A stretch of DNA of 64,000 nt from an uncultured Planctomycetota bacterium. Lineage in GTDB: Bacteria; Planctomycetota; Planctomycetia; Isosphaerales; Isosphaeraceae. Shown here one piece after another: positions 1 to 64,000 of this stretch. The notes under the pieces are model-generated. The model did no database searches. It was not told the origin of the DNA and saw only the letters and a program-made list of their open reading frames with translations. Made by a program: the position numbers and the translations under genes. The DNA lies in assembly GCA_963737655.1 (NCBI GenBank), contig CAVTTN010000002.1, positions 2,336,001-2,400,000 on the forward strand, given 5' to 3'. Within the stretch, counting starts at the first letter, position 1; each line of letters opens with the position of its first letter.

Positions 1-2
1 CG

Positions 3-848
3 TCCCTCCGCTTCGAGTCCGCGAAGCCGGCGAAAGGTCGGAACATGAACGGCATCTATGAGATGAAGGACGGCTCGCTCCGCCTCGCCTGGTTCGAGAA
101 CGGCGGCGACCAGGTGCCGACGGACTTCGAGACCAAGCCCGACCCGCCGGCCGGCCTGATCGTCCTGACCCTGACGCCCCAGGACAAGGCCCCGAAGCCC
201 GATCCCGCCGCCGAGAAGGCCGAGGAAGTCACCATCGCCCGCGCCGAGGCCAACCGCAACTTGCGGATGATCGCCCTGGCCATGCACACCTACCACAGCA
301 CCAACGACCACTTCCCGCCCGCCGCCACCCACTCGGCCGACGGCAAGCCTTTGCTGAGCTGGCGGGTCGCGATCCTCCCCTACATCGCCGAGCAGGAGCT
401 CTACGACCAGTTCCGCCAGGACGAGCCCTGGGACAGCCCCCACAACAAGGCCCTCCTCGCCAAGATGCCGCCGGTCTTCGCCCAGAGGGGCAAGCCGAAG
501 GACGCCACATCCACGATCTATCAGGCGATCACCGGCGCCGGGACGATGTTCGACGGCCCCGACGGCACGGCCATCGAGAAGATCACCGACGGCACGACCA
601 ACACGATCATGGTCGTCCAGGGAGGCACGCCCGTCCCCTGGACGAAGCCCGAGGACATCGAATACCTCCCCGGAAAGCCCCTGCCAAAAATCGCCGGCCC
701 CCTGCCCGGCGGGTTCCTCGCCGTGATGGGCTCGGGCCAGGTCCAGTTCGTTTCGAAGAAGGCCAAGGAGGCCCTGATCCGGGCCGCCTTCACCCGGAAC
801 GGCGGCGAGTTCCTCGACATCAAGGACCTCGACCCGATCGACGAGTGA
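3..848 (+). CDS. DUF1559 domain protein, 5' partial, with a TIGR03067-like segment upstream
   Basis: NLRMIALAMHTYH, LLSWRVAILPY, ITDGTTNT and PWTKP motifs; frame is open to the window edge. Confidence 0.85.
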   Translation, partial: SLRFESAKPAKGRNMNGIYEMKDGSLRLAWFENGGDQVPTDFETKPDPPAGLIVLTLTPQDKAPKPDPAAEKAEEVTIARAEANRNLRMIALAMHTYHSTNDHFPPAATHSADGKPLLSWRVAILPYIAEQELYDQFRQDEPWDSPHNKALLAKMPPVFAQRGKPKDATSTIYQAITGAGTMFDGPDGTAIEKITDGTTNTIMVVQGGTPVPWTKPEDIEYLPGKPLPKIAGPLPGGFLAVMGSGQVQFVSKKAKEALIRAAFTRNGGEFLDIKDLDPIDE

Positions 849-1119
849 GCCCGGCCCGGGATCGCCGTTGACCACGGATCACTCTCGGATCGCGCCCGAC
901 GGTCCTTCGGAGGGCAAGCCCTGGCCTGCCGATCTCGGGGGGACGGCAGCCCAGGGCCTGCCTTACCTTTCGTGGGCGCGATCCGAGAGCGAGACTCTCA
1001 CGAACTCGTCCTGGCTTGCCCCCTCTCGGCCCGACCGCGGCTACAATGGCGGTCGGGTCGGAGGGATTCCTCCGAAACGCCCTGAGCGTCTCGCGAGGCC
1101 ACGCCGAGAAGGAGAGCCG

Positions 1120-1482
1120 ATGGAGATCCTCACCGCCGAGCAACTGACGAAGAAGCAGTGCGTCCCGTGCGAGGGGGGCGTGCCGAAGCTGGCCCCCGAG
1201 GAGGCCGCCGCGTTCCTGGAGAACGTCCCGGGCTGGTCGCTCGTCCGCGACGGCCAGAGGATTCGCAAGGAGTGGCGGGTCAAGAACTTCCTGGCCGCGA
1301 TGGCCTTCTTCAACAAGGTCGCCGAGGTCGCCGAGGCCGAGGGGCACCACCCCGACCTGCACCTGGAAGGCTATCGCAACGTGGCCATCGAGATCTGGAC
1401 ACACGCCATCGGCGGGCTCTCGGAGAATGACTTCATCCTCGCCGCCAAGATCGACGCGTTGCCCCTCGCCGTGAAGGCTTGA
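1120..1482 (+). CDS. phhB: Pterin-4-alpha-carbinolamine dehydratase
   Basis: CVPCEGG, EGHHPDL, WTHAIGGLSENDFILAAKID; AGGAG before ATG 1120. Confidence 0.93.
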   Translation: MEILTAEQLTKKQCVPCEGGVPKLAPEEAAAFLENVPGWSLVRDGQRIRKEWRVKNFLAAMAFFNKVAEVAEAEGHHPDLHLEGYRNVAIEIWTHAIGGLSENDFILAAKIDALPLAVKA

Positions 1483-1538
1483 TGAAGCCCGGGGCGGGGC
1501 CGTCTCCGTCTCCCGGGGTCCATCGGCCGGAAGCGTTT

Positions 1539-1660
1539 CGGGCGGCACGGGTTCCGTCCTCGCAACCCGTGAGGGCCGGCCCACGGGTCCCGAGGACGGG
1601 ACCCGTGCCGCCCGGGAACTCGTCCGAAGAATCGTCCTCCGAGGACGAAACGGCCCCGGA
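1539..1660. repeat. Palindromic REP/MITE-like element, family B (GGGYGGCACGGGTTCCGTCC), copy 1
   Basis: Inverted repeat 1539-1614 plus a tail of about 45 nt; matches 42421-42540 in opposite orientation. Confidence 0.8.
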
Positions 1661-1821
1661 GCCCGAGGCGACGGACCTTGAAGCGTCGGCTAGAATACCT
1701 TACCTTGACCGGCCATGCGTCGATGGCGCACGAAGGCGGGGGCGGTGGGTTCTCCTCGACGAAGGGCGAGGGCGGCGGTCGCGGATCGCGACGGCCGACC
1801 CGGGAGGCGACGGAAGACACG

Positions 1822-2367
1822 ATGTACGTACCCAAGCAGTTGTTCTTCACCAAGGGCGTCGGGGTCCACCGCGAGAAGCTCTCCAGCTTCGAGCTGGCCC
1901 TGAGAGACGCCAAGATCGCCTGCTACAACCTCGTCCGGGTCTCGAGCATTTTTCCGCCGAACTGCGAAGAAGTGTCGATCAAGACGGGATTGACGAAGCT
2001 GGAACCGGGGCAGATCGTCCACGTGGTCATGAGCGAATGCGCCACGGCCGAGCCCAACCGGCTGATCGCCGCCAGCGTCGGCGTGGCGATCCCCCGCGAC
2101 CGATCGACGTTCGGCTACCTGTCCGAGCACCACGCCTACGGCCAGACCGCCAAGCTCGCGGCGGACTACGCCGAGGACCTCGCCGCCGAGATGCTCGCGA
2201 CGGTCCTCGGAGTCGAGTTCGACCCGCAGAGCTCCTGGGACGAGAAGCGCGAGATCTGGAAGATCGCCGACGTGATCTACAAGACCAAGGAGATCACCCA
2301 GACGGCCATCGGCAACAAGGACGGCCTCTGGACCACCGTGATCGCCGCCGCCGTGCTCCTGGCCTGA
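1822..2367 (+). CDS. pdaD: Pyruvoyl-dependent arginine decarboxylase
   Basis: [21 protein letters not shown] self-cleavage motif, FGYLSEHH. Confidence 0.9.
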
Positions 2368-2402
2368 GTCCGGGACCTCGACCCGTCGGAGGCGGTCGTT
2401 CG

Positions 2403-2789
2403 ATGGACGCGCTCCCCGAGTTGATCCGCGAGTACGCCGCCCTCCTCGATCGCTCCGCCGAGATCGAGGCGAGGAAGGACGAGCTGAAGGCGAAGATCCA
2501 GGAGGCCATGCACCGCGACGGCGTGGCCTTCGCCAACTCCCCCTTCGGCTCGGCCCGGAAGATGGCCCGGTTCAAGCTCTCGCCCAGGCCCGGGCCCGTC
2601 CTCGGCCTCCTCGAACGCGAGGACCTCCTGCCGTTCGCGAATTTCACCTCGGCCAGGGTGACCGAGCTGCTCGTCCCGAAGTATGGCCGAGAGCGATTGA
2701 TGCCCCTCTTCGACGTCGAAAAGACCGAATATTTGCTCGTGAAGAGGCCCTCCGAAGGCCGAGGGGACGACGATGGCCGACGGCGGTAG
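2403..2789 (+). CDS. Hypothetical protein with N-terminal coiled coil (128 aa)
   Basis: GGAGG SD, typical codon usage, fills the operon gap and overlaps the next gene. Confidence 0.75.
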
Positions 2790-3978
2790 CCCCGACTTCC
2801 TCAGCACGATCAGCCAGCACCGGATCGCCCCCCCGGCCGTCACGGGCGCGGTCTCGGCCGCGGACCTGATCGACGGCGCCTTCCTCAGCTACAACGCCGG
2901 GAGGCTCCGCGAGGTCTGCGGCGTGTTCACGAAGAAGATGCTCCGGCCCGATTGCACGGTCGGCCTGACGCTCTCCGGCGCCCTGACGCCCGCCGGGCTC
3001 GGCATGAGCTGCCTGATCCCCCTGATCCGCGCCGGCTTCGTCGATTGGATCGTCTCGACCGGCGCGAACCTCTATCACGACACCCATTACGCCCTCGATT
3101 TGCCCCTCCATCAGAGCCGGCCGAACCTGGATGACTTCGCCCTCCGCGAGAACAACGTCATCCGCATCTATGACATCGTGTTCGACTACTCGACCCTCCT
3201 GGATACCGACGCCTTCTATCGCGAGCTGATCCGCGACGACGTGTTCGCCCGGTCGATGGGCACGGCCGAGTTCCACCACCTCGTCGGCCGGTATCTCCAC
3301 GGCCGGGCCTCGGCGCTGGGCAAGGAATCCAACAGCCTCCTCGCCGTGGCGTATGAATGCGGAGTCCCCGTGTTCACGTCCAGCCCCGGGGACAGCTCGA
3401 TCGGGATGAACCTGGCGGCGAGCGCTCTGGGCGGCGGGGCGTTGCAAATCGACACGCTCCGCGACGTGAACGAGACGGCGGCGATCGTCTGGAAGGCGAA
3501 GCAGGGCGGGGGCACGTCGGGCGTGTTGATCCTCGGCGGCGGCAGCCCGAAGAACTTCATCCTGCAGACCGAGCCTCAAATCCAGGAAGTGCTCGGCCTG
3601 GCCGAATCGGGCCACGATTACTTTTTGCAGATCACCGATGCGAGGCCCGACACCGGCGGGCTCTCCGGGGCCACGGCCACCGAGGCGATGACCTGGGGCA
3701 AGGTCGATCCCGACAAGCTGCCCGACTCCGTGACCTGCTACACCGACTCGACCATCGCCCTGCCTTTGCTCACGGCCTATTCGCTCGCGAGGGTCGGGGC
3801 CCGGCCGCTGAAGCGGTTGTACGACCGTCGCGACGCCGATTACGAGGCGCTCTGCGCCGCCTACGTCGAGGCCCAATCCGCCGACGTGCGGACCGGGATG
3901 GCGTCCCGGCAGTCGCAGGGCCGGCACTCTCACCAGGCCCCTCCCAAACATCCCGACACGATGGACCGCGATCGCTAG
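2773..3978 (+). CDS. Deoxyhypusine synthase-like protein (probable homospermidine synthesis, SpeY-like)
   Basis: [33 protein letters not shown] with catalytic Lys. Confidence 0.9.
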
Positions 3979-3991
3979 ATCGGATCGTTTC

Positions 3992-5011
3992 ATGGACCGG
4001 CCCACCGCGATCCTGAAGGTCGATCCCGACCGTCCCGATCCCGGGCTTCTCGAAGAGGCCGCCCGGGTGATCCGGGCCGGCGGGCTCGTCGCGTTCGCCA
4101 CGGAGACGGTCTATGGCCTGGGTGCCGATGCCACGAACCCCGTTGCCGTGGCGAGGATCTTCGCCGCCAAGGGTCGGCCGTCGCGGAACCCGTTGATCGT
4201 CCACGCGAGCGACGCCGAGATGGCCCGGTCGTGCGTTGCGGCGTGGCCCGACGAGGCCGAGACGCTGGCCGATCGGTTCTGGCCCGGCCCTCTTTCGCTG
4301 GTCCTCCCCCGATCCGATCGGGTGGCCGATCTCGCGACCGCGAACCTGCCGACGGTGGGCGTGAGAGTGCCCGTTCCGGCGGTCGCTCGCGGCCTGATCG
4401 CCCGGGCCGGCGTGCCGATCGCCGCGCCCAGCGCCAATCGATCGAACGCGCTGTCGCCCACGCTCGCCGAGCACGTTTCGAGGGACCTGGATGGGCGGGT
4501 CGATCTGATCCTCGACAGCGGACCCACGACCATCGGCCTCGAATCCACGATTTTTGACGTGACGAGCCGTCCGTTCCGCGTGCTTCGGCCGGGCCCGATC
4601 ACGGCAGAGTCGCTCTCGGCGGCGATCGGGGGCGCGGAGGTCGTCTCGGCCGTCGAGGGGACCGCCTCGGACCGCCCGACGAGTCCCGGGCAACTGCCGG
4701 TCCACTACGCGCCGAGGACGCCCGCGGTGTGGCTCGAACCCGAGGAGGTCGAGGCGTTCGAGCCTCCCGAGATGACCGCGATTCTCCGGTTCGACGGCCA
4801 GGACTTTCCCGAACGTCGGGAATACGCCTTCAGTCTTTCTCTGCCCGATCCCGAGGGGGCCGCGGCCCTGCTGTACCAGAGGCTCCACGTCCTCGACGGC
4901 CTGGGGATCGACCTCATCGTGATCGTGGCGCCACCGGACCGGCCCGAATGGCGGGCGGTCCGCGACCGTCTCCGAAGGGCGACGGCCCGCGATCGCCCTT
5001 CGGGTGCATGA
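3992..5011 (+). CDS. sua5: Threonylcarbamoyl-AMP synthase (Sua5/TsaC)
   Basis: TETVYGL, KGRPSRNPLIVH, APSANRS, SPGQLPVHYAP. Confidence 0.95.
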   Translation: MDRPTAILKVDPDRPDPGLLEEAARVIRAGGLVAFATETVYGLGADATNPVAVARIFAAKGRPSRNPLIVHASDAEMARSCVAAWPDEAETLADRFWPGPLSLVLPRSDRVADLATANLPTVGVRVPVPAVARGLIARAGVPIAAPSANRSNALSPTLAEHVSRDLDGRVDLILDSGPTTIGLESTIFDVTSRPFRVLRPGPITAESLSAAIGGAEVVSAVEGTASDRPTSPGQLPVHYAPRTPAVWLEPEEVEAFEPPEMTAILRFDGQDFPERREYAFSLSLPDPEGAAALLYQRLHVLDGLGIDLIVIVAPPDRPEWRAVRDRLRRATARDRPSGA

Positions 5012-5180
5012 GACGGTCGGGTGCATGAAATGCACCGTCATGTCGGGTGCATGAAATGCACCAAAAAGCGGCGGGCGAGGCCCGCCCTCCGATCCCGGTT
5101 CGGCCTCGATTTGACCTGGGAGAGCGGGGAAGGAGGGCGGCCGAGGGCCGCCGCGGGTTGGTGCATTTCATGCACCCTAC
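5002..5180. repeat. REP cluster GTMGGGTGCATGAAATGCACC (5016, 5042, inverted 5160-5180, partial 5002)
   Basis: Repeated 21-nt palindromic units between the convergent sua5 and ruvB genes. Confidence 0.9.
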
Positions 5181-6244
5181 TCGAAGAGCCTGGGCTGCTC
5201 TTCGAGGTCCAGCTCGATCATCGGCTCGCGCAGGCCGAGGTGGCGATACGCCTTCGCGGTGGCCTTGCGGCCCCGGGGCGTGCGGACGATGAAGTGCTTG
5301 CGGAGGAGATACGGCTCGACCTCGTCGGTGAGGGTGTCCACGGCCACGCTCATGGTCGCGGCCATCGCCTCGGCTCCGGTCGGGCCTCCGTGGAAGACCT
5401 GCAAGAGCGTCTCGAGGTAGCGGCGGTCCTGCTTGTCGAGTCCCTCGGTATCGACCTCCTGCATGGCCAGGGCGTCCTGGGCGATGGTCAGGGTGATGTG
5501 GCCGTCGGCCCGGGCGGTGGCGAAGTCGCGGACCCAGCGGAGCCTCGCGTTGGCCAGCCTGGGCGTGCCTCGGCTCCTCCGGGCGAGCTCCCAGGCGGCT
5601 TCGGGCGTGACCGTGGTCTTGAGCTTCCCGGCGTTGACCTGGACGATCCGGGCGAGGTCTTCCTCGTCGTAGAATTCCAGATGCTCGTGCATGTGGAACC
5701 GATCGCGCAACGGGCCCGAGAGCATCCCGCTCCGCGTCGTGGCGCCGATCATGGTGAACTTCTTCAGGGGCAGGTTGATCGTCCGGGCGTTCATGCCCTC
5801 GCCCAGGACGATGTCCACGCGGAAGTCCTCCATCACGGGATAGATGAACTCCTCGACCGTGGCGGGGAGGCGGTGGATCTCGTCGATGAAGAGGATCGAG
5901 CCCTCGGCGGCGTTGGTCAGGTACGGCATCACGTCCGCATTCTTGGCCAGGGCCGGGCCGCTGGTCATGTTCAGCTCGACGCCCAGCTCGTTGTGAAGGA
6001 CGGTGGCGAACGTGGTCTTGCCCAGCCCCGGAGGCCCGTCGAAGAGGATGTGGGGCAGGGGCTCCTTCCTCTTCTTCGCGGCGGTCAGCGCGATCATGAG
6101 CCGTTCGGCCACGCCTCGCTGGCCGATGACCTCGTCGAGCCGTTGGGGCCGCAGCTTCTCCTCGACCGGATCGACGGGCTTCGCCTCGTCCCGTCGCCGC
6201 TTGCCCTCGTCCATCCCCCCGCCGATGATCGCTTCCCTAGCCAT
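5177..6244 (-). CDS. ruvB: Holliday junction branch migration helicase RuvB
   Basis: LRPQRLDE, GPPGLGKTT, FIDEIHRL, GATTRSG, RTPRGR. Confidence 0.97.
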   Translation of the reverse strand: MAREAIIGGGMDEGKRRRDEAKPVDPVEEKLRPQRLDEVIGQRGVAERLMIALTAAKKRKEPLPHILFDGPPGLGKTTFATVLHNELGVELNMTSGPALAKNADVMPYLTNAAEGSILFIDEIHRLPATVEEFIYPVMEDFRVDIVLGEGMNARTINLPLKKFTMIGATTRSGMLSGPLRDRFHMHEHLEFYDEEDLARIVQVNAGKLKTTVTPEAAWELARRSRGTPRLANARLRWVRDFATARADGHITLTIAQDALAMQEVDTEGLDKQDRRYLETLLQVFHGGPTGAEAMAATMSVAVDTLTDEVEPYLLRKHFIVRTPRGRKATAKAYRHLGLREPMIELDLEEQPRLFE

Positions 6245-6257
6245 GATCGCGGCCCCC

Positions 6258-6329
6258 GTAGGGTGCATGAAATGCACCATCATGTAGGGTGCATGAAATG
6301 CACCAACCAGCGGCGGGCCTCGCCCGCCC
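6258..6329. repeat. REP tandem GTAGGGTGCATGAAATGCACC x2 plus GC hairpin
   Basis: Copies at 6258 and 6284; near-direct repeat of 5016-5087. Confidence 0.9.
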
Positions 6330-6367
6330 ACCTCATCCTCTCCTCCGCACTCCGCACTCCGAGGCAC

Positions 6368-7018
6368 TCAACCCTCATCCCGAGTCTTGTAGATTGCATC
6401 GATCAGGTCGGCCACGCTCTTGTACTTCTTCTTGCCGGTCAGGGCGCGGTCGATGGCCTGCCTCGCCTGGCTCTCGTTGTGACCGACCGAGAGCAACGCG
6501 GCGAACGTGTCGCGGATCACGTCGGGCTCGGCGTTCTCGGGCTCGCCGTTGGTCGCGACGGGGTGGCGCTCGCCGTCGGCCCCGACGATCAGGGCGAATT
6601 TGCCGACCTTCCTCCTCAGCTTCGCCACGATCCGTTCGGCCGTGGCCTCGCCGATCCCGGGATACGTGGCCAGCGTGGTGACGTCCTGGTCCTGGACCGT
6701 CCTCGCCAGCTCGCGGACCGGCCGGACCATCGCGCGCAGCGCCTTGCGGACCCCCACGCCATCCACCGAGCAGAACACCTCGAAGAACTCGCGGTCGATC
6801 GGCGAGAGGAAGCCCACCAGCCTCGGCGTCATCCGCCCGCCCATCTGGTTCCCGTCGATGTAGAAGACCGTGTGGAGCACGATCATCTCGCCGAGCTTGC
6901 CTTGCAGGTGCCGCCTCGCCTGCTCGGGGATCAGCACCTCGACGTCGAACGGATCGACGGCCAGGATCAACTCCTCCTCGCCCACGCTCCGCAATACCCC
7001 GCGAACTTGTGAGATCAC
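6368..7018 (-). CDS. ruvA: Holliday junction DNA-binding protein RuvA
   Basis: VISQVRG start, HhH motifs SVDGVGVRKAL and PGIGEATAERI; upstream of ruvB. Confidence 0.93.
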   Translation of the reverse strand: MISQVRGVLRSVGEEELILAVDPFDVEVLIPEQARRHLQGKLGEMIVLHTVFYIDGNQMGGRMTPRLVGFLSPIDREFFEVFCSVDGVGVRKALRAMVRPVRELARTVQDQDVTTLATYPGIGEATAERIVAKLRRKVGKFALIVGADGERHPVATNGEPENAEPDVIRDTFAALLSVGHNESQARQAIDRALTGKKKYKSVADLIDAIYKTRDEG

Positions 7019-8042
7019 CCTCGTGCGCTCCGTCCGGGTCGATCGGGCTCGACTGGTGTTTTGTTCATCAATTGTGCCAGGAGTTCCGCCTCGTGGCAAG
7101 GGGGGTTCGCGACCTCCGTGGATTATGACGCGATCGAGCGGAAGGGCCATCCCAAGTGGTTTCGGAATGGCCGAGGGCCCTCCGAAGGGGGCGCCGGATC
7201 GAGGGCCGTGAGCCGGTGCGATGGCCCCTCGCCGTATCGTCGACGAAGCCTCGCCGAAAGCCTCCGCATTCCCCGGCGGATTCGACCCGCCGTTCGAGAT
7301 CGACCCGAACGGGGCTCGCCGTTGGGCTGGCCTCGCCGGAACGGGAGGCGGGCTTCGGCAAGACTTCGAGCATGACTCCGGGACGGCTCGATGGCGAACT
7401 CATCACGTAGCAACGTGCGACGAAGATCGAGCCCCAGCCGTTGACGACGACGACCGAGGGCGCTCGTCTCGTCCCCGATGATCGACTCGCCTTCGCTCGA
7501 CGCGACGAAGCTTGCGACGACGGCGCGGACGTCCTCGCGGACCTCGATGCGCGGAAGCCACGGGGCTCGTCGGGCAGTCTGTTTTCCTTCGGGGCCATCC
7601 GCCCTCGCGATGGGGCGAGCTTTGACGGCGCGAGCCTCCGCGCGAGGCCTCGTGTCTTCGAAAAAAACTTCGTGTGCGCGAGTTTTTTTCTCGCGCCCGA
7701 GATCGTGATGAGGCGCTCGCGAGATCGCGCGCGAAAGCGCGACGGCAGGGCGCGACGTGCGCGCTTCGACGCGGCGCATTCCCACTGTTTTTCGCTGTTC
7801 GTCGCGCTTCGATTAGTAAAATTGTATGAAATGACGTGGGAATTCGAAGGATTCCTTGGTGCGATCAGATTCGGAATTGACCGATGAGAGAGGCCATTTT
7901 CCGCATGAAAACCGAAAAAATCGGGGGATTCCGACCCGTCTTGATCTTCCCTACGGTGATATATTTCGCTAAGAACTCCTGGCGAGATCGACAACTTGGT
8001 GTCGATCGGCTGGAGTGTCTCCTGGATTGAGGGCCTGAAGCG

Positions 8043-8525
8043 ATGGCGGCGAAGAAGGCGAGCGAGAGCACCAAGGACGCGGCGACGACAACCAAGGCCG
8101 GCACCAAGAAGGCCGGGGTGAAGAAGACGCCCGTGAAGAAGGCGACGAAGGCCAAGGCCGAGACCGCCACGAAGTCGGGCACGCCGAAGGCGGCCAAGAA
8201 GCCCGCCGCCAAGGCCGCGGCGCCGGCCGCGGCGCCGGCCCCCAAGAAGGCGGCGGCGGCGAAGAAGGCGCCCGTCAAGCTCAACGACCGGCAGCTCGAG
8301 TTCCTCAAGAAGATCAAGGACTCGGGCGAGGCCGGCTACTCGATCGGTCAGAAGGTCGAGCAGCGCACGATCGAGGCGCTTCAGGATCGCAAGCTCCTGA
8401 AGAAGGGCCCGAAGAACAAGGAGACCGGCAAGCACCACTACATGCTCACCAAGGCCGGCGAGAAGCACCTCACCACCTCCGGCACGCCCGAGGGCGGCGC
8501 CGGCTCGACCACCACCGGCGCCTGA
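8043..8525 (+). CDS. Histone H1-like Ala/Lys/Pro-rich protein with C-terminal winged-helix-like domain
   Basis: KKPAAKAAAP-type N half; C half LNDRQLEFLKKI...YMLTKAGEKHL. Confidence 0.8.
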   Translation: MAAKKASESTKDAATTTKAGTKKAGVKKTPVKKATKAKAETATKSGTPKAAKKPAAKAAAPAAAPAPKKAAAAKKAPVKLNDRQLEFLKKIKDSGEAGYSIGQKVEQRTIEALQDRKLLKKGPKNKETGKHHYMLTKAGEKHLTTSGTPEGGAGSTTTGA

Positions 8526-8661
8526 GCCGGTCGCTCGCTCGCCCGCCGTCGGGCGCGATCTTCCCTCCTCATCCGACCGATCGATCCTTCCTCCAACCCT
8601 CGCCGCCCCGCCCGGGGCCAATCCCGGGCGGGGCGGGTCCGTTGGCTCGGCCCGGCTCCGA

Positions 8662-9726
8662 TCACTCGACCAGCGCCTCGTCATACAGCGACGCGCACTC
8701 GACCAGGCGGGCCGAGTCGCCGTCGTGGACGGCCATCTTGGCGCCGGCCCAGAGGCTGGCCCCGGCGAACCGGCCGTCCTTCGCCACGCAGTAGAACTTC
8801 ACGTCGAAGTTCGGCCGCCCCTTGGCGTCCTGGAGCCTCGGCGTCTTGTTCGTGGCGACGATCCGCCGGCACGCCTCGATCGTCGCGTCCTTCGGCGACA
8901 TCCCTCGCCTCAGCGCCTCGACGATCGTGTGGCTCGACAGGTTCAGCAAGTTCGCCTCGCCCCGGCCGGTCGATCCGGCGGAGCCGACGGTGTTGTCCAG
9001 GAACAGCCCGGCGCCCAGGATCGGCGAATCGCCCACCCGGCCGGGGATCTTGTAATAGAGGCCGCTCGTGGTGGTCACGCAGCCGAGGTCGCCGTGGGTA
9101 TCGAGCGCCGAGAGATGGATCGTCCCGTGCTCTCGGACGTACTTCTCCCCGAAGAATTTCCGGACCGCGGGGTCGAGCTCGTCGGCCGGGGGCGGGATGC
9201 GATCGTCGTCCTTGCTGTTGGTCTCCTTCCAGTAGAGCCAGATCTTGCGGGCCTCGTCGGTCAGCAGGTCGATCTCGGGGAAGCCGTGCATCCTGGCGAA
9301 CTTCAGGGCGCCCTCGCCGACGAGGAGGCAATGGTCGGTCCTCTTCATCACGAGCCTGGCCACGGCGGCGGGGTGCATGATGTTGCGGAGCGAGGCCACG
9401 GCGCCCCCTCCGTGGGTCGGCCCGTGCATCACGGCGGAGTCGAGCTCGACGACGCCGTCTTCGTTGGGGATGCCGCCGTAGCCGACGGTGTGATCGCTCG
9501 GGTCGGCCTCGACGATGGCGACGCCCGCGACGGCGGCGTCGGTGGGGTCGGCGCCGGCCTTGAGGAGCTCCATCGCCTTGGTCACGGCGGCCAGGCCGTT
9601 GGCGCTGGACACGGCCACGGGGCGCTTGGCGCCCACATCCTTCTGCGGGGCGGCCCCCAGGGCCGTCGAGGCGAGACTCGCGGCGGAGAGGCTCAGGAAG
9701 TCGCGACGATTCAAGGGGTCCAGCAT
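8662..9726 (-). CDS. N(4)-(beta-N-acetylglucosaminyl)-L-asparaginase family Ntn hydrolase with Tat signal
   Basis: NRRDFL Tat motif; VGYGG, HGTI (Thr nucleophile), GRVGDSP, TGRGE. Confidence 0.92.
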   Translation of the reverse strand: MLDPLNRRDFLSLSAASLASTALGAAPQKDVGAKRPVAVSSANGLAAVTKAMELLKAGADPTDAAVAGVAIVEADPSDHTVGYGGIPNEDGVVELDSAVMHGPTHGGGAVASLRNIMHPAAVARLVMKRTDHCLLVGEGALKFARMHGFPEIDLLTDEARKIWLYWKETNSKDDDRIPPPADELDPAVRKFFGEKYVREHGTIHLSALDTHGDLGCVTTTSGLYYKIPGRVGDSPILGAGLFLDNTVGSAGSTGRGEANLLNLSSHTIVEALRRGMSPKDATIEACRRIVATNKTPRLQDAKGRPNFDVKFYCVAKDGRFAGASLWAGAKMAVHDGDSARLVECASLYDEALVE

Positions 9727-9788
9727 CGGGCGAGGGCCTTCGGGTCTCGGGGCGGAGGTTGGGCTCGGACGGTGCTCGAAGATACCGT

Positions 9789-9898
9789 GGGCAGAAAGCA
9801 GTGGGCAGTGGGCAGTGAGCAGTGAGCGGTGAAGAGGAAGCCGACGGCCCGCCGTTCGTCCCTTCTGCCCACTGCTCACTGCCCACTGCTTTCGGCCC
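9789..9898. repeat. Heptamer-repeat inverted element (GCAGTGR)n ... (YCACTGC)n
   Basis: Tandem 7-mers forming two complementary arms. Confidence 0.85.
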
Positions 9899-10030
9899 CA
9901 GGCTGGCCTTGGCAATCCTGGGTCGAGCGAGTAGAGTGCCGCGCCTCTTGTCCTCGCACCTCCTCGCGAACCGTTCGGTTTGTCGTCACTTCTCTATCGG
10001 CCGCCGATCGCGGCGCGGGGCGGTACGCTC

Positions 10031-10706
10031 ATGAGAGGCGGAAACACGAGGATTCGGCAGAGGGCCCGGGTCGTCCTGGCGGGGGCATTGCTCGGCTGCT
10101 CGAGCCCGGTCGGGACGACCTCGACGAGCATGCTCAAGAAGATCCACGACACGAACGACCCGAACATCCGCCACCTCGCCTACGCGAAGCTGGCCTCGCC
10201 CCGGGCGTATGACACCGAGGAGCAGAAGGCCGAAGCCGCGAAGGTCCTGGCCGATCGCCTGGCGGGCGGCCAGGAGCCGGTGGCCAGCCGCGCGGTGATC
10301 TGCCAGACCCTGGGCGAGCTGCGACGGCCCGAAGGGCGAGAGGCCCTCCTCCTGCGCCTCCAGCGATGCCGAGCCGATCGTCCGCGCCTCGGCCTGCCAT
10401 GCTCTCGGGCGGATCGGCCACGCCGAGGACGCCCTGATCCTCGCCCGGATCATGGCCGCCGACCCGGTCCGCGATACCCAGATCGCCGCCATCGAGGCGC
10501 TCGGCGAGATCAAGTCGCCCGACCCGCGGATCGACTCGGTCTTGCTCGACGGGATGGAGGACAAGGACGCCGCCATCCGCCTCGCCTCGCTCGAAGCCCT
10601 CCGCGCCACCACCGGGCAGGACATGGGCCGCGACCCGGCCGAGTGGAAGAAGCTGGTCGAGGCCCGCGCCAAGATCGCCGCCAAGGCCGAATCGACCAAA
10701 CGCTGA
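10031..10706 (+). CDS. HEAT-repeat lipoprotein-like protein (one frameshift near 10355, probably a sequencing error)
   Basis: LLGC lipobox-like motif; HEAT repeats continue in the +1 frame (DAEPIVRASAC...AAIEALG). Confidence 0.75.
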
Positions 10707-10783
10707 GCCCGCTTCCTTCGGGCCGATCGCACCGCGATAATGCTTCGCGACTCGAACCCGCGAGGCCCGAAGCGATCCCTCCC

Positions 10784-13471
10784 GTGACACTCGCGACCAC
10801 CGCCCCCCAGATCGATTCGGCCGAGGCGTACCAGGCGCTCCTGGCCCGAGTGGGCCGCAAGAGCCCGAAAATCCCGGCCGATCTGCTCGCCCGCCACGTC
10901 CTGAGGCTCGCCCCTCCCGAGGAATGGCCGGTGCGGCTGGAGGCGATGGAAGCCCTGCTCCGCCGGCTCGACGGCGTGAAGAAGGACGGCCTCCGGCTCG
11001 ACGCCCGACCCGGGAAAACGACCCTCGGCCTCTACACGACCCGACGCGCCAGGGCCGGCACTCGCCCGTATCGGACCCGGATCGACGGCCTCGACCCGAT
11101 CGTCTGCTCGTGCGACTGCCCCGACTTCCTCAAGAGCTCGCTGGGCGTCTGCAAGCACGGGTTCGCCGTCCTGGAACACCTCTGGGCGAAGCCCCAGCTC
11201 CTCCGGAGGGCGACGAGGGAGGCGGCCGACCGACCGCCTCGCCCCGGATTGCACTGGGGGCCGATCCGCCCGTTGACCGGGCCCGGCGATTGGCTGATCC
11301 GCGTGTTCCTGATCCGGCCCGAAGACGCCGGACGGCCGCGATCGGCGCGCGAGGTCCGCTTGCTCGGCTGGTTCCGCGGAGGCCCCGAGGAGTTCGTCCT
11401 CCGCAACGCCTTCCCGGGCCAGGACGCCAAACGCCTCGCGCTGGTCGAGGACCTGCTGAAGGCCGTCGAGCCTCGAAGGCGACGACGCCGACCCCGCGCT
11501 CTGCGCCCTGCTCGCGACCGAGCGCGACCTCCTGCGATGGCGGTCGAAGGCGTCGCTCTCGGCCTCGGAGCTCCGCCCCCTGCTCAAGGGCCTCAAGAGG
11601 CCGCTGTACCCCTATCAGAAGGAAGGCGTGGGCCGGTTCCTGGCCACGGGACGCCTCTTGCTGGCCGACGACATGGGCCTGGGCAAGACGACCCAGGCCG
11701 TCGCGTGCTGCGACCTCTTGTGGCGGAGCCGCCGGGTCCGTCGCGGCCTGATCATCGCTCCGGCGAGCCTCAAGCCGCAGTGGGAACGCGAGTGGATGAC
11801 GGTCTCGGACCTGCCCGTCCTGGTCGTCGAGGGCACGCCCGCCGAGCGGCAGGCCGTCTACCAGACGCGCAAGGCCGGCCTGTTCATCATCAATTATGAG
11901 CAGCTCCTTCGAGACCTCGACGCCATCCGCCGATGGGCCCCCGATCTCGTCGTTTTGGACGAGGCGCAGAGGATCAAGAACTGGGCGACGAAGACGGCCC
12001 TGTCGGTCAAGGGCCTCTCGCCGCCGTATCGCCTCGTCCTGACCGGGACGCCGATGGAGAACCGGATCGAAGAATTGGCGTCCGTGGTCGAGTGGGTCGA
12101 TGACATGGCGCTGGAGCCGAAATGGCGGCTCGGGCCGTTCCACTCGGTGCGATCGGACGGCCGGGCGGAGATCACCGGGGTCCGCCACCTGGACACCCTC
12201 CGCGACCGCCTCAAGGGCTGCATGCTCCGTCGGGTCCGGCAGGACGTCCTCGATCAGCTCCCGCCGAGGACCGACATCCGCGTGCCCGTCGAGCTCACGC
12301 CCCCGCAGAGGGAGGAGCACGACGCCCTGATCCAGCCGATTGCCTCGCTCGTCCAGAGGTCCAAGGCGCGCCCGCTCACCCAGGTCGAGTTCCTGCGATT
12401 GATGAGCCTGCTGACGGCGCAGAGGATCATCTCCAACGGCCTGGCGCAGCTCCGGTTCGATGAGGTCTGGCCGTCGATCCGCACGCTGAGGCCGGACGAG
12501 AACGTGCTGCTCGGCCTCTGCTCGCCGAAGCTGGGGGAGCTGCGTCAACTCGTCCGCAACGTGGTCCTCGAACAGGGCCGGAAGGTCGTGATCTTCAGCC
12601 AGTGGCGGCGGATGCTCACGCTGGCCCACTGGGCGATCGGCGACCTCCTGGCCGAGAACGGCCTCCGCGCCGGCTTCTTCACCGGGGCGGAGGGGCAGAA
12701 GCGGCGGACCCAGAACATCGTCGAGTTCCACGACGACCCGAGCTTCCGCGTCCTCCTCGCCAGCGACGCCGGAGGGGTCGGCCTGAACCTCCAGCACGCC
12801 GCGAACTGCGTGGTCAACCTGGAATTGCCGTGGAACCCGGCCGTCCTGGAACAGCGGATCGGCCGGATCTACCGATTGGGCCAGTCCCAGCCGATCGACG
12901 TCTTCAACCTCGTCTGCGAGGAGGGGATCGAGTCGCGGATCGCCGACCTCGTGGGGTCGAAGCAGGCATTCTTCAAGGGCCTGTTCGACGGCGACTCCGA
13001 GAGCGTCCAGTTCGAGCAATCCGGGTCGTTCCTCTCGCGGGTCGAGAAGATCTACGACCCCTCGACGCTCCAGGCCCTCGGCGAGACGGACCCGGACGAG
13101 GAGCTCGCGACGATCGACGAGGACGACCTCCTGGACGACGTGGCCGACCCGTTCGAGGAGATCCTGGAAGAGGCCGACGCCTCGCGAGACGGCGCCCGGC
13201 GCTGCCCTCGCCCTCGCCCGGGCGCGAGGCGGAGGCCGTCGCGCCGCCGGTCGTCGCGCCGCCGGTCGTCGAGCCGGGGAACCTCGGGCCGCCCGCATCG
13301 CAGCAGCCGGGCGACGGGGTCCGCGGCCTGTTCTCGCGGCTCCGGGTGAAGCGGGAAGCCGACGGCCGGGTCGTGATCGAGGCCCCGCCCGAGGCCGCCT
13401 CCGACCTCGCCGCCCTGTTCGAGGGGATGGCGGCCCTGATGCAATCGGTGGCGAAACCGTCGGGCGCCTGA
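10784..13471 (+). CDS. SWIM zinc finger plus SNF2-family helicase (frameshifts near 11471 and 13197)
   Basis: CSCDCPDF...CKH SWIM; LLADDMGLGKT, DEAQRIKN, LTGTP, GLNLQ, QRIGRIYR; the two shifts cancel out. Confidence 0.88.
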
Positions 13472-13583
13472 AATGCGGCCGTCGCCGTGAGGATACAATG
13501 GTCGGGTCGTCGCGAACCCGGGCTGAGTCCGTCGTGTCGAGAGCCGGCACGGAGGGCCCGGCCCGCCCGCCTCGTGAGGGGTC

Positions 13584-15620
13584 ATGGATACGCACACGCT
13601 CGAATTGCTCGATTTCGACAAGATCCGCGGCCTGGTCGCCGGATATGCGGCCTGCTCGCTCGGCAAGGACGGCGCCCGGGCGATGGAGCCGCTCACGGAG
13701 ATCGGCGCCATCCGCGCCCGCCAGGCCCTGACGACCGAGATGGCCGAGGCGCTCTCCTCCGGCCTGACCCCGCCCTTCGGCGGCCTCCACGACATCCGCA
13801 ACGACGTCCGCCGGGCCGCCACCGGCGCCATGCTCCTGGCCGAAGAGCTCGCCGAGGTCGTCGAGGTCCTCAAGGCGATCGCGAACCTCGACCGATGGCT
13901 CGCCCGGGTCGGCGACGAGTTCCCCCGCCTCGGCGCGATGAAGGCGGGCGTGGGCGAGTTCTCGGGCGTGGCCAACGCGATCGAGGGCTGCCTCGACGAT
14001 CGCGGCAACGTCCTGGACACCGCCAGCCGCAAGCTCTCGGCCCTTCGCCGGGAGGTCGGCGCGGCCGAGGGACGCATCCAGGAAACCCTGCGCCGGATGC
14101 TCCGGTCCGAGGCCATCAAGCGCATCCTCCGCTACCCGAATTTCACGATGGTCGGCCATCACTACGTCCTGCCGATCGCCAAGGAGCATCGCGGCGAGAT
14201 CCAGGGCTCGGTCCATCGCACCAGCGCCAGCAACGAGACCGTCTTCGTCGAGCCCCAGGCGATCGCCGAACAATCGGCGCAGCTCTCGTATCTTCGCGTG
14301 AAGGAACAGAAGGAAATCCGCCGGATCTTGCGATGGCTGAGCGCCCAGGTGGGGCAGGTCGCCGAATCCCTGCTCGCCACCCTCGAGATCCTCGCCGAGC
14401 TGGACCTGATCCACGCCCGGGGACGATACAGCCTCGATTTCCGGATGAGTCCGCCGGATTTCAACGAGGAAGGCCAGCTCCTCCTGCGGGGCGCCCGCCA
14501 CCCGATCCTCGAAAGCCTCTTTCGTGAAGAGATGAAGGCGCCGGCGGCCCCCGTCGCCGAGGGCGAGGAGCCTCCTCCGAAGCGGGAGCCGCGGACCGTC
14601 GTCCCGATCGACGTCCACCTCGGGTTCCGGTCGCGAATCCTCGTCGTGACCGGCCCGAACACCGGGGGGAAGACCGTGGCCTTGAAGACGGTGGGACTGC
14701 TGGCCGTGATGGCCCAGTCCGGACTCCACGTCCCGGCCGGCGAGGGGTCGAAGATGCCGGTCCTCGACGACGTCCTCGCGGACATCGGCGACGAGCAGAG
14801 CCTGGAACAGTCGCTCTCGACGTTCTCCTCGCACGTCAAGCGAGTCTCCGAGATCTTCTCCAAGGCGACCGAGAAATCCCTGGTGCTGATGGACGAGATG
14901 GGGGCCGGGACCGACCCGAACGAGGGGGCGGCCCTGGGCCGGGCGATCCTCGACGAGCTCGATTCGGTCGGCTGCCGGGCGATCGTCACCACCCACATCG
15001 GCGACCTGAAGACCTACGCCTTCACCAACCCCCGGGCCGAGAACGCGGCCGTCGAGTTCGACCTGGAGACCCTGCGGCCGAAATACCGGCTGATCATCGG
15101 CGACATCGGCCAGTCGAACGCCTTGCAGATCGCCCGGAGGCTGAACCTGCCCGAGCATCTCGTGGCTCGGGCGGCGAATTATCTGCAACAATCGAGGGGC
15201 GAGGAATCGCCCGAGTGGGCCATCTTGCAGAAGCTCCGCAAGGAGGCCGAGGACGCGAAAAAAGCCGCCCTCGACGCCCAGAGCGAGGCCGAGAAGACCC
15301 GCGAGGCGCTCGGCCAGAGGCTCGCCGACCTCCAGAAACAGACCGAGAACGACGCCAAGATCGACGAGGCCCGGGCCCGCCTCCAGCCCGGAGACCGCGT
15401 GGTCGTCCCCCGGTTCGGCTACGACCGTCCCGGCCGCGTGGTGAAGCTCGACCCGAGGAAGGGCATCGCCCAGGTCGCGATCAATCAAATGAAGTGGGAC
15501 GTCCCCATCGCCGAGCTGATCCCGCAGCTCGCCCGAGGGCCCGAGGCGCCGTCGCCGGCGAAAGCTCGTCCGGCGGCGAAGAATTTGCCTCGTCTGGAAG
15601 ACTTCGGCGACGAGGCGTAG
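13584..15620 (+). CDS. mutS2: MutS2-family ATPase lacking an Smr domain
   Basis: TGPNTGGKT, DIGDEQSLEQSLSTFSSH, DEMGAGTDP, TTH; KOW-like C-terminus. Confidence 0.92.
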   Translation: MDTHTLELLDFDKIRGLVAGYAACSLGKDGARAMEPLTEIGAIRARQALTTEMAEALSSGLTPPFGGLHDIRNDVRRAATGAMLLAEELAEVVEVLKAIANLDRWLARVGDEFPRLGAMKAGVGEFSGVANAIEGCLDDRGNVLDTASRKLSALRREVGAAEGRIQETLRRMLRSEAIKRILRYPNFTMVGHHYVLPIAKEHRGEIQGSVHRTSASNETVFVEPQAIAEQSAQLSYLRVKEQKEIRRILRWLSAQVGQVAESLLATLEILAELDLIHARGRYSLDFRMSPPDFNEEGQLLLRGARHPILESLFREEMKAPAAPVAEGEEPPPKREPRTVVPIDVHLGFRSRILVVTGPNTGGKTVALKTVGLLAVMAQSGLHVPAGEGSKMPVLDDVLADIGDEQSLEQSLSTFSSHVKRVSEIFSKATEKSLVLMDEMGAGTDPNEGAALGRAILDELDSVGCRAIVTTHIGDLKTYAFTNPRAENAAVEFDLETLRPKYRLIIGDIGQSNALQIARRLNLPEHLVARAANYLQQSRGEESPEWAILQKLRKEAEDAKKAALDAQSEAEKTREALGQRLADLQKQTENDAKIDEARARLQPGDRVVVPRFGYDRPGRVVKLDPRKGIAQVAINQMKWDVPIAELIPQLARGPEAPSPAKARPAAKNLPRLEDFGDEA

Positions 15621-15922
15621 GGTCCGCTCTGGCGGACCCTTTGGACGGAGCAACGGGGACCGGCTCCGGGAGGGCTCGCCCGGTGCCTGGCCCGCTGGCC
15701 GGAGGTCTGGCGCCGAGGTAACGGGGCCAGTCACCGTCGAGCATACCGGAGCCAGTCCGCGTTTCCTCGGCGTGACGGGAAGGAAACCGGCCGGTCCCGG
15801 GCCGGACGAGGGGTTGCCGACCCGTCGCCTTCCGGGAAAGATGGAAGGATCGGCCGGATCGGGTCGGCGTCGCCCGCCGATCCGTCGGCCTCCGCCCTCC
15901 GTCTCCGCCCGAGGCCCTCGCC

Positions 15923-17368
15923 ATGCCCGTCCTGACGACCCTGGCCCTCTCGCTCCTGAGCCTGGCCGATCCCCCCTCGCCGATCGACGTCGCCTCGGCG
16001 ATGGAGACCGCCACGATCGAGGCGATCGCCAAGGCCAGGCCCTCGGTCGTGGCGATCACCCGGGTCCGCGGCGACGACCCGGAGAAGACCTCGGCCATCC
16101 GCGGGCAGAACGGCGACCGGCCCGCCCGGAACCCCAAGGTCGCCCCCAACGGCGAGCTTCGCGCCGGCTCTCCCGGGGACTTCCGCACCGCCCCGGGCGA
16201 CTTCAGCGCCGGCGTGGTGATCGGCGACGGCGGGGAGATCCTCACCACGTTCCACACCCTGAAGGGGGCCGAGGCGATCTGGGTCCGCGGCGCCGACCGC
16301 CAGGAGTTCGAGGCCGAGATCCTCGGCGCCGACCCGAGGAGCGACCTGGCCGTGATCGCCCCGAGAGACCCGGGCGAGGTCGGCCCCCGGCTCGCGACGA
16401 TCCGCATGGGCAACGCCACCCGGCTCCGCCCCGGCGCGTTCCTCGTCGCGCTGGGCAACTCGTACAACGCCGCGAGGGACGGCAAGGCGTCGGCCTCGAT
16501 GGGCATCCTGGCCAACACCGCGAGGAAGGTCCACGCCTCCGACGACGACACGGTCGGCGATCGCGGCAAGTTCTTCCGCTTCCAACCGACGCTCCTCCAG
16601 CTCGACGCCAAGCTGAACCTGGGGATGAGCGGGGGGGCCGTCATCAACCTCAAAGGCGAGCTGGTCGGCCTGACCACGGCCGCCGCCAGCGCCGTGGCGT
16701 ATGACCTCCAGGCCGGCTACGCCATCCCGATGGACGACCTGGGCCGGAGGATCGCCGAGACCCTCCGCCAGGGCAAGGAGGTCGAGTACGGCTTCCTCGG
16801 GATCAGCCTCGAGCCCAACACGCCCAATCAGGTCGCCCAGGTCCGCCCCGGGACGCCCGCCGATCGCGCCGACCTGGTCGAGGGCGACCTGATCCTGGCC
16901 GTCGGCGACCACCCTCTGGACGAGGACGACGCCCTGACGATGGCCCTGGCCAACGTCCCGGTCGGCCAATCGGTGGCGCTCAAGGTGCTCCGCTCCGGCA
17001 AGACCCTGGAGAAGGCCATCATGGTGTCGAAGTACCCGGTGAGCCCCCGGGGGATCGTCACCAATCGGCCTCGCCCGTGGCGGGGCCTGCGGATCGATTT
17101 CACCAGCACCCTCGGCGCCGGCGGGTTCAACGCCGACATCATGGGCGCGATGTCCCGGGGGGGCATCGGCGTGATCGAGGTCGAGCCCGGCAGCCCCGCC
17201 GAGCAGGCCGGGCTGAAGAAGGACATGATCCTCACCGAGGTCGATGGCCAGGCCGTCGCCACCCCCGCCGAATTCGCCCGGGCCGTCTCCCACAAGGACG
17301 GCCAGGAGGTCACCATCACCACCCAGGGCGGGCCGATCGCCGGGCAGAAGGTGGTGGTGAAGAAGTGA
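15923..17368 (+). CDS. HtrA/DegP-family serine protease with two PDZ domains
   Basis: Signal peptide; triad TTFH / SDLAVI / GMSGG; PDZ motifs. Confidence 0.9.
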   Translation: MPVLTTLALSLLSLADPPSPIDVASAMETATIEAIAKARPSVVAITRVRGDDPEKTSAIRGQNGDRPARNPKVAPNGELRAGSPGDFRTAPGDFSAGVVIGDGGEILTTFHTLKGAEAIWVRGADRQEFEAEILGADPRSDLAVIAPRDPGEVGPRLATIRMGNATRLRPGAFLVALGNSYNAARDGKASASMGILANTARKVHASDDDTVGDRGKFFRFQPTLLQLDAKLNLGMSGGAVINLKGELVGLTTAAASAVAYDLQAGYAIPMDDLGRRIAETLRQGKEVEYGFLGISLEPNTPNQVAQVRPGTPADRADLVEGDLILAVGDHPLDEDDALTMALANVPVGQSVALKVLRSGKTLEKAIMVSKYPVSPRGIVTNRPRPWRGLRIDFTSTLGAGGFNADIMGAMSRGGIGVIEVEPGSPAEQAGLKKDMILTEVDGQAVATPAEFARAVSHKDGQEVTITTQGGPIAGQKVVVKK

Positions 17369-17442
17369 GCGTGTCTCCTCGATCCCCACGATCCTGACCC
17401 AGGACCCGAATCCCCGAGGAGGGCCTCCGGCCCCGGACTCCG

Positions 17443-17958
17443 ATGGCCGAACGTCACACGATCGACTTCGCCCGGGACAGCGTGGCGGTCGTCAGCGATG
17501 CCGACCGGCGACGGATCACGCTCCAGTTCGAGGGCGTGAACGACGGACAACCGACGGCGAAACGGCTCTGGACGGCGTTGCAGAGGCGCTACGGCCCCGG
17601 GCCCCTCGCCCGAATCGGCCGGTGGTCGCGAGGGGAGGACCACCCCCTGATCCTCCCGGCCCGGGGGCAGCCCCACCCGGAAAGCCCCGACGTGTTCGTC
17701 GTCGAGGTCGAGATCCGGCCCGGCCCTCCGATGGAAGAGGTCCTGTCCGACCTCCTGGAGTTCTTCCGTCGCCAGCCCGGCTACGTCCGCACCTACGGAG
17801 ATCCCCTCGATCGCGACCTGGAGCGCCCACCATCGCGCCGAGGGGCGGCTCGCGAGACTTCCGAGGCGGCCAACGCGGTGCTGTGGCAGATGCTCATTCG
17901 GCGAAACGGCGAATCCGCGGTTCGCCCCGACAAGAAACGCCCGCTCGACGAACTCTAG
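17443..17958 (+). CDS. Hypothetical protein
   Basis: 171-aa ORF with typical codon bias and a globular-looking sequence. Confidence 0.65.
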   Translation: MAERHTIDFARDSVAVVSDADRRRITLQFEGVNDGQPTAKRLWTALQRRYGPGPLARIGRWSRGEDHPLILPARGQPHPESPDVFVVEVEIRPGPPMEEVLSDLLEFFRRQPGYVRTYGDPLDRDLERPPSRRGAARETSEAANAVLWQMLIRRNGESAVRPDKKRPLDEL

Positions 17959-17992
17959 GCCGGGCGGACGGGCCTCGGGGGACCTGGGCAGG

Positions 17993-19720
17993 CTAGTCCC
18001 CGGAGGCCCGGGAGGTCTCTCGCCGACGGTCGGGGACTCCGAGGAGATGGCCTTGCGCGTCGATGGCGATCGTGTGAGCGTCCCCTTGCGTGGTCTGGGT
18101 CCGGACGTCGTGGCCGAGCGCCTTGAGGGCGGCGATCGTGGCGGGGGGCCAGGCGGGGCCTTCGAGGTTCAAGCGGTCGGGGAACCACTGGTGGTGGGTC
18201 CGGGGCGCGTCCACCGCGTCTCGCGGCGAGAGCCCGAATTCCAGGACGTTCAGGATCACCCAGAGGGTGGTGTTCGGGATCGTCCGGCCTCCGGGTGAGC
18301 CCGTCACCAGCCGGACCTTGCCGTCCTTCAGGACGATGGTGGGAGATTGGGAGCTGAGCATGCGTTTGTGGGGGGCGATCCGGTTCGGCGCGGTGCCGAC
18401 CCGCCCCCGGGCGTCGGTCGGGCCGGGGACGAGGTTGAAGTCCCCCATCTCGTTATTGAGCAGGAAGCCGCAGCCCTGGACGACCGCCTTCGAGCCGTAG
18501 CCCTCTTCCAGCGTGTACGTGAGGGCGACCGCCATCCCGTTCGAGTCGATCGTGGAGAGGTGGGTCGTGTGCGAGGGCTCGGCCCCCTCGATCGGGAACG
18601 GGGCGAGCGAGGCGCTGGGCGTGGCCTTCTCCTCGGAGATCGTCCGGGCGAGATCGCGGGCGTAGTCCTTGGAGATGAGCTTCGCGACGGGGACGGCGAC
18701 GAAGTCGGGGTCGGCGATCTCGACGGCCCGGGTATAGAACGCGCGACGCATGGCCTCGGCGACCCGGTGGACGGTCCGGGGCGATCTCGGGCCGTCGGCC
18801 TTGAGGTCGAAGGGTTCGAGGACGTTGAGCATCTGAACGATCAGGATGCCTCCCGAGGCGGGCGGTCCCATGCCGATGATGTCGAACCCTCGATACGTGC
18901 CCCGGACCGGCGGCCGTTCCTTCGCGCGGTAGGCGGCGAGGTCTTCGAGGGTCATCAGGCCGTCGTGGTCGGCGTTGTACGAGGCGATCCGGCGGGCGGT
19001 CTCGCCCAGGTAGAACTCGTCGGGCCCGTCCCGGGCGATCCGGGCGAGGGTCTCGGCCAGGTCGGGCTGGACCAGGCGATCTCCGGCGACCCATCGGGAG
19101 CCGTCGGCCTTGCGGAACGCGGAGACGCTCTCGGGGAAGTCGGCGAGCCGGTCGCCCTGGGGCCCGAGGTCCTCGTCGATCCCGGCCTTGCCGGCCTGGG
19201 CGAAGAGCTGGGCGTTGAGCGACCGGGCGAGCGTCTCGGAGACGGGGAAGCCGTCCCGGGCCAGCCTCTCGGCGGGCTTCACCAGCTCGTTCCAGGCGAG
19301 CTTGCCGAGTTTCCGATGGGCCAGGCCCAGGCCGCGGACGGTCCCGGGGACTCCGGCGGCCCGGGCCCCGGCGCGATGGCCGGGCCGGGGCTTGCGGTCG
19401 GGTCCGAGGTACATGGTCTCGGTGGATCGGGCGGGGGCGGCCTCGCGGAAGTCGAAGGAGAACGCCTCGCGACGGCCCGGGTCATAGGCGACGAGGAATC
19501 CCCCTCCGCCGAGGTTCCCGGCCGCGGGATGGGTCACGGCGAGGGCCAGGGCGGTGGCCACGGCCGCATCGACCGCATTGCCGCCCTTCCTCAACGCATC
19601 GCGCCCGGCGTCCGCCGCGTTCCCTTCCTGACAAACCACCACGTGGCGGCGGAATTCCTGGGCCGCGAGGGTGGAGGTGGCGGCGAGGACGATCAGGGCG
19701 GCGATCGGGAGGCGGGGCAT
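17993..19720 (-). CDS. ggt: Gamma-glutamyltransferase
   Basis: GGNAVDAA, DFREAAP, HTTHLS, NNEMGDF, RMLSSQSP, GSPGG. Confidence 0.95.
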   Translation of the reverse strand: MPRLPIAALIVLAATSTLAAQEFRRHVVVCQEGNAADAGRDALRKGGNAVDAAVATALALAVTHPAAGNLGGGGFLVAYDPGRREAFSFDFREAAPARSTETMYLGPDRKPRPGHRAGARAAGVPGTVRGLGLAHRKLGKLAWNELVKPAERLARDGFPVSETLARSLNAQLFAQAGKAGIDEDLGPQGDRLADFPESVSAFRKADGSRWVAGDRLVQPDLAETLARIARDGPDEFYLGETARRIASYNADHDGLMTLEDLAAYRAKERPPVRGTYRGFDIIGMGPPASGGILIVQMLNVLEPFDLKADGPRSPRTVHRVAEAMRRAFYTRAVEIADPDFVAVPVAKLISKDYARDLARTISEEKATPSASLAPFPIEGAEPSHTTHLSTIDSNGMAVALTYTLEEGYGSKAVVQGCGFLLNNEMGDFNLVPGPTDARGRVGTAPNRIAPHKRMLSSQSPTIVLKDGKVRLVTGSPGGRTIPNTTLWVILNVLEFGLSPRDAVDAPRTHHQWFPDRLNLEGPAWPPATIAALKALGHDVRTQTTQGDAHTIAIDAQGHLLGVPDRRRETSRASGD

Positions 19721-19737
19721 GGGGGATCTCCGGGGAT

Positions 19738-20169
19738 GGAAGGACGAACCGCCAAGACGCCAAGTTCGCCAAGGAGGAGAGGAGAGGAGAGGAGGAGAGA
19801 GGAGGAGATTGTTTTCAAGCATTATGCATGGGAGTTACGCACTGCCAACCGGACCACGAGTTCGGGAAGGGCCTTCGACATCCGCAGAGGACGCAGAGGA
19901 CCGCAGAGGAAAACATGAATTCTATGCTCTGTCCAAGACCCCGATCGAAGAGGTCGATCGAGTAGGTCCGACTTCAGTCGGGCCTACAAAACAAGACTCT
20001 TTTGTAGGCCCGACTGAAGTCGGACCTACTCGATTTCTGGCTTTCCACAAAGCAAGGACTTCCTCATTTCCAAGCATTCTCCTCTCATCTCCGCGCATTC
20101 TCCTCTCTCCTCCTCTCCTCCTCTTCTCCTCCTTGGCGAACTTGGCGTCTTGGCGGTTGGTCGTCTTCC
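19738..20169. repeat. Nested inverted-repeat element: outer AACCGCCAAGACGCCAAG arms, inner GTAG REP doublet 19962-20029
   Basis: Complementary arms read directly from the sequence. Confidence 0.9.
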
Positions 20170-20319
20170 GGCCATTGGATCACAATCGCGGGGCGAGGGC
20201 GATTGGCGTTGACCGATCCGACAGGAAAATCTAAGGTCTCGGCCGATTCGGGCCGGGACTTGAGGGATGTTTGGTCGATCGGCCCGGTTTCCTCGAACCC
20301 AAGGTCGGGAGGATCGCGG

Positions 20320-21618
20320 ATGGGCGCCAGGGATCGGCGGATGGGTCAGGGAGTGCAGTCGTGGGCCGGCGTGATGGCCGCGACGGCGGCGGGCCTGATG
20401 ATGATGGGGACGGCGGCGATGGCCCAGGGCCAGGCGCCGGGTCGAGGCTCGGCGGCGACGGCCCCGGCCGGTCGGCCCACGAGGCCGGCGGCGGGCGCCG
20501 CCCCGGCGGCGGGCGCCGCCCCGGCCGCGCCGAAGGACGACGAGGCGATGGAGGGCAAGCTGATCCGCGTCCCGGTCAAGCCGGGAGACGCCGTGGCGGT
20601 GGTCAACGGCGAGCCGATCACCCGCCAGAACCTCGCCGACGAGGCCATCGCCCGCAAGGGGGAGGAGATCCTCGACGCGATGATCTCGCGGAAGGTCCTC
20701 GACCAGGCGATCCGCAAGAAGGGCCTGGCGATCACCCCCCAGGAGATCGACGCCGAGATCGAGCGGATGGCCCAGACCATCGGCGGGGGCGTGACGGTGG
20801 ATCAGTGGCTCCTGACCTTGCAGAAGGAGCGGAAGATCAGCCCCCAGCAGTATGCCAACGACATCATCTATCCCGGGATCGCGCTGCGGAAGCTGGCGGC
20901 GCCCCGGGTCCAGGTGACCGAGAAGGACATGAAGGAAGCGTATGACGCGACCTTCGGCGACAAGCTCCGCTGCCGCCTGATCATGGTCCGGGATCAGCGG
21001 GTGGCGATGGAGATCTGGCAGAAGCTCAAGGAAACCCCGGGCTCGTTCGCCCGGATCGCCCAGGACGACCCGCGGTCGCTCGACCAGGCCACCAAGCCGT
21101 ATGGCGGCCTCCTGGGCGAGCCGATCACCCGCCACGCCTTCCCCTCGAACGTCACCGACGCCGCGTTCAAGCAGCTCGTCGATGGCGACCCGGCCGACCG
21201 CGACGCCAACAACAAGCCGAAGGACGGCGACATCACCGGGCCGATCCAGGTCGAGGAGCACGCCTGGCTGATCCTCAAGCGCGAGGGCGTGATCCCGGCC
21301 GTGGCCCACGACCCGAAAGACCCGATCATGAGGGCCAAGCACAAGGAAGTCATCTTCGAGGCCAAGCTGAAGGAGGCCATGAATGACGTCTTCACCGAGC
21401 TGGCCGACGCCGCCGCCATCGAGAACAAGCTGACCGGCAAGGTCAAGATGGCCCACGAGTCCAGCGACCCCGACCACCGGGTCGATGGCAAGGTCGAGCT
21501 GATGAGCCAGCAGGCCGTCGAGAAGAATTCCAAGCGCGTGCCGGTCCCCCCGGCGTCGCCCGAGATCCAGCAGGCCATCGACGCCAAGCTCAAGGCGGGC
21601 GCCGGCGTGAAGAAGTAA
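20320..21618 (+). CDS. SurA/PrsA-like parvulin foldase
   Basis: Signal peptide, AVVNGEPITR, SFARIAQDD, GDITGPIQV; GGAGG SD. Confidence 0.85.
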   Translation: MGARDRRMGQGVQSWAGVMAATAAGLMMMGTAAMAQGQAPGRGSAATAPAGRPTRPAAGAAPAAGAAPAAPKDDEAMEGKLIRVPVKPGDAVAVVNGEPITRQNLADEAIARKGEEILDAMISRKVLDQAIRKKGLAITPQEIDAEIERMAQTIGGGVTVDQWLLTLQKERKISPQQYANDIIYPGIALRKLAAPRVQVTEKDMKEAYDATFGDKLRCRLIMVRDQRVAMEIWQKLKETPGSFARIAQDDPRSLDQATKPYGGLLGEPITRHAFPSNVTDAAFKQLVDGDPADRDANNKPKDGDITGPIQVEEHAWLILKREGVIPAVAHDPKDPIMRAKHKEVIFEAKLKEAMNDVFTELADAAAIENKLTGKVKMAHESSDPDHRVDGKVELMSQQAVEKNSKRVPVPPASPEIQQAIDAKLKAGAGVKK

Positions 21619-21978
21619 GTAAGCCAGGAGGGCGGGCGATCCCGGGTCGCATGCCCACGTCCTCGTGGGATCGACCGGGAGCGCGGTCAGGCCCGCGACG
21701 ACGAGGGCAGGCGACGCAGGACGAGTGCCGACCGCCGCGATCGCGACGCGGGCCAGCCCTCCCGGACCTCTCGGTTCGGGTGGGGCTGGCCCGTCGCCGT
21801 TCTATGGCGATCCGCGCGGTGGCCCGGGCGCGAGGTGTGATCGTCCCTGGTGGCGTCGTGCGATTGACGGCCCGACGTCGCGGTGGCAGGCTTTTGTATC
21901 GACGCGGGACCGCCCCAGGGTTGGGAAATTCCCCGGCCGACCTCCCTTTGCGCCGTCTTGCCCCGGAGAATCCCCTCC

Positions 21979-22179
21979 ATGAACTGCGCCTCCTGCGAAC
22001 GACCCCTGGATTGCGACGCCTGCGCCCGCCCGTACAACCCCGAGGGCCTCGAACAATACCTCGCCCTCTCCCGACCCGAAGTCCCCATCGTCTGCCCGGC
22101 CTGCGGCAAGATCCTCGTCTGCCGGTACTGCAAATTCCCTTACGATGGCGTGGTGGACGAGGAGGACCAGGCGGATTAG
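21979..22179 (+). CDS. Small Cys-rich protein (4x CxxC, 66 aa)
   Basis: CASC, CDAC, CPAC, CRYC and an acidic tail; GGAG upstream. Confidence 0.7.
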   Translation: MNCASCERPLDCDACARPYNPEGLEQYLALSRPEVPIVCPACGKILVCRYCKFPYDGVVDEEDQAD

Positions 22180-22342
22180 ACGCGTTTCCCCGGGCAGGGA
22201 GGCCCGGACCGACGGGGGTCCGACGCGGCGGGAATGCCGGCCTTCGGCTTTTCCGGGACCGGCCCTACCGCCCGGAACGCCTCCTTGGAGGAGGGAAGGC
22301 CTCGCCCATCGCGAGAGCGTCGGCCCTTGAGGAGCAACACCG

Positions 22343-23203
22343 ATGAGAATGCTTCGTCCCTCGCTGGTGATCGCCTCCATCCTGGCCTTGATGGGCGGTC
22401 GGGACCTGTCCGCTCGGGGTCAGGAACCCGCGAAACCCCCGGCGATCGCGGCCGAGGACCGCCGGGCCTGTGAGGCGCTGGCCTCGGCGATCCTCCAGAG
22501 GCTCGACTCGGAATGGGAGATCAAGGCGAAGGCCCGCCGGCTCAGTCGCGAGGCGTCGTGGGTCGAGGCGGACAGGGACGAAGCTCAGCACACCCTGGAA
22601 CTCGCCGAGATCGCCCTCCAGGAGTACCAAATCGGCACCCTCCCCGCTCAAAGGCAGATGATCGAGGGCGAAATCCAGTTCGCGACCGCCGAGCTGGCCC
22701 GGGCCTCCGACCGTCTGAACGAGGCGACGAAGCAGCACGCCAACGGCGCCATCCCCGACTCGGCGCTGGCCATCGAGCAACTGACCAGGCAGAAGGCCGA
22801 GGTCACCCTGACCAACGCCCGGACCAAGAGAAAGGTCCTGGAAAACTATTCGGCGATCAAAACGACCGAGACCCTGACCAACGAGATCAAGAAGGGGAAG
22901 GCCGACCTGTCGAGAATGAGGACCGAGGCCGTGGAGATCCGGTTGGACGCGAATCGGGCCGCGCGGCGGCTGTCCGGCGAGTCCTCGGCCGAGGCGGACT
23001 CCCGGGCGATCCTGGCCCTGGCCGACGCCCTCGGCCTCTTCGACGAGGGCCGGGTCGAACCCGCCCGAGCGAAGCTGGCCGAGGCCCGCACGGCCTGGAA
23101 GGAGGCCGAGGACCGCCGGGCCGACCTCCGATGGAACGACCTGAGGCGCGACCTCCGCTCGGCCGCCTCGGAGATCCGAGCCGCCGGGCCCGCCGGGAAG
23201 TGA
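22343..23203 (+). CDS. Secreted coiled-coil hypothetical protein
   Basis: Signal peptide, long helical region; GAGGAG SD. Confidence 0.7.
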   Translation: MRMLRPSLVIASILALMGGRDLSARGQEPAKPPAIAAEDRRACEALASAILQRLDSEWEIKAKARRLSREASWVEADRDEAQHTLELAEIALQEYQIGTLPAQRQMIEGEIQFATAELARASDRLNEATKQHANGAIPDSALAIEQLTRQKAEVTLTNARTKRKVLENYSAIKTTETLTNEIKKGKADLSRMRTEAVEIRLDANRAARRLSGESSAEADSRAILALADALGLFDEGRVEPARAKLAEARTAWKEAEDRRADLRWNDLRRDLRSAASEIRAAGPAGK

Positions 23204-23228
23204 GCGTTTCCCGGCCCGTAGGGATCTT

Positions 23229-23268
23229 CCGGGCGGCATGCTCACGTCTTCGTGAGCATGCCGCCCGG
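23229..23268. repeat. REP-like palindrome, family A (GGGYGGCATGCTCACGTCTTCGTGAGCATGCCRCCC)
   Basis: Near-perfect hairpin between convergent genes; other copies at 21644 (partial), 29589, 29674, 41808. Confidence 0.88.
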
Positions 23269-23276
23269 GGATCGGC

Positions 23277-24436
23277 TCAGACCCCGGGCTTGCCGAACGG
23301 TTCGGGCTGGGTCGGGCCGGGGGTCCGGGTCGGGCCGGGCCCGTGGTCTCGTTCGCGATCGCGGTCCCGGTCCCGGTCGCGATCGCGGTCCCGGACGGCG
23401 GGGCCGGGGCCGGTGGGGGGATCGAGCCGGCCGAAAATCATCCGTCCGGCGCTGGTTTGCAGGACGCTGGTGACGGTCAGGCGGACGACCTCGCCGAGGT
23501 GGTGGACGCCGTGCTCGGTGACGACCATCGTGCCGTCGTCGAGGTAGCCGACCCCCTGGCCCGGCTCCTCGCCTCGTTTGATCAGCTTAACCGTCAGCCC
23601 CTCGCCCGGCAGGACGATCGGCTTCATGGCGTTGGCCAGGTCGTTGAGGTTGATGACCTCCACGCCCTGGAGCTTGGCGATCTTGTTGAGGTTGTAGTCG
23701 TTGGTCACGACCTTGCCGCCGAGGTGCTTGGCCAGGACGACGAGCTTCTGATCGACCTCGCGGATGCCGGCGAGCTCGGGGATCTCGCCGTCGTGGACCT
23801 GGACGTCGATCCCCTCGGCCTTCTGGAGCTTGTTGAGGATGTCCAGGCCGCGCCGGCCCCGGTTGCGGCGGAGCTTGTCCGAGCTGTCGGCGATCCCCTG
23901 GAGCTCCTGGAGGACGAACCGGGGGACGACCAGCGGCTGGTCGAGGATCCGGGCCTCGGCCACGTCGGCGATCCGGCCGTCGATGATCACCGAGGTGTCC
24001 AGGACGAGCGGCCGGGCCCCCGGACTTCCTTGGAGAATTCGAGGTAGGGGATGATGAACCGGAAGTCGTCCTTGGTCTGGATCAGGGTGCTCACGCAGAT
24101 GTAGCAGATGATCGCCGTGAGGACGCCCGAGACGACCGCAGGCAGGTCGGGCGGAATGGCCGACCGCGAGTAGAACATCGAGAGCGTGGGCTCGATGGCG
24201 ATCTGGAAATAGTTGCTGAGGATCAGGCCGACGATCAGGCCGATATAAACGGCGGAGATCGTCTGGACCCGCTTGCGAGGGGTCAGGACGTCCACGGTCA
24301 GGACGAGGACCGCCAGGACGATGACCCCGGGAAAGAGCAGGCTCCAGGAGACGGTCCCGCCGAAGACGCGGGCCAGGCGGACCGCCAGGCCGGCGCAGAC
24401 CAGGACGAAGACGGCACGGATCAGGTTCAGGAGCAT
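23277..24436 (-). CDS. PIN/TRAM domain membrane protein (YacL-like), frameshift near 24017
   Basis: N-terminal TM helices; [40 protein letters not shown]. Confidence 0.9.
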
Positions 24437-24489
24437 CGGATCGGTCCCCAGGCCCGGGTCGTCGTCGGAGGCATCCCCAGGCCAGTCGG

Positions 24490-24999
24490 TCAAGCCGGGA
24501 GGGTCGCGGCCATCTCGGCGACGAAGCGGTCATAAAAGGCTTCGAGGCTCTCGACGATCACCTTCGTCCCGCCCAGGACCGGCATGAAGTTGGTATCGCC
24601 GTCCCATCGGGGGACGACGTGCCAGTGGAGGTGCCCCGGCAGGCCCGCCCCGGCCGACTTCCCCTGATTCAGCCCGATGTTGTACCCCTGAGGGCGGAGC
24701 ATCCGCTCCAGGACCGCCACGACGAGCCGGACCGTCTCGATCGGTTCGGTCAACGCCGCCCCCGAGAGTTCGCCCAGGGTCCCCCGATGTTGCAGGGGGC
24801 AGACCAGGAGGTGGCCATTATTGTACGGGTATTTGTTCAAGAAAACCGCCGAATTCCGGCCGCGCCAGGCCAGGAGGTTGGCCCGGTCGTCCCCCTCGGC
24901 CAGGCCGTGGCAGAGGAAGCACGCCGGCCCGGTCGTCGCCGGGGCGGACGACGAGTCCTGGATGTATTGCGAGCGCCAGGGGGCCCAGATCCGATCCAT
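24490..24999 (-). CDS. HIT family protein (Ap4A phosphorylase/hydrolase-like)
   Basis: [24 protein letters not shown]. Confidence 0.92.
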
Positions 25000-25297
25000 G
25001 ACGACGGAAACCTCGGCCGAATCGGCTCGGGAGAAGGGAATCCGGCGACGGGCGCAATCCCGCTCGCCCGGATCGTCCTTCGATCATAACCGCTCGGGAC
25101 CGCCCCGAGCAAACGCCGGGTCTGGAATTCCTCGCGACGGGACGGGCCGAGGCGCCGATCCCTCCGAATTCGAACCCCCGCCGGGACCGGGGGATCGACC
25201 GTGGCCGGCGCCTTTTACTCCGTTGCGGGGCGCGGCCCGGCTGTGTATCGTCAGGGGGGTTCGCGACGGTCTCGCGGACGATTCCCAGGGATTCACC

Positions 25298-25963
25298 ATG
25301 CCGACCTCCGATCCTTACAACCTCACGCCCCTGGTCACGATCCTGGTGAGGCTCCGACCGGGCCGGCTCCTCGACGTCGGCTGCGGCTTCGGCAAGTACG
25401 GCATGCTCTACCGCGAATATACCGACATCTGGGACCAACGGATCCCTCGGGACTCCTGGACCAGCCACATCGAGGGGATCGAGGCGTTCGAGGCGTACCG
25501 CAATCCGATCCACGATTACGCCTACAACGCCGTCCATTACAAGCCGGCTCAGGAGGTCCTGCCGACCCTCGGCCAGTTCGATGCGGTCCTGATCGCCGAC
25601 GTGATCGAACACCTGGAGCTGGCCGAGGCGAAGTCGCTGGTCGCCGAGTGCTTCGCCCGCTCGCCGATCGTGGTGATCTCCACGCCTCGCGAGTTCTACC
25701 CCCAGGAGGCGCTCTGCGACAACGAGTTCGAGAGGCATCGCTGCACGTTCACCGCCCGGGACTTCCCCGAGGGCATCCACGTGGTCACGATCCGGGTGAT
25801 GTCCTGCGACATCTTCGTCGCGAGCCGGGAGCCGTTGCCCCGGCGGATGTTCAGCCCGATCGAGCCGGCCGATTTCGTCTATCTCTATTCCCGGAAGAAG
25901 CTGGGCAACGCCGGCCTGCCGATCTCCCTGGCGCTGAAGTCGGTCAATCGGTTCCTCGGCTGA
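25298..25963 (+). CDS. Class I SAM-dependent methyltransferase
   Basis: LLDVGCGFGKYG, DVIEHL. Confidence 0.85.
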   Translation: MPTSDPYNLTPLVTILVRLRPGRLLDVGCGFGKYGMLYREYTDIWDQRIPRDSWTSHIEGIEAFEAYRNPIHDYAYNAVHYKPAQEVLPTLGQFDAVLIADVIEHLELAEAKSLVAECFARSPIVVISTPREFYPQEALCDNEFERHRCTFTARDFPEGIHVVTIRVMSCDIFVASREPLPRRMFSPIEPADFVYLYSRKKLGNAGLPISLALKSVNRFLG

Positions 25964-25983
25964 CCGGGCCGGGCCCGGCTCGG

Positions 25984-26745
25984 TCAGAGCCAGTTCCTCC
26001 GCCAGATCGGGTAGGAACGGGCCCAGGCCCGGCCGATCAGGGCGTCTCTCGGGAGCAAGGCCAGCCCGGAGGAGTTCGTCGGCCCGGGCGTGCCGCCGGC
26101 CGGGGCGATCAGGACGCGGCCCTCCGGGACGGTCAGGCTCAGCTCGACCGGAGGCCCGTCGGGGGTGATCGGCGACCAGCCCAGGGCCCGGCCGTCCACC
26201 CGGACCTCGTCGTCGGTCCATTCGACCGACCCGCCCGCCCCGGCCACCAGCCGGCCCAGGCCGAACCCGCCGCCGGGCAGGCGATACCAGACCCAATCTC
26301 CGGGCGATGGGGCGGTGGCCCGATAGGCCCAGCGGTTGATCAGATACCCCTCGTGGGGGAGGCCGTCGCGGCGGTCCGGCCAGGCCAGCCCCGAGGCCAG
26401 GGCCAGGGCCGGGACGTAACAGCCCAGGCCCAGCCCGCACGAGGCCGAGACCGTGGGGACCCAGCGGCCGAACCCCGGGAAGGCCGCCTGGCGGATCGTG
26501 TCGGCCGCCGAGGCCACGTGGGCGACGAAGGCCAGGGCCAGCATCGCCAGACCCGCCCGGCTCCCCCAGGCGAACAGGCCCACGGTCAGCGACCCGGCGA
26601 ACGTGCCGAAGAAGACCGCCGCCCGCTCCGGCTGTCGCCAACCCCACTGCGGATAGCCCGGGACCAGCACCCGAAGGCCCGCCGGCCGGCGCCCCGGCCC
26701 CCTCGCCTCGCTCGCGACCGGAACCCGCCGAGGTGATGAGGCCAT
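25984..26745 (-). CDS. Membrane protein with S26 signal peptidase-like C-terminal domain
   Basis: TM helices, PGDWVWY, VPEG, LIGRAW; catalytic Ser/Lys not evident. Confidence 0.6.
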   Translation of the reverse strand: MASSPRRVPVASEARGPGRRPAGLRVLVPGYPQWGWRQPERAAVFFGTFAGSLTVGLFAWGSRAGLAMLALAFVAHVASAADTIRQAAFPGFGRWVPTVSASCGLGLGCYVPALALASGLAWPDRRDGLPHEGYLINRWAYRATAPSPGDWVWYRLPGGGFGLGRLVAGAGGSVEWTDDEVRVDGRALGWSPITPDGPPVELSLTVPEGRVLIAPAGGTPGPTNSSGLALLPRDALIGRAWARSYPIWRRNWL

Positions 26746-27206
26746 CGATCCCCACTCCGCTGTTCGGGGGTCATTCGGGCCGGCCCGTCTCGCCCGAAGA
26801 AAGGAAGGGCCCAGGGCCCCGGGGCGGACTTCGCCGGTGTCTGTGACAGTTGTCCTAGAGAGTACCGGGCCGGGCGAAGCCTGTCAACGACGTGTCTCGA
26901 TTCGTCAAGATTTTCGTTTTTTTCGAGGAGGCCGCGGTGATCCGGCCGGTCGGCCGAGGCGGAGGGTCGCGGGGCCTGGGTCGGCGACGTGCGACCCCTT
27001 GGACGCCCGACGCCCGAGGCGCGTTCCGGGACGAGCGGGCCGACCGGGGAGATTCGCGTCGTCCCGGGGGATATTTTGGGGAATCCGGACGATTCGAGCC
27101 GAACCGGGCGCTTGACGATCTCGTAAGATAGGTTCGAGGGGAGCCGGCGGGGCCGGTGGGGCCCGTGGTGTCGGCGGCGGGCGGCGAGGGCCGTCTCGGC
27201 TTGACC

Positions 27207-27234
27207 TTGACCGAAGCGACGGTGCGGGTAGAAT
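27207..27234 (+). promoter_or_regulatory. Sigma70-like promoter for fusA
   Basis: TTGACC-N16-TAGAAT about 240 nt upstream of fusA. Confidence 0.6.
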
Positions 27235-27476
27235 GGTCCGCCTATAGCCTCGCCCGGGCCCTCCCGATGTCCTTCATCAAACCCGCACACCGCCCTCGCC
27301 CGAGGAGCCGGTGGGCCCGCTCCCCCGAAGCCTAGCCCGAACGGACCGCGCCAGCCCGCCTCGTCTCATGGTGGGTTCGGGATAGTCACCCAAGACCTCG
27401 ATCGACGGCGCGATCGGTCGATCCTCCGGGCCGGGAACCGACTGCGTTCCCTCCCCAACCGCAAGCTCCCCATCCT

Positions 27477-29567
27477 ATGGAAAACCTTCGCAACGTCCGC
27501 AACATCGGGATCTCGGCCCACATCGACTCGGGCAAGACGACGCTGACCGAGCGCGTCCTGTTCTATTCGGGCAAGAGCCATGTGATCAAGGAAGTCAAGG
27601 GCGAAGGCGCCAAGATGGACCACATGGAGCTGGAGAAGGAGCGGGGGATCACGATCACGTCCGCCGCCACCACCGTCCAGTGGCTCGACAAGAAAATCAA
27701 CATCATCGACACGCCCGGACACGTCGATTTCACCGTCGAGGTCGAGCGCTCCCTGCGCGTCCTGGACGGCGCCGTGCTGGTCCTCTGCGCCGTGGCCGGC
27801 GTCCAGTCGCAGTCGATCACCGTGGACCGCCAGATGAAGCGGTATCAGGTGCCCCGGCTCGCGTTCATCAACAAGATGGACCGCACCGGCGCCAACCCGG
27901 ACAACGTGATCGCCCAGCTCAAGAGCAAGCTCGGCCTGGCCGCCGTGCCGATCAACATGCCCATCGGCGGCGAGATCAACTTCGGCGGCGTGATCGACCT
28001 GATCACCCGCGAGGCCGTCTACTTCGACGGCGAGAAGGGCGAGGACGTCCGCCGGGGGCCGATCCCCGCCGAGCTCGTGGACAAGGCCGAGAAGGCCCGC
28101 CACGACATGCTCGAGGCCCTCTCGATGGTCTCCGACGAGATCATGGGCCTGCTCCTGGAGGAGCAGGACGTCCCCGAGGAGCTGATCCACTCGACGATCC
28201 GCGAGGGCACCATCGCCCAGACCGTCTGCCCGGTCCTGGTCGGCTCGGCGTACAAGAACAAGGGCGTCCAGTGCCTTTTGGACGCCGTGAACCGCTACCT
28301 GCCCAGCCCCCTGGACCGCGCCATCTTCGCCAAGGACAACGACAACGGGATGGCCGAGGTCCCCCTCGCCGCCGACCCCGACGGCCCGATGGTGGCGATG
28401 GCCTTCAAGCTGGTCGAGGAGCAGTTCGGCCAGGTCACCTACATGCGGATCTACCAGGGCACGCTCAAGAAGGGCACCTTCTACTTCAACAGCCGGAAGA
28501 AGCGGAAGGAGCGGATCAGCCGGATCCTCCGCGTCCACGCCGACGAGAAGGAAGACATCGACTCGGCCGGCGCCGGCGACATCGTGGCCGTGATGGGCGT
28601 CGAGTGCGCCACCGGCGACACCTACTGCGACGAGGGCACCAATTACTCGCTCGAATCGATCTACGCCGCCGAGCCCGTGATCGACCTGGCCATCAGCCCG
28701 AACAAGAGGGCCGACCAGGACAAGATGTCCAAGGCCCTGAACCGCTTCATGCGTGAGGACCCCACCTTCCGCGTCCACGTGGACAAGGAGACGAGCGAGA
28801 CGATCATCTCCGGGATGGGCGAGCTCCACCTGGAGATCTACGTCGAGCGGATCCGCCGCGAGTACAAGGTCGAGTGCACCGTCGGGATGCCCAAGGTCTC
28901 GTACCGAGAGGCCCCCACCAAGGTCACCCCGTTCAACTACAAGCACAAGAAGCAGACCGGCGGCTCCGGCCAGTACGCCCACATCGTCGGCCAGATGGAG
29001 CCCCTGGCCGAGGACTCGCCCGAGCCGTTCGTCTTCGAGGACGAGGTCACCGGAGGCCGCATCCCCCGGGAGTACATCCCCTCGGTCGAGAAGGGCTTCC
29101 GCGACTCCCTCCACAAGGGCCCCGTGGCCGGTTACGAGGTGCTCGGCGTCAAGATGGTCCTCCAGGACGGCTCGTATCACGACGTCGATTCGTCGGACAT
29201 GGCCTTCCAGATCTGCGCCCGCGACTGCTTCCGCGAGACGTTCCGCCGGGCCGACCCCGTCCTCCTTGAGCCGATCATGAAGGTCGAGATCGAGACCCCG
29301 ACGGAGTTCCAGGGGCCGGTCACCGGCACCGTCTCCAAGAAGCGAGGCGTGGTCCTCGGCACCGAGGATCGCGGCGGATTCGCCGTGATCGACGCCGAGA
29401 TCCCCCTCTCCGAGATGTTCGGCTACTCGAATGATCTCCGCAGCATGACCCAGGGCAAGGGGTCGTTCTCGATGGAGTTCCTGAAGTACCAGAAGCTGCC
29501 GACGGCCCTCCAGGAAGAGGTCGTCAAGAAGTCCCAGGCCGACGCGAAGCAGACCGTCAAGGCCTGA
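27477..29567 (+). CDS. fusA: Elongation factor G
   Basis: [37 protein letters not shown]. Confidence 0.98.
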
Positions 29568-29577
29568 GAATCGCCAG

Positions 29578-29739
29578 GGACTTCCCATCCGGGTGGCATG
29601 CTCACGCCTTCGTGAGCATGCCACCCGGGAATCCATTCTTCATCGGCCAAGTCCGACCCGACGGACTTCCCATCCGGGTGGCATGCTCACGTCTTCGTGA
29701 GCATGTCTTCCGATCGGCCGTGTCCGAAGCATGCCACCC
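29578..29739. repeat. Family A REP-like cluster downstream of fusA
   Basis: GGACTTCCCATCCGGGTGGCATGCTCACG repeated at 29578 and 29663, closed by CATGCCACCC. Confidence 0.85.
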
Positions 29740-29751
29740 CGAATTCGTGGC

Positions 29752-30636
29752 TCATCGGCCCAGGCGGACCCGATGGATCGCGGCCAGGACGCTCCGGGTG
29801 CGGTCGTCGGGGCCGCTCGTGGTCTTGCTCAGGGCGTCGATCGCCTGGGTGATCGCGTCCTTCTCGCGATCCTCCTTCGAGGCGGTCCGGGCGGCCTCCA
29901 GGTCGGGGATCGCCGCTTTCGCCGGCGTCCCGAGCCGGCCGAGGGCCGAGATCGCGCAGAGGCGAACGTAGAGCTCGCCATCCTTCAGGGCCGCCCGCAG
30001 GGCAGGGACGACCTCTCCGGCGATGGCGTCGAGCTCGCCGAGCGCCACCGCGGATTGCGCCCGGGCCGTGACCGTCGCGGTCCGGGGCTCGCCGAGGGTT
30101 TTCAATCCCGCCTCGAACCTCTGGCGGAGGTCGGACAGCTCGACGAGGTGCAGGCCCTTCGGGATCACCAGCTTGGCCGGGGCGTCCGCGTCGGCGACGA
30201 ACACCGTCAACGTCGGTCGGGCGTCGAAGACCGGGGTGCCTTCGGGCGTCTTCGCCGAGGCGAGCATTCGGAATCCGATCCCTCCGGGGACGTGGAGGGC
30301 CACGTCGTGGGGGACGGCCTTCCCCTCGAACGACTCGGTCCGGCCCGGACCCGGGCGGACCACGAGCTCACCCGCCGGTTCGGCCGTCGCGAAGGCGGCG
30401 ATCGCCGCATTCTGCGAGGCGACGTCACCCCGGAAGAACAGGTGAACATCGCCGTTGACTTCCCGCCAGTAGACCCGAGAATTCCGCTCGGCCAGCGGCT
30501 GGAGCGCCTCCGGGACCATCGCCCGGGACGGCAAAGGGTCGTTGCCGAACCCCTCCGAGCCGCTCCCCAGCGCCACCGTACCCAGGGACGCGACCGCCAG
30601 GATCGCGCCTCCGACCACTCGCATCATCGCCTGCAT
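29752..30636 (-). CDS. Secreted protein with C-terminal HEAT repeats
   Basis: Signal peptide; VVPALRAALKD...VRLCAISALG. Confidence 0.7.
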   Translation of the reverse strand: MQAMMRVVGGAILAVASLGTVALGSGSEGFGNDPLPSRAMVPEALQPLAERNSRVYWREVNGDVHLFFRGDVASQNAAIAAFATAEPAGELVVRPGPGRTESFEGKAVPHDVALHVPGGIGFRMLASAKTPEGTPVFDARPTLTVFVADADAPAKLVIPKGLHLVELSDLRQRFEAGLKTLGEPRTATVTARAQSAVALGELDAIAGEVVPALRAALKDGELYVRLCAISALGRLGTPAKAAIPDLEAARTASKEDREKDAITQAIDALSKTTSGPDDRTRSVLAAIHRVRLGR

Positions 30637-30890
30637 GACGGACCCTCCTCGACCATCCGGAAAACGTTCCCGGCCGATTCGTCCACGATCGAGCCGTCGT
30701 TTTGTCCCAGGAAAACCCCCGGAGCCAGTCCCCGTTCCCGAGGCGTGACGAGGAGGAAACGGCCCTGTCTTCCCGGACGAGTTGAGGTTGCGGCGATCGT
30801 GGATCTCGGTACGATGATTGCTGCAAGGAACGTTCGTCAAGACCCGGCGAGCGGATCGGATCGCAGAGGAGCGAATCGGAGGCAGGAGCC

Positions 30891-31523
30891 ATGAGACGAC
30901 GACCCTTCCGGGGCGAGGCCGAAATCCTGGACGCCCGGACCCTGCTCACGGCGGGCCTGGTGGCGACGCTCTCGACCGATCAGGCGGTGTATTCGCCCGG
31001 CCAGTCCGTGCAGATCACCCTGACCGAGACGAACACGACCGACCAGCCCGTGTCGATCACCCAGGGGCCGAGCCTCAACGGCTTCACCGTCTCCCAGGCG
31101 GGCAGCGAGGTCTGGCGATCGAACGCCGGGCCCCAGCCCATGATCGCGATGCTCCAGACGATCGCCCCCCACCAATCGATCACCCAGACCGCCACCTGGG
31201 ACGGCTCGTTCGACGAGGCCAAGCCCGCGAACCCGTCCGGCCCGTTCGTCGTCGCGGCCGAGTCGAGCGACGCCGCGCCGGTCACGATCCACTTCCGCGA
31301 CAATTCCGGGTCCGGGACCGGCACCACCTCGCCGACGGCCCCGACCGCCACCACGACCCCGACTGCGACGACCACCGGGACCGCCTCCGGCGGAACCACC
31401 GTCGCGCACCCCTCGGCGTCGAAGACGGTCAAAGCGACGACGATCGCTCATGCGAAGGTCCACGTGAAGGCGAAGGTCCACCACCCCAAGCCTCACCCGA
31501 TCGCCAGTCACGTCAAGAAGTAA
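30891..31523 (+). CDS. Planctomycete extracellular protein with Ig-like (BsuPI-like) domain and Thr-rich tail
   Basis: EILDARTLL N-terminal motif; TDQAVYSPGQSV...TWDG. Confidence 0.65.
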   Translation: MRRRPFRGEAEILDARTLLTAGLVATLSTDQAVYSPGQSVQITLTETNTTDQPVSITQGPSLNGFTVSQAGSEVWRSNAGPQPMIAMLQTIAPHQSITQTATWDGSFDEAKPANPSGPFVVAAESSDAAPVTIHFRDNSGSGTGTTSPTAPTATTTPTATTTGTASGGTTVAHPSASKTVKATTIAHAKVHVKAKVHHPKPHPIASHVKK

Positions 31524-31535
31524 CGCCGATCGCGC

Positions 31536-32531
31536 CTATCCGAAGGTCGTCACCGCCAGGCGCATCGACGACGATCCGCCGGGGGGCAGGACGCGGAGGC
31601 CGGCGTCGATCCCCCGAGGCTCCAGGTGGACCGCGTCGGTCGTCTGCGTGTACGGCTCGACCGCGACCACGCCGCCGGGACCGGGCGGGGTGAAGACGAC
31701 GATCTCGCGGAACGCCCGGTCGAACGTCAGGCGAAGCTCGGCGCCGAGCGATTCCTCCACCAATCGGCACATCCCCAGGCCGTCGGCCCCATGGTCGAGG
31801 GCCGTGAGCACGTCGTCGGCCTCCAGACCGGCCATCGCCCGGCCCTGGCGGAAGTCGGTCCGGCCCGAGACGGCCCGGCGCTCTCCGGTCGGGATTCCGC
31901 CCTCGGTCACCCATTCCTCGTTCGCCGGGATGATCACCTTGGCCCGGGCCCGGTCGCCGTCGGGGTCGAACGGCAGGTGAAAATACGAGTGGACGCCGAA
32001 GCCGAAGGGCAGGGGGGCGTCGGAGGGGTTCGAAACGGTCGCCTCCAGAGTCAACGACCGCCCCGAGAGCGTGTACCGGACCTCCAAAACCCCGTTCGCC
32101 GGCCATCGGGCGAGCGAATCCGGCGCATTCTTCGCGATCTCGAACCGGCCGAGGACGCTCGCGCCGGACGGCCCTCCGCCGTGTTCGATCACGTCCCAGG
32201 CGGCATCGAGCGCGAACCCGTGGATGGCGTGAGGGGGCTTGTTCGGCACGAGTTCATACGTCCTGCCCTCGAAGTCGAACCGGGCGTCGCGGATGCGGTT
32301 CGGGAACGGGAAGAGGAGCGGGAACCCGCTCCGGGCCGGCTTGCTCGGCGACTCGGCGAACGTCGGGTCGGCCGCGACGACCGGCCGGACCTCGCCCGAG
32401 ATCGGCAATTGGAGGTCGAAGAGGTTGAACCCATAGCCTGGCAGGATCGCCGCCGACGCCCCCGAGTCGTCATCGATCAGGCGGAGGACCCGGTGGTTGC
32501 CGAGGGTCTCGATCGTCGTCCGGCTGGCCAT
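31536..32531 (-). CDS. Aldose 1-epimerase family protein
   Basis: LFPFPNRI, HAIHG, GVHSYF, AVEPYT. Confidence 0.9.
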   Translation of the reverse strand: MASRTTIETLGNHRVLRLIDDDSGASAAILPGYGFNLFDLQLPISGEVRPVVAADPTFAESPSKPARSGFPLLFPFPNRIRDARFDFEGRTYELVPNKPPHAIHGFALDAAWDVIEHGGGPSGASVLGRFEIAKNAPDSLARWPANGVLEVRYTLSGRSLTLEATVSNPSDAPLPFGFGVHSYFHLPFDPDGDRARAKVIIPANEEWVTEGGIPTGERRAVSGRTDFRQGRAMAGLEADDVLTALDHGADGLGMCRLVEESLGAELRLTFDRAFREIVVFTPPGPGGVVAVEPYTQTTDAVHLEPRGIDAGLRVLPPGGSSSMRLAVTTFG

Positions 32532-32733
32532 GTCGTTGCTCCTTGACCCTTCGGCGAGATCGATCCCGAACCGTGAGGACCGCCAGCCCGAGCGCCACGA
32601 CCGCGCCGAAGAGGGGCCAGGCGAACGGGGACGGACGCGCACGAAACGAAACGTCGTGAACGAAAAGATCCGGCCTCAGCGTCAGGATGGCCCAGCGGGC
32701 CGCCCCGAAGAGGAGGCCGAACCCGATGATCAT
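32470..32733 (-). CDS. Possible small two-TM membrane protein
   Basis: Two hydrophobic segments filling the rbsD-epimerase gap; start and end uncertain, 3' end overlaps the epimerase. Confidence 0.35.
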   Translation of the reverse strand: MIIGFGLLFGAARWAILTLRPDLFVHDVSFRARPSPFAWPLFGAVVALGLAVLTVRDRSRRRVKEQRHGQPDDDRDPRQPPGPPPDR

Positions 32734-32784
32734 CCTCAGGATCGTTCGGATTCGGACTTTCGTGGCGCTTCGCCTCCCGGCCGG

Positions 32785-33180
32785 TCAGAACGCCGAGCCG
32801 CAGGTGATCCTCACGTTGGCATACGGGGTGAACTCGGCCGATCGGATGATGCCCTTGACGCCCTCGGACTGCTCGCGGAACTCGTGGTGGGGGACCTCGT
32901 CCACGTCCACATCGCCGACGATCCTCAGCACTTCCTGGTACAGCTTGGTACTGTATTCGGACATCTCCGAGGCCACGGTGATGGACTCGATGACCAGCTC
33001 CTCGGCCACGGCGCGGAGGACGTCGAGGAACCGGGGGATTCCGGGGATCAGGGTCAGGTCGATCACGTGGCCGTCGGGCGGGAGCGGGTAGCCGGCATCG
33101 ACGATCAGGAGCTCGTCTTGCTGGCCGAGCTCGGCCAGCAGGGAGCAGATCGCCGGGTTGAGAATTCCACCTTTTTTCAT
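32785..33180 (-). CDS. rbsD: D-ribose pyranase
   Basis: MKKGGILN, DAGYP, IDLTL, EFTPYANV. Confidence 0.88.
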   Translation of the reverse strand: MKKGGILNPAICSLLAELGQQDELLIVDAGYPLPPDGHVIDLTLIPGIPRFLDVLRAVAEELVIESITVASEMSEYSTKLYQEVLRIVGDVDVDEVPHHEFREQSEGVKGIIRSAEFTPYANVRITCGSAF

Positions 33181-33566
33181 GACACCCTCTCTCGCCGGGA
33201 CTCGCTCGCGGGTTCCGGGCCCGGGGCCTGGGCGCGACGTCCCGAGGCCCCGATGCGGGCCGGTCGGCCCTCTCGGACCCGGATCGACCCAGTATACCGC
33301 CGAAGGCCCCGAGGCTCTATCCCCGGACGGACCGACGGGCGATCGTCGGGGCTCGGCGGGTGTCGCTCTGGAACCTGGAGTTCTTGGGTGCCCCCGGTTC
33401 AAGAACCGGGGGCACGCTCGTGGGAAGATCCAGGTTCGAGAGCGACATCCGGGCGCGGATTGGCGGGTGGTTCCGCGATCGGACCGGCCCGGGTTATGCT
33501 GGGGAGGGCCGTCCGGGCGGGACCGGCGGGCCCGCCGAGTCCGGCATTCCCCGCGATGAGGCTTCG

Positions 33567-35723
33567 ATGCGACCTTCCCCCCGGTTCCTCGCGATGGCGA
33601 TCCTGGCCCTCGCCCCCCCGGCCTGCGCGGGACCGATCCCCCCGGCGACGCCTCCCCAGGGGAACGCCCGGCCCCCGGCCAGCCTGTATGACCCGAGGCT
33701 CGACGAGCTCCGCCGCGCCTCGGTCTTCTGGGATTTCCACCTGGGACCGAAGCGCCGGGTGGTGGATCAGGTCTGCCTGGTCGCGGACCTCCCCTCGTTC
33801 CTCGAGGCCCTCTCGGCGTGGGACGGCGACCACATCTTCCCGATCCTCCTGGACGACGCGATCTACGCGCCGAAGTTCCTCCGGGCCTTTCGGCCGGCGA
33901 AGATCGTCAGGCTTCCCTACAAGCCGGGCCCGATCGAGCCCGGCAGGCTCTGGGCGGCGACGGTCAAGGCGGTCGAGAAGTCCTGGGCGGCCGAGCCGGT
34001 GGGCCCGCCCCTGGAGGCGATCCCCAGCCCCGTGATCGACGAGGATTTCGGGGCGGGAGGCCGGTTTCCGGCGTCTCGGAGGCCGGCGAGGGTGCCGGAA
34101 GAACTGGGCCGGACGCCTCCCGGGGTGGTCCTCTCCTCGCCGGACGCCCCGGGCCTGGCCGCCGCCGCCGCCCTGGCCGCCGGCCACATCCAGCCCCTGG
34201 TCCGGCTCGATCCGCCCGGGAAGGCCGGGGTGATGAGCCAGGAAGAGGCCCTGGCCTTCGGCCTGAGTATCGAGACGGCGGTGTCCTCGGTCGCCCCGCG
34301 TTACGCCGGGCTGGCCGACTCCTGCGACTTCCTCACCGTGGTCGGCCCCTATCCCGACCGCTACACCATCGCCGCCGGGAGCAAGGCCGGGCCCGCCGCC
34401 CTGGACGACCTGATCGGCCGGGACCGCGACACCGGCCGCCGATGGGCCTATACCGGGCGGATCGTCGGCGACCCGGTCGCCAGCGTCTATCGCGCGATGT
34501 GCTCGCTGTTCCTCCAGCCGGATTCGGCTTTGCTCTTCGACGGCTACGACCCGAAAGACCCGGGCTTCGCCCACCACCTGATGAAGAACGTCCCGGAACG
34601 CATGCCGAAGCGGCTGGCGGTCACGGCCGTGCCCCATCCGACCTCGGACCTCGACGCCTGGCACCGGGCGCTCGACCCCCTGAACCGCTTCGGCCTGGTT
34701 TACGTCAACACCAGCGGGCCGCCCTCGACGTTCAACCTGCCCGGAGGCCGCCCCGCGACGGCCGCCGACGTCCCCGAGAGCGTCCCGACCATCGTCCTGA
34801 TGAATCACAGCTTCTCCGCCGCCTCGCCCGGAGACCCCCGGACGCTCGCCGGCCGGTGGCTGGAGAACGGCGCGTTCTATTTCTTCGGGTCGATGAACGA
34901 GCCGTACATCGTCGGGTTCCGGCCGCCGTCCCTGGTGGCGTCGATCCTGTTCGAGGGCTTGCCGGTGTCGGCGGCGGTGCGGATCACGCCCGACGAGAGC
35001 CGGGAATTCGGCACTCCGTGGCGGCTCCACCTGCTGGGCGACCCTCTGTATCGGATCTCTCCCGAGGCGGGGGCCGACCGCCGGCTCGCGTCGTCGCCCG
35101 TCACGCCTCACTGGCCGCCCTACGTCGAGGACGGGCCGAGGGCGGCCCCGGCCCGGGGCTCGAACCCGGCGGCGAAGGTCGCCTGGGCCTTGAAGGCCAC
35201 CCTGATCGACGCCTCGAAGGGGGACCGCCCGCCCGATCCGGTCGTCGTCGAGACGATCCTGGCCGTCCGCCGAGAGGAGCTCCCGCCGGGGTTCCGCGCG
35301 GCCCTGGACGGGATGCGGATCGACCTGGTTCCCCGGGTCCGCTCCGCCCGCGCCGAGGCCCTCGGCCTGCTCGTCGCCATCCCTCCCGCCGAGCGGTCGC
35401 AGGCCGTGAGCCTGGCGATCGAGACGTTCCGGGTGGGAGACCTCCAGGCGGCCCTCCTCCGCAAGGACTGGCCCGGGGCCTGCTCGTCGTGGGACGCCCT
35501 GATCCGCTCCGACTCGCCCCGGGACGTGAAATCCGAAGTCACCGCCCGGACGGCCCGGCTCGCCGAGGCGCTCGGGTCGCTCCGGCCGTGGAAGGACCGG
35601 CTCGACAGGGCGAGGCGGGAGCTCGCCGGCTCGCCCGACGCCGAGATCCTCCGCGCCGAGATCGCCCGGGTCGAGAAGGCGATCGAGGACGCGGGAGGAG
35701 GCCCCTCGGTCCGTCGCCGATGA
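33567..35723 (+). CDS. Large secreted hypothetical protein
   Basis: Signal peptide MRPSPRFLAMAILALA; 718-aa ORF with typical codon bias. Confidence 0.75.
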   Translation: MRPSPRFLAMAILALAPPACAGPIPPATPPQGNARPPASLYDPRLDELRRASVFWDFHLGPKRRVVDQVCLVADLPSFLEALSAWDGDHIFPILLDDAIYAPKFLRAFRPAKIVRLPYKPGPIEPGRLWAATVKAVEKSWAAEPVGPPLEAIPSPVIDEDFGAGGRFPASRRPARVPEELGRTPPGVVLSSPDAPGLAAAAALAAGHIQPLVRLDPPGKAGVMSQEEALAFGLSIETAVSSVAPRYAGLADSCDFLTVVGPYPDRYTIAAGSKAGPAALDDLIGRDRDTGRRWAYTGRIVGDPVASVYRAMCSLFLQPDSALLFDGYDPKDPGFAHHLMKNVPERMPKRLAVTAVPHPTSDLDAWHRALDPLNRFGLVYVNTSGPPSTFNLPGGRPATAADVPESVPTIVLMNHSFSAASPGDPRTLAGRWLENGAFYFFGSMNEPYIVGFRPPSLVASILFEGLPVSAAVRITPDESREFGTPWRLHLLGDPLYRISPEAGADRRLASSPVTPHWPPYVEDGPRAAPARGSNPAAKVAWALKATLIDASKGDRPPDPVVVETILAVRREELPPGFRAALDGMRIDLVPRVRSARAEALGLLVAIPPAERSQAVSLAIETFRVGDLQAALLRKDWPGACSSWDALIRSDSPRDVKSEVTARTARLAEALGSLRPWKDRLDRARRELAGSPDAEILRAEIARVEKAIEDAGGGPSVRRR

Positions 35724-35730
35724 GCCTCAC

Positions 35731-36694
35731 TCAGCCCCCGGCGACGAGCTGCCGGGCCGCCGGGGCCCGCAGGGCCTGGAGGAACCCGTCGGCGATCAGC
35801 CGGTTCATCCCCTCGGAGTAGAGCAACGGGCGGAAGAAGCCGGGATAGTGCTTGCAGACGAGGTCGCCGTCCAGGCCCGGATGGATGCTCACCCGATAGG
35901 TCGGCGGCAGGAGCGCCACCCCGTCGATCGCCGAGCACATCGCGTGGAGCGTCTGCTCGGTCACCCAGCGGTTGCCGAAGAGGGTCGGGTGGTGGAGCCA
36001 GCCATCGATCGCCTCGAAGTCGATCGTCGTCCGGCGGATCAGGGCCAGCCCGCTGTTGATCCGAGGCGGAGGGCGGACGCCGAAGGCGGCCTCCAGCTCC
36101 TCGGGCGTCATGCTGTAGGCGTCGATCGAGTCGAGGTTGTACAGGTTCGGGCTGGTCGTCGGCGAGAAATCCACGAGCTCGTCGGGCCGTCGGAAGAAGA
36201 CGATGTCCGAGTCGATCGTGAGGATGTGATCGGCCGAGGACAGGGCGTAGAAATCGAACAGCTTGAGGGTCGTCGGGTTGAGGAGGCGGTACTCCAGGCA
36301 CTTCGCCAGCCCCCTCCTCGCGAGCCTCGGCCTCGGTCCGCGACCCGGTTTCCTCCCGGGTCAGGATCGTGGCGTCGGGGAAGTGGTGCTGGAGCTTCTC
36401 GGCCTGGCCCGGCGCGAGCCCGCCGTCGTGGATGAACAGCGGGTAATCGACCCCCGAGAAGTGGTAGAAGCTCTTCAACGCCCAGATCAGGTTGACCCAG
36501 TCGCGCCTCCAGGTCAGGACGCGGATCTCGGTCGGCCCGGATCGCGAGGTGCGCATCGGAGGGGTCGGCAGGATCTGCTTCTGGACGGCCCACCGGCGAT
36601 GCGCGGCCCTCCAGCCCTCGCGGTTCCATTCCTGGAACGTCATCCAGTGCCGACGGCTCCTCAGCCAGTTCCGGACCCTCGCCCGAAGCGCCAT
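35731..36694 (-). CDS. GT-A fold glycosyltransferase-like protein, frameshift near 36325
   Basis: FIHDGGL, LKLFDF, IDSDIVF (DxD), INSGL, TEQT. Confidence 0.7.
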
Positions 36695-36851
36695 CGACTT
36701 ACCTCCGCGCAGCCTCTCCGAACGACCGCCGGGCTGCGGGCCCGGGAAACGGCCGCTTCCGAGGATACCGAAAGAGGCCCCGGCATCGCCACCGACGTTG
36801 CCGGGAATCGCCGAGATGCCGGAGAGACGCGGCCGGGGGCCGGGCCGGTCC

Positions 36852-37624
36852 TCAGTGGGACGGCGCCTCGACGGCCGGGGCGTCCTCGGACGAGACGTCC
36901 CCGGTCAGCAACGCCCGCTTGACCTCCTGGATCGCCTGGGTGACCTTGATGTCCCGGGGGCAGGCGCTGGTGCAGTTGAAGACGGTCCGGCACCGCCAGA
37001 CGCCCTCGGCGTCGTTGAGGATCTCCAGGCGCTCGGCCGCCGCCCGGTCCCTCGAATCGAAGATGAACCGATGGGCGTTGACGATCGCCGCCGGCCCCAC
37101 GTACTTCCGGTCCCCCCAGAACGGCGGGCACGCCGTGGTGCAGCAGGCGCACAGGATGCACTTGGTCGTGTCGTCGAACCGCGCCCGGTCGGCCGGCGAC
37201 TGGAGCCTCTCGGTCGTCGGCGCCGGGTCGTCGTTGACGAGGAACGGCATGACCGACTTGTAATGGTCGAAGAACGGCTTCATGTCGACGATCAAATCCT
37301 TGATCACCGGCAGGCCGAGGATCGGCTCCAGGGTCAGGGTGTCGGACTTCAGGCTCTTGACCAGGACCTTGCACGCCAGGGCGTTCACCCCGTTGATCCT
37401 CATGGCGTCGGAGCCGCAGACGCCGTGGCGCAGGAGCGCCGCAGCGCCAGCGACTCGTCATGATACCACTTGACCTTCTGGACGACGTCCAGGACGCGGT
37501 CCAGGGGGTCGGCCTCGACGTCATACTGCTCCCACCTCGGGGCGTCGTCCGCCTCGGGGTTGTAGCGCTTGACCTTGACGGTCAGCTTGCGGACGTGGGA
37601 TTCGGTGGTTGCGGCAGTGGCCAT
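36852..37624 (-). CDS. sdhB: Succinate dehydrogenase iron-sulfur subunit, frameshift near 37427
   Basis: RRSCA(H)GVCGSDAMRING, CILCACCTTAC, CRTVFNCTSACP. Confidence 0.93.
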
Positions 37625-37664
37625 GATAGGTCGCGGACCCCGAAAGGGCGATCGGGCGGGAAAA

Positions 37665-37937
37665 TCAACGCGTTCTCTCGGACCATTCGGCGGGCGTGTC
37701 GGTGTAGACGAACTCGACGCGGGACTGATCGTCGGGGCTCATCGCGTCGAGCAGGTGGCCCCAGACTCGGGCCTGCCTCTGCCCCTCGTATTGCCCCTCG
37801 AAGCTCCGGGAGATGACCCGGCCGAAGTACTTGTAACCGCCGAAGTCGGCGGGGTAGACCCGGATCTCGGGCGCGTCGAGGCCCAGGCCCCGGAGGCTCT
37901 CCCGGAATCGCGTCTCGAACGGGTCGTTCGATGTCAT
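37665..37937 (-). CDS. Small BolA-like protein (90 aa)
   Basis: RVISRSFEG...RQARVW...TPAEW pattern; ATGA overlap with the upstream HEPN gene. Confidence 0.65.
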   Translation of the reverse strand: MTSNDPFETRFRESLRGLGLDAPEIRVYPADFGGYKYFGRVISRSFEGQYEGQRQARVWGHLLDAMSPDDQSRVEFVYTDTPAEWSERTR

Positions 37938-38560
37938 CGGGCACCTCCTTCCGGGCCTGGCGGCCCGCCGGAGACTTGCGAGATCAGGGACTCGCCAAAT
38001 TGCTTCGCGGCCGAGAACCAGTCGAGAACGGTCTGCGAATCGATGGGTCGAAGGCCATCGTCGGTCGCGGGAGCCTCGTCACGGTCGGCGCGATGAGCGA
38101 TCAAGTGCCGTCTCTGGATCATCGACGCGAGCTGCCCCCTGAGTTCATGGTCCGCGATCTCGTCCATGCGAACCCCCATCTTATCCAGGAGCGTCGCGAC
38201 CTGGCCTACGTTATTGTACGTCGCTCCTTCAAGGGAGGCGGCGACCGACTTATTAATGAAGTCGGCTATGGAAAGATCGCTATGGTCGCGGAGGACGGCG
38301 AGCGTGAATTTGGATCGCTCGGGAGTGAACGGATCGATCCCGGCCAGGACGTCTCGCCTGGCGTTCGGCAGTTTCAGCCCCGCCAGGCTCCTCAGGAGGT
38401 GTTCGAGGGTCGAGTGGAGAAGTACTACCGATAGCCGGAGGAGATCAGCCGCTAACACCCGAGCGTGCTCGCCCGGCACGACCCCGACCGGCAGGCTCAG
38501 GAGGATGAGGTTCCGGACGCGGTCCAGGTTCGACCGAAAGTGGGTCGCGACAGGTTCCAT
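37934..38560 (-). CDS. HEPN domain protein (RiboL-PSP-HEPN-like)
   Basis: DLLRLSVVLLHSTLEHLLR helix and RRHLIAHRAD Rx4H motif. Confidence 0.75.
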   Translation of the reverse strand: MEPVATHFRSNLDRVRNLILLSLPVGVVPGEHARVLAADLLRLSVVLLHSTLEHLLRSLAGLKLPNARRDVLAGIDPFTPERSKFTLAVLRDHSDLSIADFINKSVAASLEGATYNNVGQVATLLDKMGVRMDEIADHELRGQLASMIQRRHLIAHRADRDEAPATDDGLRPIDSQTVLDWFSAAKQFGESLISQVSGGPPGPEGGAR

Positions 38561-40407
38561 CAATACTTCCGGATCTCCAGCGGATACTTCGTCGTGACCT
38601 CCCCGTTTTTCTCCACGGTGATCACGTCCACGTCTTTATACTCGACGCGGGTCCCGCCTTCGCCTTCCTTGTAGACCAGCGAGTGCTTGAAGAAGTCGCG
38701 GTCGTTGCGGTCGGGGAAGTCTTCTCGCGAGTGGGCGCCTCGGGACTCCTTCCTCGCCAGGGCCGAGGCCACCGTCGCCTCGGCGACGTCGAGCAGGCAG
38801 CCGAGCTCGAGGACTTCCAGGAGGCCCGTGTTGAACACGCTCCCCTTGTCCTGGACGCCCACCGTCTGGTACTGCCTCTTGAGCATGGCGATGTCGTCGC
38901 GGGCCCGGGTCAGGGTCTCCTCGGTCCGGTAGACCCCGCAGTCGTCCATCATGGTCCTCTGCATCTCGTCGCGGAGCTTGACCCAGGGGAAGCTCCGGGG
39001 GCGGGCGAGCAGCGCCTTGATCGCCGCCTCGGTCGGCGCCTCGGGCTTCGGCGGGATCGGCTCGAACGGCTTGTCGAGGGCGTATCTCGCCATGTCCCGG
39101 CCCGAGCGGCGGCCGTAGACGATCAGGTCCACCAGGCTGTTCGTCCCCAGCCGGTTCGCGCCGTGGACGCTCACGCAGGCCGATTCGCCGGCCGAGTACA
39201 GCCCGGGGACGATCGAATGGCTGGCGTCGCGGATCACCCGGCCGTGGACGTCCGTCGGGATGCCGCCCATCCCGTAGTGGGCCGTCGGCTGGATCGGCAT
39301 CGGCTCCTTGATCGGGTCCACGCCGAGGTACGTCCGGGCGAACTCGATGATGTCCGGCAGCCGTTTCTCGACCCAGAGGCTATCGACGGTCTGCCCGGTG
39401 GGGCTGGTGCCGTACTTGTTGATCGTCTCGGCGCGGATGTCCAGGTAGACGTAGTCCTTGCCGCCGATGCCCCGGCCGGCGCGGACTTCCTGGTAGATCG
39501 ACCGCGAGCAGACGTCCCGGGAGGCCAGGTCCTTGAGGTTCGGGGCGTAGCGCTCCATGAAGCGCTCGCCCTTGTCGTTGAACATGATCCCGCCGTCCCC
39601 CCGGCAGGCCTCGGAGAGCAAGATGCCCAGCCGATAGATGCCCGTGGGGTGGAACTGGTAGAACTCCAGGTCTTCCAGCGGCAATCCGTGGCGATAGGCG
39701 ATCGCCGGGCCGTCGCCCGTCAGGGCGTAGGCGTTGGAGCTGACCTTGAACATCCGGCCGAACCCGCCGGTGGCGATCAACACGCTCTTGGCGTGGAACA
39801 CGTGCAATTCGCCGGTGGCGATCTCGATCGCGACGACCCCCCGGCACTCCCCGTCGACCATGATCAGGTCGAGCATGTGGAATTCGTCGAAGAACGTGAC
39901 GCCCTGCTTGATGCACTGCTGATACAGCGTCTGCAAGATCATGTGGCCGGTGCGGTCGGCGGCGTGGCAGGCCCTCATCACCGGGATTCTGGGTCGGGCG
40001 TTGGGCGTGCCGGGCTTGGCCGAGGGGTCGTAATCGGGGTTGGGCTTGGTGTGGCCGCCGAACCGCCTCTGGGAGATCCGGCCGTCGGCCGTGCGGTCGA
40101 ACGGCAGGCCCATGTGCTCGAGGTCATAGATGCATTCGATGGCCTCTCGGCAGAGGATCTCCGCCGGGGTCTGATCGACGAGGAAGTCGCCGCCCTTGAT
40201 GGTGTCGTAGGCGTGGTTCTCCCACGAGTCGCTCTCCAGGTTGGACAGGGCGGCGGCGATCCCGCCCTGGGCGGCCCCGGTGTGCGACCTCGTCGGGTAC
40301 AGCTTGCTGACGACGGCGGTGCCGGCCTTCTTGCTGGCCTCCAGGGCCGCCATCAGCCCCGCCCCGCCCGAACCGACGATGATGCAATCGAAGCGATGAT
40401 AGTTCAT
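38560..40407 (-). CDS. sdhA: Succinate dehydrogenase flavoprotein subunit
   Basis: [16 protein letters not shown] (FAD-His), QFHPT, HYGMGG, HGANRLG, ESRGAH. Confidence 0.97.
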
Positions 40408-40469
40408 GTTGGGATTTTCACACACGCGGACGGCCCCGAGACGGGCGGACCCGGGGCGGACAGGTCACG

Positions 40470-41618
40470 TCACTTCCCGGGCGCCGGCAGGGGGTTCGCC
40501 CCGCGGACCGGCTGCGGCTTCGGCGGGGGGCCGGGGTTAGGCTCGGCCGGCGACTGGTTCTTCAACGGATGCTTGGCGATGTAGGCGTCGTCCTTCTGGA
40601 ACATGAAGATCGCGTACGACCCCACGCCCGTCAGGCCGATCATCCCGAGCCAGATCAGCGTCGAGGCGATCACCCGCCGGGACGGCCGGGCGATGTATTC
40701 GTAGAGGACCTGGCGGAGCCCGTTGAACCCGTGCCCCAGCGCCAGGACGATCAGCGAGAAGTCCCAGATCCGCCACAGGGCCCCGGTCCCGGGCGCCGCC
40801 CAGCGGCTGGCCACGAAGGCGTAGTTGATCGTCTCCACATTGTTCAAGATATGCATGATGAACAGGTGGCCGACCGCCAGGAAGATCAGGAGCAAGCCCG
40901 AGATCCGCATCAGGTACCAGGCGCGGAGCTCGAAGCCGGACGACGGCCGGACCCGCGTCCCGGCCGGCGGCACCAGCCCGATCACGCTGATCCAGACGAA
41001 CCCGACGCCGGCCATCGCCAGCATCAGGGCGACGGTCCTCGGCGCCCTCAAAGGCGATCCGGCGGGCCGATCGGCCTGCGCCACCGGGGCGGGCGGGGTC
41101 GCGGGCGCCTCGGCGGCGGCGTTCGGCCGGATGTCGGTCTGGATGTCCTGCATGTGACCGGGGGGCTGCGTCAACGGGTACAGCACGAACAGGGTCGTCG
41201 GCACCATGATCAGGACGAAGACCCACTGGACCCCTCGGAGGATCTCCTTGCGGTAGAGCGTCCCCCGGTTCCAGAAGTCGTACAAGATCACCCCGGTGCC
41301 GTTGACCGCGTGGAAGACCACCGAGGCGATCAACCCGAGCTCGGCCACGCGGAACCCCCAGCGGAGGGCGACGTAATATTTGCCGTCGAACCAGATCCCG
41401 CCGTAGAGCGCCACGGTGTGGTCGTACCACTCGGGCACGACGACGACGAAGAACGTGTCCAGGACGTGGAAGAACAGGAAGAAGAGGATGCCCAGGCCGG
41501 TCAGTCGATGGATCAACCACGACCACTGGCCGATGCCTCCCCCGTAGCGGAGGCCGTCGGCCAGGCGGGCGAAGAGGCCGGGGCGGTAGGCCCTCGGCGA
41601 GCGGGGCGAAGGTGCCAT
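40470..41618 (-). CDS. sdhCD: Fused SdhC-SdhD cytochrome b membrane anchor
   Basis: HRLTG...HVLDT...HAVNG (C-like), linker, MRISG...HLFI...HGFNGLR (D-like) in one ORF. Confidence 0.85.
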   Translation of the reverse strand: MAPSPRSPRAYRPGLFARLADGLRYGGGIGQWSWLIHRLTGLGILFFLFFHVLDTFFVVVVPEWYDHTVALYGGIWFDGKYYVALRWGFRVAELGLIASVVFHAVNGTGVILYDFWNRGTLYRKEILRGVQWVFVLIMVPTTLFVLYPLTQPPGHMQDIQTDIRPNAAAEAPATPPAPVAQADRPAGSPLRAPRTVALMLAMAGVGFVWISVIGLVPPAGTRVRPSSGFELRAWYLMRISGLLLIFLAVGHLFIMHILNNVETINYAFVASRWAAPGTGALWRIWDFSLIVLALGHGFNGLRQVLYEYIARPSRRVIASTLIWLGMIGLTGVGSYAIFMFQKDDAYIAKHPLKNQSPAEPNPGPPPKPQPVRGANPLPAPGK

Positions 41619-41807
41619 GAAAGTCGGCGTCTCGTGGGCGGGTTCGGGGCGGGGCGGGACGTCGGCCGCATCCGCCCGACGGCGAATCGGCCCGTCCTCT
41701 CGGTCTGGAGGCCCCCGCGACACGTTTCTTGTAGAGCCGACGGGCGGGGGGGTCAAGGGGGCAGCGGCCCCGGTTCGCGAGATCGCCGGCCCGAGCGGCT
41801 CCCGCTT

Positions 41808-41898
41808 CGGGTGGCGTGCTCACGTCCTCGTGAGCATGTCTTCCCGGAGGCCGGGCGCAACCGAACCCATGCTCACGAGGACGTGAGCATGCCGCCCG
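41808..41898. repeat. Family A REP-like inverted doublet
   Basis: GGGTGGCGTGCTCACGTCCTCGTGAGCATG ... CATGCTCACGAGGACGTGAGCATGCCGCCC. Confidence 0.85.
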
Positions 41899-41899
41899 A

Positions 41900-42174
41900 T
41901 CAGCGGTCCAGCTCGATCTGGGTGGCCCGGAACTGGCCCCGGAGGTTCATCCGCCCCACGGCCGCCACCGGGCTCCCGTGGCAGAGGTTCGCGCCTAGGT
42001 CTTCCAGCCAGCCCGAATCCGGGACGAGCGAGGAATCCGCCTCGACGATCAGCAGGTCGCCGGGGCGTCCTCGGGCGCGACCTGGAGGACCAGCCGGCGG
42101 GCGTCCCGGATCGGGCCCGAGGGCTCGACCCAGGAATCGACCAGGAAGCCCCTGACGCTCGTGACCGTATCCAT
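41900..42174 (-). CDS. Small hypothetical protein, frameshift near 42063
   Basis: MDTVTSVRGFLV... continues as GDLLIVEAD...RATQIELDR if one C is restored; GAGG SD. Confidence 0.55.
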
Positions 42175-42420
42175 GTCCTCGCCCTCGTCCGCCATCGGCA
42201 ACGTCCCGCCGCCGGCCCCCGGGAGGGCCAATGCATCCATCATGGCAGTCCCGGCGAAAATATCAAGAGGGAATCCGCCGGATCGCGGCAACCCGCGCCC
42301 TCGCGAGGCGTTCCGTCCCGACATTCCGACCCCCGAACCGGCCTCCCTCGGCCGGACGATTCCTCTCTTGCACGCAAAATAGCGACTGTCGGGAGGTTGA
42401 GCAAGCGTTCCGGACCGACC

Positions 42421-42540
42421 CCCCGGGCCGTTCCCGTCTCGGCGGACGATTCTCCCGAAGGGTCTGGGGTGGCACGGGTTCCGTCCCCGGAACCCATGAG
42501 GGTTGCCCCACGGGTTCCGGGGACGGAACCCGTGCCACCC
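42421..42540. repeat. Family B REP/MITE-like element, copy 2
   Basis: Hairpin 42467-42540 plus a tail matching 1614-1660 inverted. Confidence 0.8.
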
Positions 42541-42766
42541 AGTCGGAACGGCGACATCCATCACCCGGGCAGCCGGGTGTAGCTGCCGAATCTGGAGTTA
42601 TTTCGGGTGCCGCTGGTTCTCGAACCGGGGGCACCCTAGAAGTTCCAGATTCCAGAGCGATAACCCGGGGAGCCCCCGCCTCGGCCGGACAATTCCTCTC
42701 CCGGGAAAAAATCGCTACAGTCGGGAGCTTGAGCCCGCTTCCTTGCCCGACCCTCGGACGCCCTCG

Positions 42767-45546
42767 ATGCTCGCCGACCCGACCCCTCCGATCCGCCTCC
42801 GGGGCGTCCGCGTCCACAACCTGAAGGGGATCGACCTCGACCTCCCCCGCGACCGCCTCGTCGTCATCACCGGCCTCAGCGGATCGGGCAAGAGCTCCCT
42901 GGCCTTCGACACCCTTTATGCCGAGGGCCAGCGCCGCTACATCGAGACCTTTTCCGCCTACACCCGCCAGTTCCTCGAACGGCTGGACAAGCCCGACGCC
43001 GACCGGATCGACGGCCTCCCCCCGGCCATCGCCGTGGGCCAGAAAGTCGCCCGCCGATCGGCCCGGAGCACCGTCGCCACGGTCACCGAGATCCACGACG
43101 CCCTGGGCCTGCTGTTCGCCCGGGTCGGCGTCGTCCACTGCCGGAATTGCGGCGCCGAGGTCCGGCCGGCCGACCCGGAATCGGTCGTCGCGTACCTCGA
43201 CACCCTCCCGCCAGGGACGCGCTACCAGGTCGCCTTCCCGCTGGACCTCGGCCCCGAATCCGACCTCGCCGCCCTGGCCGACGGCCTCCGCGCCGAGGGA
43301 TTCACGCGCGTTCGCGTGAACGGGCGAATCGAATCGATCGACTCCGGGCCGTTGCCCGCCCCCCAATCGGGCGGGATCGACGTCGTCGTCGATCGCCTGG
43401 TGAGGGGCTCGGAGGCCGAGGGCCGGCGGCGCGACTCGATCGAGACCGCGATCGCCCGAGGGCTCGGCCGCTGTCGAATTTTGACCGACTCGGACGAGCG
43501 CACCTTCACCCGAGGCTGGCGATGCGCCCGCTGCGGGGCCGTCGCCACCCCCCCCGAGCCGCGATTGTTCCGCTTCAACAGCCCCCTGGGCGCCTGCCCG
43601 GCCTGCGAGGGGTTCGGCCGGGTGATCGACCTGGACCTCGCGAAGATCGTCGGCGACCCGAACCGGACGATCCGCGAGGGGGCCATCCTCCCGTGGACCA
43701 CCCCCAAATATCTGACCTGGAATCAGACGTTGATCGACTCGGCCCCATCGCTCGGCGTGCCGCTCGACGTGCCGTTCGCCAGCCTCTCGCCCGAACAGGT
43801 CGCCGCGATCGTCGAGGGCCGGGGCCCGTTCCCCGGCTCCGGGGGTTCTTCCGGACCCTGGAACGCAAGTCGTACAAGATGCATGTTCGGGTTTATTTAA
43901 GCCGATGGCGGGGCTATTCGCCGTGCCCGGCGTGCGGGGGGAAGAGGCTGAGGCCGGAGGCCCTGGCGGTCCAGGTCGGCGGGCGGGACATCGCCGAACT
44001 CTCGGCCCTGGGCGTCTCGGAGGCCCTCCGCGAGCTGGCCGCACTGCCGGCCGATCCCGCCGTCCGCCGCATCCTGGACGGCGTCCTGTCCCGGCTCGGC
44101 TACCTCGAACGGATCGGCCTGGGCTACCTCGAACTCGACCGCCCGGCGCGGACGCTCTCGGGCGGAGAGGCCCGCCGAGTGGCCCTCACGGCGGCCCTGG
44201 GATCGGGCCTCGTCAATACGTTATACGTCCTGGATGAACCCTCGATCGGCCTCCACCCGATCGACGTCGATCGCCTGATCGCCGCGATGTTCCGGCTCCG
44301 CGACTCGGGCAACGCGGTGGTCGTCGTCGAACATGACGAGGCGATCATGAGAGCCGCCGACCGGCTCGTCGAGATCGGCCCCGGGGCCGGCGAGTCGGGC
44401 GGCTCGGTCGTCTTCGAGGGGACGCCCGAGGGCATCGAGGCCGTCGAGGGTTCCCCCACCGGCGACTTCCTCTCCGGCCGCCGCCGGGTGGCGATCCCCG
44501 CGGTCCGCCGCCCGCCGGACAGGGGCCGGATCGAGCTGGTCGGCGCCTCGGGCCATAATCTCAAGGACGTGAACGCGAGCTTTCCTCTGGGCCTGATCTG
44601 CGCGATCTCGGGCGTGAGCGGGTCGGGCAAGAGCACGTTGATCGAGGACACCCTCCACCCGGCCCTCGCCCGGCTGCTCCGCGACGAGCCGTTGCCCGCC
44701 GCCCCGTTCCGCGAGATCCGGGGCGCCGAGGGGCTGGCCGACGTCGTCCTGATGGACCAATCGCCCATCGGCCGATCGGGCCGATCCAATCCCGTCACCT
44801 ATCTGAAGGCGTTCGACGAGATCCGCAAGACGTTCGCCGAGCAGCACGAGGCCAGGGCCCGGAATTACGGCGCCGGGCGGTTCAGCTTCAACGTCGAGGG
44901 GGGCCGGTGCGACCGCTGCGAGGGGGACGGCGAACTCACCATCGACATGCAATTCCTCGCCGACGTGACCATCCGTTGCCCCGAGTGCCACGGCACCCGC
45001 TACCGGCCCGAGACCCTGGAAATCGCCTATCGAGGCAAGAACATCGCCGAGGTCCTCGACCTCACGGCCCGCGAGGCGTTCGGGTTCTTCCGCCACAAGC
45101 CGAAGGTGCAAAGCCGGTTGCGCCCTTTGCTCGACGTCGGCCTCGAATACCTCCGGCTCGGCCAGCCGGCGCCCACGCTCTCCGGGGGCGAGGCCCAGCG
45201 CCTGAAGCTGGCCTCCCGGCTCGACTCCACCCCGGCGGCGATCACCCGGGCCGCCTCGAAGGGCAAGACCCTCTTCCTCCTCGACGAACCGACGACCGGC
45301 CTGCACCCCGCCGACGTCCGAAAGCTCCTGGAATGCCTGAATTCCCTGGCCGACCAGGGCCACTCCGTCCTCCTGGTCGAGCACAACCCCGAAATCCTCG
45401 TCGCCGCCGACTGGCTCGTGGACCTCGGGCCCGGGGCGGGGGCCGAGGGGGGCCGGATCGTCGCCCAGGGGACGCCCGAGGACGTCGCCCAGGGCGATTC
45501 GCCCACCGGCCGGGTCCTGCGGGCCATTTTGAACAAATATTCCTGA
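42767..45546 (+). CDS. uvrA: Excinuclease ABC subunit UvrA, frameshift near 43837
   Basis: HNLKGID, GLSGSGKSSLAFDTLYAEGQRRY, two ABC modules, CxxC zinc fingers, LSGGEAQRLKLA. Confidence 0.93.
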
Positions 45547-46056
45547 CAAAGATCCGTCAAGGCCGTCAACGCCCTCGACCCGAAAAAATCATGCCTTGTG
45601 TCTGGATGTCAATCACGTGAATCATCCTGGATGTCCAGGAAGTTGACTACACTTTGCACCGCAAACCGCATGGATCGGCTGGAAAACAAGCCATTTCGCG
45701 CGTGCCACTCGCTCGTGCGCACCGAGACCGATCAAAAGTGAGCAATCATCGAGAAAAATCGTCGAAATCCTTATTCCTTCGAGACTTGTGACGGGCGGTC
45801 CGTTCGCCCGGTCCTCCCCGGAGGGCCGGAAAACGCGCCCGATCGGCCGCGCGTCCGAGGGGCCTCGACGACCCTCCCGGGACGGGACCACGGCGCCTCG
45901 ATCCGACTGCGACGGCCGCCAACCTCGATTTTCGGTGATCGCCGGGGTCGGGCGGGGCGATGATGTCCCTCAAAGGCCCCCCGCGCGGGCCTCTGGTCCC
46001 ATACTTGCTCGACTCCCCAACGTCCGACCGCACCGCGGCTCGTGGAGAATCGTCCG

Positions 46057-46341
46057 ATGTCTCGATCTCAGACGACGTTCGGCATCCTCTGGGAGCACGC
46101 CTCCGCCTCGCCCGGACCGTTCGAGATCGACGAGGTCGCCCCCCGGGTCCAGGAGGCCATCGGGGGCGACGAGAAGTCCGCCTCCCAACGTGTCGCGTCC
46201 CTTCTCGATGAGCTTGCGAGGTTGCCCGAAGGGGAACGGTTCTTCCGGCTCGAAGGCAACGCCGTCGTCCCCCTGCCCGAGTTCGAGGAGGCCCGGTCGA
46301 AAGGGGTCACCGCCCAAATTGCTTATCCCTACGAGGATTAG
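46057..46341 (+). CDS. Small hypothetical protein
   Basis: GGAG SD, 94 aa, typical codon bias. Confidence 0.6.
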   Translation: MSRSQTTFGILWEHASASPGPFEIDEVAPRVQEAIGGDEKSASQRVASLLDELARLPEGERFFRLEGNAVVPLPEFEEARSKGVTAQIAYPYED

Positions 46342-46438
46342 GGCGAAACGCCTCGGCCCGAACAAGGGGTCAAGCCGGGAGTCGCCCCATCGTCGGGCAG
46401 GCCCTGGCCTGCCGGCTTCGCTGTCCGCGTCAGGTCCC

Positions 46439-47308
46439 TCACAACCAGACCTTCAACCGCGATTTCAGGCGATCGGGGAGCCGTCGCTCCACGATCCTCT
46501 GGATGGCGTCGGGCGGGAGCCGGGTGCTGAAGTGCGAGGCGATGATGAGTTCGTTCTCGAACCGATCCGCCCTGGCGATGAAGTCGTCCAGATGCGTATG
46601 ACCATATTTATGGATGCGGTCGGGCCGCTCGTTCGGGGCCACGAAGGTCATCTCCATGATCAGGATCTCGGCCCGATAGACGTCGGGGAAGGCATCGAGG
46701 CCGGCGGGGGCGGTGTCGCCTAGATAGGCAACCTTGGGGATGCGGACCTCGGCGGCGACCTCCACGCCGGAGAGCCTCAAATCGCGGATCTCCTCGCCGG
46801 AAAGCCCGTGGTAGGCGTCCTTGAGCTTCCGGCGACGCTCCCAGACCAGGAATCCGACCGAGGGCAGCGTGTGCTTGGTCGGGAAGATCGAGACGACGAG
46901 TTCCCGGGAGAGCTCGATTTCCTGGCCCGGCTCGATCCCGACGAGCTCGGCGGGCATCCGGCCGCGGTCGAGCCGTTGGAACGCCCTCAGGAGGTTGGCG
47001 ACGGGCTCGACGGCGTCGGCGGGCAGATAGATGGTCGGCGGCTCCATCTTCATCATCCGCCGACGGGCCACGTAGACGGGCAACGCGGCCAGATGGTCCA
47101 GGTGGGCATGGCTGACGAACCACGTGGGGGTGCTCATGAACGACCAGGGCTGACCCCCAAGGTCAAACCCCAGCTTCATTTCGGGAATCCGCCAGTACGT
47201 CTGCACGGCCGCCCGCGAATACCCCTCAACCGTCAGGCCCTTGTGGGTCAGCGACCTCACCGGCGCATTGTCCACGGGATGATCCAGCGACTCGACCGAC
47301 TCTTCCAA
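46439..47308 (-). CDS. MBL-fold metallohydrolase (tRNase Z-like)
   Basis: SHAHLDH, TKH, YLGDT, EMTF, GHTH, SHFS. Confidence 0.85.
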
Positions 47309-47415
47309 CGCCCACGCCCCTTCCCAACCGGCCTCGCGATCTCCCCGCCATCATAGTCGGACCTCACCACGGACACCAACCGCGAGCCCGCCGTTCTCGA
47401 AACGACGCACGATGT

Positions 47416-47504
47416 GGATCGAAACGCAAATTACGCAGATTACGCAGATTGGATTCTTTGGCTTGTTCTGATCTGCGTGATCTGCGCAATCTGCGTTTCG
47501 ATCC
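47416..47504. repeat. Nonamer-repeat inverted element (ACGCAGATT)n, copy 1
   Basis: GGATCGAAACGCAAATTACGCAGATT ... AATCTGCGTTTCGATCC; second copy at 57580. Confidence 0.88.
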
Positions 47505-47524
47505 CATTCGGTTCCCGCAGATCC

Positions 47525-47971
47525 TTAGCGGCGGGCGGGGGCGGCGTGGTGGCCGAGTCCGGGTCCGGAGATGCCGAGGATGAAGAGGACGGCGAGGGCC
47601 GCGCCGGCGAACAGGGCGAACTCCGACCCGTACCAGGCGCACAGGGCGCCCGAGGCCCCCAGGGCGATCATCGCGACGACGAACAGGCGGCGGCCGGGGT
47701 CGGTCCAGGGGCCGGTCGGGGCGAGCCGGGCGAGGCTCAAGGTCAGCAGGCCGACGACCTGGGCGACCACGACCAAAAGCTCCATGTGGTTACGGAACCA
47801 CAGGTTGAGGAGGATCGAGGCGGACCGGCGATCGGCGGTCCCGGCCGCGGCGTCCCCCAGGGCGGCCGGGCTGGAAGCCAGGGCCACGGCGACGGCCCCA
47901 ATCAGGCCGATCGTCAGAGGGGCGGCGCGGCGCGAGGCGCCCCGGCGTCGGGGGAAGGGTCGAATCGTCAA
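47525..47971 (-). CDS. Small membrane protein
   Basis: Three to four hydrophobic segments; TTG start after GAGGGA. Confidence 0.5.
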   Translation of the reverse strand: MTIRPFPRRRGASRRAAPLTIGLIGAVAVALASSPAALGDAAAGTADRRSASILLNLWFRNHMELLVVVAQVVGLLTLSLARLAPTGPWTDPGRRLFVVAMIALGASGALCAWYGSEFALFAGAALAVLFILGISGPGLGHHAAPARR

Positions 47972-48392
47972 AGGGTGTCCCTCTTGGTCGAGCGATGGGG
48001 CCGCGGCCAAACCGGCGGCGGGGACATCCGTTTCCCTCCCATCGCGCGACCGGCAAGCGACGCCCCTTCGAGAGGGATCATCGAGGGCCGGGCGGCCGGG
48101 ATCGTCGTCATTCTGGAGCTGGAGGGAGGGCGGACGTCGGAGCATCTCGAAGGCAGGCAGGCGGGAAGCCGGGCGGATCATCGGCCCGAGTCGGGGCCGC
48201 GGCGAGGCCAGCCCCTCTCGTTCTCTTCCCCGCCCGGGGTGACCCACTTTGACGAACTCCCCGCGCCGACGCAACCCGAAAAGTCGAGGGGTCTCGGCTC
48301 CCCTCGGCCCGACGATCCGGCTATCTTCGAAGGCCCGACCGGATCGGGCCGGCGTCTCGGCCCCCGGACGGGTTCCGATGCGGAGCCCTGGG

Positions 48393-49501
48393 ATGAGGCG
48401 GACCGTCGTCTTCGGCCCGGCGTATGTCGATCGCGTGATCCGCGTCGATCGCCCGTTGCTCGAATCCGGGCGGCTGGATGGCAGCATGGATGGCCGGGCC
48501 CTGGGAGACGGCGGGACGCTGGTCCTGGTCGATTGGGCCGGCAACAAGTTGGCGATCGACCGGCCGGGCGGGTGTTTCGACGACCCATCCGGCACGATTC
48601 TCCTCCTGGGCCTCCTGGGAGGCGCCCGATGACCGGGGCTCGGACCGTTGAGGCGGTCGAGGAGGCAATCGACCTCGGCGGGATGGGGGCTGGGTTCGCC
48701 TCGGCCCTGGACGGCGAGCTGGTCTCGGCCGTGGGAACTGGGGAAAATGGGGGCAGTGAGCCGGATCGTCTCGGCCGGGTCATCCTCGAACGGCTGGCAA
48801 GGCTCGGGGTGAAGGGCCGCCCGGTCATCGTCCCGGGGAAGGCGACTGACTGGACCCTGATCGTTTCGAGCGGTCCGTTCGGCGACAAGCTCGCCGTAGG
48901 GTTCCGGGGCTGTCACGCGGCCGTCGAGCGGTTCCCGGCCGAGGCTTTGGCCGATCGATGCGACCTCTGTGTCGTGGCCGGGTGGCCCAACCGTTTGCTG
49001 GATCAGGCGTTGCGACACGTCGAGGCGCCCGTGAAGTTCCTCGCGCCCGCGCTCCGAAACATGAAGGACGAAGAAATGCCCCTGGACCGGCTCGCCGGCC
49101 GGTTCCATATCCTGAGCTGCAACCGGGGGGAATGGGCAAGCCTGAGAAATCCGGAAACGGTGCTCCGCGAGACGCCCCTGGTGGCCATCACCGACGGCCC
49201 GGACGGCGCGACCATTCATTTCCACCGATCACCTTCAAACCCCGCATCTCTCGCCATCCCCGTCTTTCCCCGAGATCGCCCCCCTCGCGACACCAACCGG
49301 GCGGGCGAGGCGTTCGCCTCGGCCCTGGTGACGACCTTGCTCGACCGGGGATGGACGCCGGGGCCGACCGACCCGGCTTTGGTCCAAGCGGCGGCGCTCC
49401 GGGCGTCGGCCTCCGCGGCGTTAGTCCTGGACCGCGAAGACTTTGGGTTCCCGACGACCGAGGAAATCGACGAGGCCCTGAAGGTCGGTCGGGTGCTCTG
49501 A
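48393..49501 (+). CDS. PfkB-family carbohydrate kinase, frameshift near 48620
   Basis: FGPAYVD, GGMGAG, NRGEW, ITDGPDG, DTNRAGEAF (divergent DTxGAGD). Confidence 0.75.
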
Positions 49502-49615
49502 CGGCCACAGGACGGTTTTCCTATCCCGGCCGCCGCCCCGTTCCCCGGCCCGCCCGACCCGCTACAATGGGCCGATCCGCTCCGCGATCGAGGGCGGGGC
49601 AGGGGAGGAGCCACG

Positions 49616-50281
49616 ATGAGGGGATTGCCGAAGGCGATGGCCGGGATCGGGCTGGCCGGCGTGGTCGTCGGGGCCGCCGGGCTGGTCCTCCGCGCCCAGG
49701 ACGAGGAACCGAGGCGCCCAGCTTCCGCCGAGCCGGCCCGAGCCGTCGGCCGGGGGCGGATCGACCTGGAAGAGGCGATGCTCCGGCCCTTCACCTGGCC
49801 GTTCGCCAAGGAAACGACACTCGATGAGGCGGTCCACCATCTGAAAACGACGCTCGGAGCGGCCGTGGTGCTCGACCTGGCCGCGCTGAAGCGGCGAGAC
49901 CTCACGCCCGAGGTCACGGTCCGGCTGGAACTCGACGGCGTGAGGCTCAAGACGGGCCTGAAGCTCCTGCTCGATCAGGTCGGGCTGACGTGGAAGATCG
50001 TTCCGGAAGACAACTTACTGATCTTGACCGACGCCGAGGGGGCCGACGACCCCTCGAACAAGATCCTCGCCGAGCTTCGCACCCTCCATCGCGAAATCCA
50101 CGAACTTCGCGACTTCGTGGACGAGCTCGCCCAGGAACTCGCCCCGATCGAGGAGCCGGGAGGGGCCGTGATCCGCAAGCCGACGATCATCGAGGAGATG
50201 CCGGGCGAAAAAGCCAAGGAAAACCCGAAGTCCCGGCCGCCCGAGGACGACCCGGCCGCTCGATCGAGGCCCGGATCGTGA
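49616..50281 (+). CDS. Secreted protein with secretin-N/STN-like domain and coiled coil
   Basis: Signal peptide; VRLKTGLKLLLDQVGLTW...LLILT. Confidence 0.7.
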   Translation: MRGLPKAMAGIGLAGVVVGAAGLVLRAQDEEPRRPASAEPARAVGRGRIDLEEAMLRPFTWPFAKETTLDEAVHHLKTTLGAAVVLDLAALKRRDLTPEVTVRLELDGVRLKTGLKLLLDQVGLTWKIVPEDNLLILTDAEGADDPSNKILAELRTLHREIHELRDFVDELAQELAPIEEPGGAVIRKPTIIEEMPGEKAKENPKSRPPEDDPAARSRPGS

Positions 50282-51492
50282 CCGGACCCCTCGCCGCCGT
50301 GGTCGCGGCGATCGGGCAGGCCGCGGCCCGACGGCCGACGGTCCCCAAGGGGAACCCCGGCCTCGGCGGCTGGCTGACCGACTCGCGAAACGCCGTTTTG
50401 GTCGTCGTCGCCGCGGCCCTGGTGATCGGAGGAGGCCGGAAATGGCTCCAGGCGGTCCGGGCCCGCAAGCTCGTCGATCGCCTGGACCACCCAGAACCCC
50501 CTCTCGACGCCATCGCCGAGGCTCCCCGCCACCGGCGGGCCGCCGTGATCAGCCTGTTCCGCCTTCTGGGGACCTCCCCATCGGCCGAGGTCCGCCGGGC
50601 CGCCGGCCAGGCCCTGGCGGTGCTCTGGAAGGCCGATGAACTGATCGTCGAGGAGGAAAAGGCGATCGTCAGCCGGGGGTTCGTGGTCGATTGGGACGCC
50701 CGCCGCCGTTACCCTCGCGCCCTGACTCGCCCGATCCCCCTGGTTGTCCGATTTGGCCTGCCTTTCCTGGTCGAAAATCCCGAAGCCGTCGGCCCAACCG
50801 ACCTGGAATGGTCGTGGCGGGTCCTCGGGACGGAGAGGATGTCTCTGGAGACGTTCTCGGAATGGGCCCCGGGGCCGCCCCGGGCCGAGTTCGAACTCCT
50901 GCCCGGCGACTGGCGGACCAACGGCCCGCATCGGCTGGTGCTCCACGCCCGGGTCCGCACCCGAGGGTTGACGTCGCCGTGGGAGATGGATTTGCCGCAA
51001 GTGCCGTTCTCGTTTGAATTTGATCCGATCCTCGCGCTCGACTCTCTCTTCGCCGCGCCGGACGACTCGCGGGCCCCCGAGTTCGACCGGGCGGTTCGGC
51101 TCGAACCCCCGGCGAAGAAAGACGATCGGTCGATCTTCCGCCCGCTCAACGCCTCGCTGGCGATCCGCGACCCGGCCGACCTGGTCATCCGTCCGCCGTT
51201 GCCGAATGACCTGGCCCACCGGGCCGAGATCGAGGTCGAGGGGATCGAAGCTCGGCTCCCGGCCGGAGACGTCGTGACCATCGCGCGAGGAGGCGAGGCC
51301 GATCCGCCGTTAACCTTCCCCCTGCTTGCCGAGATCGCCCCGTTTGACGCCCTGGACGGCCCCGGAGACCTCATGATCCGCGTCCGCCTGATCCCCGACG
51401 CCGAGCTCGGCTGGTCGGCCCCGGGCGTCCGCTCGCTCTGGCCGGGAGAGATCGTCACGAACTGGTGCCCGGCCCGGGTCGTCCGGATCTGA
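50278..51492 (+). CDS. Membrane-anchored hypothetical protein with HEAT-like segment
   Basis: GTGA overlap with the previous gene; one TM helix; EVRRAAGQALAVL. Confidence 0.65.
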   Translation: MTGPLAAVVAAIGQAAARRPTVPKGNPGLGGWLTDSRNAVLVVVAAALVIGGGRKWLQAVRARKLVDRLDHPEPPLDAIAEAPRHRRAAVISLFRLLGTSPSAEVRRAAGQALAVLWKADELIVEEEKAIVSRGFVVDWDARRRYPRALTRPIPLVVRFGLPFLVENPEAVGPTDLEWSWRVLGTERMSLETFSEWAPGPPRAEFELLPGDWRTNGPHRLVLHARVRTRGLTSPWEMDLPQVPFSFEFDPILALDSLFAAPDDSRAPEFDRAVRLEPPAKKDDRSIFRPLNASLAIRDPADLVIRPPLPNDLAHRAEIEVEGIEARLPAGDVVTIARGGEADPPLTFPLLAEIAPFDALDGPGDLMIRVRLIPDAELGWSAPGVRSLWPGEIVTNWCPARVVRI

Positions 51493-51565
51493 CCGCCCGA
51501 AAAAAATGGTGTCAGATCAATTTTCGATGTTCGAAATTTGATCTGACACCATGTTTTCGGGCGGT
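51492..51565. repeat. Long hairpin AATGGTGTCAGATCAA...TTGATCTGACACCAT (REP-like or terminator)
   Basis: Imperfect stem of about 35 bp with a 3-nt loop, directly after the stop codon. Confidence 0.75.
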
Positions 51566-51690
51566 ATCCTTGAAATCGCTCCGACGCGAGTCTATCTTCG
51601 GTCCTGCCGTCTCCGACGGATGGCGACGAGCGATCGGGGATTGGCCGGGCTTCGAAGCCGGGCGTCGCATCGAGACAAGAGGGCCGGAAC

Positions 51691-52908
51691 ATGTCGGGAT
51701 GCGTCGTGGGTCGTCCGGGGCCTGGCGGGACGCCCGGGCCGGGGCGCCGTCCTCGCCGATTCCGGGCCCTCGTGGAATGTCTCGAAGGCCGGGCCGTGCC
51801 CGCGGTGACGTTCCACGGCATCCCCGCGATCGCCCATCCGCTGGTTGAAAACGTGTACTGGGGTGCCGATTTCGCCGACCCGACGAAGCTGCAATCCTCG
51901 GTCGCGTATATGGATACGTTCACGAAGGACCTGATCGCCAGCCCGTTCCAGGACGAGATGGCGCAGTACGGCGTGGGGCACGGGACGTTTCTCGGCTCGG
52001 ACGTCCTGACCGCCGCGCCGACCTCCGGCGCCGTGAGCGTCGATCAGATCACCGCCGCGCTCCAGGCCGAGGTCGACGCCGGGCGGCTCCCGGCCTGGGG
52101 GTCGAGCACCGTTTTTCAGGTCGATTTCCCGCCCGCCGTGACGTTCGCCGATAGCCTCGGCGTGGGCTATCACACCGATCGGATCGAGCTCTCGCCCGGG
52201 AGCTTCCAGCCCCAGGACCGGATCTTCTGCTCCCTCTCGGCGCAGTACGGGACCGAAAACACCGTCCTGTCCTCGCACGAGCTGGCCGAGTCATTCACCG
52301 ACCCGAGCGGCGGCGGCTGGTTCGACGACGCGGCGATGGCGGCGAGCCTGCAAGGCGAGATCGCCGACCTTGCGGCCACCGATCCCGTCCACGGCCTGGG
52401 CTCGGTCGATGGCTATCAGGTCACGGGGCTCTGGTCCGACGCCGCGGGCGGGGTCGTGGTGCCCGAGCCCCTCTTTTCGCCGCCGGGCATTTCTCAGCCG
52501 CAAGGCTCCGCCGCGATGAGGGTCGAGAGTGTCTCGGTGCGACCGGCCCCGGCCCTGCCGGGCCAGCGCAAGGCGAAGGCCGGCAGCGAGATCGTCCTGA
52601 CGCTCAACACCGCCGCCAATGCCTCGACCGTCGGGAACCCCTACGCCTATCATCTCGCCAGTCTCCCCAAGGGCAGGCATGGCAAGGCGCAAGCCTTGAT
52701 CCTGACGAAAGTTTCCTACGACTCTAGCTCGATGACGATTACCCTGTTCACCTCCAAGCCGCTCACGTCCAAAACCCCCGTCCAACTCCGAATCGCGTCG
52801 TCCTCCCTGACCGACGCCTTGGGCCGACCCCTGGACGGCGACCACGACGGCCAGCCCGGCGGGGACTTCGTCGCCACGATCCACGGCTCTCAGGTCCAGA
52901 TCGGGTAG
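51691..52908 (+). CDS. Planctomycete extracellular protein
   Basis: ECLEGRAVPA N-terminal motif; HELAESFTDP...GEIAD; C-terminal LDGDHDGQPGGDF. Confidence 0.7.
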   Translation: MSGCVVGRPGPGGTPGPGRRPRRFRALVECLEGRAVPAVTFHGIPAIAHPLVENVYWGADFADPTKLQSSVAYMDTFTKDLIASPFQDEMAQYGVGHGTFLGSDVLTAAPTSGAVSVDQITAALQAEVDAGRLPAWGSSTVFQVDFPPAVTFADSLGVGYHTDRIELSPGSFQPQDRIFCSLSAQYGTENTVLSSHELAESFTDPSGGGWFDDAAMAASLQGEIADLAATDPVHGLGSVDGYQVTGLWSDAAGGVVVPEPLFSPPGISQPQGSAAMRVESVSVRPAPALPGQRKAKAGSEIVLTLNTAANASTVGNPYAYHLASLPKGRHGKAQALILTKVSYDSSSMTITLFTSKPLTSKTPVQLRIASSSLTDALGRPLDGDHDGQPGGDFVATIHGSQVQIG

Positions 52909-53015
52909 CCGCCCGGTCCTCGATGTCGGCACCTTGGCCCGCCCGTCCCGATGGGTTATAACCGGCGGCATGGCCCGCGATCGGGCCTTCTGTCTCGGCC
53001 TTCGGAGGTCCGCCC

Positions 53016-53567
53016 GTGCGATTCCCTCTCCCTCTCCCGCTCTCCCTCGCCGCCCTCGGCCTGATGGCCCTGGTTTCTCCTTCGTTCGCCCAGGACAAGG
53101 ACAAGGTCCCGGATGACCCCGAAGTCGCCGCGATCCGCAAGGTCGGCGGCAAGGTCGAGCGCGACGACGCGGCTCCGGAGAAGCCCGTGGTCCTCGTGAA
53201 CCTCGGCGTGACCGCCGCCACCGATGACGATCTGAGCCATCTGAAGGGGTTTTCCAAGCTCAAGAAGGTCACTCTCAACGGTACGAAGATCACCGACGCC
53301 GGCCTGGACCACCTGAAAGACCTCAAAACGCTCGAAAAGCTCTACCTCGTCGATACCAAGATCGACGACGCCGGCCTGGAGAAGCTCAAGGAGCTCAAGG
53401 AGCTGAAGGTGCTGAGCCTCGTCGGCACCGGCGTCACGAATGCGGGCCTGGAACATTTGAAGGGGCTGGGCAAGCTCGAGCTCGTCTTCGTTCATGGGAC
53501 GAAGGTGGATGACGCCGGGGTGAAGGGGCTCCAGGAGGCGTTGCCGAAGCTCAAAATCGAGCGCTGA
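53016..53567 (+). CDS. Secreted leucine-rich repeat protein
   Basis: Signal peptide; 24-aa LxxLxLxxTkITDAGLxHL repeats. Confidence 0.88.
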   Translation: MRFPLPLPLSLAALGLMALVSPSFAQDKDKVPDDPEVAAIRKVGGKVERDDAAPEKPVVLVNLGVTAATDDDLSHLKGFSKLKKVTLNGTKITDAGLDHLKDLKTLEKLYLVDTKIDDAGLEKLKELKELKVLSLVGTGVTNAGLEHLKGLGKLELVFVHGTKVDDAGVKGLQEALPKLKIER

Positions 53568-53569
53568 CG

Positions 53570-54397
53570 ATGAAAAGGCGGCTTCCCCGAGGGGTCTCGG
53601 CCCTGGACCGCCCCCGAGGCGGGCGGGCCTTCCGCGCCGCGATCCGTCGGAAGGGGATCGAGGTCCACCTCGGCCTTTATGAGACGGCCTGGCTCGCCGG
53701 CTACGCCCATCACCTGGCCGCCGAGGCGATTGGTCGAAGGTCCGAGCCTCCCGAGGAGCCTCCGGGGGGCAAGAGGCCGTCCCCCGAGGCGATCCGCGAC
53801 CTCTCCGAGAGGGTTCGGAGACGGCTCGGGCTGGATCGGGCCGAGGGCGACCGCGAATTTCGCCATCCTCCGTCGCCCGAAGCCCTTCGGACGTTTTTCG
53901 AGATCACCGTCGTCGGCTTCTGGAGGCTCCAGGCCGCCGAGACCGCCGACTCGGCCGATTCGGCGGCCCTCCGGCTGGACGAGGCGAGCCGCTTCCTGTT
54001 CTGGGACGGCTCGCCGCTGGGCGTCCTGACCGATCTCCTCAACCTCCGCCTGAACCAGGAGTTCCGGCGATCGGAACTGACCCGCGAGGTCCTCGACGAC
54101 GATGGCGACGAGCCTCGGCGGGTGGCCCGATGGCTGGTCTTGCCCGATGGCGTCTTCCGAGAGACGGTCCGGCGGCTCTATCTCGAGTTCTTTGAAGGAG
54201 ATCCGCTCGGGACCTCATGGGCCGAGGTGCTCGGCCTGGCCCCTCCGTTCCGGGTCTCCGCGATCCGAGAGGCGTATCGAGAACGCTCCAAGGCCGCCCA
54301 CCCGGACCTCGGCGGGTCGTCGGCGGAGTTTGTCCGGTTGAAGAAAGCGTATGACGAGGCGATGGCGCACGTCGGGGGGAGGGGCAACCATGAGTGA
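53570..54397 (+). CDS. AP2-like plus C-terminal J-domain protein
   Basis: RGVS...FRAAIRRKGIEVHLGLYET; C-terminal IREAYRERSKAAHPDLGG. Confidence 0.75.
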   Translation: MKRRLPRGVSALDRPRGGRAFRAAIRRKGIEVHLGLYETAWLAGYAHHLAAEAIGRRSEPPEEPPGGKRPSPEAIRDLSERVRRRLGLDRAEGDREFRHPPSPEALRTFFEITVVGFWRLQAAETADSADSAALRLDEASRFLFWDGSPLGVLTDLLNLRLNQEFRRSELTREVLDDDGDEPRRVARWLVLPDGVFRETVRRLYLEFFEGDPLGTSWAEVLGLAPPFRVSAIREAYRERSKAAHPDLGGSSAEFVRLKKAYDEAMAHVGGRGNHE

Positions 54398-55220
54398 CGA
54401 GATCCTGGACCTCGCCTCGGAGGCCATCGCCTCGGCCGAGGCCCTGGTGATCGGGGCGGGGGCGGGGATGGGGGATGATTCGGGGCTTCCGACCTTCCGG
54501 GGGGCGGAGGGGTTCTGGAACGCCTATCCGCCGTACCGCGCGCTCGGCCTCAGCTTCGTCGAAATGGCCAATCCCCGCCATTTCGCGGCCGACCCGGGCC
54601 TCGGTTGGGGATTTTATGGCCATCGGCGGAACCTTTACCGCCGGACTCCGCCCCACCGAGGGTTCGACCTCCTCCGAGGGTGGATGGAGAGGGCACCGCT
54701 CGGCGGGTTCGTGTTCACCTCGAACGTGGACGGCCACTTCTCGAAGGCCGGCTTCGACTCGTCGCGGATCGTCGAGGTCCACGGAGCCATCGACTTCCTC
54801 CAATGCCTGGATGACTGCGGGGCCGGGATCGTCCCGGCGGGCGAGGAGGCCGTGATCGTGGACGAATCGACCATGAGGGCCGGCGAGCCGCTGCCCAGAT
54901 GCCCCGCGTGCGGCTCGCTCGCTCGCCCGAACATCTTGATGTTCGGGGACTTCGGATGGGACGCCTCGCGGACTCAGCAGCAGGAGGCCCGATTCCGGCG
55001 CTGGCTTCGCTCGATCGGATCGGCGAGGCTGGTGATCGTCGAGATCGGGGCCGGTTCGGCGATCCCGACGGTCCGCCGGACGTGCGAGGCCCTGGGCGAA
55101 CTCCCCGGGGCGACCCTGATCCGGATCAACCCGGGGGAGCCGGAGGTGCCGTCCGGTCATCTTGGCCTGCTGCTCGGGGCCCTGGCCGCTTTGGAAGCCG
55201 TCTCGGCGAGGATGGTTTGA
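54390..55220 (+). CDS. Sir2-family NAD-dependent deacylase
   Basis: GAGAGMG.DSGLPTFRG, SNVDGH, VHG, Cys pairs, RPNILMF, RIN. Confidence 0.92.
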   Translation: MSDEILDLASEAIASAEALVIGAGAGMGDDSGLPTFRGAEGFWNAYPPYRALGLSFVEMANPRHFAADPGLGWGFYGHRRNLYRRTPPHRGFDLLRGWMERAPLGGFVFTSNVDGHFSKAGFDSSRIVEVHGAIDFLQCLDDCGAGIVPAGEEAVIVDESTMRAGEPLPRCPACGSLARPNILMFGDFGWDASRTQQQEARFRRWLRSIGSARLVIVEIGAGSAIPTVRRTCEALGELPGATLIRINPGEPEVPSGHLGLLLGALAALEAVSARMV

Positions 55221-55240
55221 TCCTTCGGGAGGGGCGGGGA

Positions 55241-55633
55241 TCAATCCGCCTCGTCGGCCTCGACGCCCAGGACCGTCTCGATCGACTTGACGAGCTTCTC
55301 CAGGGCGAAGGGCTTGCGGATATAATCCTTCACCCCGAGGAACTCGGCGTAGGCGCGGTGGCGGCTGCCCTCGTTGCCGGTGATCATGATGGTGGGGATC
55401 AGGCCGTGGGGTCGGCCCTTGAGCTTCTCCAGGACGAGGAAGCCGCTCTTCTTGGGCATCATCATGTCCAGGACGATCAGGTCCGGGTTCTCGCGTTCGG
55501 CGACGGTCAGGCCGGCGTTGCCGTCCCGGGCGACGAGGACTCGATAGCCCCGGCCTTCCAGGACGGTCCTCATGGATTCGATGATGTCGGTGTCGTCATC
55601 GACGAGCAGGATCGTCTTGTTCGGGGCGGGCAT
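55241..55633 (-). CDS. Single-domain response regulator
   Basis: ILLVDDD, VLDMMMP, MIT, RKPF. Confidence 0.92.
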   Translation of the reverse strand: MPAPNKTILLVDDDTDIIESMRTVLEGRGYRVLVARDGNAGLTVAERENPDLIVLDMMMPKKSGFLVLEKLKGRPHGLIPTIMITGNEGSRHRAYAEFLGVKDYIRKPFALEKLVKSIETVLGVEADEAD

Positions 55634-55848
55634 CGGGCGGGACTCCACTGCGTCTGCGGTCGGGCCGGGGCCGGGGCCGCCGGGCATGCCGCCCATGATA
55701 GCTTCGCCGATCGGCCCGGGGCAAGCGTCGCGCGATCGGCCCGGGGCCGAGGCGGCGGGCCCTTGATTTTTCGGCTCGAACCGACAGGATAGGCGGAGAG
55801 CCCCGGCTGCGAACCCGCCCCGTCCCCCACCCTCTGGAGCCTTCCCCG

Positions 55849-56424
55849 ATGATCCGCCGCCTGATCGCCCTGTCCGCGCCCGCCTTGCTGATCGGACTCG
55901 CCATGACCTCTCAGGCCGACGACAAGAAGACCTCCGTCCTGGAGTACAAGGTCAAGGACATCGACGGCAAGGACGTGGACCTCGCGAAGTACAAGGGGGA
56001 CGTCCTCCTCGTCGTCAACACGGCCAGCCAGTGCGGCCTGACCCCGCAGTACAAGGGCCTGGAAGCCCTCTACGAGAAGTACAAGGACAAGGGCTTCAAG
56101 GTCCTCGCCTTCCCCGCCAACGAGTTCGGCGGCCAGGAGCCGGGCAGCAACGCCGAGATCAAGACGTTCTGCGAGACCAAGTATAACGTCACGTTCCCGG
56201 TCTTCTCCAAGATCGTCGTCAAGGGCGACGGCATGGACCCGGTCTACCAGTACCTCACCGAGAAGGGGACCGACCCGAAGTTCGCCGGCGACATCAAGTG
56301 GAATTTCACCAAGTTCCTGGTGAACCGCAAGGGGGAGGTCATCGCCCGGTTCGAGCCGACGACCAAGCCGGAATCCGAGGCCGTGATCGCCGCCGTCGAG
56401 AAGGCCCTGGCCGAGACCAAGTGA
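55849..56424 (+). CDS. Glutathione peroxidase family protein (Cys type, exported)
   Basis: VNTASQCGLT, FPANEFGGQEP, WNFTKFL. Confidence 0.94.
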   Translation: MIRRLIALSAPALLIGLAMTSQADDKKTSVLEYKVKDIDGKDVDLAKYKGDVLLVVNTASQCGLTPQYKGLEALYEKYKDKGFKVLAFPANEFGGQEPGSNAEIKTFCETKYNVTFPVFSKIVVKGDGMDPVYQYLTEKGTDPKFAGDIKWNFTKFLVNRKGEVIARFEPTTKPESEAVIAAVEKALAETK

Positions 56425-56491
56425 CCTGAGGACCTCGGGAGGGCGGGGCGCCTCGCGGTGGAATGGAGCCCGTCCTCCTCCGTCGAAAACC

Positions 56492-56593
56492 TCACCACGA
56501 AGCCACCAAGAGCACGGAGGAAGACACAAAGAAGACGGTCCATTCCCGGTCTTCTTTGTGTCTTCCTCCGTGCTCTTCGTGGCTTCGTGGTGA
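56492..56593. repeat. Long inverted element TCACCACGAAGCCACCAAGAGCACGGAGG...
   Basis: Near-perfect stem of about 45 bp between convergent genes; AACCT on both sides. Confidence 0.88.
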
Positions 56594-56606
56594 ACCTGAG
56601 GTGGTA

Positions 56607-57500
56607 TCACTGCCAGGACCGGCCGAGCTTCCGCCCTCGCGAGACCGATCCGGGCGGCAGGTTCGAGTAATCGGCCTTCAATTCCTGCTGGATTCGCTCG
56701 ATCCGGGTCTCGGGCAGGGGGTGGGTGGAGACCCATTCGGGCTGGCGGTCTCCCTTGCTGGCGTCCTTGAGGATGTTCATGACGTCGAGCATGGCGCGGG
56801 GGTCGTAGCCGGCCTGGGTCATCAGCCGGAGGCCGTACTCGTCGGCCTGGGACTCGTCGGATCGCCCGTAGTGGAGCTGGAGCATCTGGTTGGCCATCGC
56901 GGCGGCCATCGCGGCCTGCTGGCCCCGGTTGTCCCGGCCGTCGCTGGCGCCGACGCCCACGGCCACCGTGAGGAGCTGCCCGAGCTGCCCCTTGGCCATC
57001 TGCTGGGCGCTGTGGCGGTGGATCACGTGGCCGATCTCGTGGCCGAGGACCCCGGCGAGCTCCGCCTCGTCGGCGAGCTTGTCATAGAGGGCCTCGGTGA
57101 TGAAGACCTGGCCGCCGGGCAGGGCGAAGGCGTTGATCGTCTTCGGGTCGTTCAGCAGGCGGAAGTGGAAGTTGTCGGCGTAAGGGCTTTTGCCCGCCTC
57201 GGTTTGCGAGACGAGCCGCCGGCCGACTTCCTGGACCATCGCCGCCCTCGGGTCGCGCCTGGGGTCGATCGCCCCTCCCATCTGCTGGGCCATCTCCGGG
57301 GCGGCCTGGAGGCCCAGTTGCTTCTCCTCGTCCACCGACATGGCGATATGCTGGCGCTCGCCCGTGACGGGGTTCACCTGGACCCGGAAGAAATACGTCG
57401 CGACCCCGAACAACGCGATCAACGCCGCGATAATCAACCGCGGATTGATCCGAATCGCCGGCCCCTGTTCCTCCTCGGCCGGACCGTACCCATAAGACAT
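56607..57500 (-). CDS. M48-family metalloprotease
   Basis: NAFALPGG, HEIGH, ESQAD, STHP. Confidence 0.93.
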   Translation of the reverse strand: MSYGYGPAEEEQGPAIRINPRLIIAALIALFGVATYFFRVQVNPVTGERQHIAMSVDEEKQLGLQAAPEMAQQMGGAIDPRRDPRAAMVQEVGRRLVSQTEAGKSPYADNFHFRLLNDPKTINAFALPGGQVFITEALYDKLADEAELAGVLGHEIGHVIHRHSAQQMAKGQLGQLLTVAVGVGASDGRDNRGQQAAMAAAMANQMLQLHYGRSDESQADEYGLRLMTQAGYDPRAMLDVMNILKDASKGDRQPEWVSTHPLPETRIERIQQELKADYSNLPPGSVSRGRKLGRSWQ

Positions 57501-57579
57501 CGTCGTTCTCCCGGGAAAGCGCCTGCGAATCTGGGGAGGGGCTGGGCAAAGCGTGCGCCGAGACAGACGGAAAGCGAAG

Positions 57580-57654
57580 TCGAAACGCAGATCGCACAGA
57601 TTACGCAGATTAAAAAATCTGAACTTCTAATCTGCGTAATTTGCGTTTCGATCC
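57580..57654. repeat. Nonamer-repeat inverted element, copy 2
   Basis: TCGAAACGCAGATCGCACAGATTACGCAGATT ... AATCTGCGTAATTTGCGTTTCGATCC. Confidence 0.88.
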
Positions 57655-57659
57655 CCATC

Positions 57660-59424
57660 TTATTCGACCGTACGAATCCGAAGGTCGCGAAGCTGGCGGG
57701 GATCGACGGTGCCGGGGGCGCCCGTCATGAGGTCGGCCCCCTTGGCCGTCTTGGGGAAGGCGATGCAGTCGCGGATGTTCGTCAGGCCGGCATAGAGCAT
57801 GACCAGCCGGTCCATCCCCAGCGCGATCCCGCCGTGAGGCGGCGCCCCGAACTTCAGGGCGTTCAGGAGGAAGCCGAACTTCTCGTCCGCTTCTTCGGGC
57901 GTAAGTCCCAACAGGGCGAAGATTTTCGACTGGATGACCGGGTCGTGGACGCGGATCGTCCCGCCGCCGGCTTCCTCGCCGTTGATCACGAGGTCATATG
58001 CCTGGGCCCGGACCTTGGCCGGCTCGGTGTCGAGCAGGTGGAGGTCTTCGGGCAGCGGCATCGTGAAGGGGTGGTGCTCGGCCACGAACCGGCCTTCCTC
58101 GGGGTCGTGCGCCAGGAGGGGAAACTTGACGATCCACGAGTAATGGAACGATTTCGGATCATACTGCTTGAGCTCGGCCCCCAGGCGGATTCGCAGCGCG
58201 GAGAGGGCCTGGCTCGTCACGCTCTGGGAGTCGGCCACGATCAGGATCAGGTCGCCGGCCTTCGCCGCAAACTTTTGACGGACCTCGGCTTGCAGCTCGG
58301 GAGGGAAGAACTTCGCCGTCGGGCCGGTGAACGTCTCGGCCTCGACCTTGAGCCAGACCAATCCCTTGGCGCCGAAGGTCTTGATCGACTCGGTCATCTC
58401 GTCGAGCTCGCGGCGGGTGTACTTCTCGCCGCCTCCGGGGGCACACAGGCCGCGGACCCGCCCTCCGCTTTCCAGCGCCTGGGTGAAGACCTTGAAGTCG
58501 GTCTTCCGGGCGATCTCGGCCAGGTCCAGGAGCCTCCATCCCGAACCGATAGTCGGGCCGATCGACGCCGAACCGTTCCATCGCGTCGTGATATTCGACG
58601 CGGGGCAGGGGGAGCGCAACCGTTTCGCCCGTCATGGCTTCGGCGATGGCGGCGACGACGTGTTCCATCGTCCCGATCACGTCCTCGAACTCGACGAACG
58701 ACATCTCCACGTCGAGCTGGGTGAATTCGGGCTGGCGATTGGCGCGGAGGTCTTCATCGCGGAAGCATCGGGCGATCTGGAAATAGCGGTCGTAGCCGGC
58801 GACCATCAAGATCTGCTTGTAAAGCTGCGGAGACTGCGGGAGAGCGTAGAAATGGCCGGGATGGAGGCGGCTGGGGACGAGGAAATCGCGGGCGCCTTCG
58901 GGCGTGGAGCGGCCGAGCATGGGGGTCTCGACCTCGACGAACCCCAGGCCGCTCATGGTGTTGCGCATCACCTGGGCCATCTTGTGACGCATCAGCAAGA
59001 TGCGCTGCATCTCCGGCCGGCGGAGGTCCAGGTAGCGATAGGTGAGCCGCAGTTCCTCGTTCGGCTCGCCGCCTCCGGCGATCTCGAAGGGGGGCGTCTG
59101 AGTGCGGGTGAAGACTTCGAGCGAATCGGCCTTGACCTCGATGGCGCCGGTCTGAAGCTTCGGATTCTCCTTGCCGGAGAGGCGTTTGGAGACCGTGCCC
59201 TTCACGCCGATCACATATTCGGAGCGGAGGTCGTGGGCGGCCTCCATCAGATCGGCGCCGGCATCGGGGTCGAAGACGACCTGGGTCACGCCGTAGCGAT
59301 CCCTCAAATTGATGAAGACGAGGCCGCCGTGATCGCGGCGGGTGTCTACCCAACCGTTGAGGACCACGGGAGTTCCGGCATGGTCGGCGCCCAGCTCGCC
59401 GCAGGTGTGGGTCCGCTTCAGCAT
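57660..59424 (-). CDS. aspS: Aspartate--tRNA ligase, frameshift near 58533
   Basis: RTHTCG, RRDHGG, PQSPQLYKQ, FRDEDLR, HHPFT, PPHGGIALGMDR, FPKT. Confidence 0.96.
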
Positions 59425-59785
59425 GAAAGGTCTCGGGGCCGATCGGCCGGGGGTCAGGATCGCGATACGTCGTTCGGGCGCGAGGATTTACCTTATCCCG
59501 GGCGGCTCGGGAGCGTCAAGCCGCCGAGCGATCCGCCGCAGGGGCCGTCTCCTTCGAACGATGGGGGGCGAAGACCGTCGCCGGTTCTCCGGCAACACGA
59601 GCCCGAACCGGCCCGACCGGGCGAACCGGGCCGTGTCCTTCTTGCCGGAGCGTTCGTCGGAAGTATTCTGATGGGGACGAGTTCCGACGATGGTGCCCGT
59701 GCCAGCCGGAAGGATCGGGGTCTGCTGGCCACGAAACGGCCGAGCCGAGGGGGTCGGGCGGCTTCTCAGGTCTCCCCGCGCCCCT

Positions 59786-59791
59786 TATAAT
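59786..59791 (+). promoter_or_regulatory. Possible -10 box upstream of prmC
   Basis: Exact TATAAT in a GC-rich background; no clear -35. Confidence 0.35.
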
Positions 59792-59853
59792 CGCCCCTTC
59801 GGCCGCTCCGATGGCCGGCTTTCCTGCGAATTGACGGGCCGGGACCCTGCGAG

Positions 59854-60732
59854 ATGCGGCGAGACGTGGACGGGCCCTGGACGGTGGGCCGCCTGCTGAC
59901 CTGGACGGCCGACTTTCTCAAGAAGAAAGGGGCCGAGAGCGCCCGGCTCGATGCCGAGGTCTTGCTCGCCCATGTCCTGGACTGGCCACGGGTTGCGCTT
60001 TACACGCACTTCGAGGACGAGATCGGCGAGCGGCCCCGATCGGCGTTCCGAGAGCTCGTCCGCAAGAGGTCCGAGGGGGCGCCTGTCGCCTATCTCGTGG
60101 GTCGGAAGGAATTCTTCTCGATCCCCCTGGCCGTCGGCCCGGCCGTGCTGATCCCCCGGCCTGACACCGAGACCGCCGTGGTCGAGGCCCTGGAACAGCT
60201 CAAGGGCCGCGAGGCGCCGGCGGTCGTCGATGTCGGCACCGGATCGGGCTGCATCGCCCTGGCGATCGCGAAGAACCACAAGACGGCCCGGGTGTTCGCC
60301 CTGGATCTCAGCCCCGAGGCCCTCGCCGTCGCCCGGACCAACGCCGAGACGCTCGGCCTGGCCGACCGCGTGGAGTTTCGGGAAGGCGACCTGCTCGCCC
60401 CCGTTTCGGTCGACGGCCCGTTCGACCTCATCGTGTCCAACCCGCCGTATATCCCCTCGGAAATCCTCCCGAGCCTGGAACCTGGGGTCCGGGACTTCGA
60501 GCCTCGGCTCGCCCTGGACGGCGGCCCCGACGGCCTCCGCGTCGTCGCCCGGCTGATCGCCGAGGCCCCGGGCCTCCTCCGGCCGGGAGGGTCCTTGATC
60601 CTGGAAATCGGCTCGGCCCAGGAAGGGCCGGTCCGCGACCTGATCGCCGCTCGGCCGGAATTCGCCCTCGCGCCCACCGTCCGCGACGCCGCCAACCACC
60701 CCCGGGTCGTCCGGGCCGTCCGCCTCGCCTGA
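59854..60732 (+). CDS. prmC: Release factor glutamine methyltransferase
   Basis: LIPRPDTE, DVGTGSGCIA, SNPPY, ALDGG. Confidence 0.95.
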   Translation: MRRDVDGPWTVGRLLTWTADFLKKKGAESARLDAEVLLAHVLDWPRVALYTHFEDEIGERPRSAFRELVRKRSEGAPVAYLVGRKEFFSIPLAVGPAVLIPRPDTETAVVEALEQLKGREAPAVVDVGTGSGCIALAIAKNHKTARVFALDLSPEALAVARTNAETLGLADRVEFREGDLLAPVSVDGPFDLIVSNPPYIPSEILPSLEPGVRDFEPRLALDGGPDGLRVVARLIAEAPGLLRPGGSLILEIGSAQEGPVRDLIAARPEFALAPTVRDAANHPRVVRAVRLA

Positions 60733-60876
60733 TCGCCCGGACGTTCGCGGGCCATCCGGCGAGCGATCGCCCAGAAATTGGATTTTGGTTGCCCAAAAAA
60801 TTCTATTGGACAGCTTCCGGATTTCGGTTATGCTCCCCAACGAGACGATTTTCGAGTCCTCGGAAGGAGGCGAGCG

Positions 60877-61959
60877 ATGGACCGAAAGCAGGGGAGAGGC
60901 TCCGGCCGACGCCGGAACCCGAAAACCGGTTTCACACTGATCGAATTGCTGGTCGTGATCGCGATCATCGGGCTGCTGGTGGGCCTCGTGTTGCCGGCGG
61001 TCCAGTCGGCGAGGGAGGCGGCCCGGCGGGCGCAATGCATCAACAACCTCAAGCAGATGGGCCTGGCCCTGGCCAGTTACGAGGCGGCCGTCGGGACGTT
61101 TCCGCCGGCCTATGTCGGCGACCCGAGGGTTTCGGGGTCCATGTTCGGGGTCTCGTACCCCGATGGAAACATGAACACGCTTTCCGGGTTCGCCTGGGGG
61201 TCGCTGATCCTGCCGTTCCTGGAGCAGGCCCCTCTGGCGGCGAGCCTCAATTTCGACCTGCCGTGCTGGGCCCCTCAGAATACGACCGGCGCCACGACGA
61301 AGGTGGCCGTCTTCCTCTGCCCGTCGTCGGCCGGGCCGTCCGACGGCTTCGCGGTCCATCGTTACGGCAATGGCGACGCGACCGCGCCCGACGACGCCGG
61401 GCCGTTTTCGCCCGAAATCCGCCTGGCGCATAGCCATTACATCACGAACGCCGGGACCGACCAGCCCTGGGGCCGGCCTCCCGCCTACTCGATCGACTTC
61501 GACGTGGCCGAGCCGATCCCGGGCGCCCCGAGGCCCTCGATCATCAACGGGCCGTTCTATCGGAATTCTCACACGAGAATCGCCGACGTGACCGACGGCC
61601 TCTCCCAGACCGTCTTCCTCGGCGAGAGGACCTCCCGACTCGCCGATGCGACGTGGGTGGGAGTGGTCCCGTTCGCCAGCGTCTGGCCGAAGCCGGGCTG
61701 GCCGTCCGACCCCAACAGCGGAGGGGACCTCGTCGGTTGCCACAGCGGGCCCGACATCCACGATCACCCGCAGGTCATCATCCACGCGCCCAATAACCCG
61801 TTTGGGCACACGGACGAGATGTATTCCGACCACGCCGGAGGCGGCCACGTCCTCCTGGGCGACGGCTCGGTGAAGTTCATCAAGGAGTCGATCTATCCCT
61901 GGGCCTGGGTCGGCCTCTCGACCCGGAACGGCGGGGAGGTCATCGATGGCAACTGGTGA
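60877..61959 (+). CDS. DUF1559 protein with prepilin-type N-terminus and H-X9-DG motif
   Basis: [52 protein letters not shown]. Confidence 0.95.
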
Positions 61960-62269
61960 TTTGCGAAAGGTTTGCGGCGGACCGATTGCCCTCTCACTCG
62001 CGATCCTGATCGCCGGTTGCGGCCCGGCCCAGATCGGCCCCGACCGCGAGGCGTTCCGGGCCGTCGATGCCCTCTACACGGCCGTCTCCCTCCGAGAGGC
62101 GGCCCCCCTCGCCCGATCGGCGGCGACCCTCAAGAGATTGAACGAATCGGAACGGCTCCCCTCCCCGGCGTATCGAAGCCTGGAAGCGATCATCCAGGAG
62201 GCCGAATCCGGCCGATGGGAGGCCGCGCAGGCCCGGCTGGCCCGGTTCATGGAAGGGCAGAGGCGGTGA
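61946..62269 (+). CDS. Small lipoprotein accompanying the DUF1559 gene
   Basis: IAGC lipobox; overlaps the DUF1559 stop. Confidence 0.7.
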
Positions 62270-62453
62270 GGGGAGGCCTCGTCACGAGTCTTCGCCGTCA
62301 TCCGCAATTCCAGGTCCGCCGTGGCCACGGGGCCACCATCCCGGTCAACCAGCGTCACGAGCGATCGCGGCACGGCGAGTCCTCCAGGATCTGGTCGACG
62401 AAGGCCCGAGCCCGCCGTGTTTCGGCCGGAAGCCAGACCCGTTGGAACCGGCC

Positions 62454-63374
62454 TCAACCCGCTTCGGGCAGGTCGCGGAGGGCCTGGGCCAGGGTGCTCA
62501 TCGAGGGCCAGCGGTCCTTGGGGGACTTCGTGAGCGTCTTACGGATCAGGGCCTTCAGACCTTCGGGGAGTTTGGGCGCGTAGTGGTTGATGTCGAGCGG
62601 CTCGGAGTTGATTCGCTGCCTCATCATCGCCATCGGTTCGACGGCGTCGTACGGCAGTTTGTTGGTGAGGAACTCGAAGGCCGTGACGCCGAAGCCGAAG
62701 ATGTCGAGCTTCTCGTCGGTCGGCTCGCGACGGATGACCTCCGGGGCCATGTACTGGATGGTGCCGGTGCGGTTGCCGGGGCGGCGGAACAGGGGGGTGT
62801 TGGGCACGGCCAGGCCGAAATCGATGATCTTGACCCGGTCCTCGCGATCGACCAGGACGTTCTTGGGCCCGAAGTCGTGGTGGATGAACCCGGCGGCGTG
62901 GACCGCGGCGAGCCCTTCGGCGGCCTGGGCGAGGAAGTCGATCTTCTGGGCCACGGTCAGCATCCGCGATTGCCTGGCGAAGTTCAGGCTCTGGCCGTCG
63001 ATGTACTCCATCACGATGTAATGGGCACCGTGGGTCGTGTCGCCGTGCTCGAAGGTGCGGACCACGTTGGGGTGGGTGATCCTCAGGCCGACGTCGCCCT
63101 CGCTGAGCCGCCCCTCGCGGGAGGCCCGGGCGTTGGCGGCCTGGGCCTTGGCCAGGTCCTGGACCTTCAGGCAGACCGACCGGCCCGACTGGTTGTCCAC
63201 CGCCCGGTAGACCTTGGACATGCTCCCCTGGCCGGTCTCCGCGACGATGCTGAACCTCTTCTCGATATTCACTTTACGGTTCTTGGTCGGCAGGGGGGCC
63301 GGGCCCGCCGCCTCGAACTCCGTCGAGCCGGATTTCTTCGCCTTCGGACCGAAGAGACCGAACATGGATTGCAC
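62454..63374 (-). CDS. Hanks-type Ser/Thr protein kinase (kinase domain only)
   Basis: GQGSMSKV, LKV, HPNVV, HHDFGPKN, DFG, YMAPE, DIFGFG. Confidence 0.9.
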   Translation of the reverse strand: MQSMFGLFGPKAKKSGSTEFEAAGPAPLPTKNRKVNIEKRFSIVAETGQGSMSKVYRAVDNQSGRSVCLKVQDLAKAQAANARASREGRLSEGDVGLRITHPNVVRTFEHGDTTHGAHYIVMEYIDGQSLNFARQSRMLTVAQKIDFLAQAAEGLAAVHAAGFIHHDFGPKNVLVDREDRVKIIDFGLAVPNTPLFRRPGNRTGTIQYMAPEVIRREPTDEKLDIFGFGVTAFEFLTNKLPYDAVEPMAMMRQRINSEPLDINHYAPKLPEGLKALIRKTLTKSPKDRWPSMSTLAQALRDLPEAG

Positions 63375-63557
63375 CCCCGATTCCGACGCCGACCGCCCGT
63401 CTCTCTCTCGCGTCCTTCATCGTACCCGTCCGGTCCGCCAACTTCCATGCATGGTCGCAGGCGAACGGGGAGGGGAATTCGAGGGGCGAGCTACCCCTAT
63501 ACTTCATACGAAGCTCAAGGGGCAGTGTGACCCGGGAATTCGGCGACGTTTTTCGAA

Positions 63558-63998
63558 TCAGGGCGGAGGGGCGGGGGAGGAGACATCGATTTGGCGGCCC
63601 TCGAGCTCGGCAATCTTCCGGCGGATCGGGTCCGGGACCGGCCGGGGGCTTTGGGCCGAATAGTCGAAGACGACCAGCGTGGACGTCCCGTCCAAAGCGA
63701 CGTCGCGGAGCTCCCGGCTGACGACCCGATGATCCATGGTCAGGCTCGTCCGGCCGATTCGAACAATCCGGGCGCCGACCAGGACGGAGTCGGGGAACCG
63801 CAGTTGGAGCCGGTAATCGCAGCGGATCGACGCCAGGATGGGCCCGATTTTCTGGGTCTCCAGGCTCTCCCAGAGGCCGATCTTGCCGGCGTAGGCGATC
63901 CTCGACGACTCGAACCACTTGAGCGGCACGGCGTTGTTGACGTGGCCGAAGGCGTCCTGATCTCCCCACCAGATCGGCACTTCGATCACGACGGGGAA
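63558..63998 (-). CDS. Acyl-CoA thioesterase (4HBT family), start beyond the window
   Basis: WGDQDAFGHVNN, FESSR, hotdog-fold pattern. Confidence 0.88.
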   Translation of the reverse strand, partial: FPVVIEVPIWWGDQDAFGHVNNAVPLKWFESSRIAYAGKIGLWESLETQKIGPILASIRCDYRLQLRFPDSVLVGARIVRIGRTSLTMDHRVVSRELRDVALDGTSTLVVFDYSAQSPRPVPDPIRRKIAELEGRQIDVSSPAPPP

Positions 63999-64000
63999 CT

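Follow-up and report, generated by a model that had tools for sequence, protein, structure and literature searches.

The two genes that lie between sdhA and sdhB in the 64,000-nucleotide stretch of planctomycete DNA analysed here (the window) are a conserved, co-inherited module, which is probably a type II toxin-antitoxin system with a BolA-fold antitoxin. The first gene encodes a HEPN protein that is predicted from its sequence to be an RNase acting as a dimer via Rx4H motifs. The second encodes a protein of 90 amino acids that reads as a BolA homologue whose surface has been remodelled and, by its residues, as no Fe-S carrier. As the pair occurs in several phyla and at many sites, it likely represents a new toxin-antitoxin family rather than a regulator of respiration.

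The locus and its two proteins

The genome (7.63 Mb, 68.7% GC, 3 contigs) is 87.7% complete. On the minus strand of the window the genes are arranged in the order fused sdhC-sdhD, sdhA, HEPN ORF, small ORF and sdhB, with the following features.

40470..41756, minus strand: sdhC and sdhD fused into one gene for the membrane anchor, heading the operon; Pfam Sdh_cyt in two stretches (E 5.7e-14)
38560..40425, minus strand: sdhA; its stop codon shares TGATG with the HEPN start
37934..38560, minus strand: HEPN gene, 208 aa, RiboL-PSP-HEPN-like, predicted RNase toxin
38093..38110, minus strand: Rx4H motif R151-H156, inside an RRHxIxHRxD signature
37943..37950, minus strand: Shine-Dalgarno sequence of the small gene, within the 3' end of the HEPN gene (8-nt consensus match)
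37665..37937, minus strand: BolA-like gene, 90 aa, predicted antitoxin
37749..37790, minus strand: RQxxVW helix (small-protein residues 50-63), family signature and predicted centre of the HEPN interface
37625..37664, minus strand: spacer of 40 nt upstream of sdhB
36852..37624, minus strand: sdhB, split by a 1-nt frameshift into two Fer2_3 halves

A preliminary description of this DNA had given the gene order, both stop/start overlaps (TGATG, ATGA) and the spacer of 40 nt ahead of sdhB, and all of these were recovered on the minus strand: sdhA and the HEPN gene share a stop/start overlap of 1 nt (TGATG at 38560), and the HEPN gene and the small ORF overlap by 4 nt (ATGA at 37937). The HEPN gene had also been called more AT-rich than the sdh genes; it is, but modestly so (GC 63.0% against 66.5-68.9%; GC3 0.75 against 0.93-0.97). 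The small gene is near the host composition (GC 66.7%, GC3 0.89). In the assembly sdhB carries a 1-nt frameshift at 37427-37428, which is absent from the earlier description; the gene is intact at this site in a relative (L002), and the frameshift is likely a long-read assembly error.

Both ORFs were considered to be real genes, since homologues exist and dN was well below dS in 8/8 comparisons of close pairs, as under purifying selection of both genes (dN/dS about 0.06-0.25 for each where dS was finite). A single sigma-70-like promoter match was found upstream of sdhC-sdhD, at 42266-42239. The minus strand between sdhA and sdhB gave no terminator match and no promoter match (scanned with the sigma-70 consensus only), and neither terminal repeats nor a target-site duplication was found around the module.

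Metal-independent RNase activity is a trait of the HEPN superfamily. The HEPN protein of the window matched Pfam PF18735 at an E-value of 2.4e-5 and 24.8 bits, under the curated cut-off of 28.4; PF18735 was the precomputed annotation on 17/21 rows of a HEPN homologue search, and in the ESM Atlas the protein scored 0.97 to RiboL-PSP-HEPN clusters. PADLOC gave no match for 21/21 HEPN members, and no sequence match to the HEPN protein was obtained in the PDB. The intact Rx4H motif reported earlier is present (R151-H156) and is kept in all 71 HEPN sequences compared, 37 of them paired with a BolA-like gene and 34 unpaired; E53, R150, R151, H152, H156 and D159 are invariant throughout. The HEPN identity given earlier is supported, and the protein is RiboL-PSP-HEPN-like. 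A tyrosine after the motif (the acceptor of Rx4HxY in class I HEPN-MNT toxins) was found in 0/71 sequences.

A single-sequence search with the small protein recovered only the protein itself, and Pfam, NCBIfam and PADLOC gave no match to it. Homologues were found in 21/121 genomes of the order of the host; a narrow profile detected the subfamily in only 1/300 other genomes of a sample of the phylum, and a metagenome scan with one family member as query found nothing. A profile built from 18 homologues was used to search 1.84 billion cluster representatives, and gave 893 clusters (50% identity) at E<=0.001, which may include some canonical BolA, and 192 at E<=1e-10. Against the sequences of the PDB, the family profile returned BolA proteins at the top (E 2.2e-4). 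The Pfam BolA family (PF01722) was matched by 38/131 family members at E<=0.1, NCBIfam gave a BolA match in 2/50, and no nucleotidyltransferase family was among the best 25 of the 32 Pfam families matched by the small-protein family. In the genome itself (87.7% complete assembly), no canonical BolA was found with PF01722.

The fold of the small protein was taken from an alignment-based AF2 model (pLDDT 94), which replaced a single-sequence fold of pLDDT 61. The model has the alpha-beta-beta-helices-beta (KH-like) order that, with the sequence homology, places the protein in the BolA fold. In VIA it best matched BolA structures (Z 7.3-9.2; top 3o2e, Z 9.2, rmsd 2.8 over 80 residues), and in Foldseek (E 2.5e-4) the top 18 listed rows were all BolA-like or a mitoribosomal chain. 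HHalign gave 97.5% to 23 canonical BolA against 0.2% to 27 MNTs, and 0.2-0.6% across the MNT sets, of which the 'TPEE-type' set held 4 sequences only. The BolA fold proposed earlier is upheld by HHalign, VIA, Foldseek and the alignment-based model, and the statement that the protein is not a degenerate MNT is upheld at the level of sequence by HHalign (0.2%) and by the GSx10DxD motif (0/131 family members). A degenerate MNT was rejected as the identity by sequence on the same motif and on the HHalign values of 0.2-0.6%; the two folds are loosely alike.

VIA also matched the model to MNT structures (2rff, Z 6.7; 1ylq, Z 6.2), amid many unrelated alpha/beta domains, and position 75 on strand 3 is E or D in about 90% of the family. 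Both features would suit a small protein that is an inactive nucleotidyltransferase-like sensor, through which a nucleotide or a nucleic-acid fragment would switch the HEPN protein on in infection. This reading is distinctly unlikely, given that BolA structures outscore the MNT structures, that HHalign separates the protein from every MNT set and that GSx10DxD is missing throughout the family.

BolA proteins form Fe-S-bridged heterodimers with monothiol glutaredoxins. The Fe-S ligands of BolA are an invariant C-terminal His and a His or Cys in the [H/C] loop, as described in PMC7538681. The C-terminal His motif was found in 1/131 family members against 23/23 canonical BolA, and the [H/C] loop of the 90-aa window protein has no His or Cys. 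An RQxx[VILA]W motif was present in 122/131 family members against 0/23 canonical BolA.

Linkage of the two genes and the predicted complex

A HEPN homologue lies directly upstream in 15/20 small-protein loci of the order of the host (the window locus included), and a BolA-like gene lies directly downstream in 41/80 HEPN loci from GTDB genomes; the sets of loci found with the small protein (20) and with the HEPN protein (80) overlap in part. The 41 paired loci comprise 16 from Planctomycetota, 19 from Myxococcota/delta, 3 from Cyanobacteria, 2 from bins of Pseudomonadota and 1 unclassified, and the two genes do co-occur elsewhere, in several phyla, as had been supposed. In the control set a window-type HEPN was found at 0/30 canonical BolA loci. 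Conservation of adjacent genes as a pair, as in type II systems, was found across the loci; the intergenic gap was 30 nt or less in 30/32 paired loci, a spacing that suggests co-transcription.

A quick HEPN tree was built from 71 sequences (70 of the 80 loci and the window; 10 partial sequences were dropped). On this tree the distribution of paired and unpaired HEPNs requires one change (0/500 shuffles as low), the branch dividing the 37 paired from the 34 unpaired having an SH-aLRT of 75% only, and no unpaired HEPN lies inside the paired branch. Given this single change, the partner belongs to one HEPN branch. Mirror trees of 36 pairs gave a Spearman coefficient of 0.54 (0/2000 permutations), and 8/9 supported splits of the partner were shared. 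The three cyanobacterial pairs cluster with myxobacterial pairs in both gene trees, which suggests transfer as a unit. One natural HEPN-BolA-like fusion was found (P0086, 296 aa); a search for longer fusions gave 3 matches among 8000 scored candidates, tandem or run-on, which are weak evidence either way.

A 2:2 complex of the HEPN protein and its partner was predicted with an ipSAE of 0.77 (median of three runs), against 0.00 for the best of 3 controls; the ipSAE mark is reached by 116/157 solved complexes and by 2/215 mismatched pairs, a calibration that is rough for a 2:2 job with its own alignments. Between runs at least 71% of contacts recur, and the partner has a pLDDT of 85 or more. In the contacts of lowest error, Q55 and W59 of the partner are joined to HEPN residues 142-150, in the helix leading into R151-H156. 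The interface residues that are named do not include R151 or H156, and steric blocking of the active site is for that reason only presumed. Partner residues 74-78 also lie within the predicted HEPN interface, which counts against position 75 serving an inactive nucleotidyltransferase-like sensor. Sensing and antitoxin roles of the partner would be compatible with each other.

HEPN position 146 is small (A/G/S/P) in 33/37 paired against 6/34 unpaired sequences, position 141 is F/L/Y in 1/37 against 31/34, and position 153 is hydrophobic in 31/37 against 5/34. These pocket differences between paired and unpaired HEPNs form a contrast consistent with the predicted interface. As kin share features and each group is one branch, the residue contrasts and the mirror trees together count for about one evolutionary event. 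The earlier suggestion of a toxin-antitoxin-like module is supported by the conserved adjacent pair and by the predicted complex.

In type II systems the antitoxin is expected to be in excess and the toxin to be lost first, and autorepression from an own promoter is usual, not universal. In the window the small gene has a Shine-Dalgarno match of 8 nt, the HEPN gene one of 4 and sdhB one of 3; across 32 loci the match is longer for the partner in 24 and for the HEPN gene in 2. With the stronger ribosome-binding site, the partner is likely made in excess. At one locus (L013) the partner is retained and the HEPN gene is reduced to its two ends, and two others (L006 and L016) have the partner with no HEPN upstream. 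The partner is read as the antitoxin on the strength of its Shine-Dalgarno sequence and of its retention where the HEPN gene decays. No DNA-binding autoregulator is evident in the module.

Binding of the BolA-like partner might instead activate or aim the RNase: in such a two-subunit RNase the KH-like part would hold the dimer in an active state or guide it to a particular RNA, and control would lie elsewhere. Examples of target RNAs would be tRNA or rRNA. An interface that flanks R151 and H156 without naming either would allow this, the BolA helix-turn-helix resembles KH domains (PMC7538681), and HEPN relatives are tolerated without a partner. Retention of the partner at the three loci where HEPN is deleted speaks against an activating subunit, as do the lack of unpaired HEPNs within the paired branch and the stronger ribosome-binding site of the partner in 24/32 loci; moreover, the predicted contact with the HEPN protein already occupies the conserved helix of the partner. 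This alternative is unlikely, although some weight is left to it. The 39/80 HEPN relatives without a partner still have an intact Rx4H motif, from which it follows that the HEPN family need not be toxic alone; the neighbours of these 39 loci include the type I restriction gene hsdR and DUF1508.

For the favoured toxin-antitoxin reading, the RNase activity, toxicity, inhibition and trigger that we infer are as follows. The module would be transcribed inside host operons, no promoter or regulator of its own having been found. The BolA-fold protein would bind the HEPN dimer so that the RQxxVW helix lies next to the active site, and the bound partner would keep the RNase inactive without chemical modification. 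Loss or displacement of the partner (on stress, halted transcription or phage infection) would free the RNase.

Genomic sites of the module

The sdh junction was surveyed in 59 genomes of the order with sdhA and sdhB of the window type. A gene-sized insert is present between sdhA and sdhB in 14/59 genomes, and none is present in 45/59. The 14 inserts are 9 HEPN/BolA-like modules from several genera (one frameshifted, in genome G045, and one spanning a contig break) and, unrelated to the module, 4 Uma2 genes and 1 RES-domain cassette. A relative of the same genus (G081) has an empty junction, and one of the 45 insert-free genomes (G027) has a 3' remnant of the BolA-like gene. Elsewhere, the pair was found after a molybdopterin oxidoreductase gene, fusA, hflX, moaC or rtcA, or ahead of gpsA, the second common site being between the molybdopterin oxidoreductase gene and a glutaredoxin-like (DUF836) gene. 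The neighbours of most paired loci are housekeeping genes, not defence islands. No match to the module was found in the viral sequences of IMG/VR or, with one query, in the plasmids of PLSDB.

When mapped on an sdhA tree that covers 34 of these genomes, the module requires 7 changes (53/500 shuffles as low). In the module tree, 6/7 of the modules at the sdh site lie together on the same side of a branch (89.8/73), and the seventh groups weakly (54.7/44) with modules of the molybdopterin-oxidoreductase site. An old insertion at the sdh site with many losses and replacements, and possibly a second arrival, fits best. Small conflict cassettes thus land repeatedly at the sdhA-sdhB junction, which is one of several landing places of the module and is used by other such cassettes too. 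The absence of the module from most relatives, 45/59 of which have no gene at the sdh junction, argues against strong addiction.

Frequent loss and decay (the remnant in G027, the frameshift in G045), the patchy pattern on the sdhA tree and the housekeeping neighbours could also be explained by a non-toxic, weakly selected passenger, or an RNA-turnover module on operon transcripts, with no role in conflict. Such a pair would hardly be expected to keep its catalytic motif invariant and both its genes under purifying selection and to diverge fast compared with the sdh genes (identity 37-43% for HEPN and 30-50% for the partner, against 85-92% for sdhB). Its apparent transfer across phyla as a unit, and the RES and Uma2 cassettes at the same junction, are also at odds with a passenger, and we hold this explanation to be very unlikely.

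The preliminary description had raised a possible coupling of RNase activity to respiratory or Fe-S status. The module would then tie the RNase to complex II or to Fe-S status, with the BolA-like protein sensing or carrying Fe-S, possibly for SdhB. Its position between sdhA and sdhB in 9/59 genomes of several genera, and the second common site beside a glutaredoxin-like gene, would agree with such a link. The suggestion is nevertheless not borne out: the Fe-S histidines are absent (the C-terminal motif from all but one of 131 members, the loop residue from the window protein), relatives as close as the same-genus G081 do without any insert, and the pair also follows fusA, hflX, moaC, rtcA and others. 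We give this alternative next to no credence and retain the toxin-antitoxin reading.

Related systems and significance

A second BolA-like subfamily was found in 47/121 genomes, with HHalign values of 97.4% to the first subfamily, 94.7% to BolA and 2.1% to MNT. In 23/30 fetched loci a HEPN gene of Pfam PF05168 lies directly upstream of it, and the genome itself has such a HEPN/BolA-like pair at C2:6438637-6439388. This second, PF05168-like HEPN family does not align with the window family (HHalign 0.06%), and its consensus has no plain Rx4H.

The system HINPO consists of a HEPN gene of the PA-HEPN1 family, then an 'inactive nucleotidyltransferase' (iNTase) fused to ParA, then an ORC/CDC6-STAND gene or domain (bioRxiv 10.64898/2026.10.19.760177). 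In 201 cyanobacterial genomes, a widened profile found mostly short, weak-scoring proteins, which we take for canonical BolA, and one fusion of 869 aa (L295) made up of BolA-like, ParA and STAND-like parts next to a HEPN gene; from this layout we infer that L295 is HINPO. With the BolA-like profiles the N-terminal domain of the fusion scored 20-23 bits, with canonical BolA 21 bits and with MNT fewer than 5; its HEPN belongs with the second, PF05168-like family (50.6 bits) and not with the window family. The HINPO layout adds to the case for a nucleotide sensor, and Li, Burroughs and Aravind propose nucleotide sensing for the iNTase (bioRxiv 10.64898/2026.10.19.760177). It is offset by the ParA (Walker A) motif, which was found in 0/41 paired loci with flanks of up to 3 kb. 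With a free 90-aa partner and no ParA motif in any paired locus, the window module is not a member of HINPO.

A wider idea, put forward tentatively and with more doubt than confidence, is that the BolA fold may serve generally as an antitoxin scaffold for HEPN RNases, neutralising two or more HEPN families that are only distantly related, a large clade having swapped its Fe-S histidines for a HEPN-binding helix and spreading without promoters into housekeeping operons. The pair would then be the minimal core of HINPO, to which ParA and a STAND fusion are added. The iNTase of HINPO would on this view be an antitoxin of the BolA type, and a single ancestral fold of HEPN partners could have given rise to both BolA and MNT.

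The BolA fold is known from Fe-S trafficking and stress regulation, and the eukaryotic BolA members are Fe-S maturation factors. If the toxin-antitoxin reading is true, antitoxins would gain a new fold, and toxin-antitoxin systems a new family that is common in Planctomycetes and Myxococcota; the pair would also bear on the origin of BolA proteins and would offer a simpler reading of the enigmatic HINPO iNTase domain. Hundreds of proteins called 'hypothetical' or 'stress-induced morphogen' would gain a testable role, with the interface residues named. The module family is one that the cut-offs of PADLOC, Pfam and NCBIfam miss. Among the matches listed in the full-text literature, mostly without subscription papers and HINPO supplements, the HEPN-BolA pair was not found, and the supplements of PMC13069673 and PMC10440598 gave 0 matches for BolA, PF01722 and RiboL.

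Among known systems, the module resembles RnlA-RnlB, a type II and anti-phage system of E. coli in which the antitoxin RnlB blocks the HEPN dimer of RnlA (PMC8266594): both have an Rx4H HEPN toxin and a small antitoxin that binds the dimer and blocks the active site (here as predicted) without chemical modification. They differ in that RnlA is multidomain and the window HEPN is a lone RiboL-PSP-type domain; its partner is a BolA homologue, and RnlB was absent among the matches listed (50 VIA and 43 Foldseek rows). HepT-MntA (type VII) likewise pairs a HEPN gene with a gene for a small alpha/beta protein, the BolA and MNT folds being loosely alike (Z 6.2-6.7). In HepT the AMPylation site is the tyrosine of Rx4HxY (PMC7641770). 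Unlike in HepT-MntA, GSx10DxD is found in 0/131 partners, the tyrosine in 0/71 HEPNs, and similarity to MNT profiles is lacking; with all three absent, no AMPylation is expected. For the RiboL-PSP-HEPN family, Anantharaman et al. 2013 (PMC3710099) list proteins fused to endoRNase L-PSP and operons shared with ParB, and their main text has 0 mentions of BolA.

The partner is like canonical BolA/IbaG/YrbA (PF01722) in profile (HHalign 97.5%) and fold (Z up to 9.2), and unlike them in having RQxxVW and EF(V)xTxxP instead of the (R/Q)H..VY and IHAL motifs; in the part of the loci checked, the BolA-like genes adjoin HEPN genes and not monothiol-type glutaredoxin partners. HINPO differs from the window module, which lacks ParA and STAND, has a stand-alone partner and has a HEPN of another family than that of L295; in the preprint text, the word BolA is absent and the domain is treated as a nucleotide sensor, not as an antitoxin. 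In both, a HEPN gene immediately precedes a domain, which in L295 scores as BolA-like and not as MNT, and of the systems described so far HINPO comes closest to the module in architecture.

The sdh operon and other cassettes at the sdhA–sdhB junction

In the operon that carries the module, sdhC and sdhD are joined in one reading frame.

Window 40470-41756: fused sdhC and sdhD, single 428-aa ORF

With the queries used, sdhA and sdhB of the window's type were detected in only 59 of the 121 genomes of the host's order. Other genes were found at the sdhA–sdhB junction, namely Uma2 genes (PF05685) in loci L124 (genome G119), L132 (G117), L150 (G056) and L136 (G059; two in tandem), and a RES-domain gene with a small ORF upstream of it in L145 (G018). 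The sdhB gene of the window is broken by a one-base frameshift at 37427-37428, and a gene downstream of it (36629-35731) is apparently split across frames as well; both are likely long-read indel errors of the assembly.

Second module type, second site and unpaired HEPNs

The window's genome encodes a second pair.

G000:C2:6438637-6439388 (L296:1635-2350), minus strand: PF05168-like HEPN gene and BolA-like gene

It is preceded by what we take to be a galactokinase-like ORF and followed by a presumed selenium-binding-protein-like ORF. Both module types lie less than 3 kb apart on one myxobacterial contig (L064, at 324-1062 and 3001-3888), each HEPN family accompanied by its own BolA-like gene.

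Downstream of the module at the second planctomycete site (L007, L011, L013, L014, L015 and L018) lie a glutaredoxin-like (DUF836) gene, which is not a monothiol CGFS glutaredoxin, and a DUF2064 gene.

Three planctomycete HEPN genes of the unpaired branch are followed by a different conserved gene of 130–140 aa (L071:3518-3940, L078:3617-4006 and L094:3605-4003), possibly another antitoxin family; the L078 copy was scanned and gave no Pfam match. Directly after two further unpaired HEPNs stands a DUF1508 (YegP-like) gene (L081:3608-3931, Pfam-confirmed, and L093:2919-3251).

Fold and arrangement of the BolA-like proteins

The model of the window's small protein is matched by a large-subunit chain of the Toxoplasma mitochondrial ribosome (9i05_Xx and 9g6k_UC; Z 9.2 and 8.7) equally to BolA proteins, a resemblance hinting that this fold can sit on RNA. 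In a myxobacterial bin, one HEPN gene is followed by three BolA-like genes in tandem (L099:3546-4601), and several proteins contain two BolA-like domains each (P0035, P0069, P0076, P0108, P0116, P0126, P0127 and P0140). One fusion protein is cyanobacterial.

L295:1131-4225 (G558:C108): HEPN gene and 869-aa BolA-like/ParA/STAND-like fusion

By score, the first domain of this fusion is BolA-like and not MNT-like, and the layout is that of HINPO.
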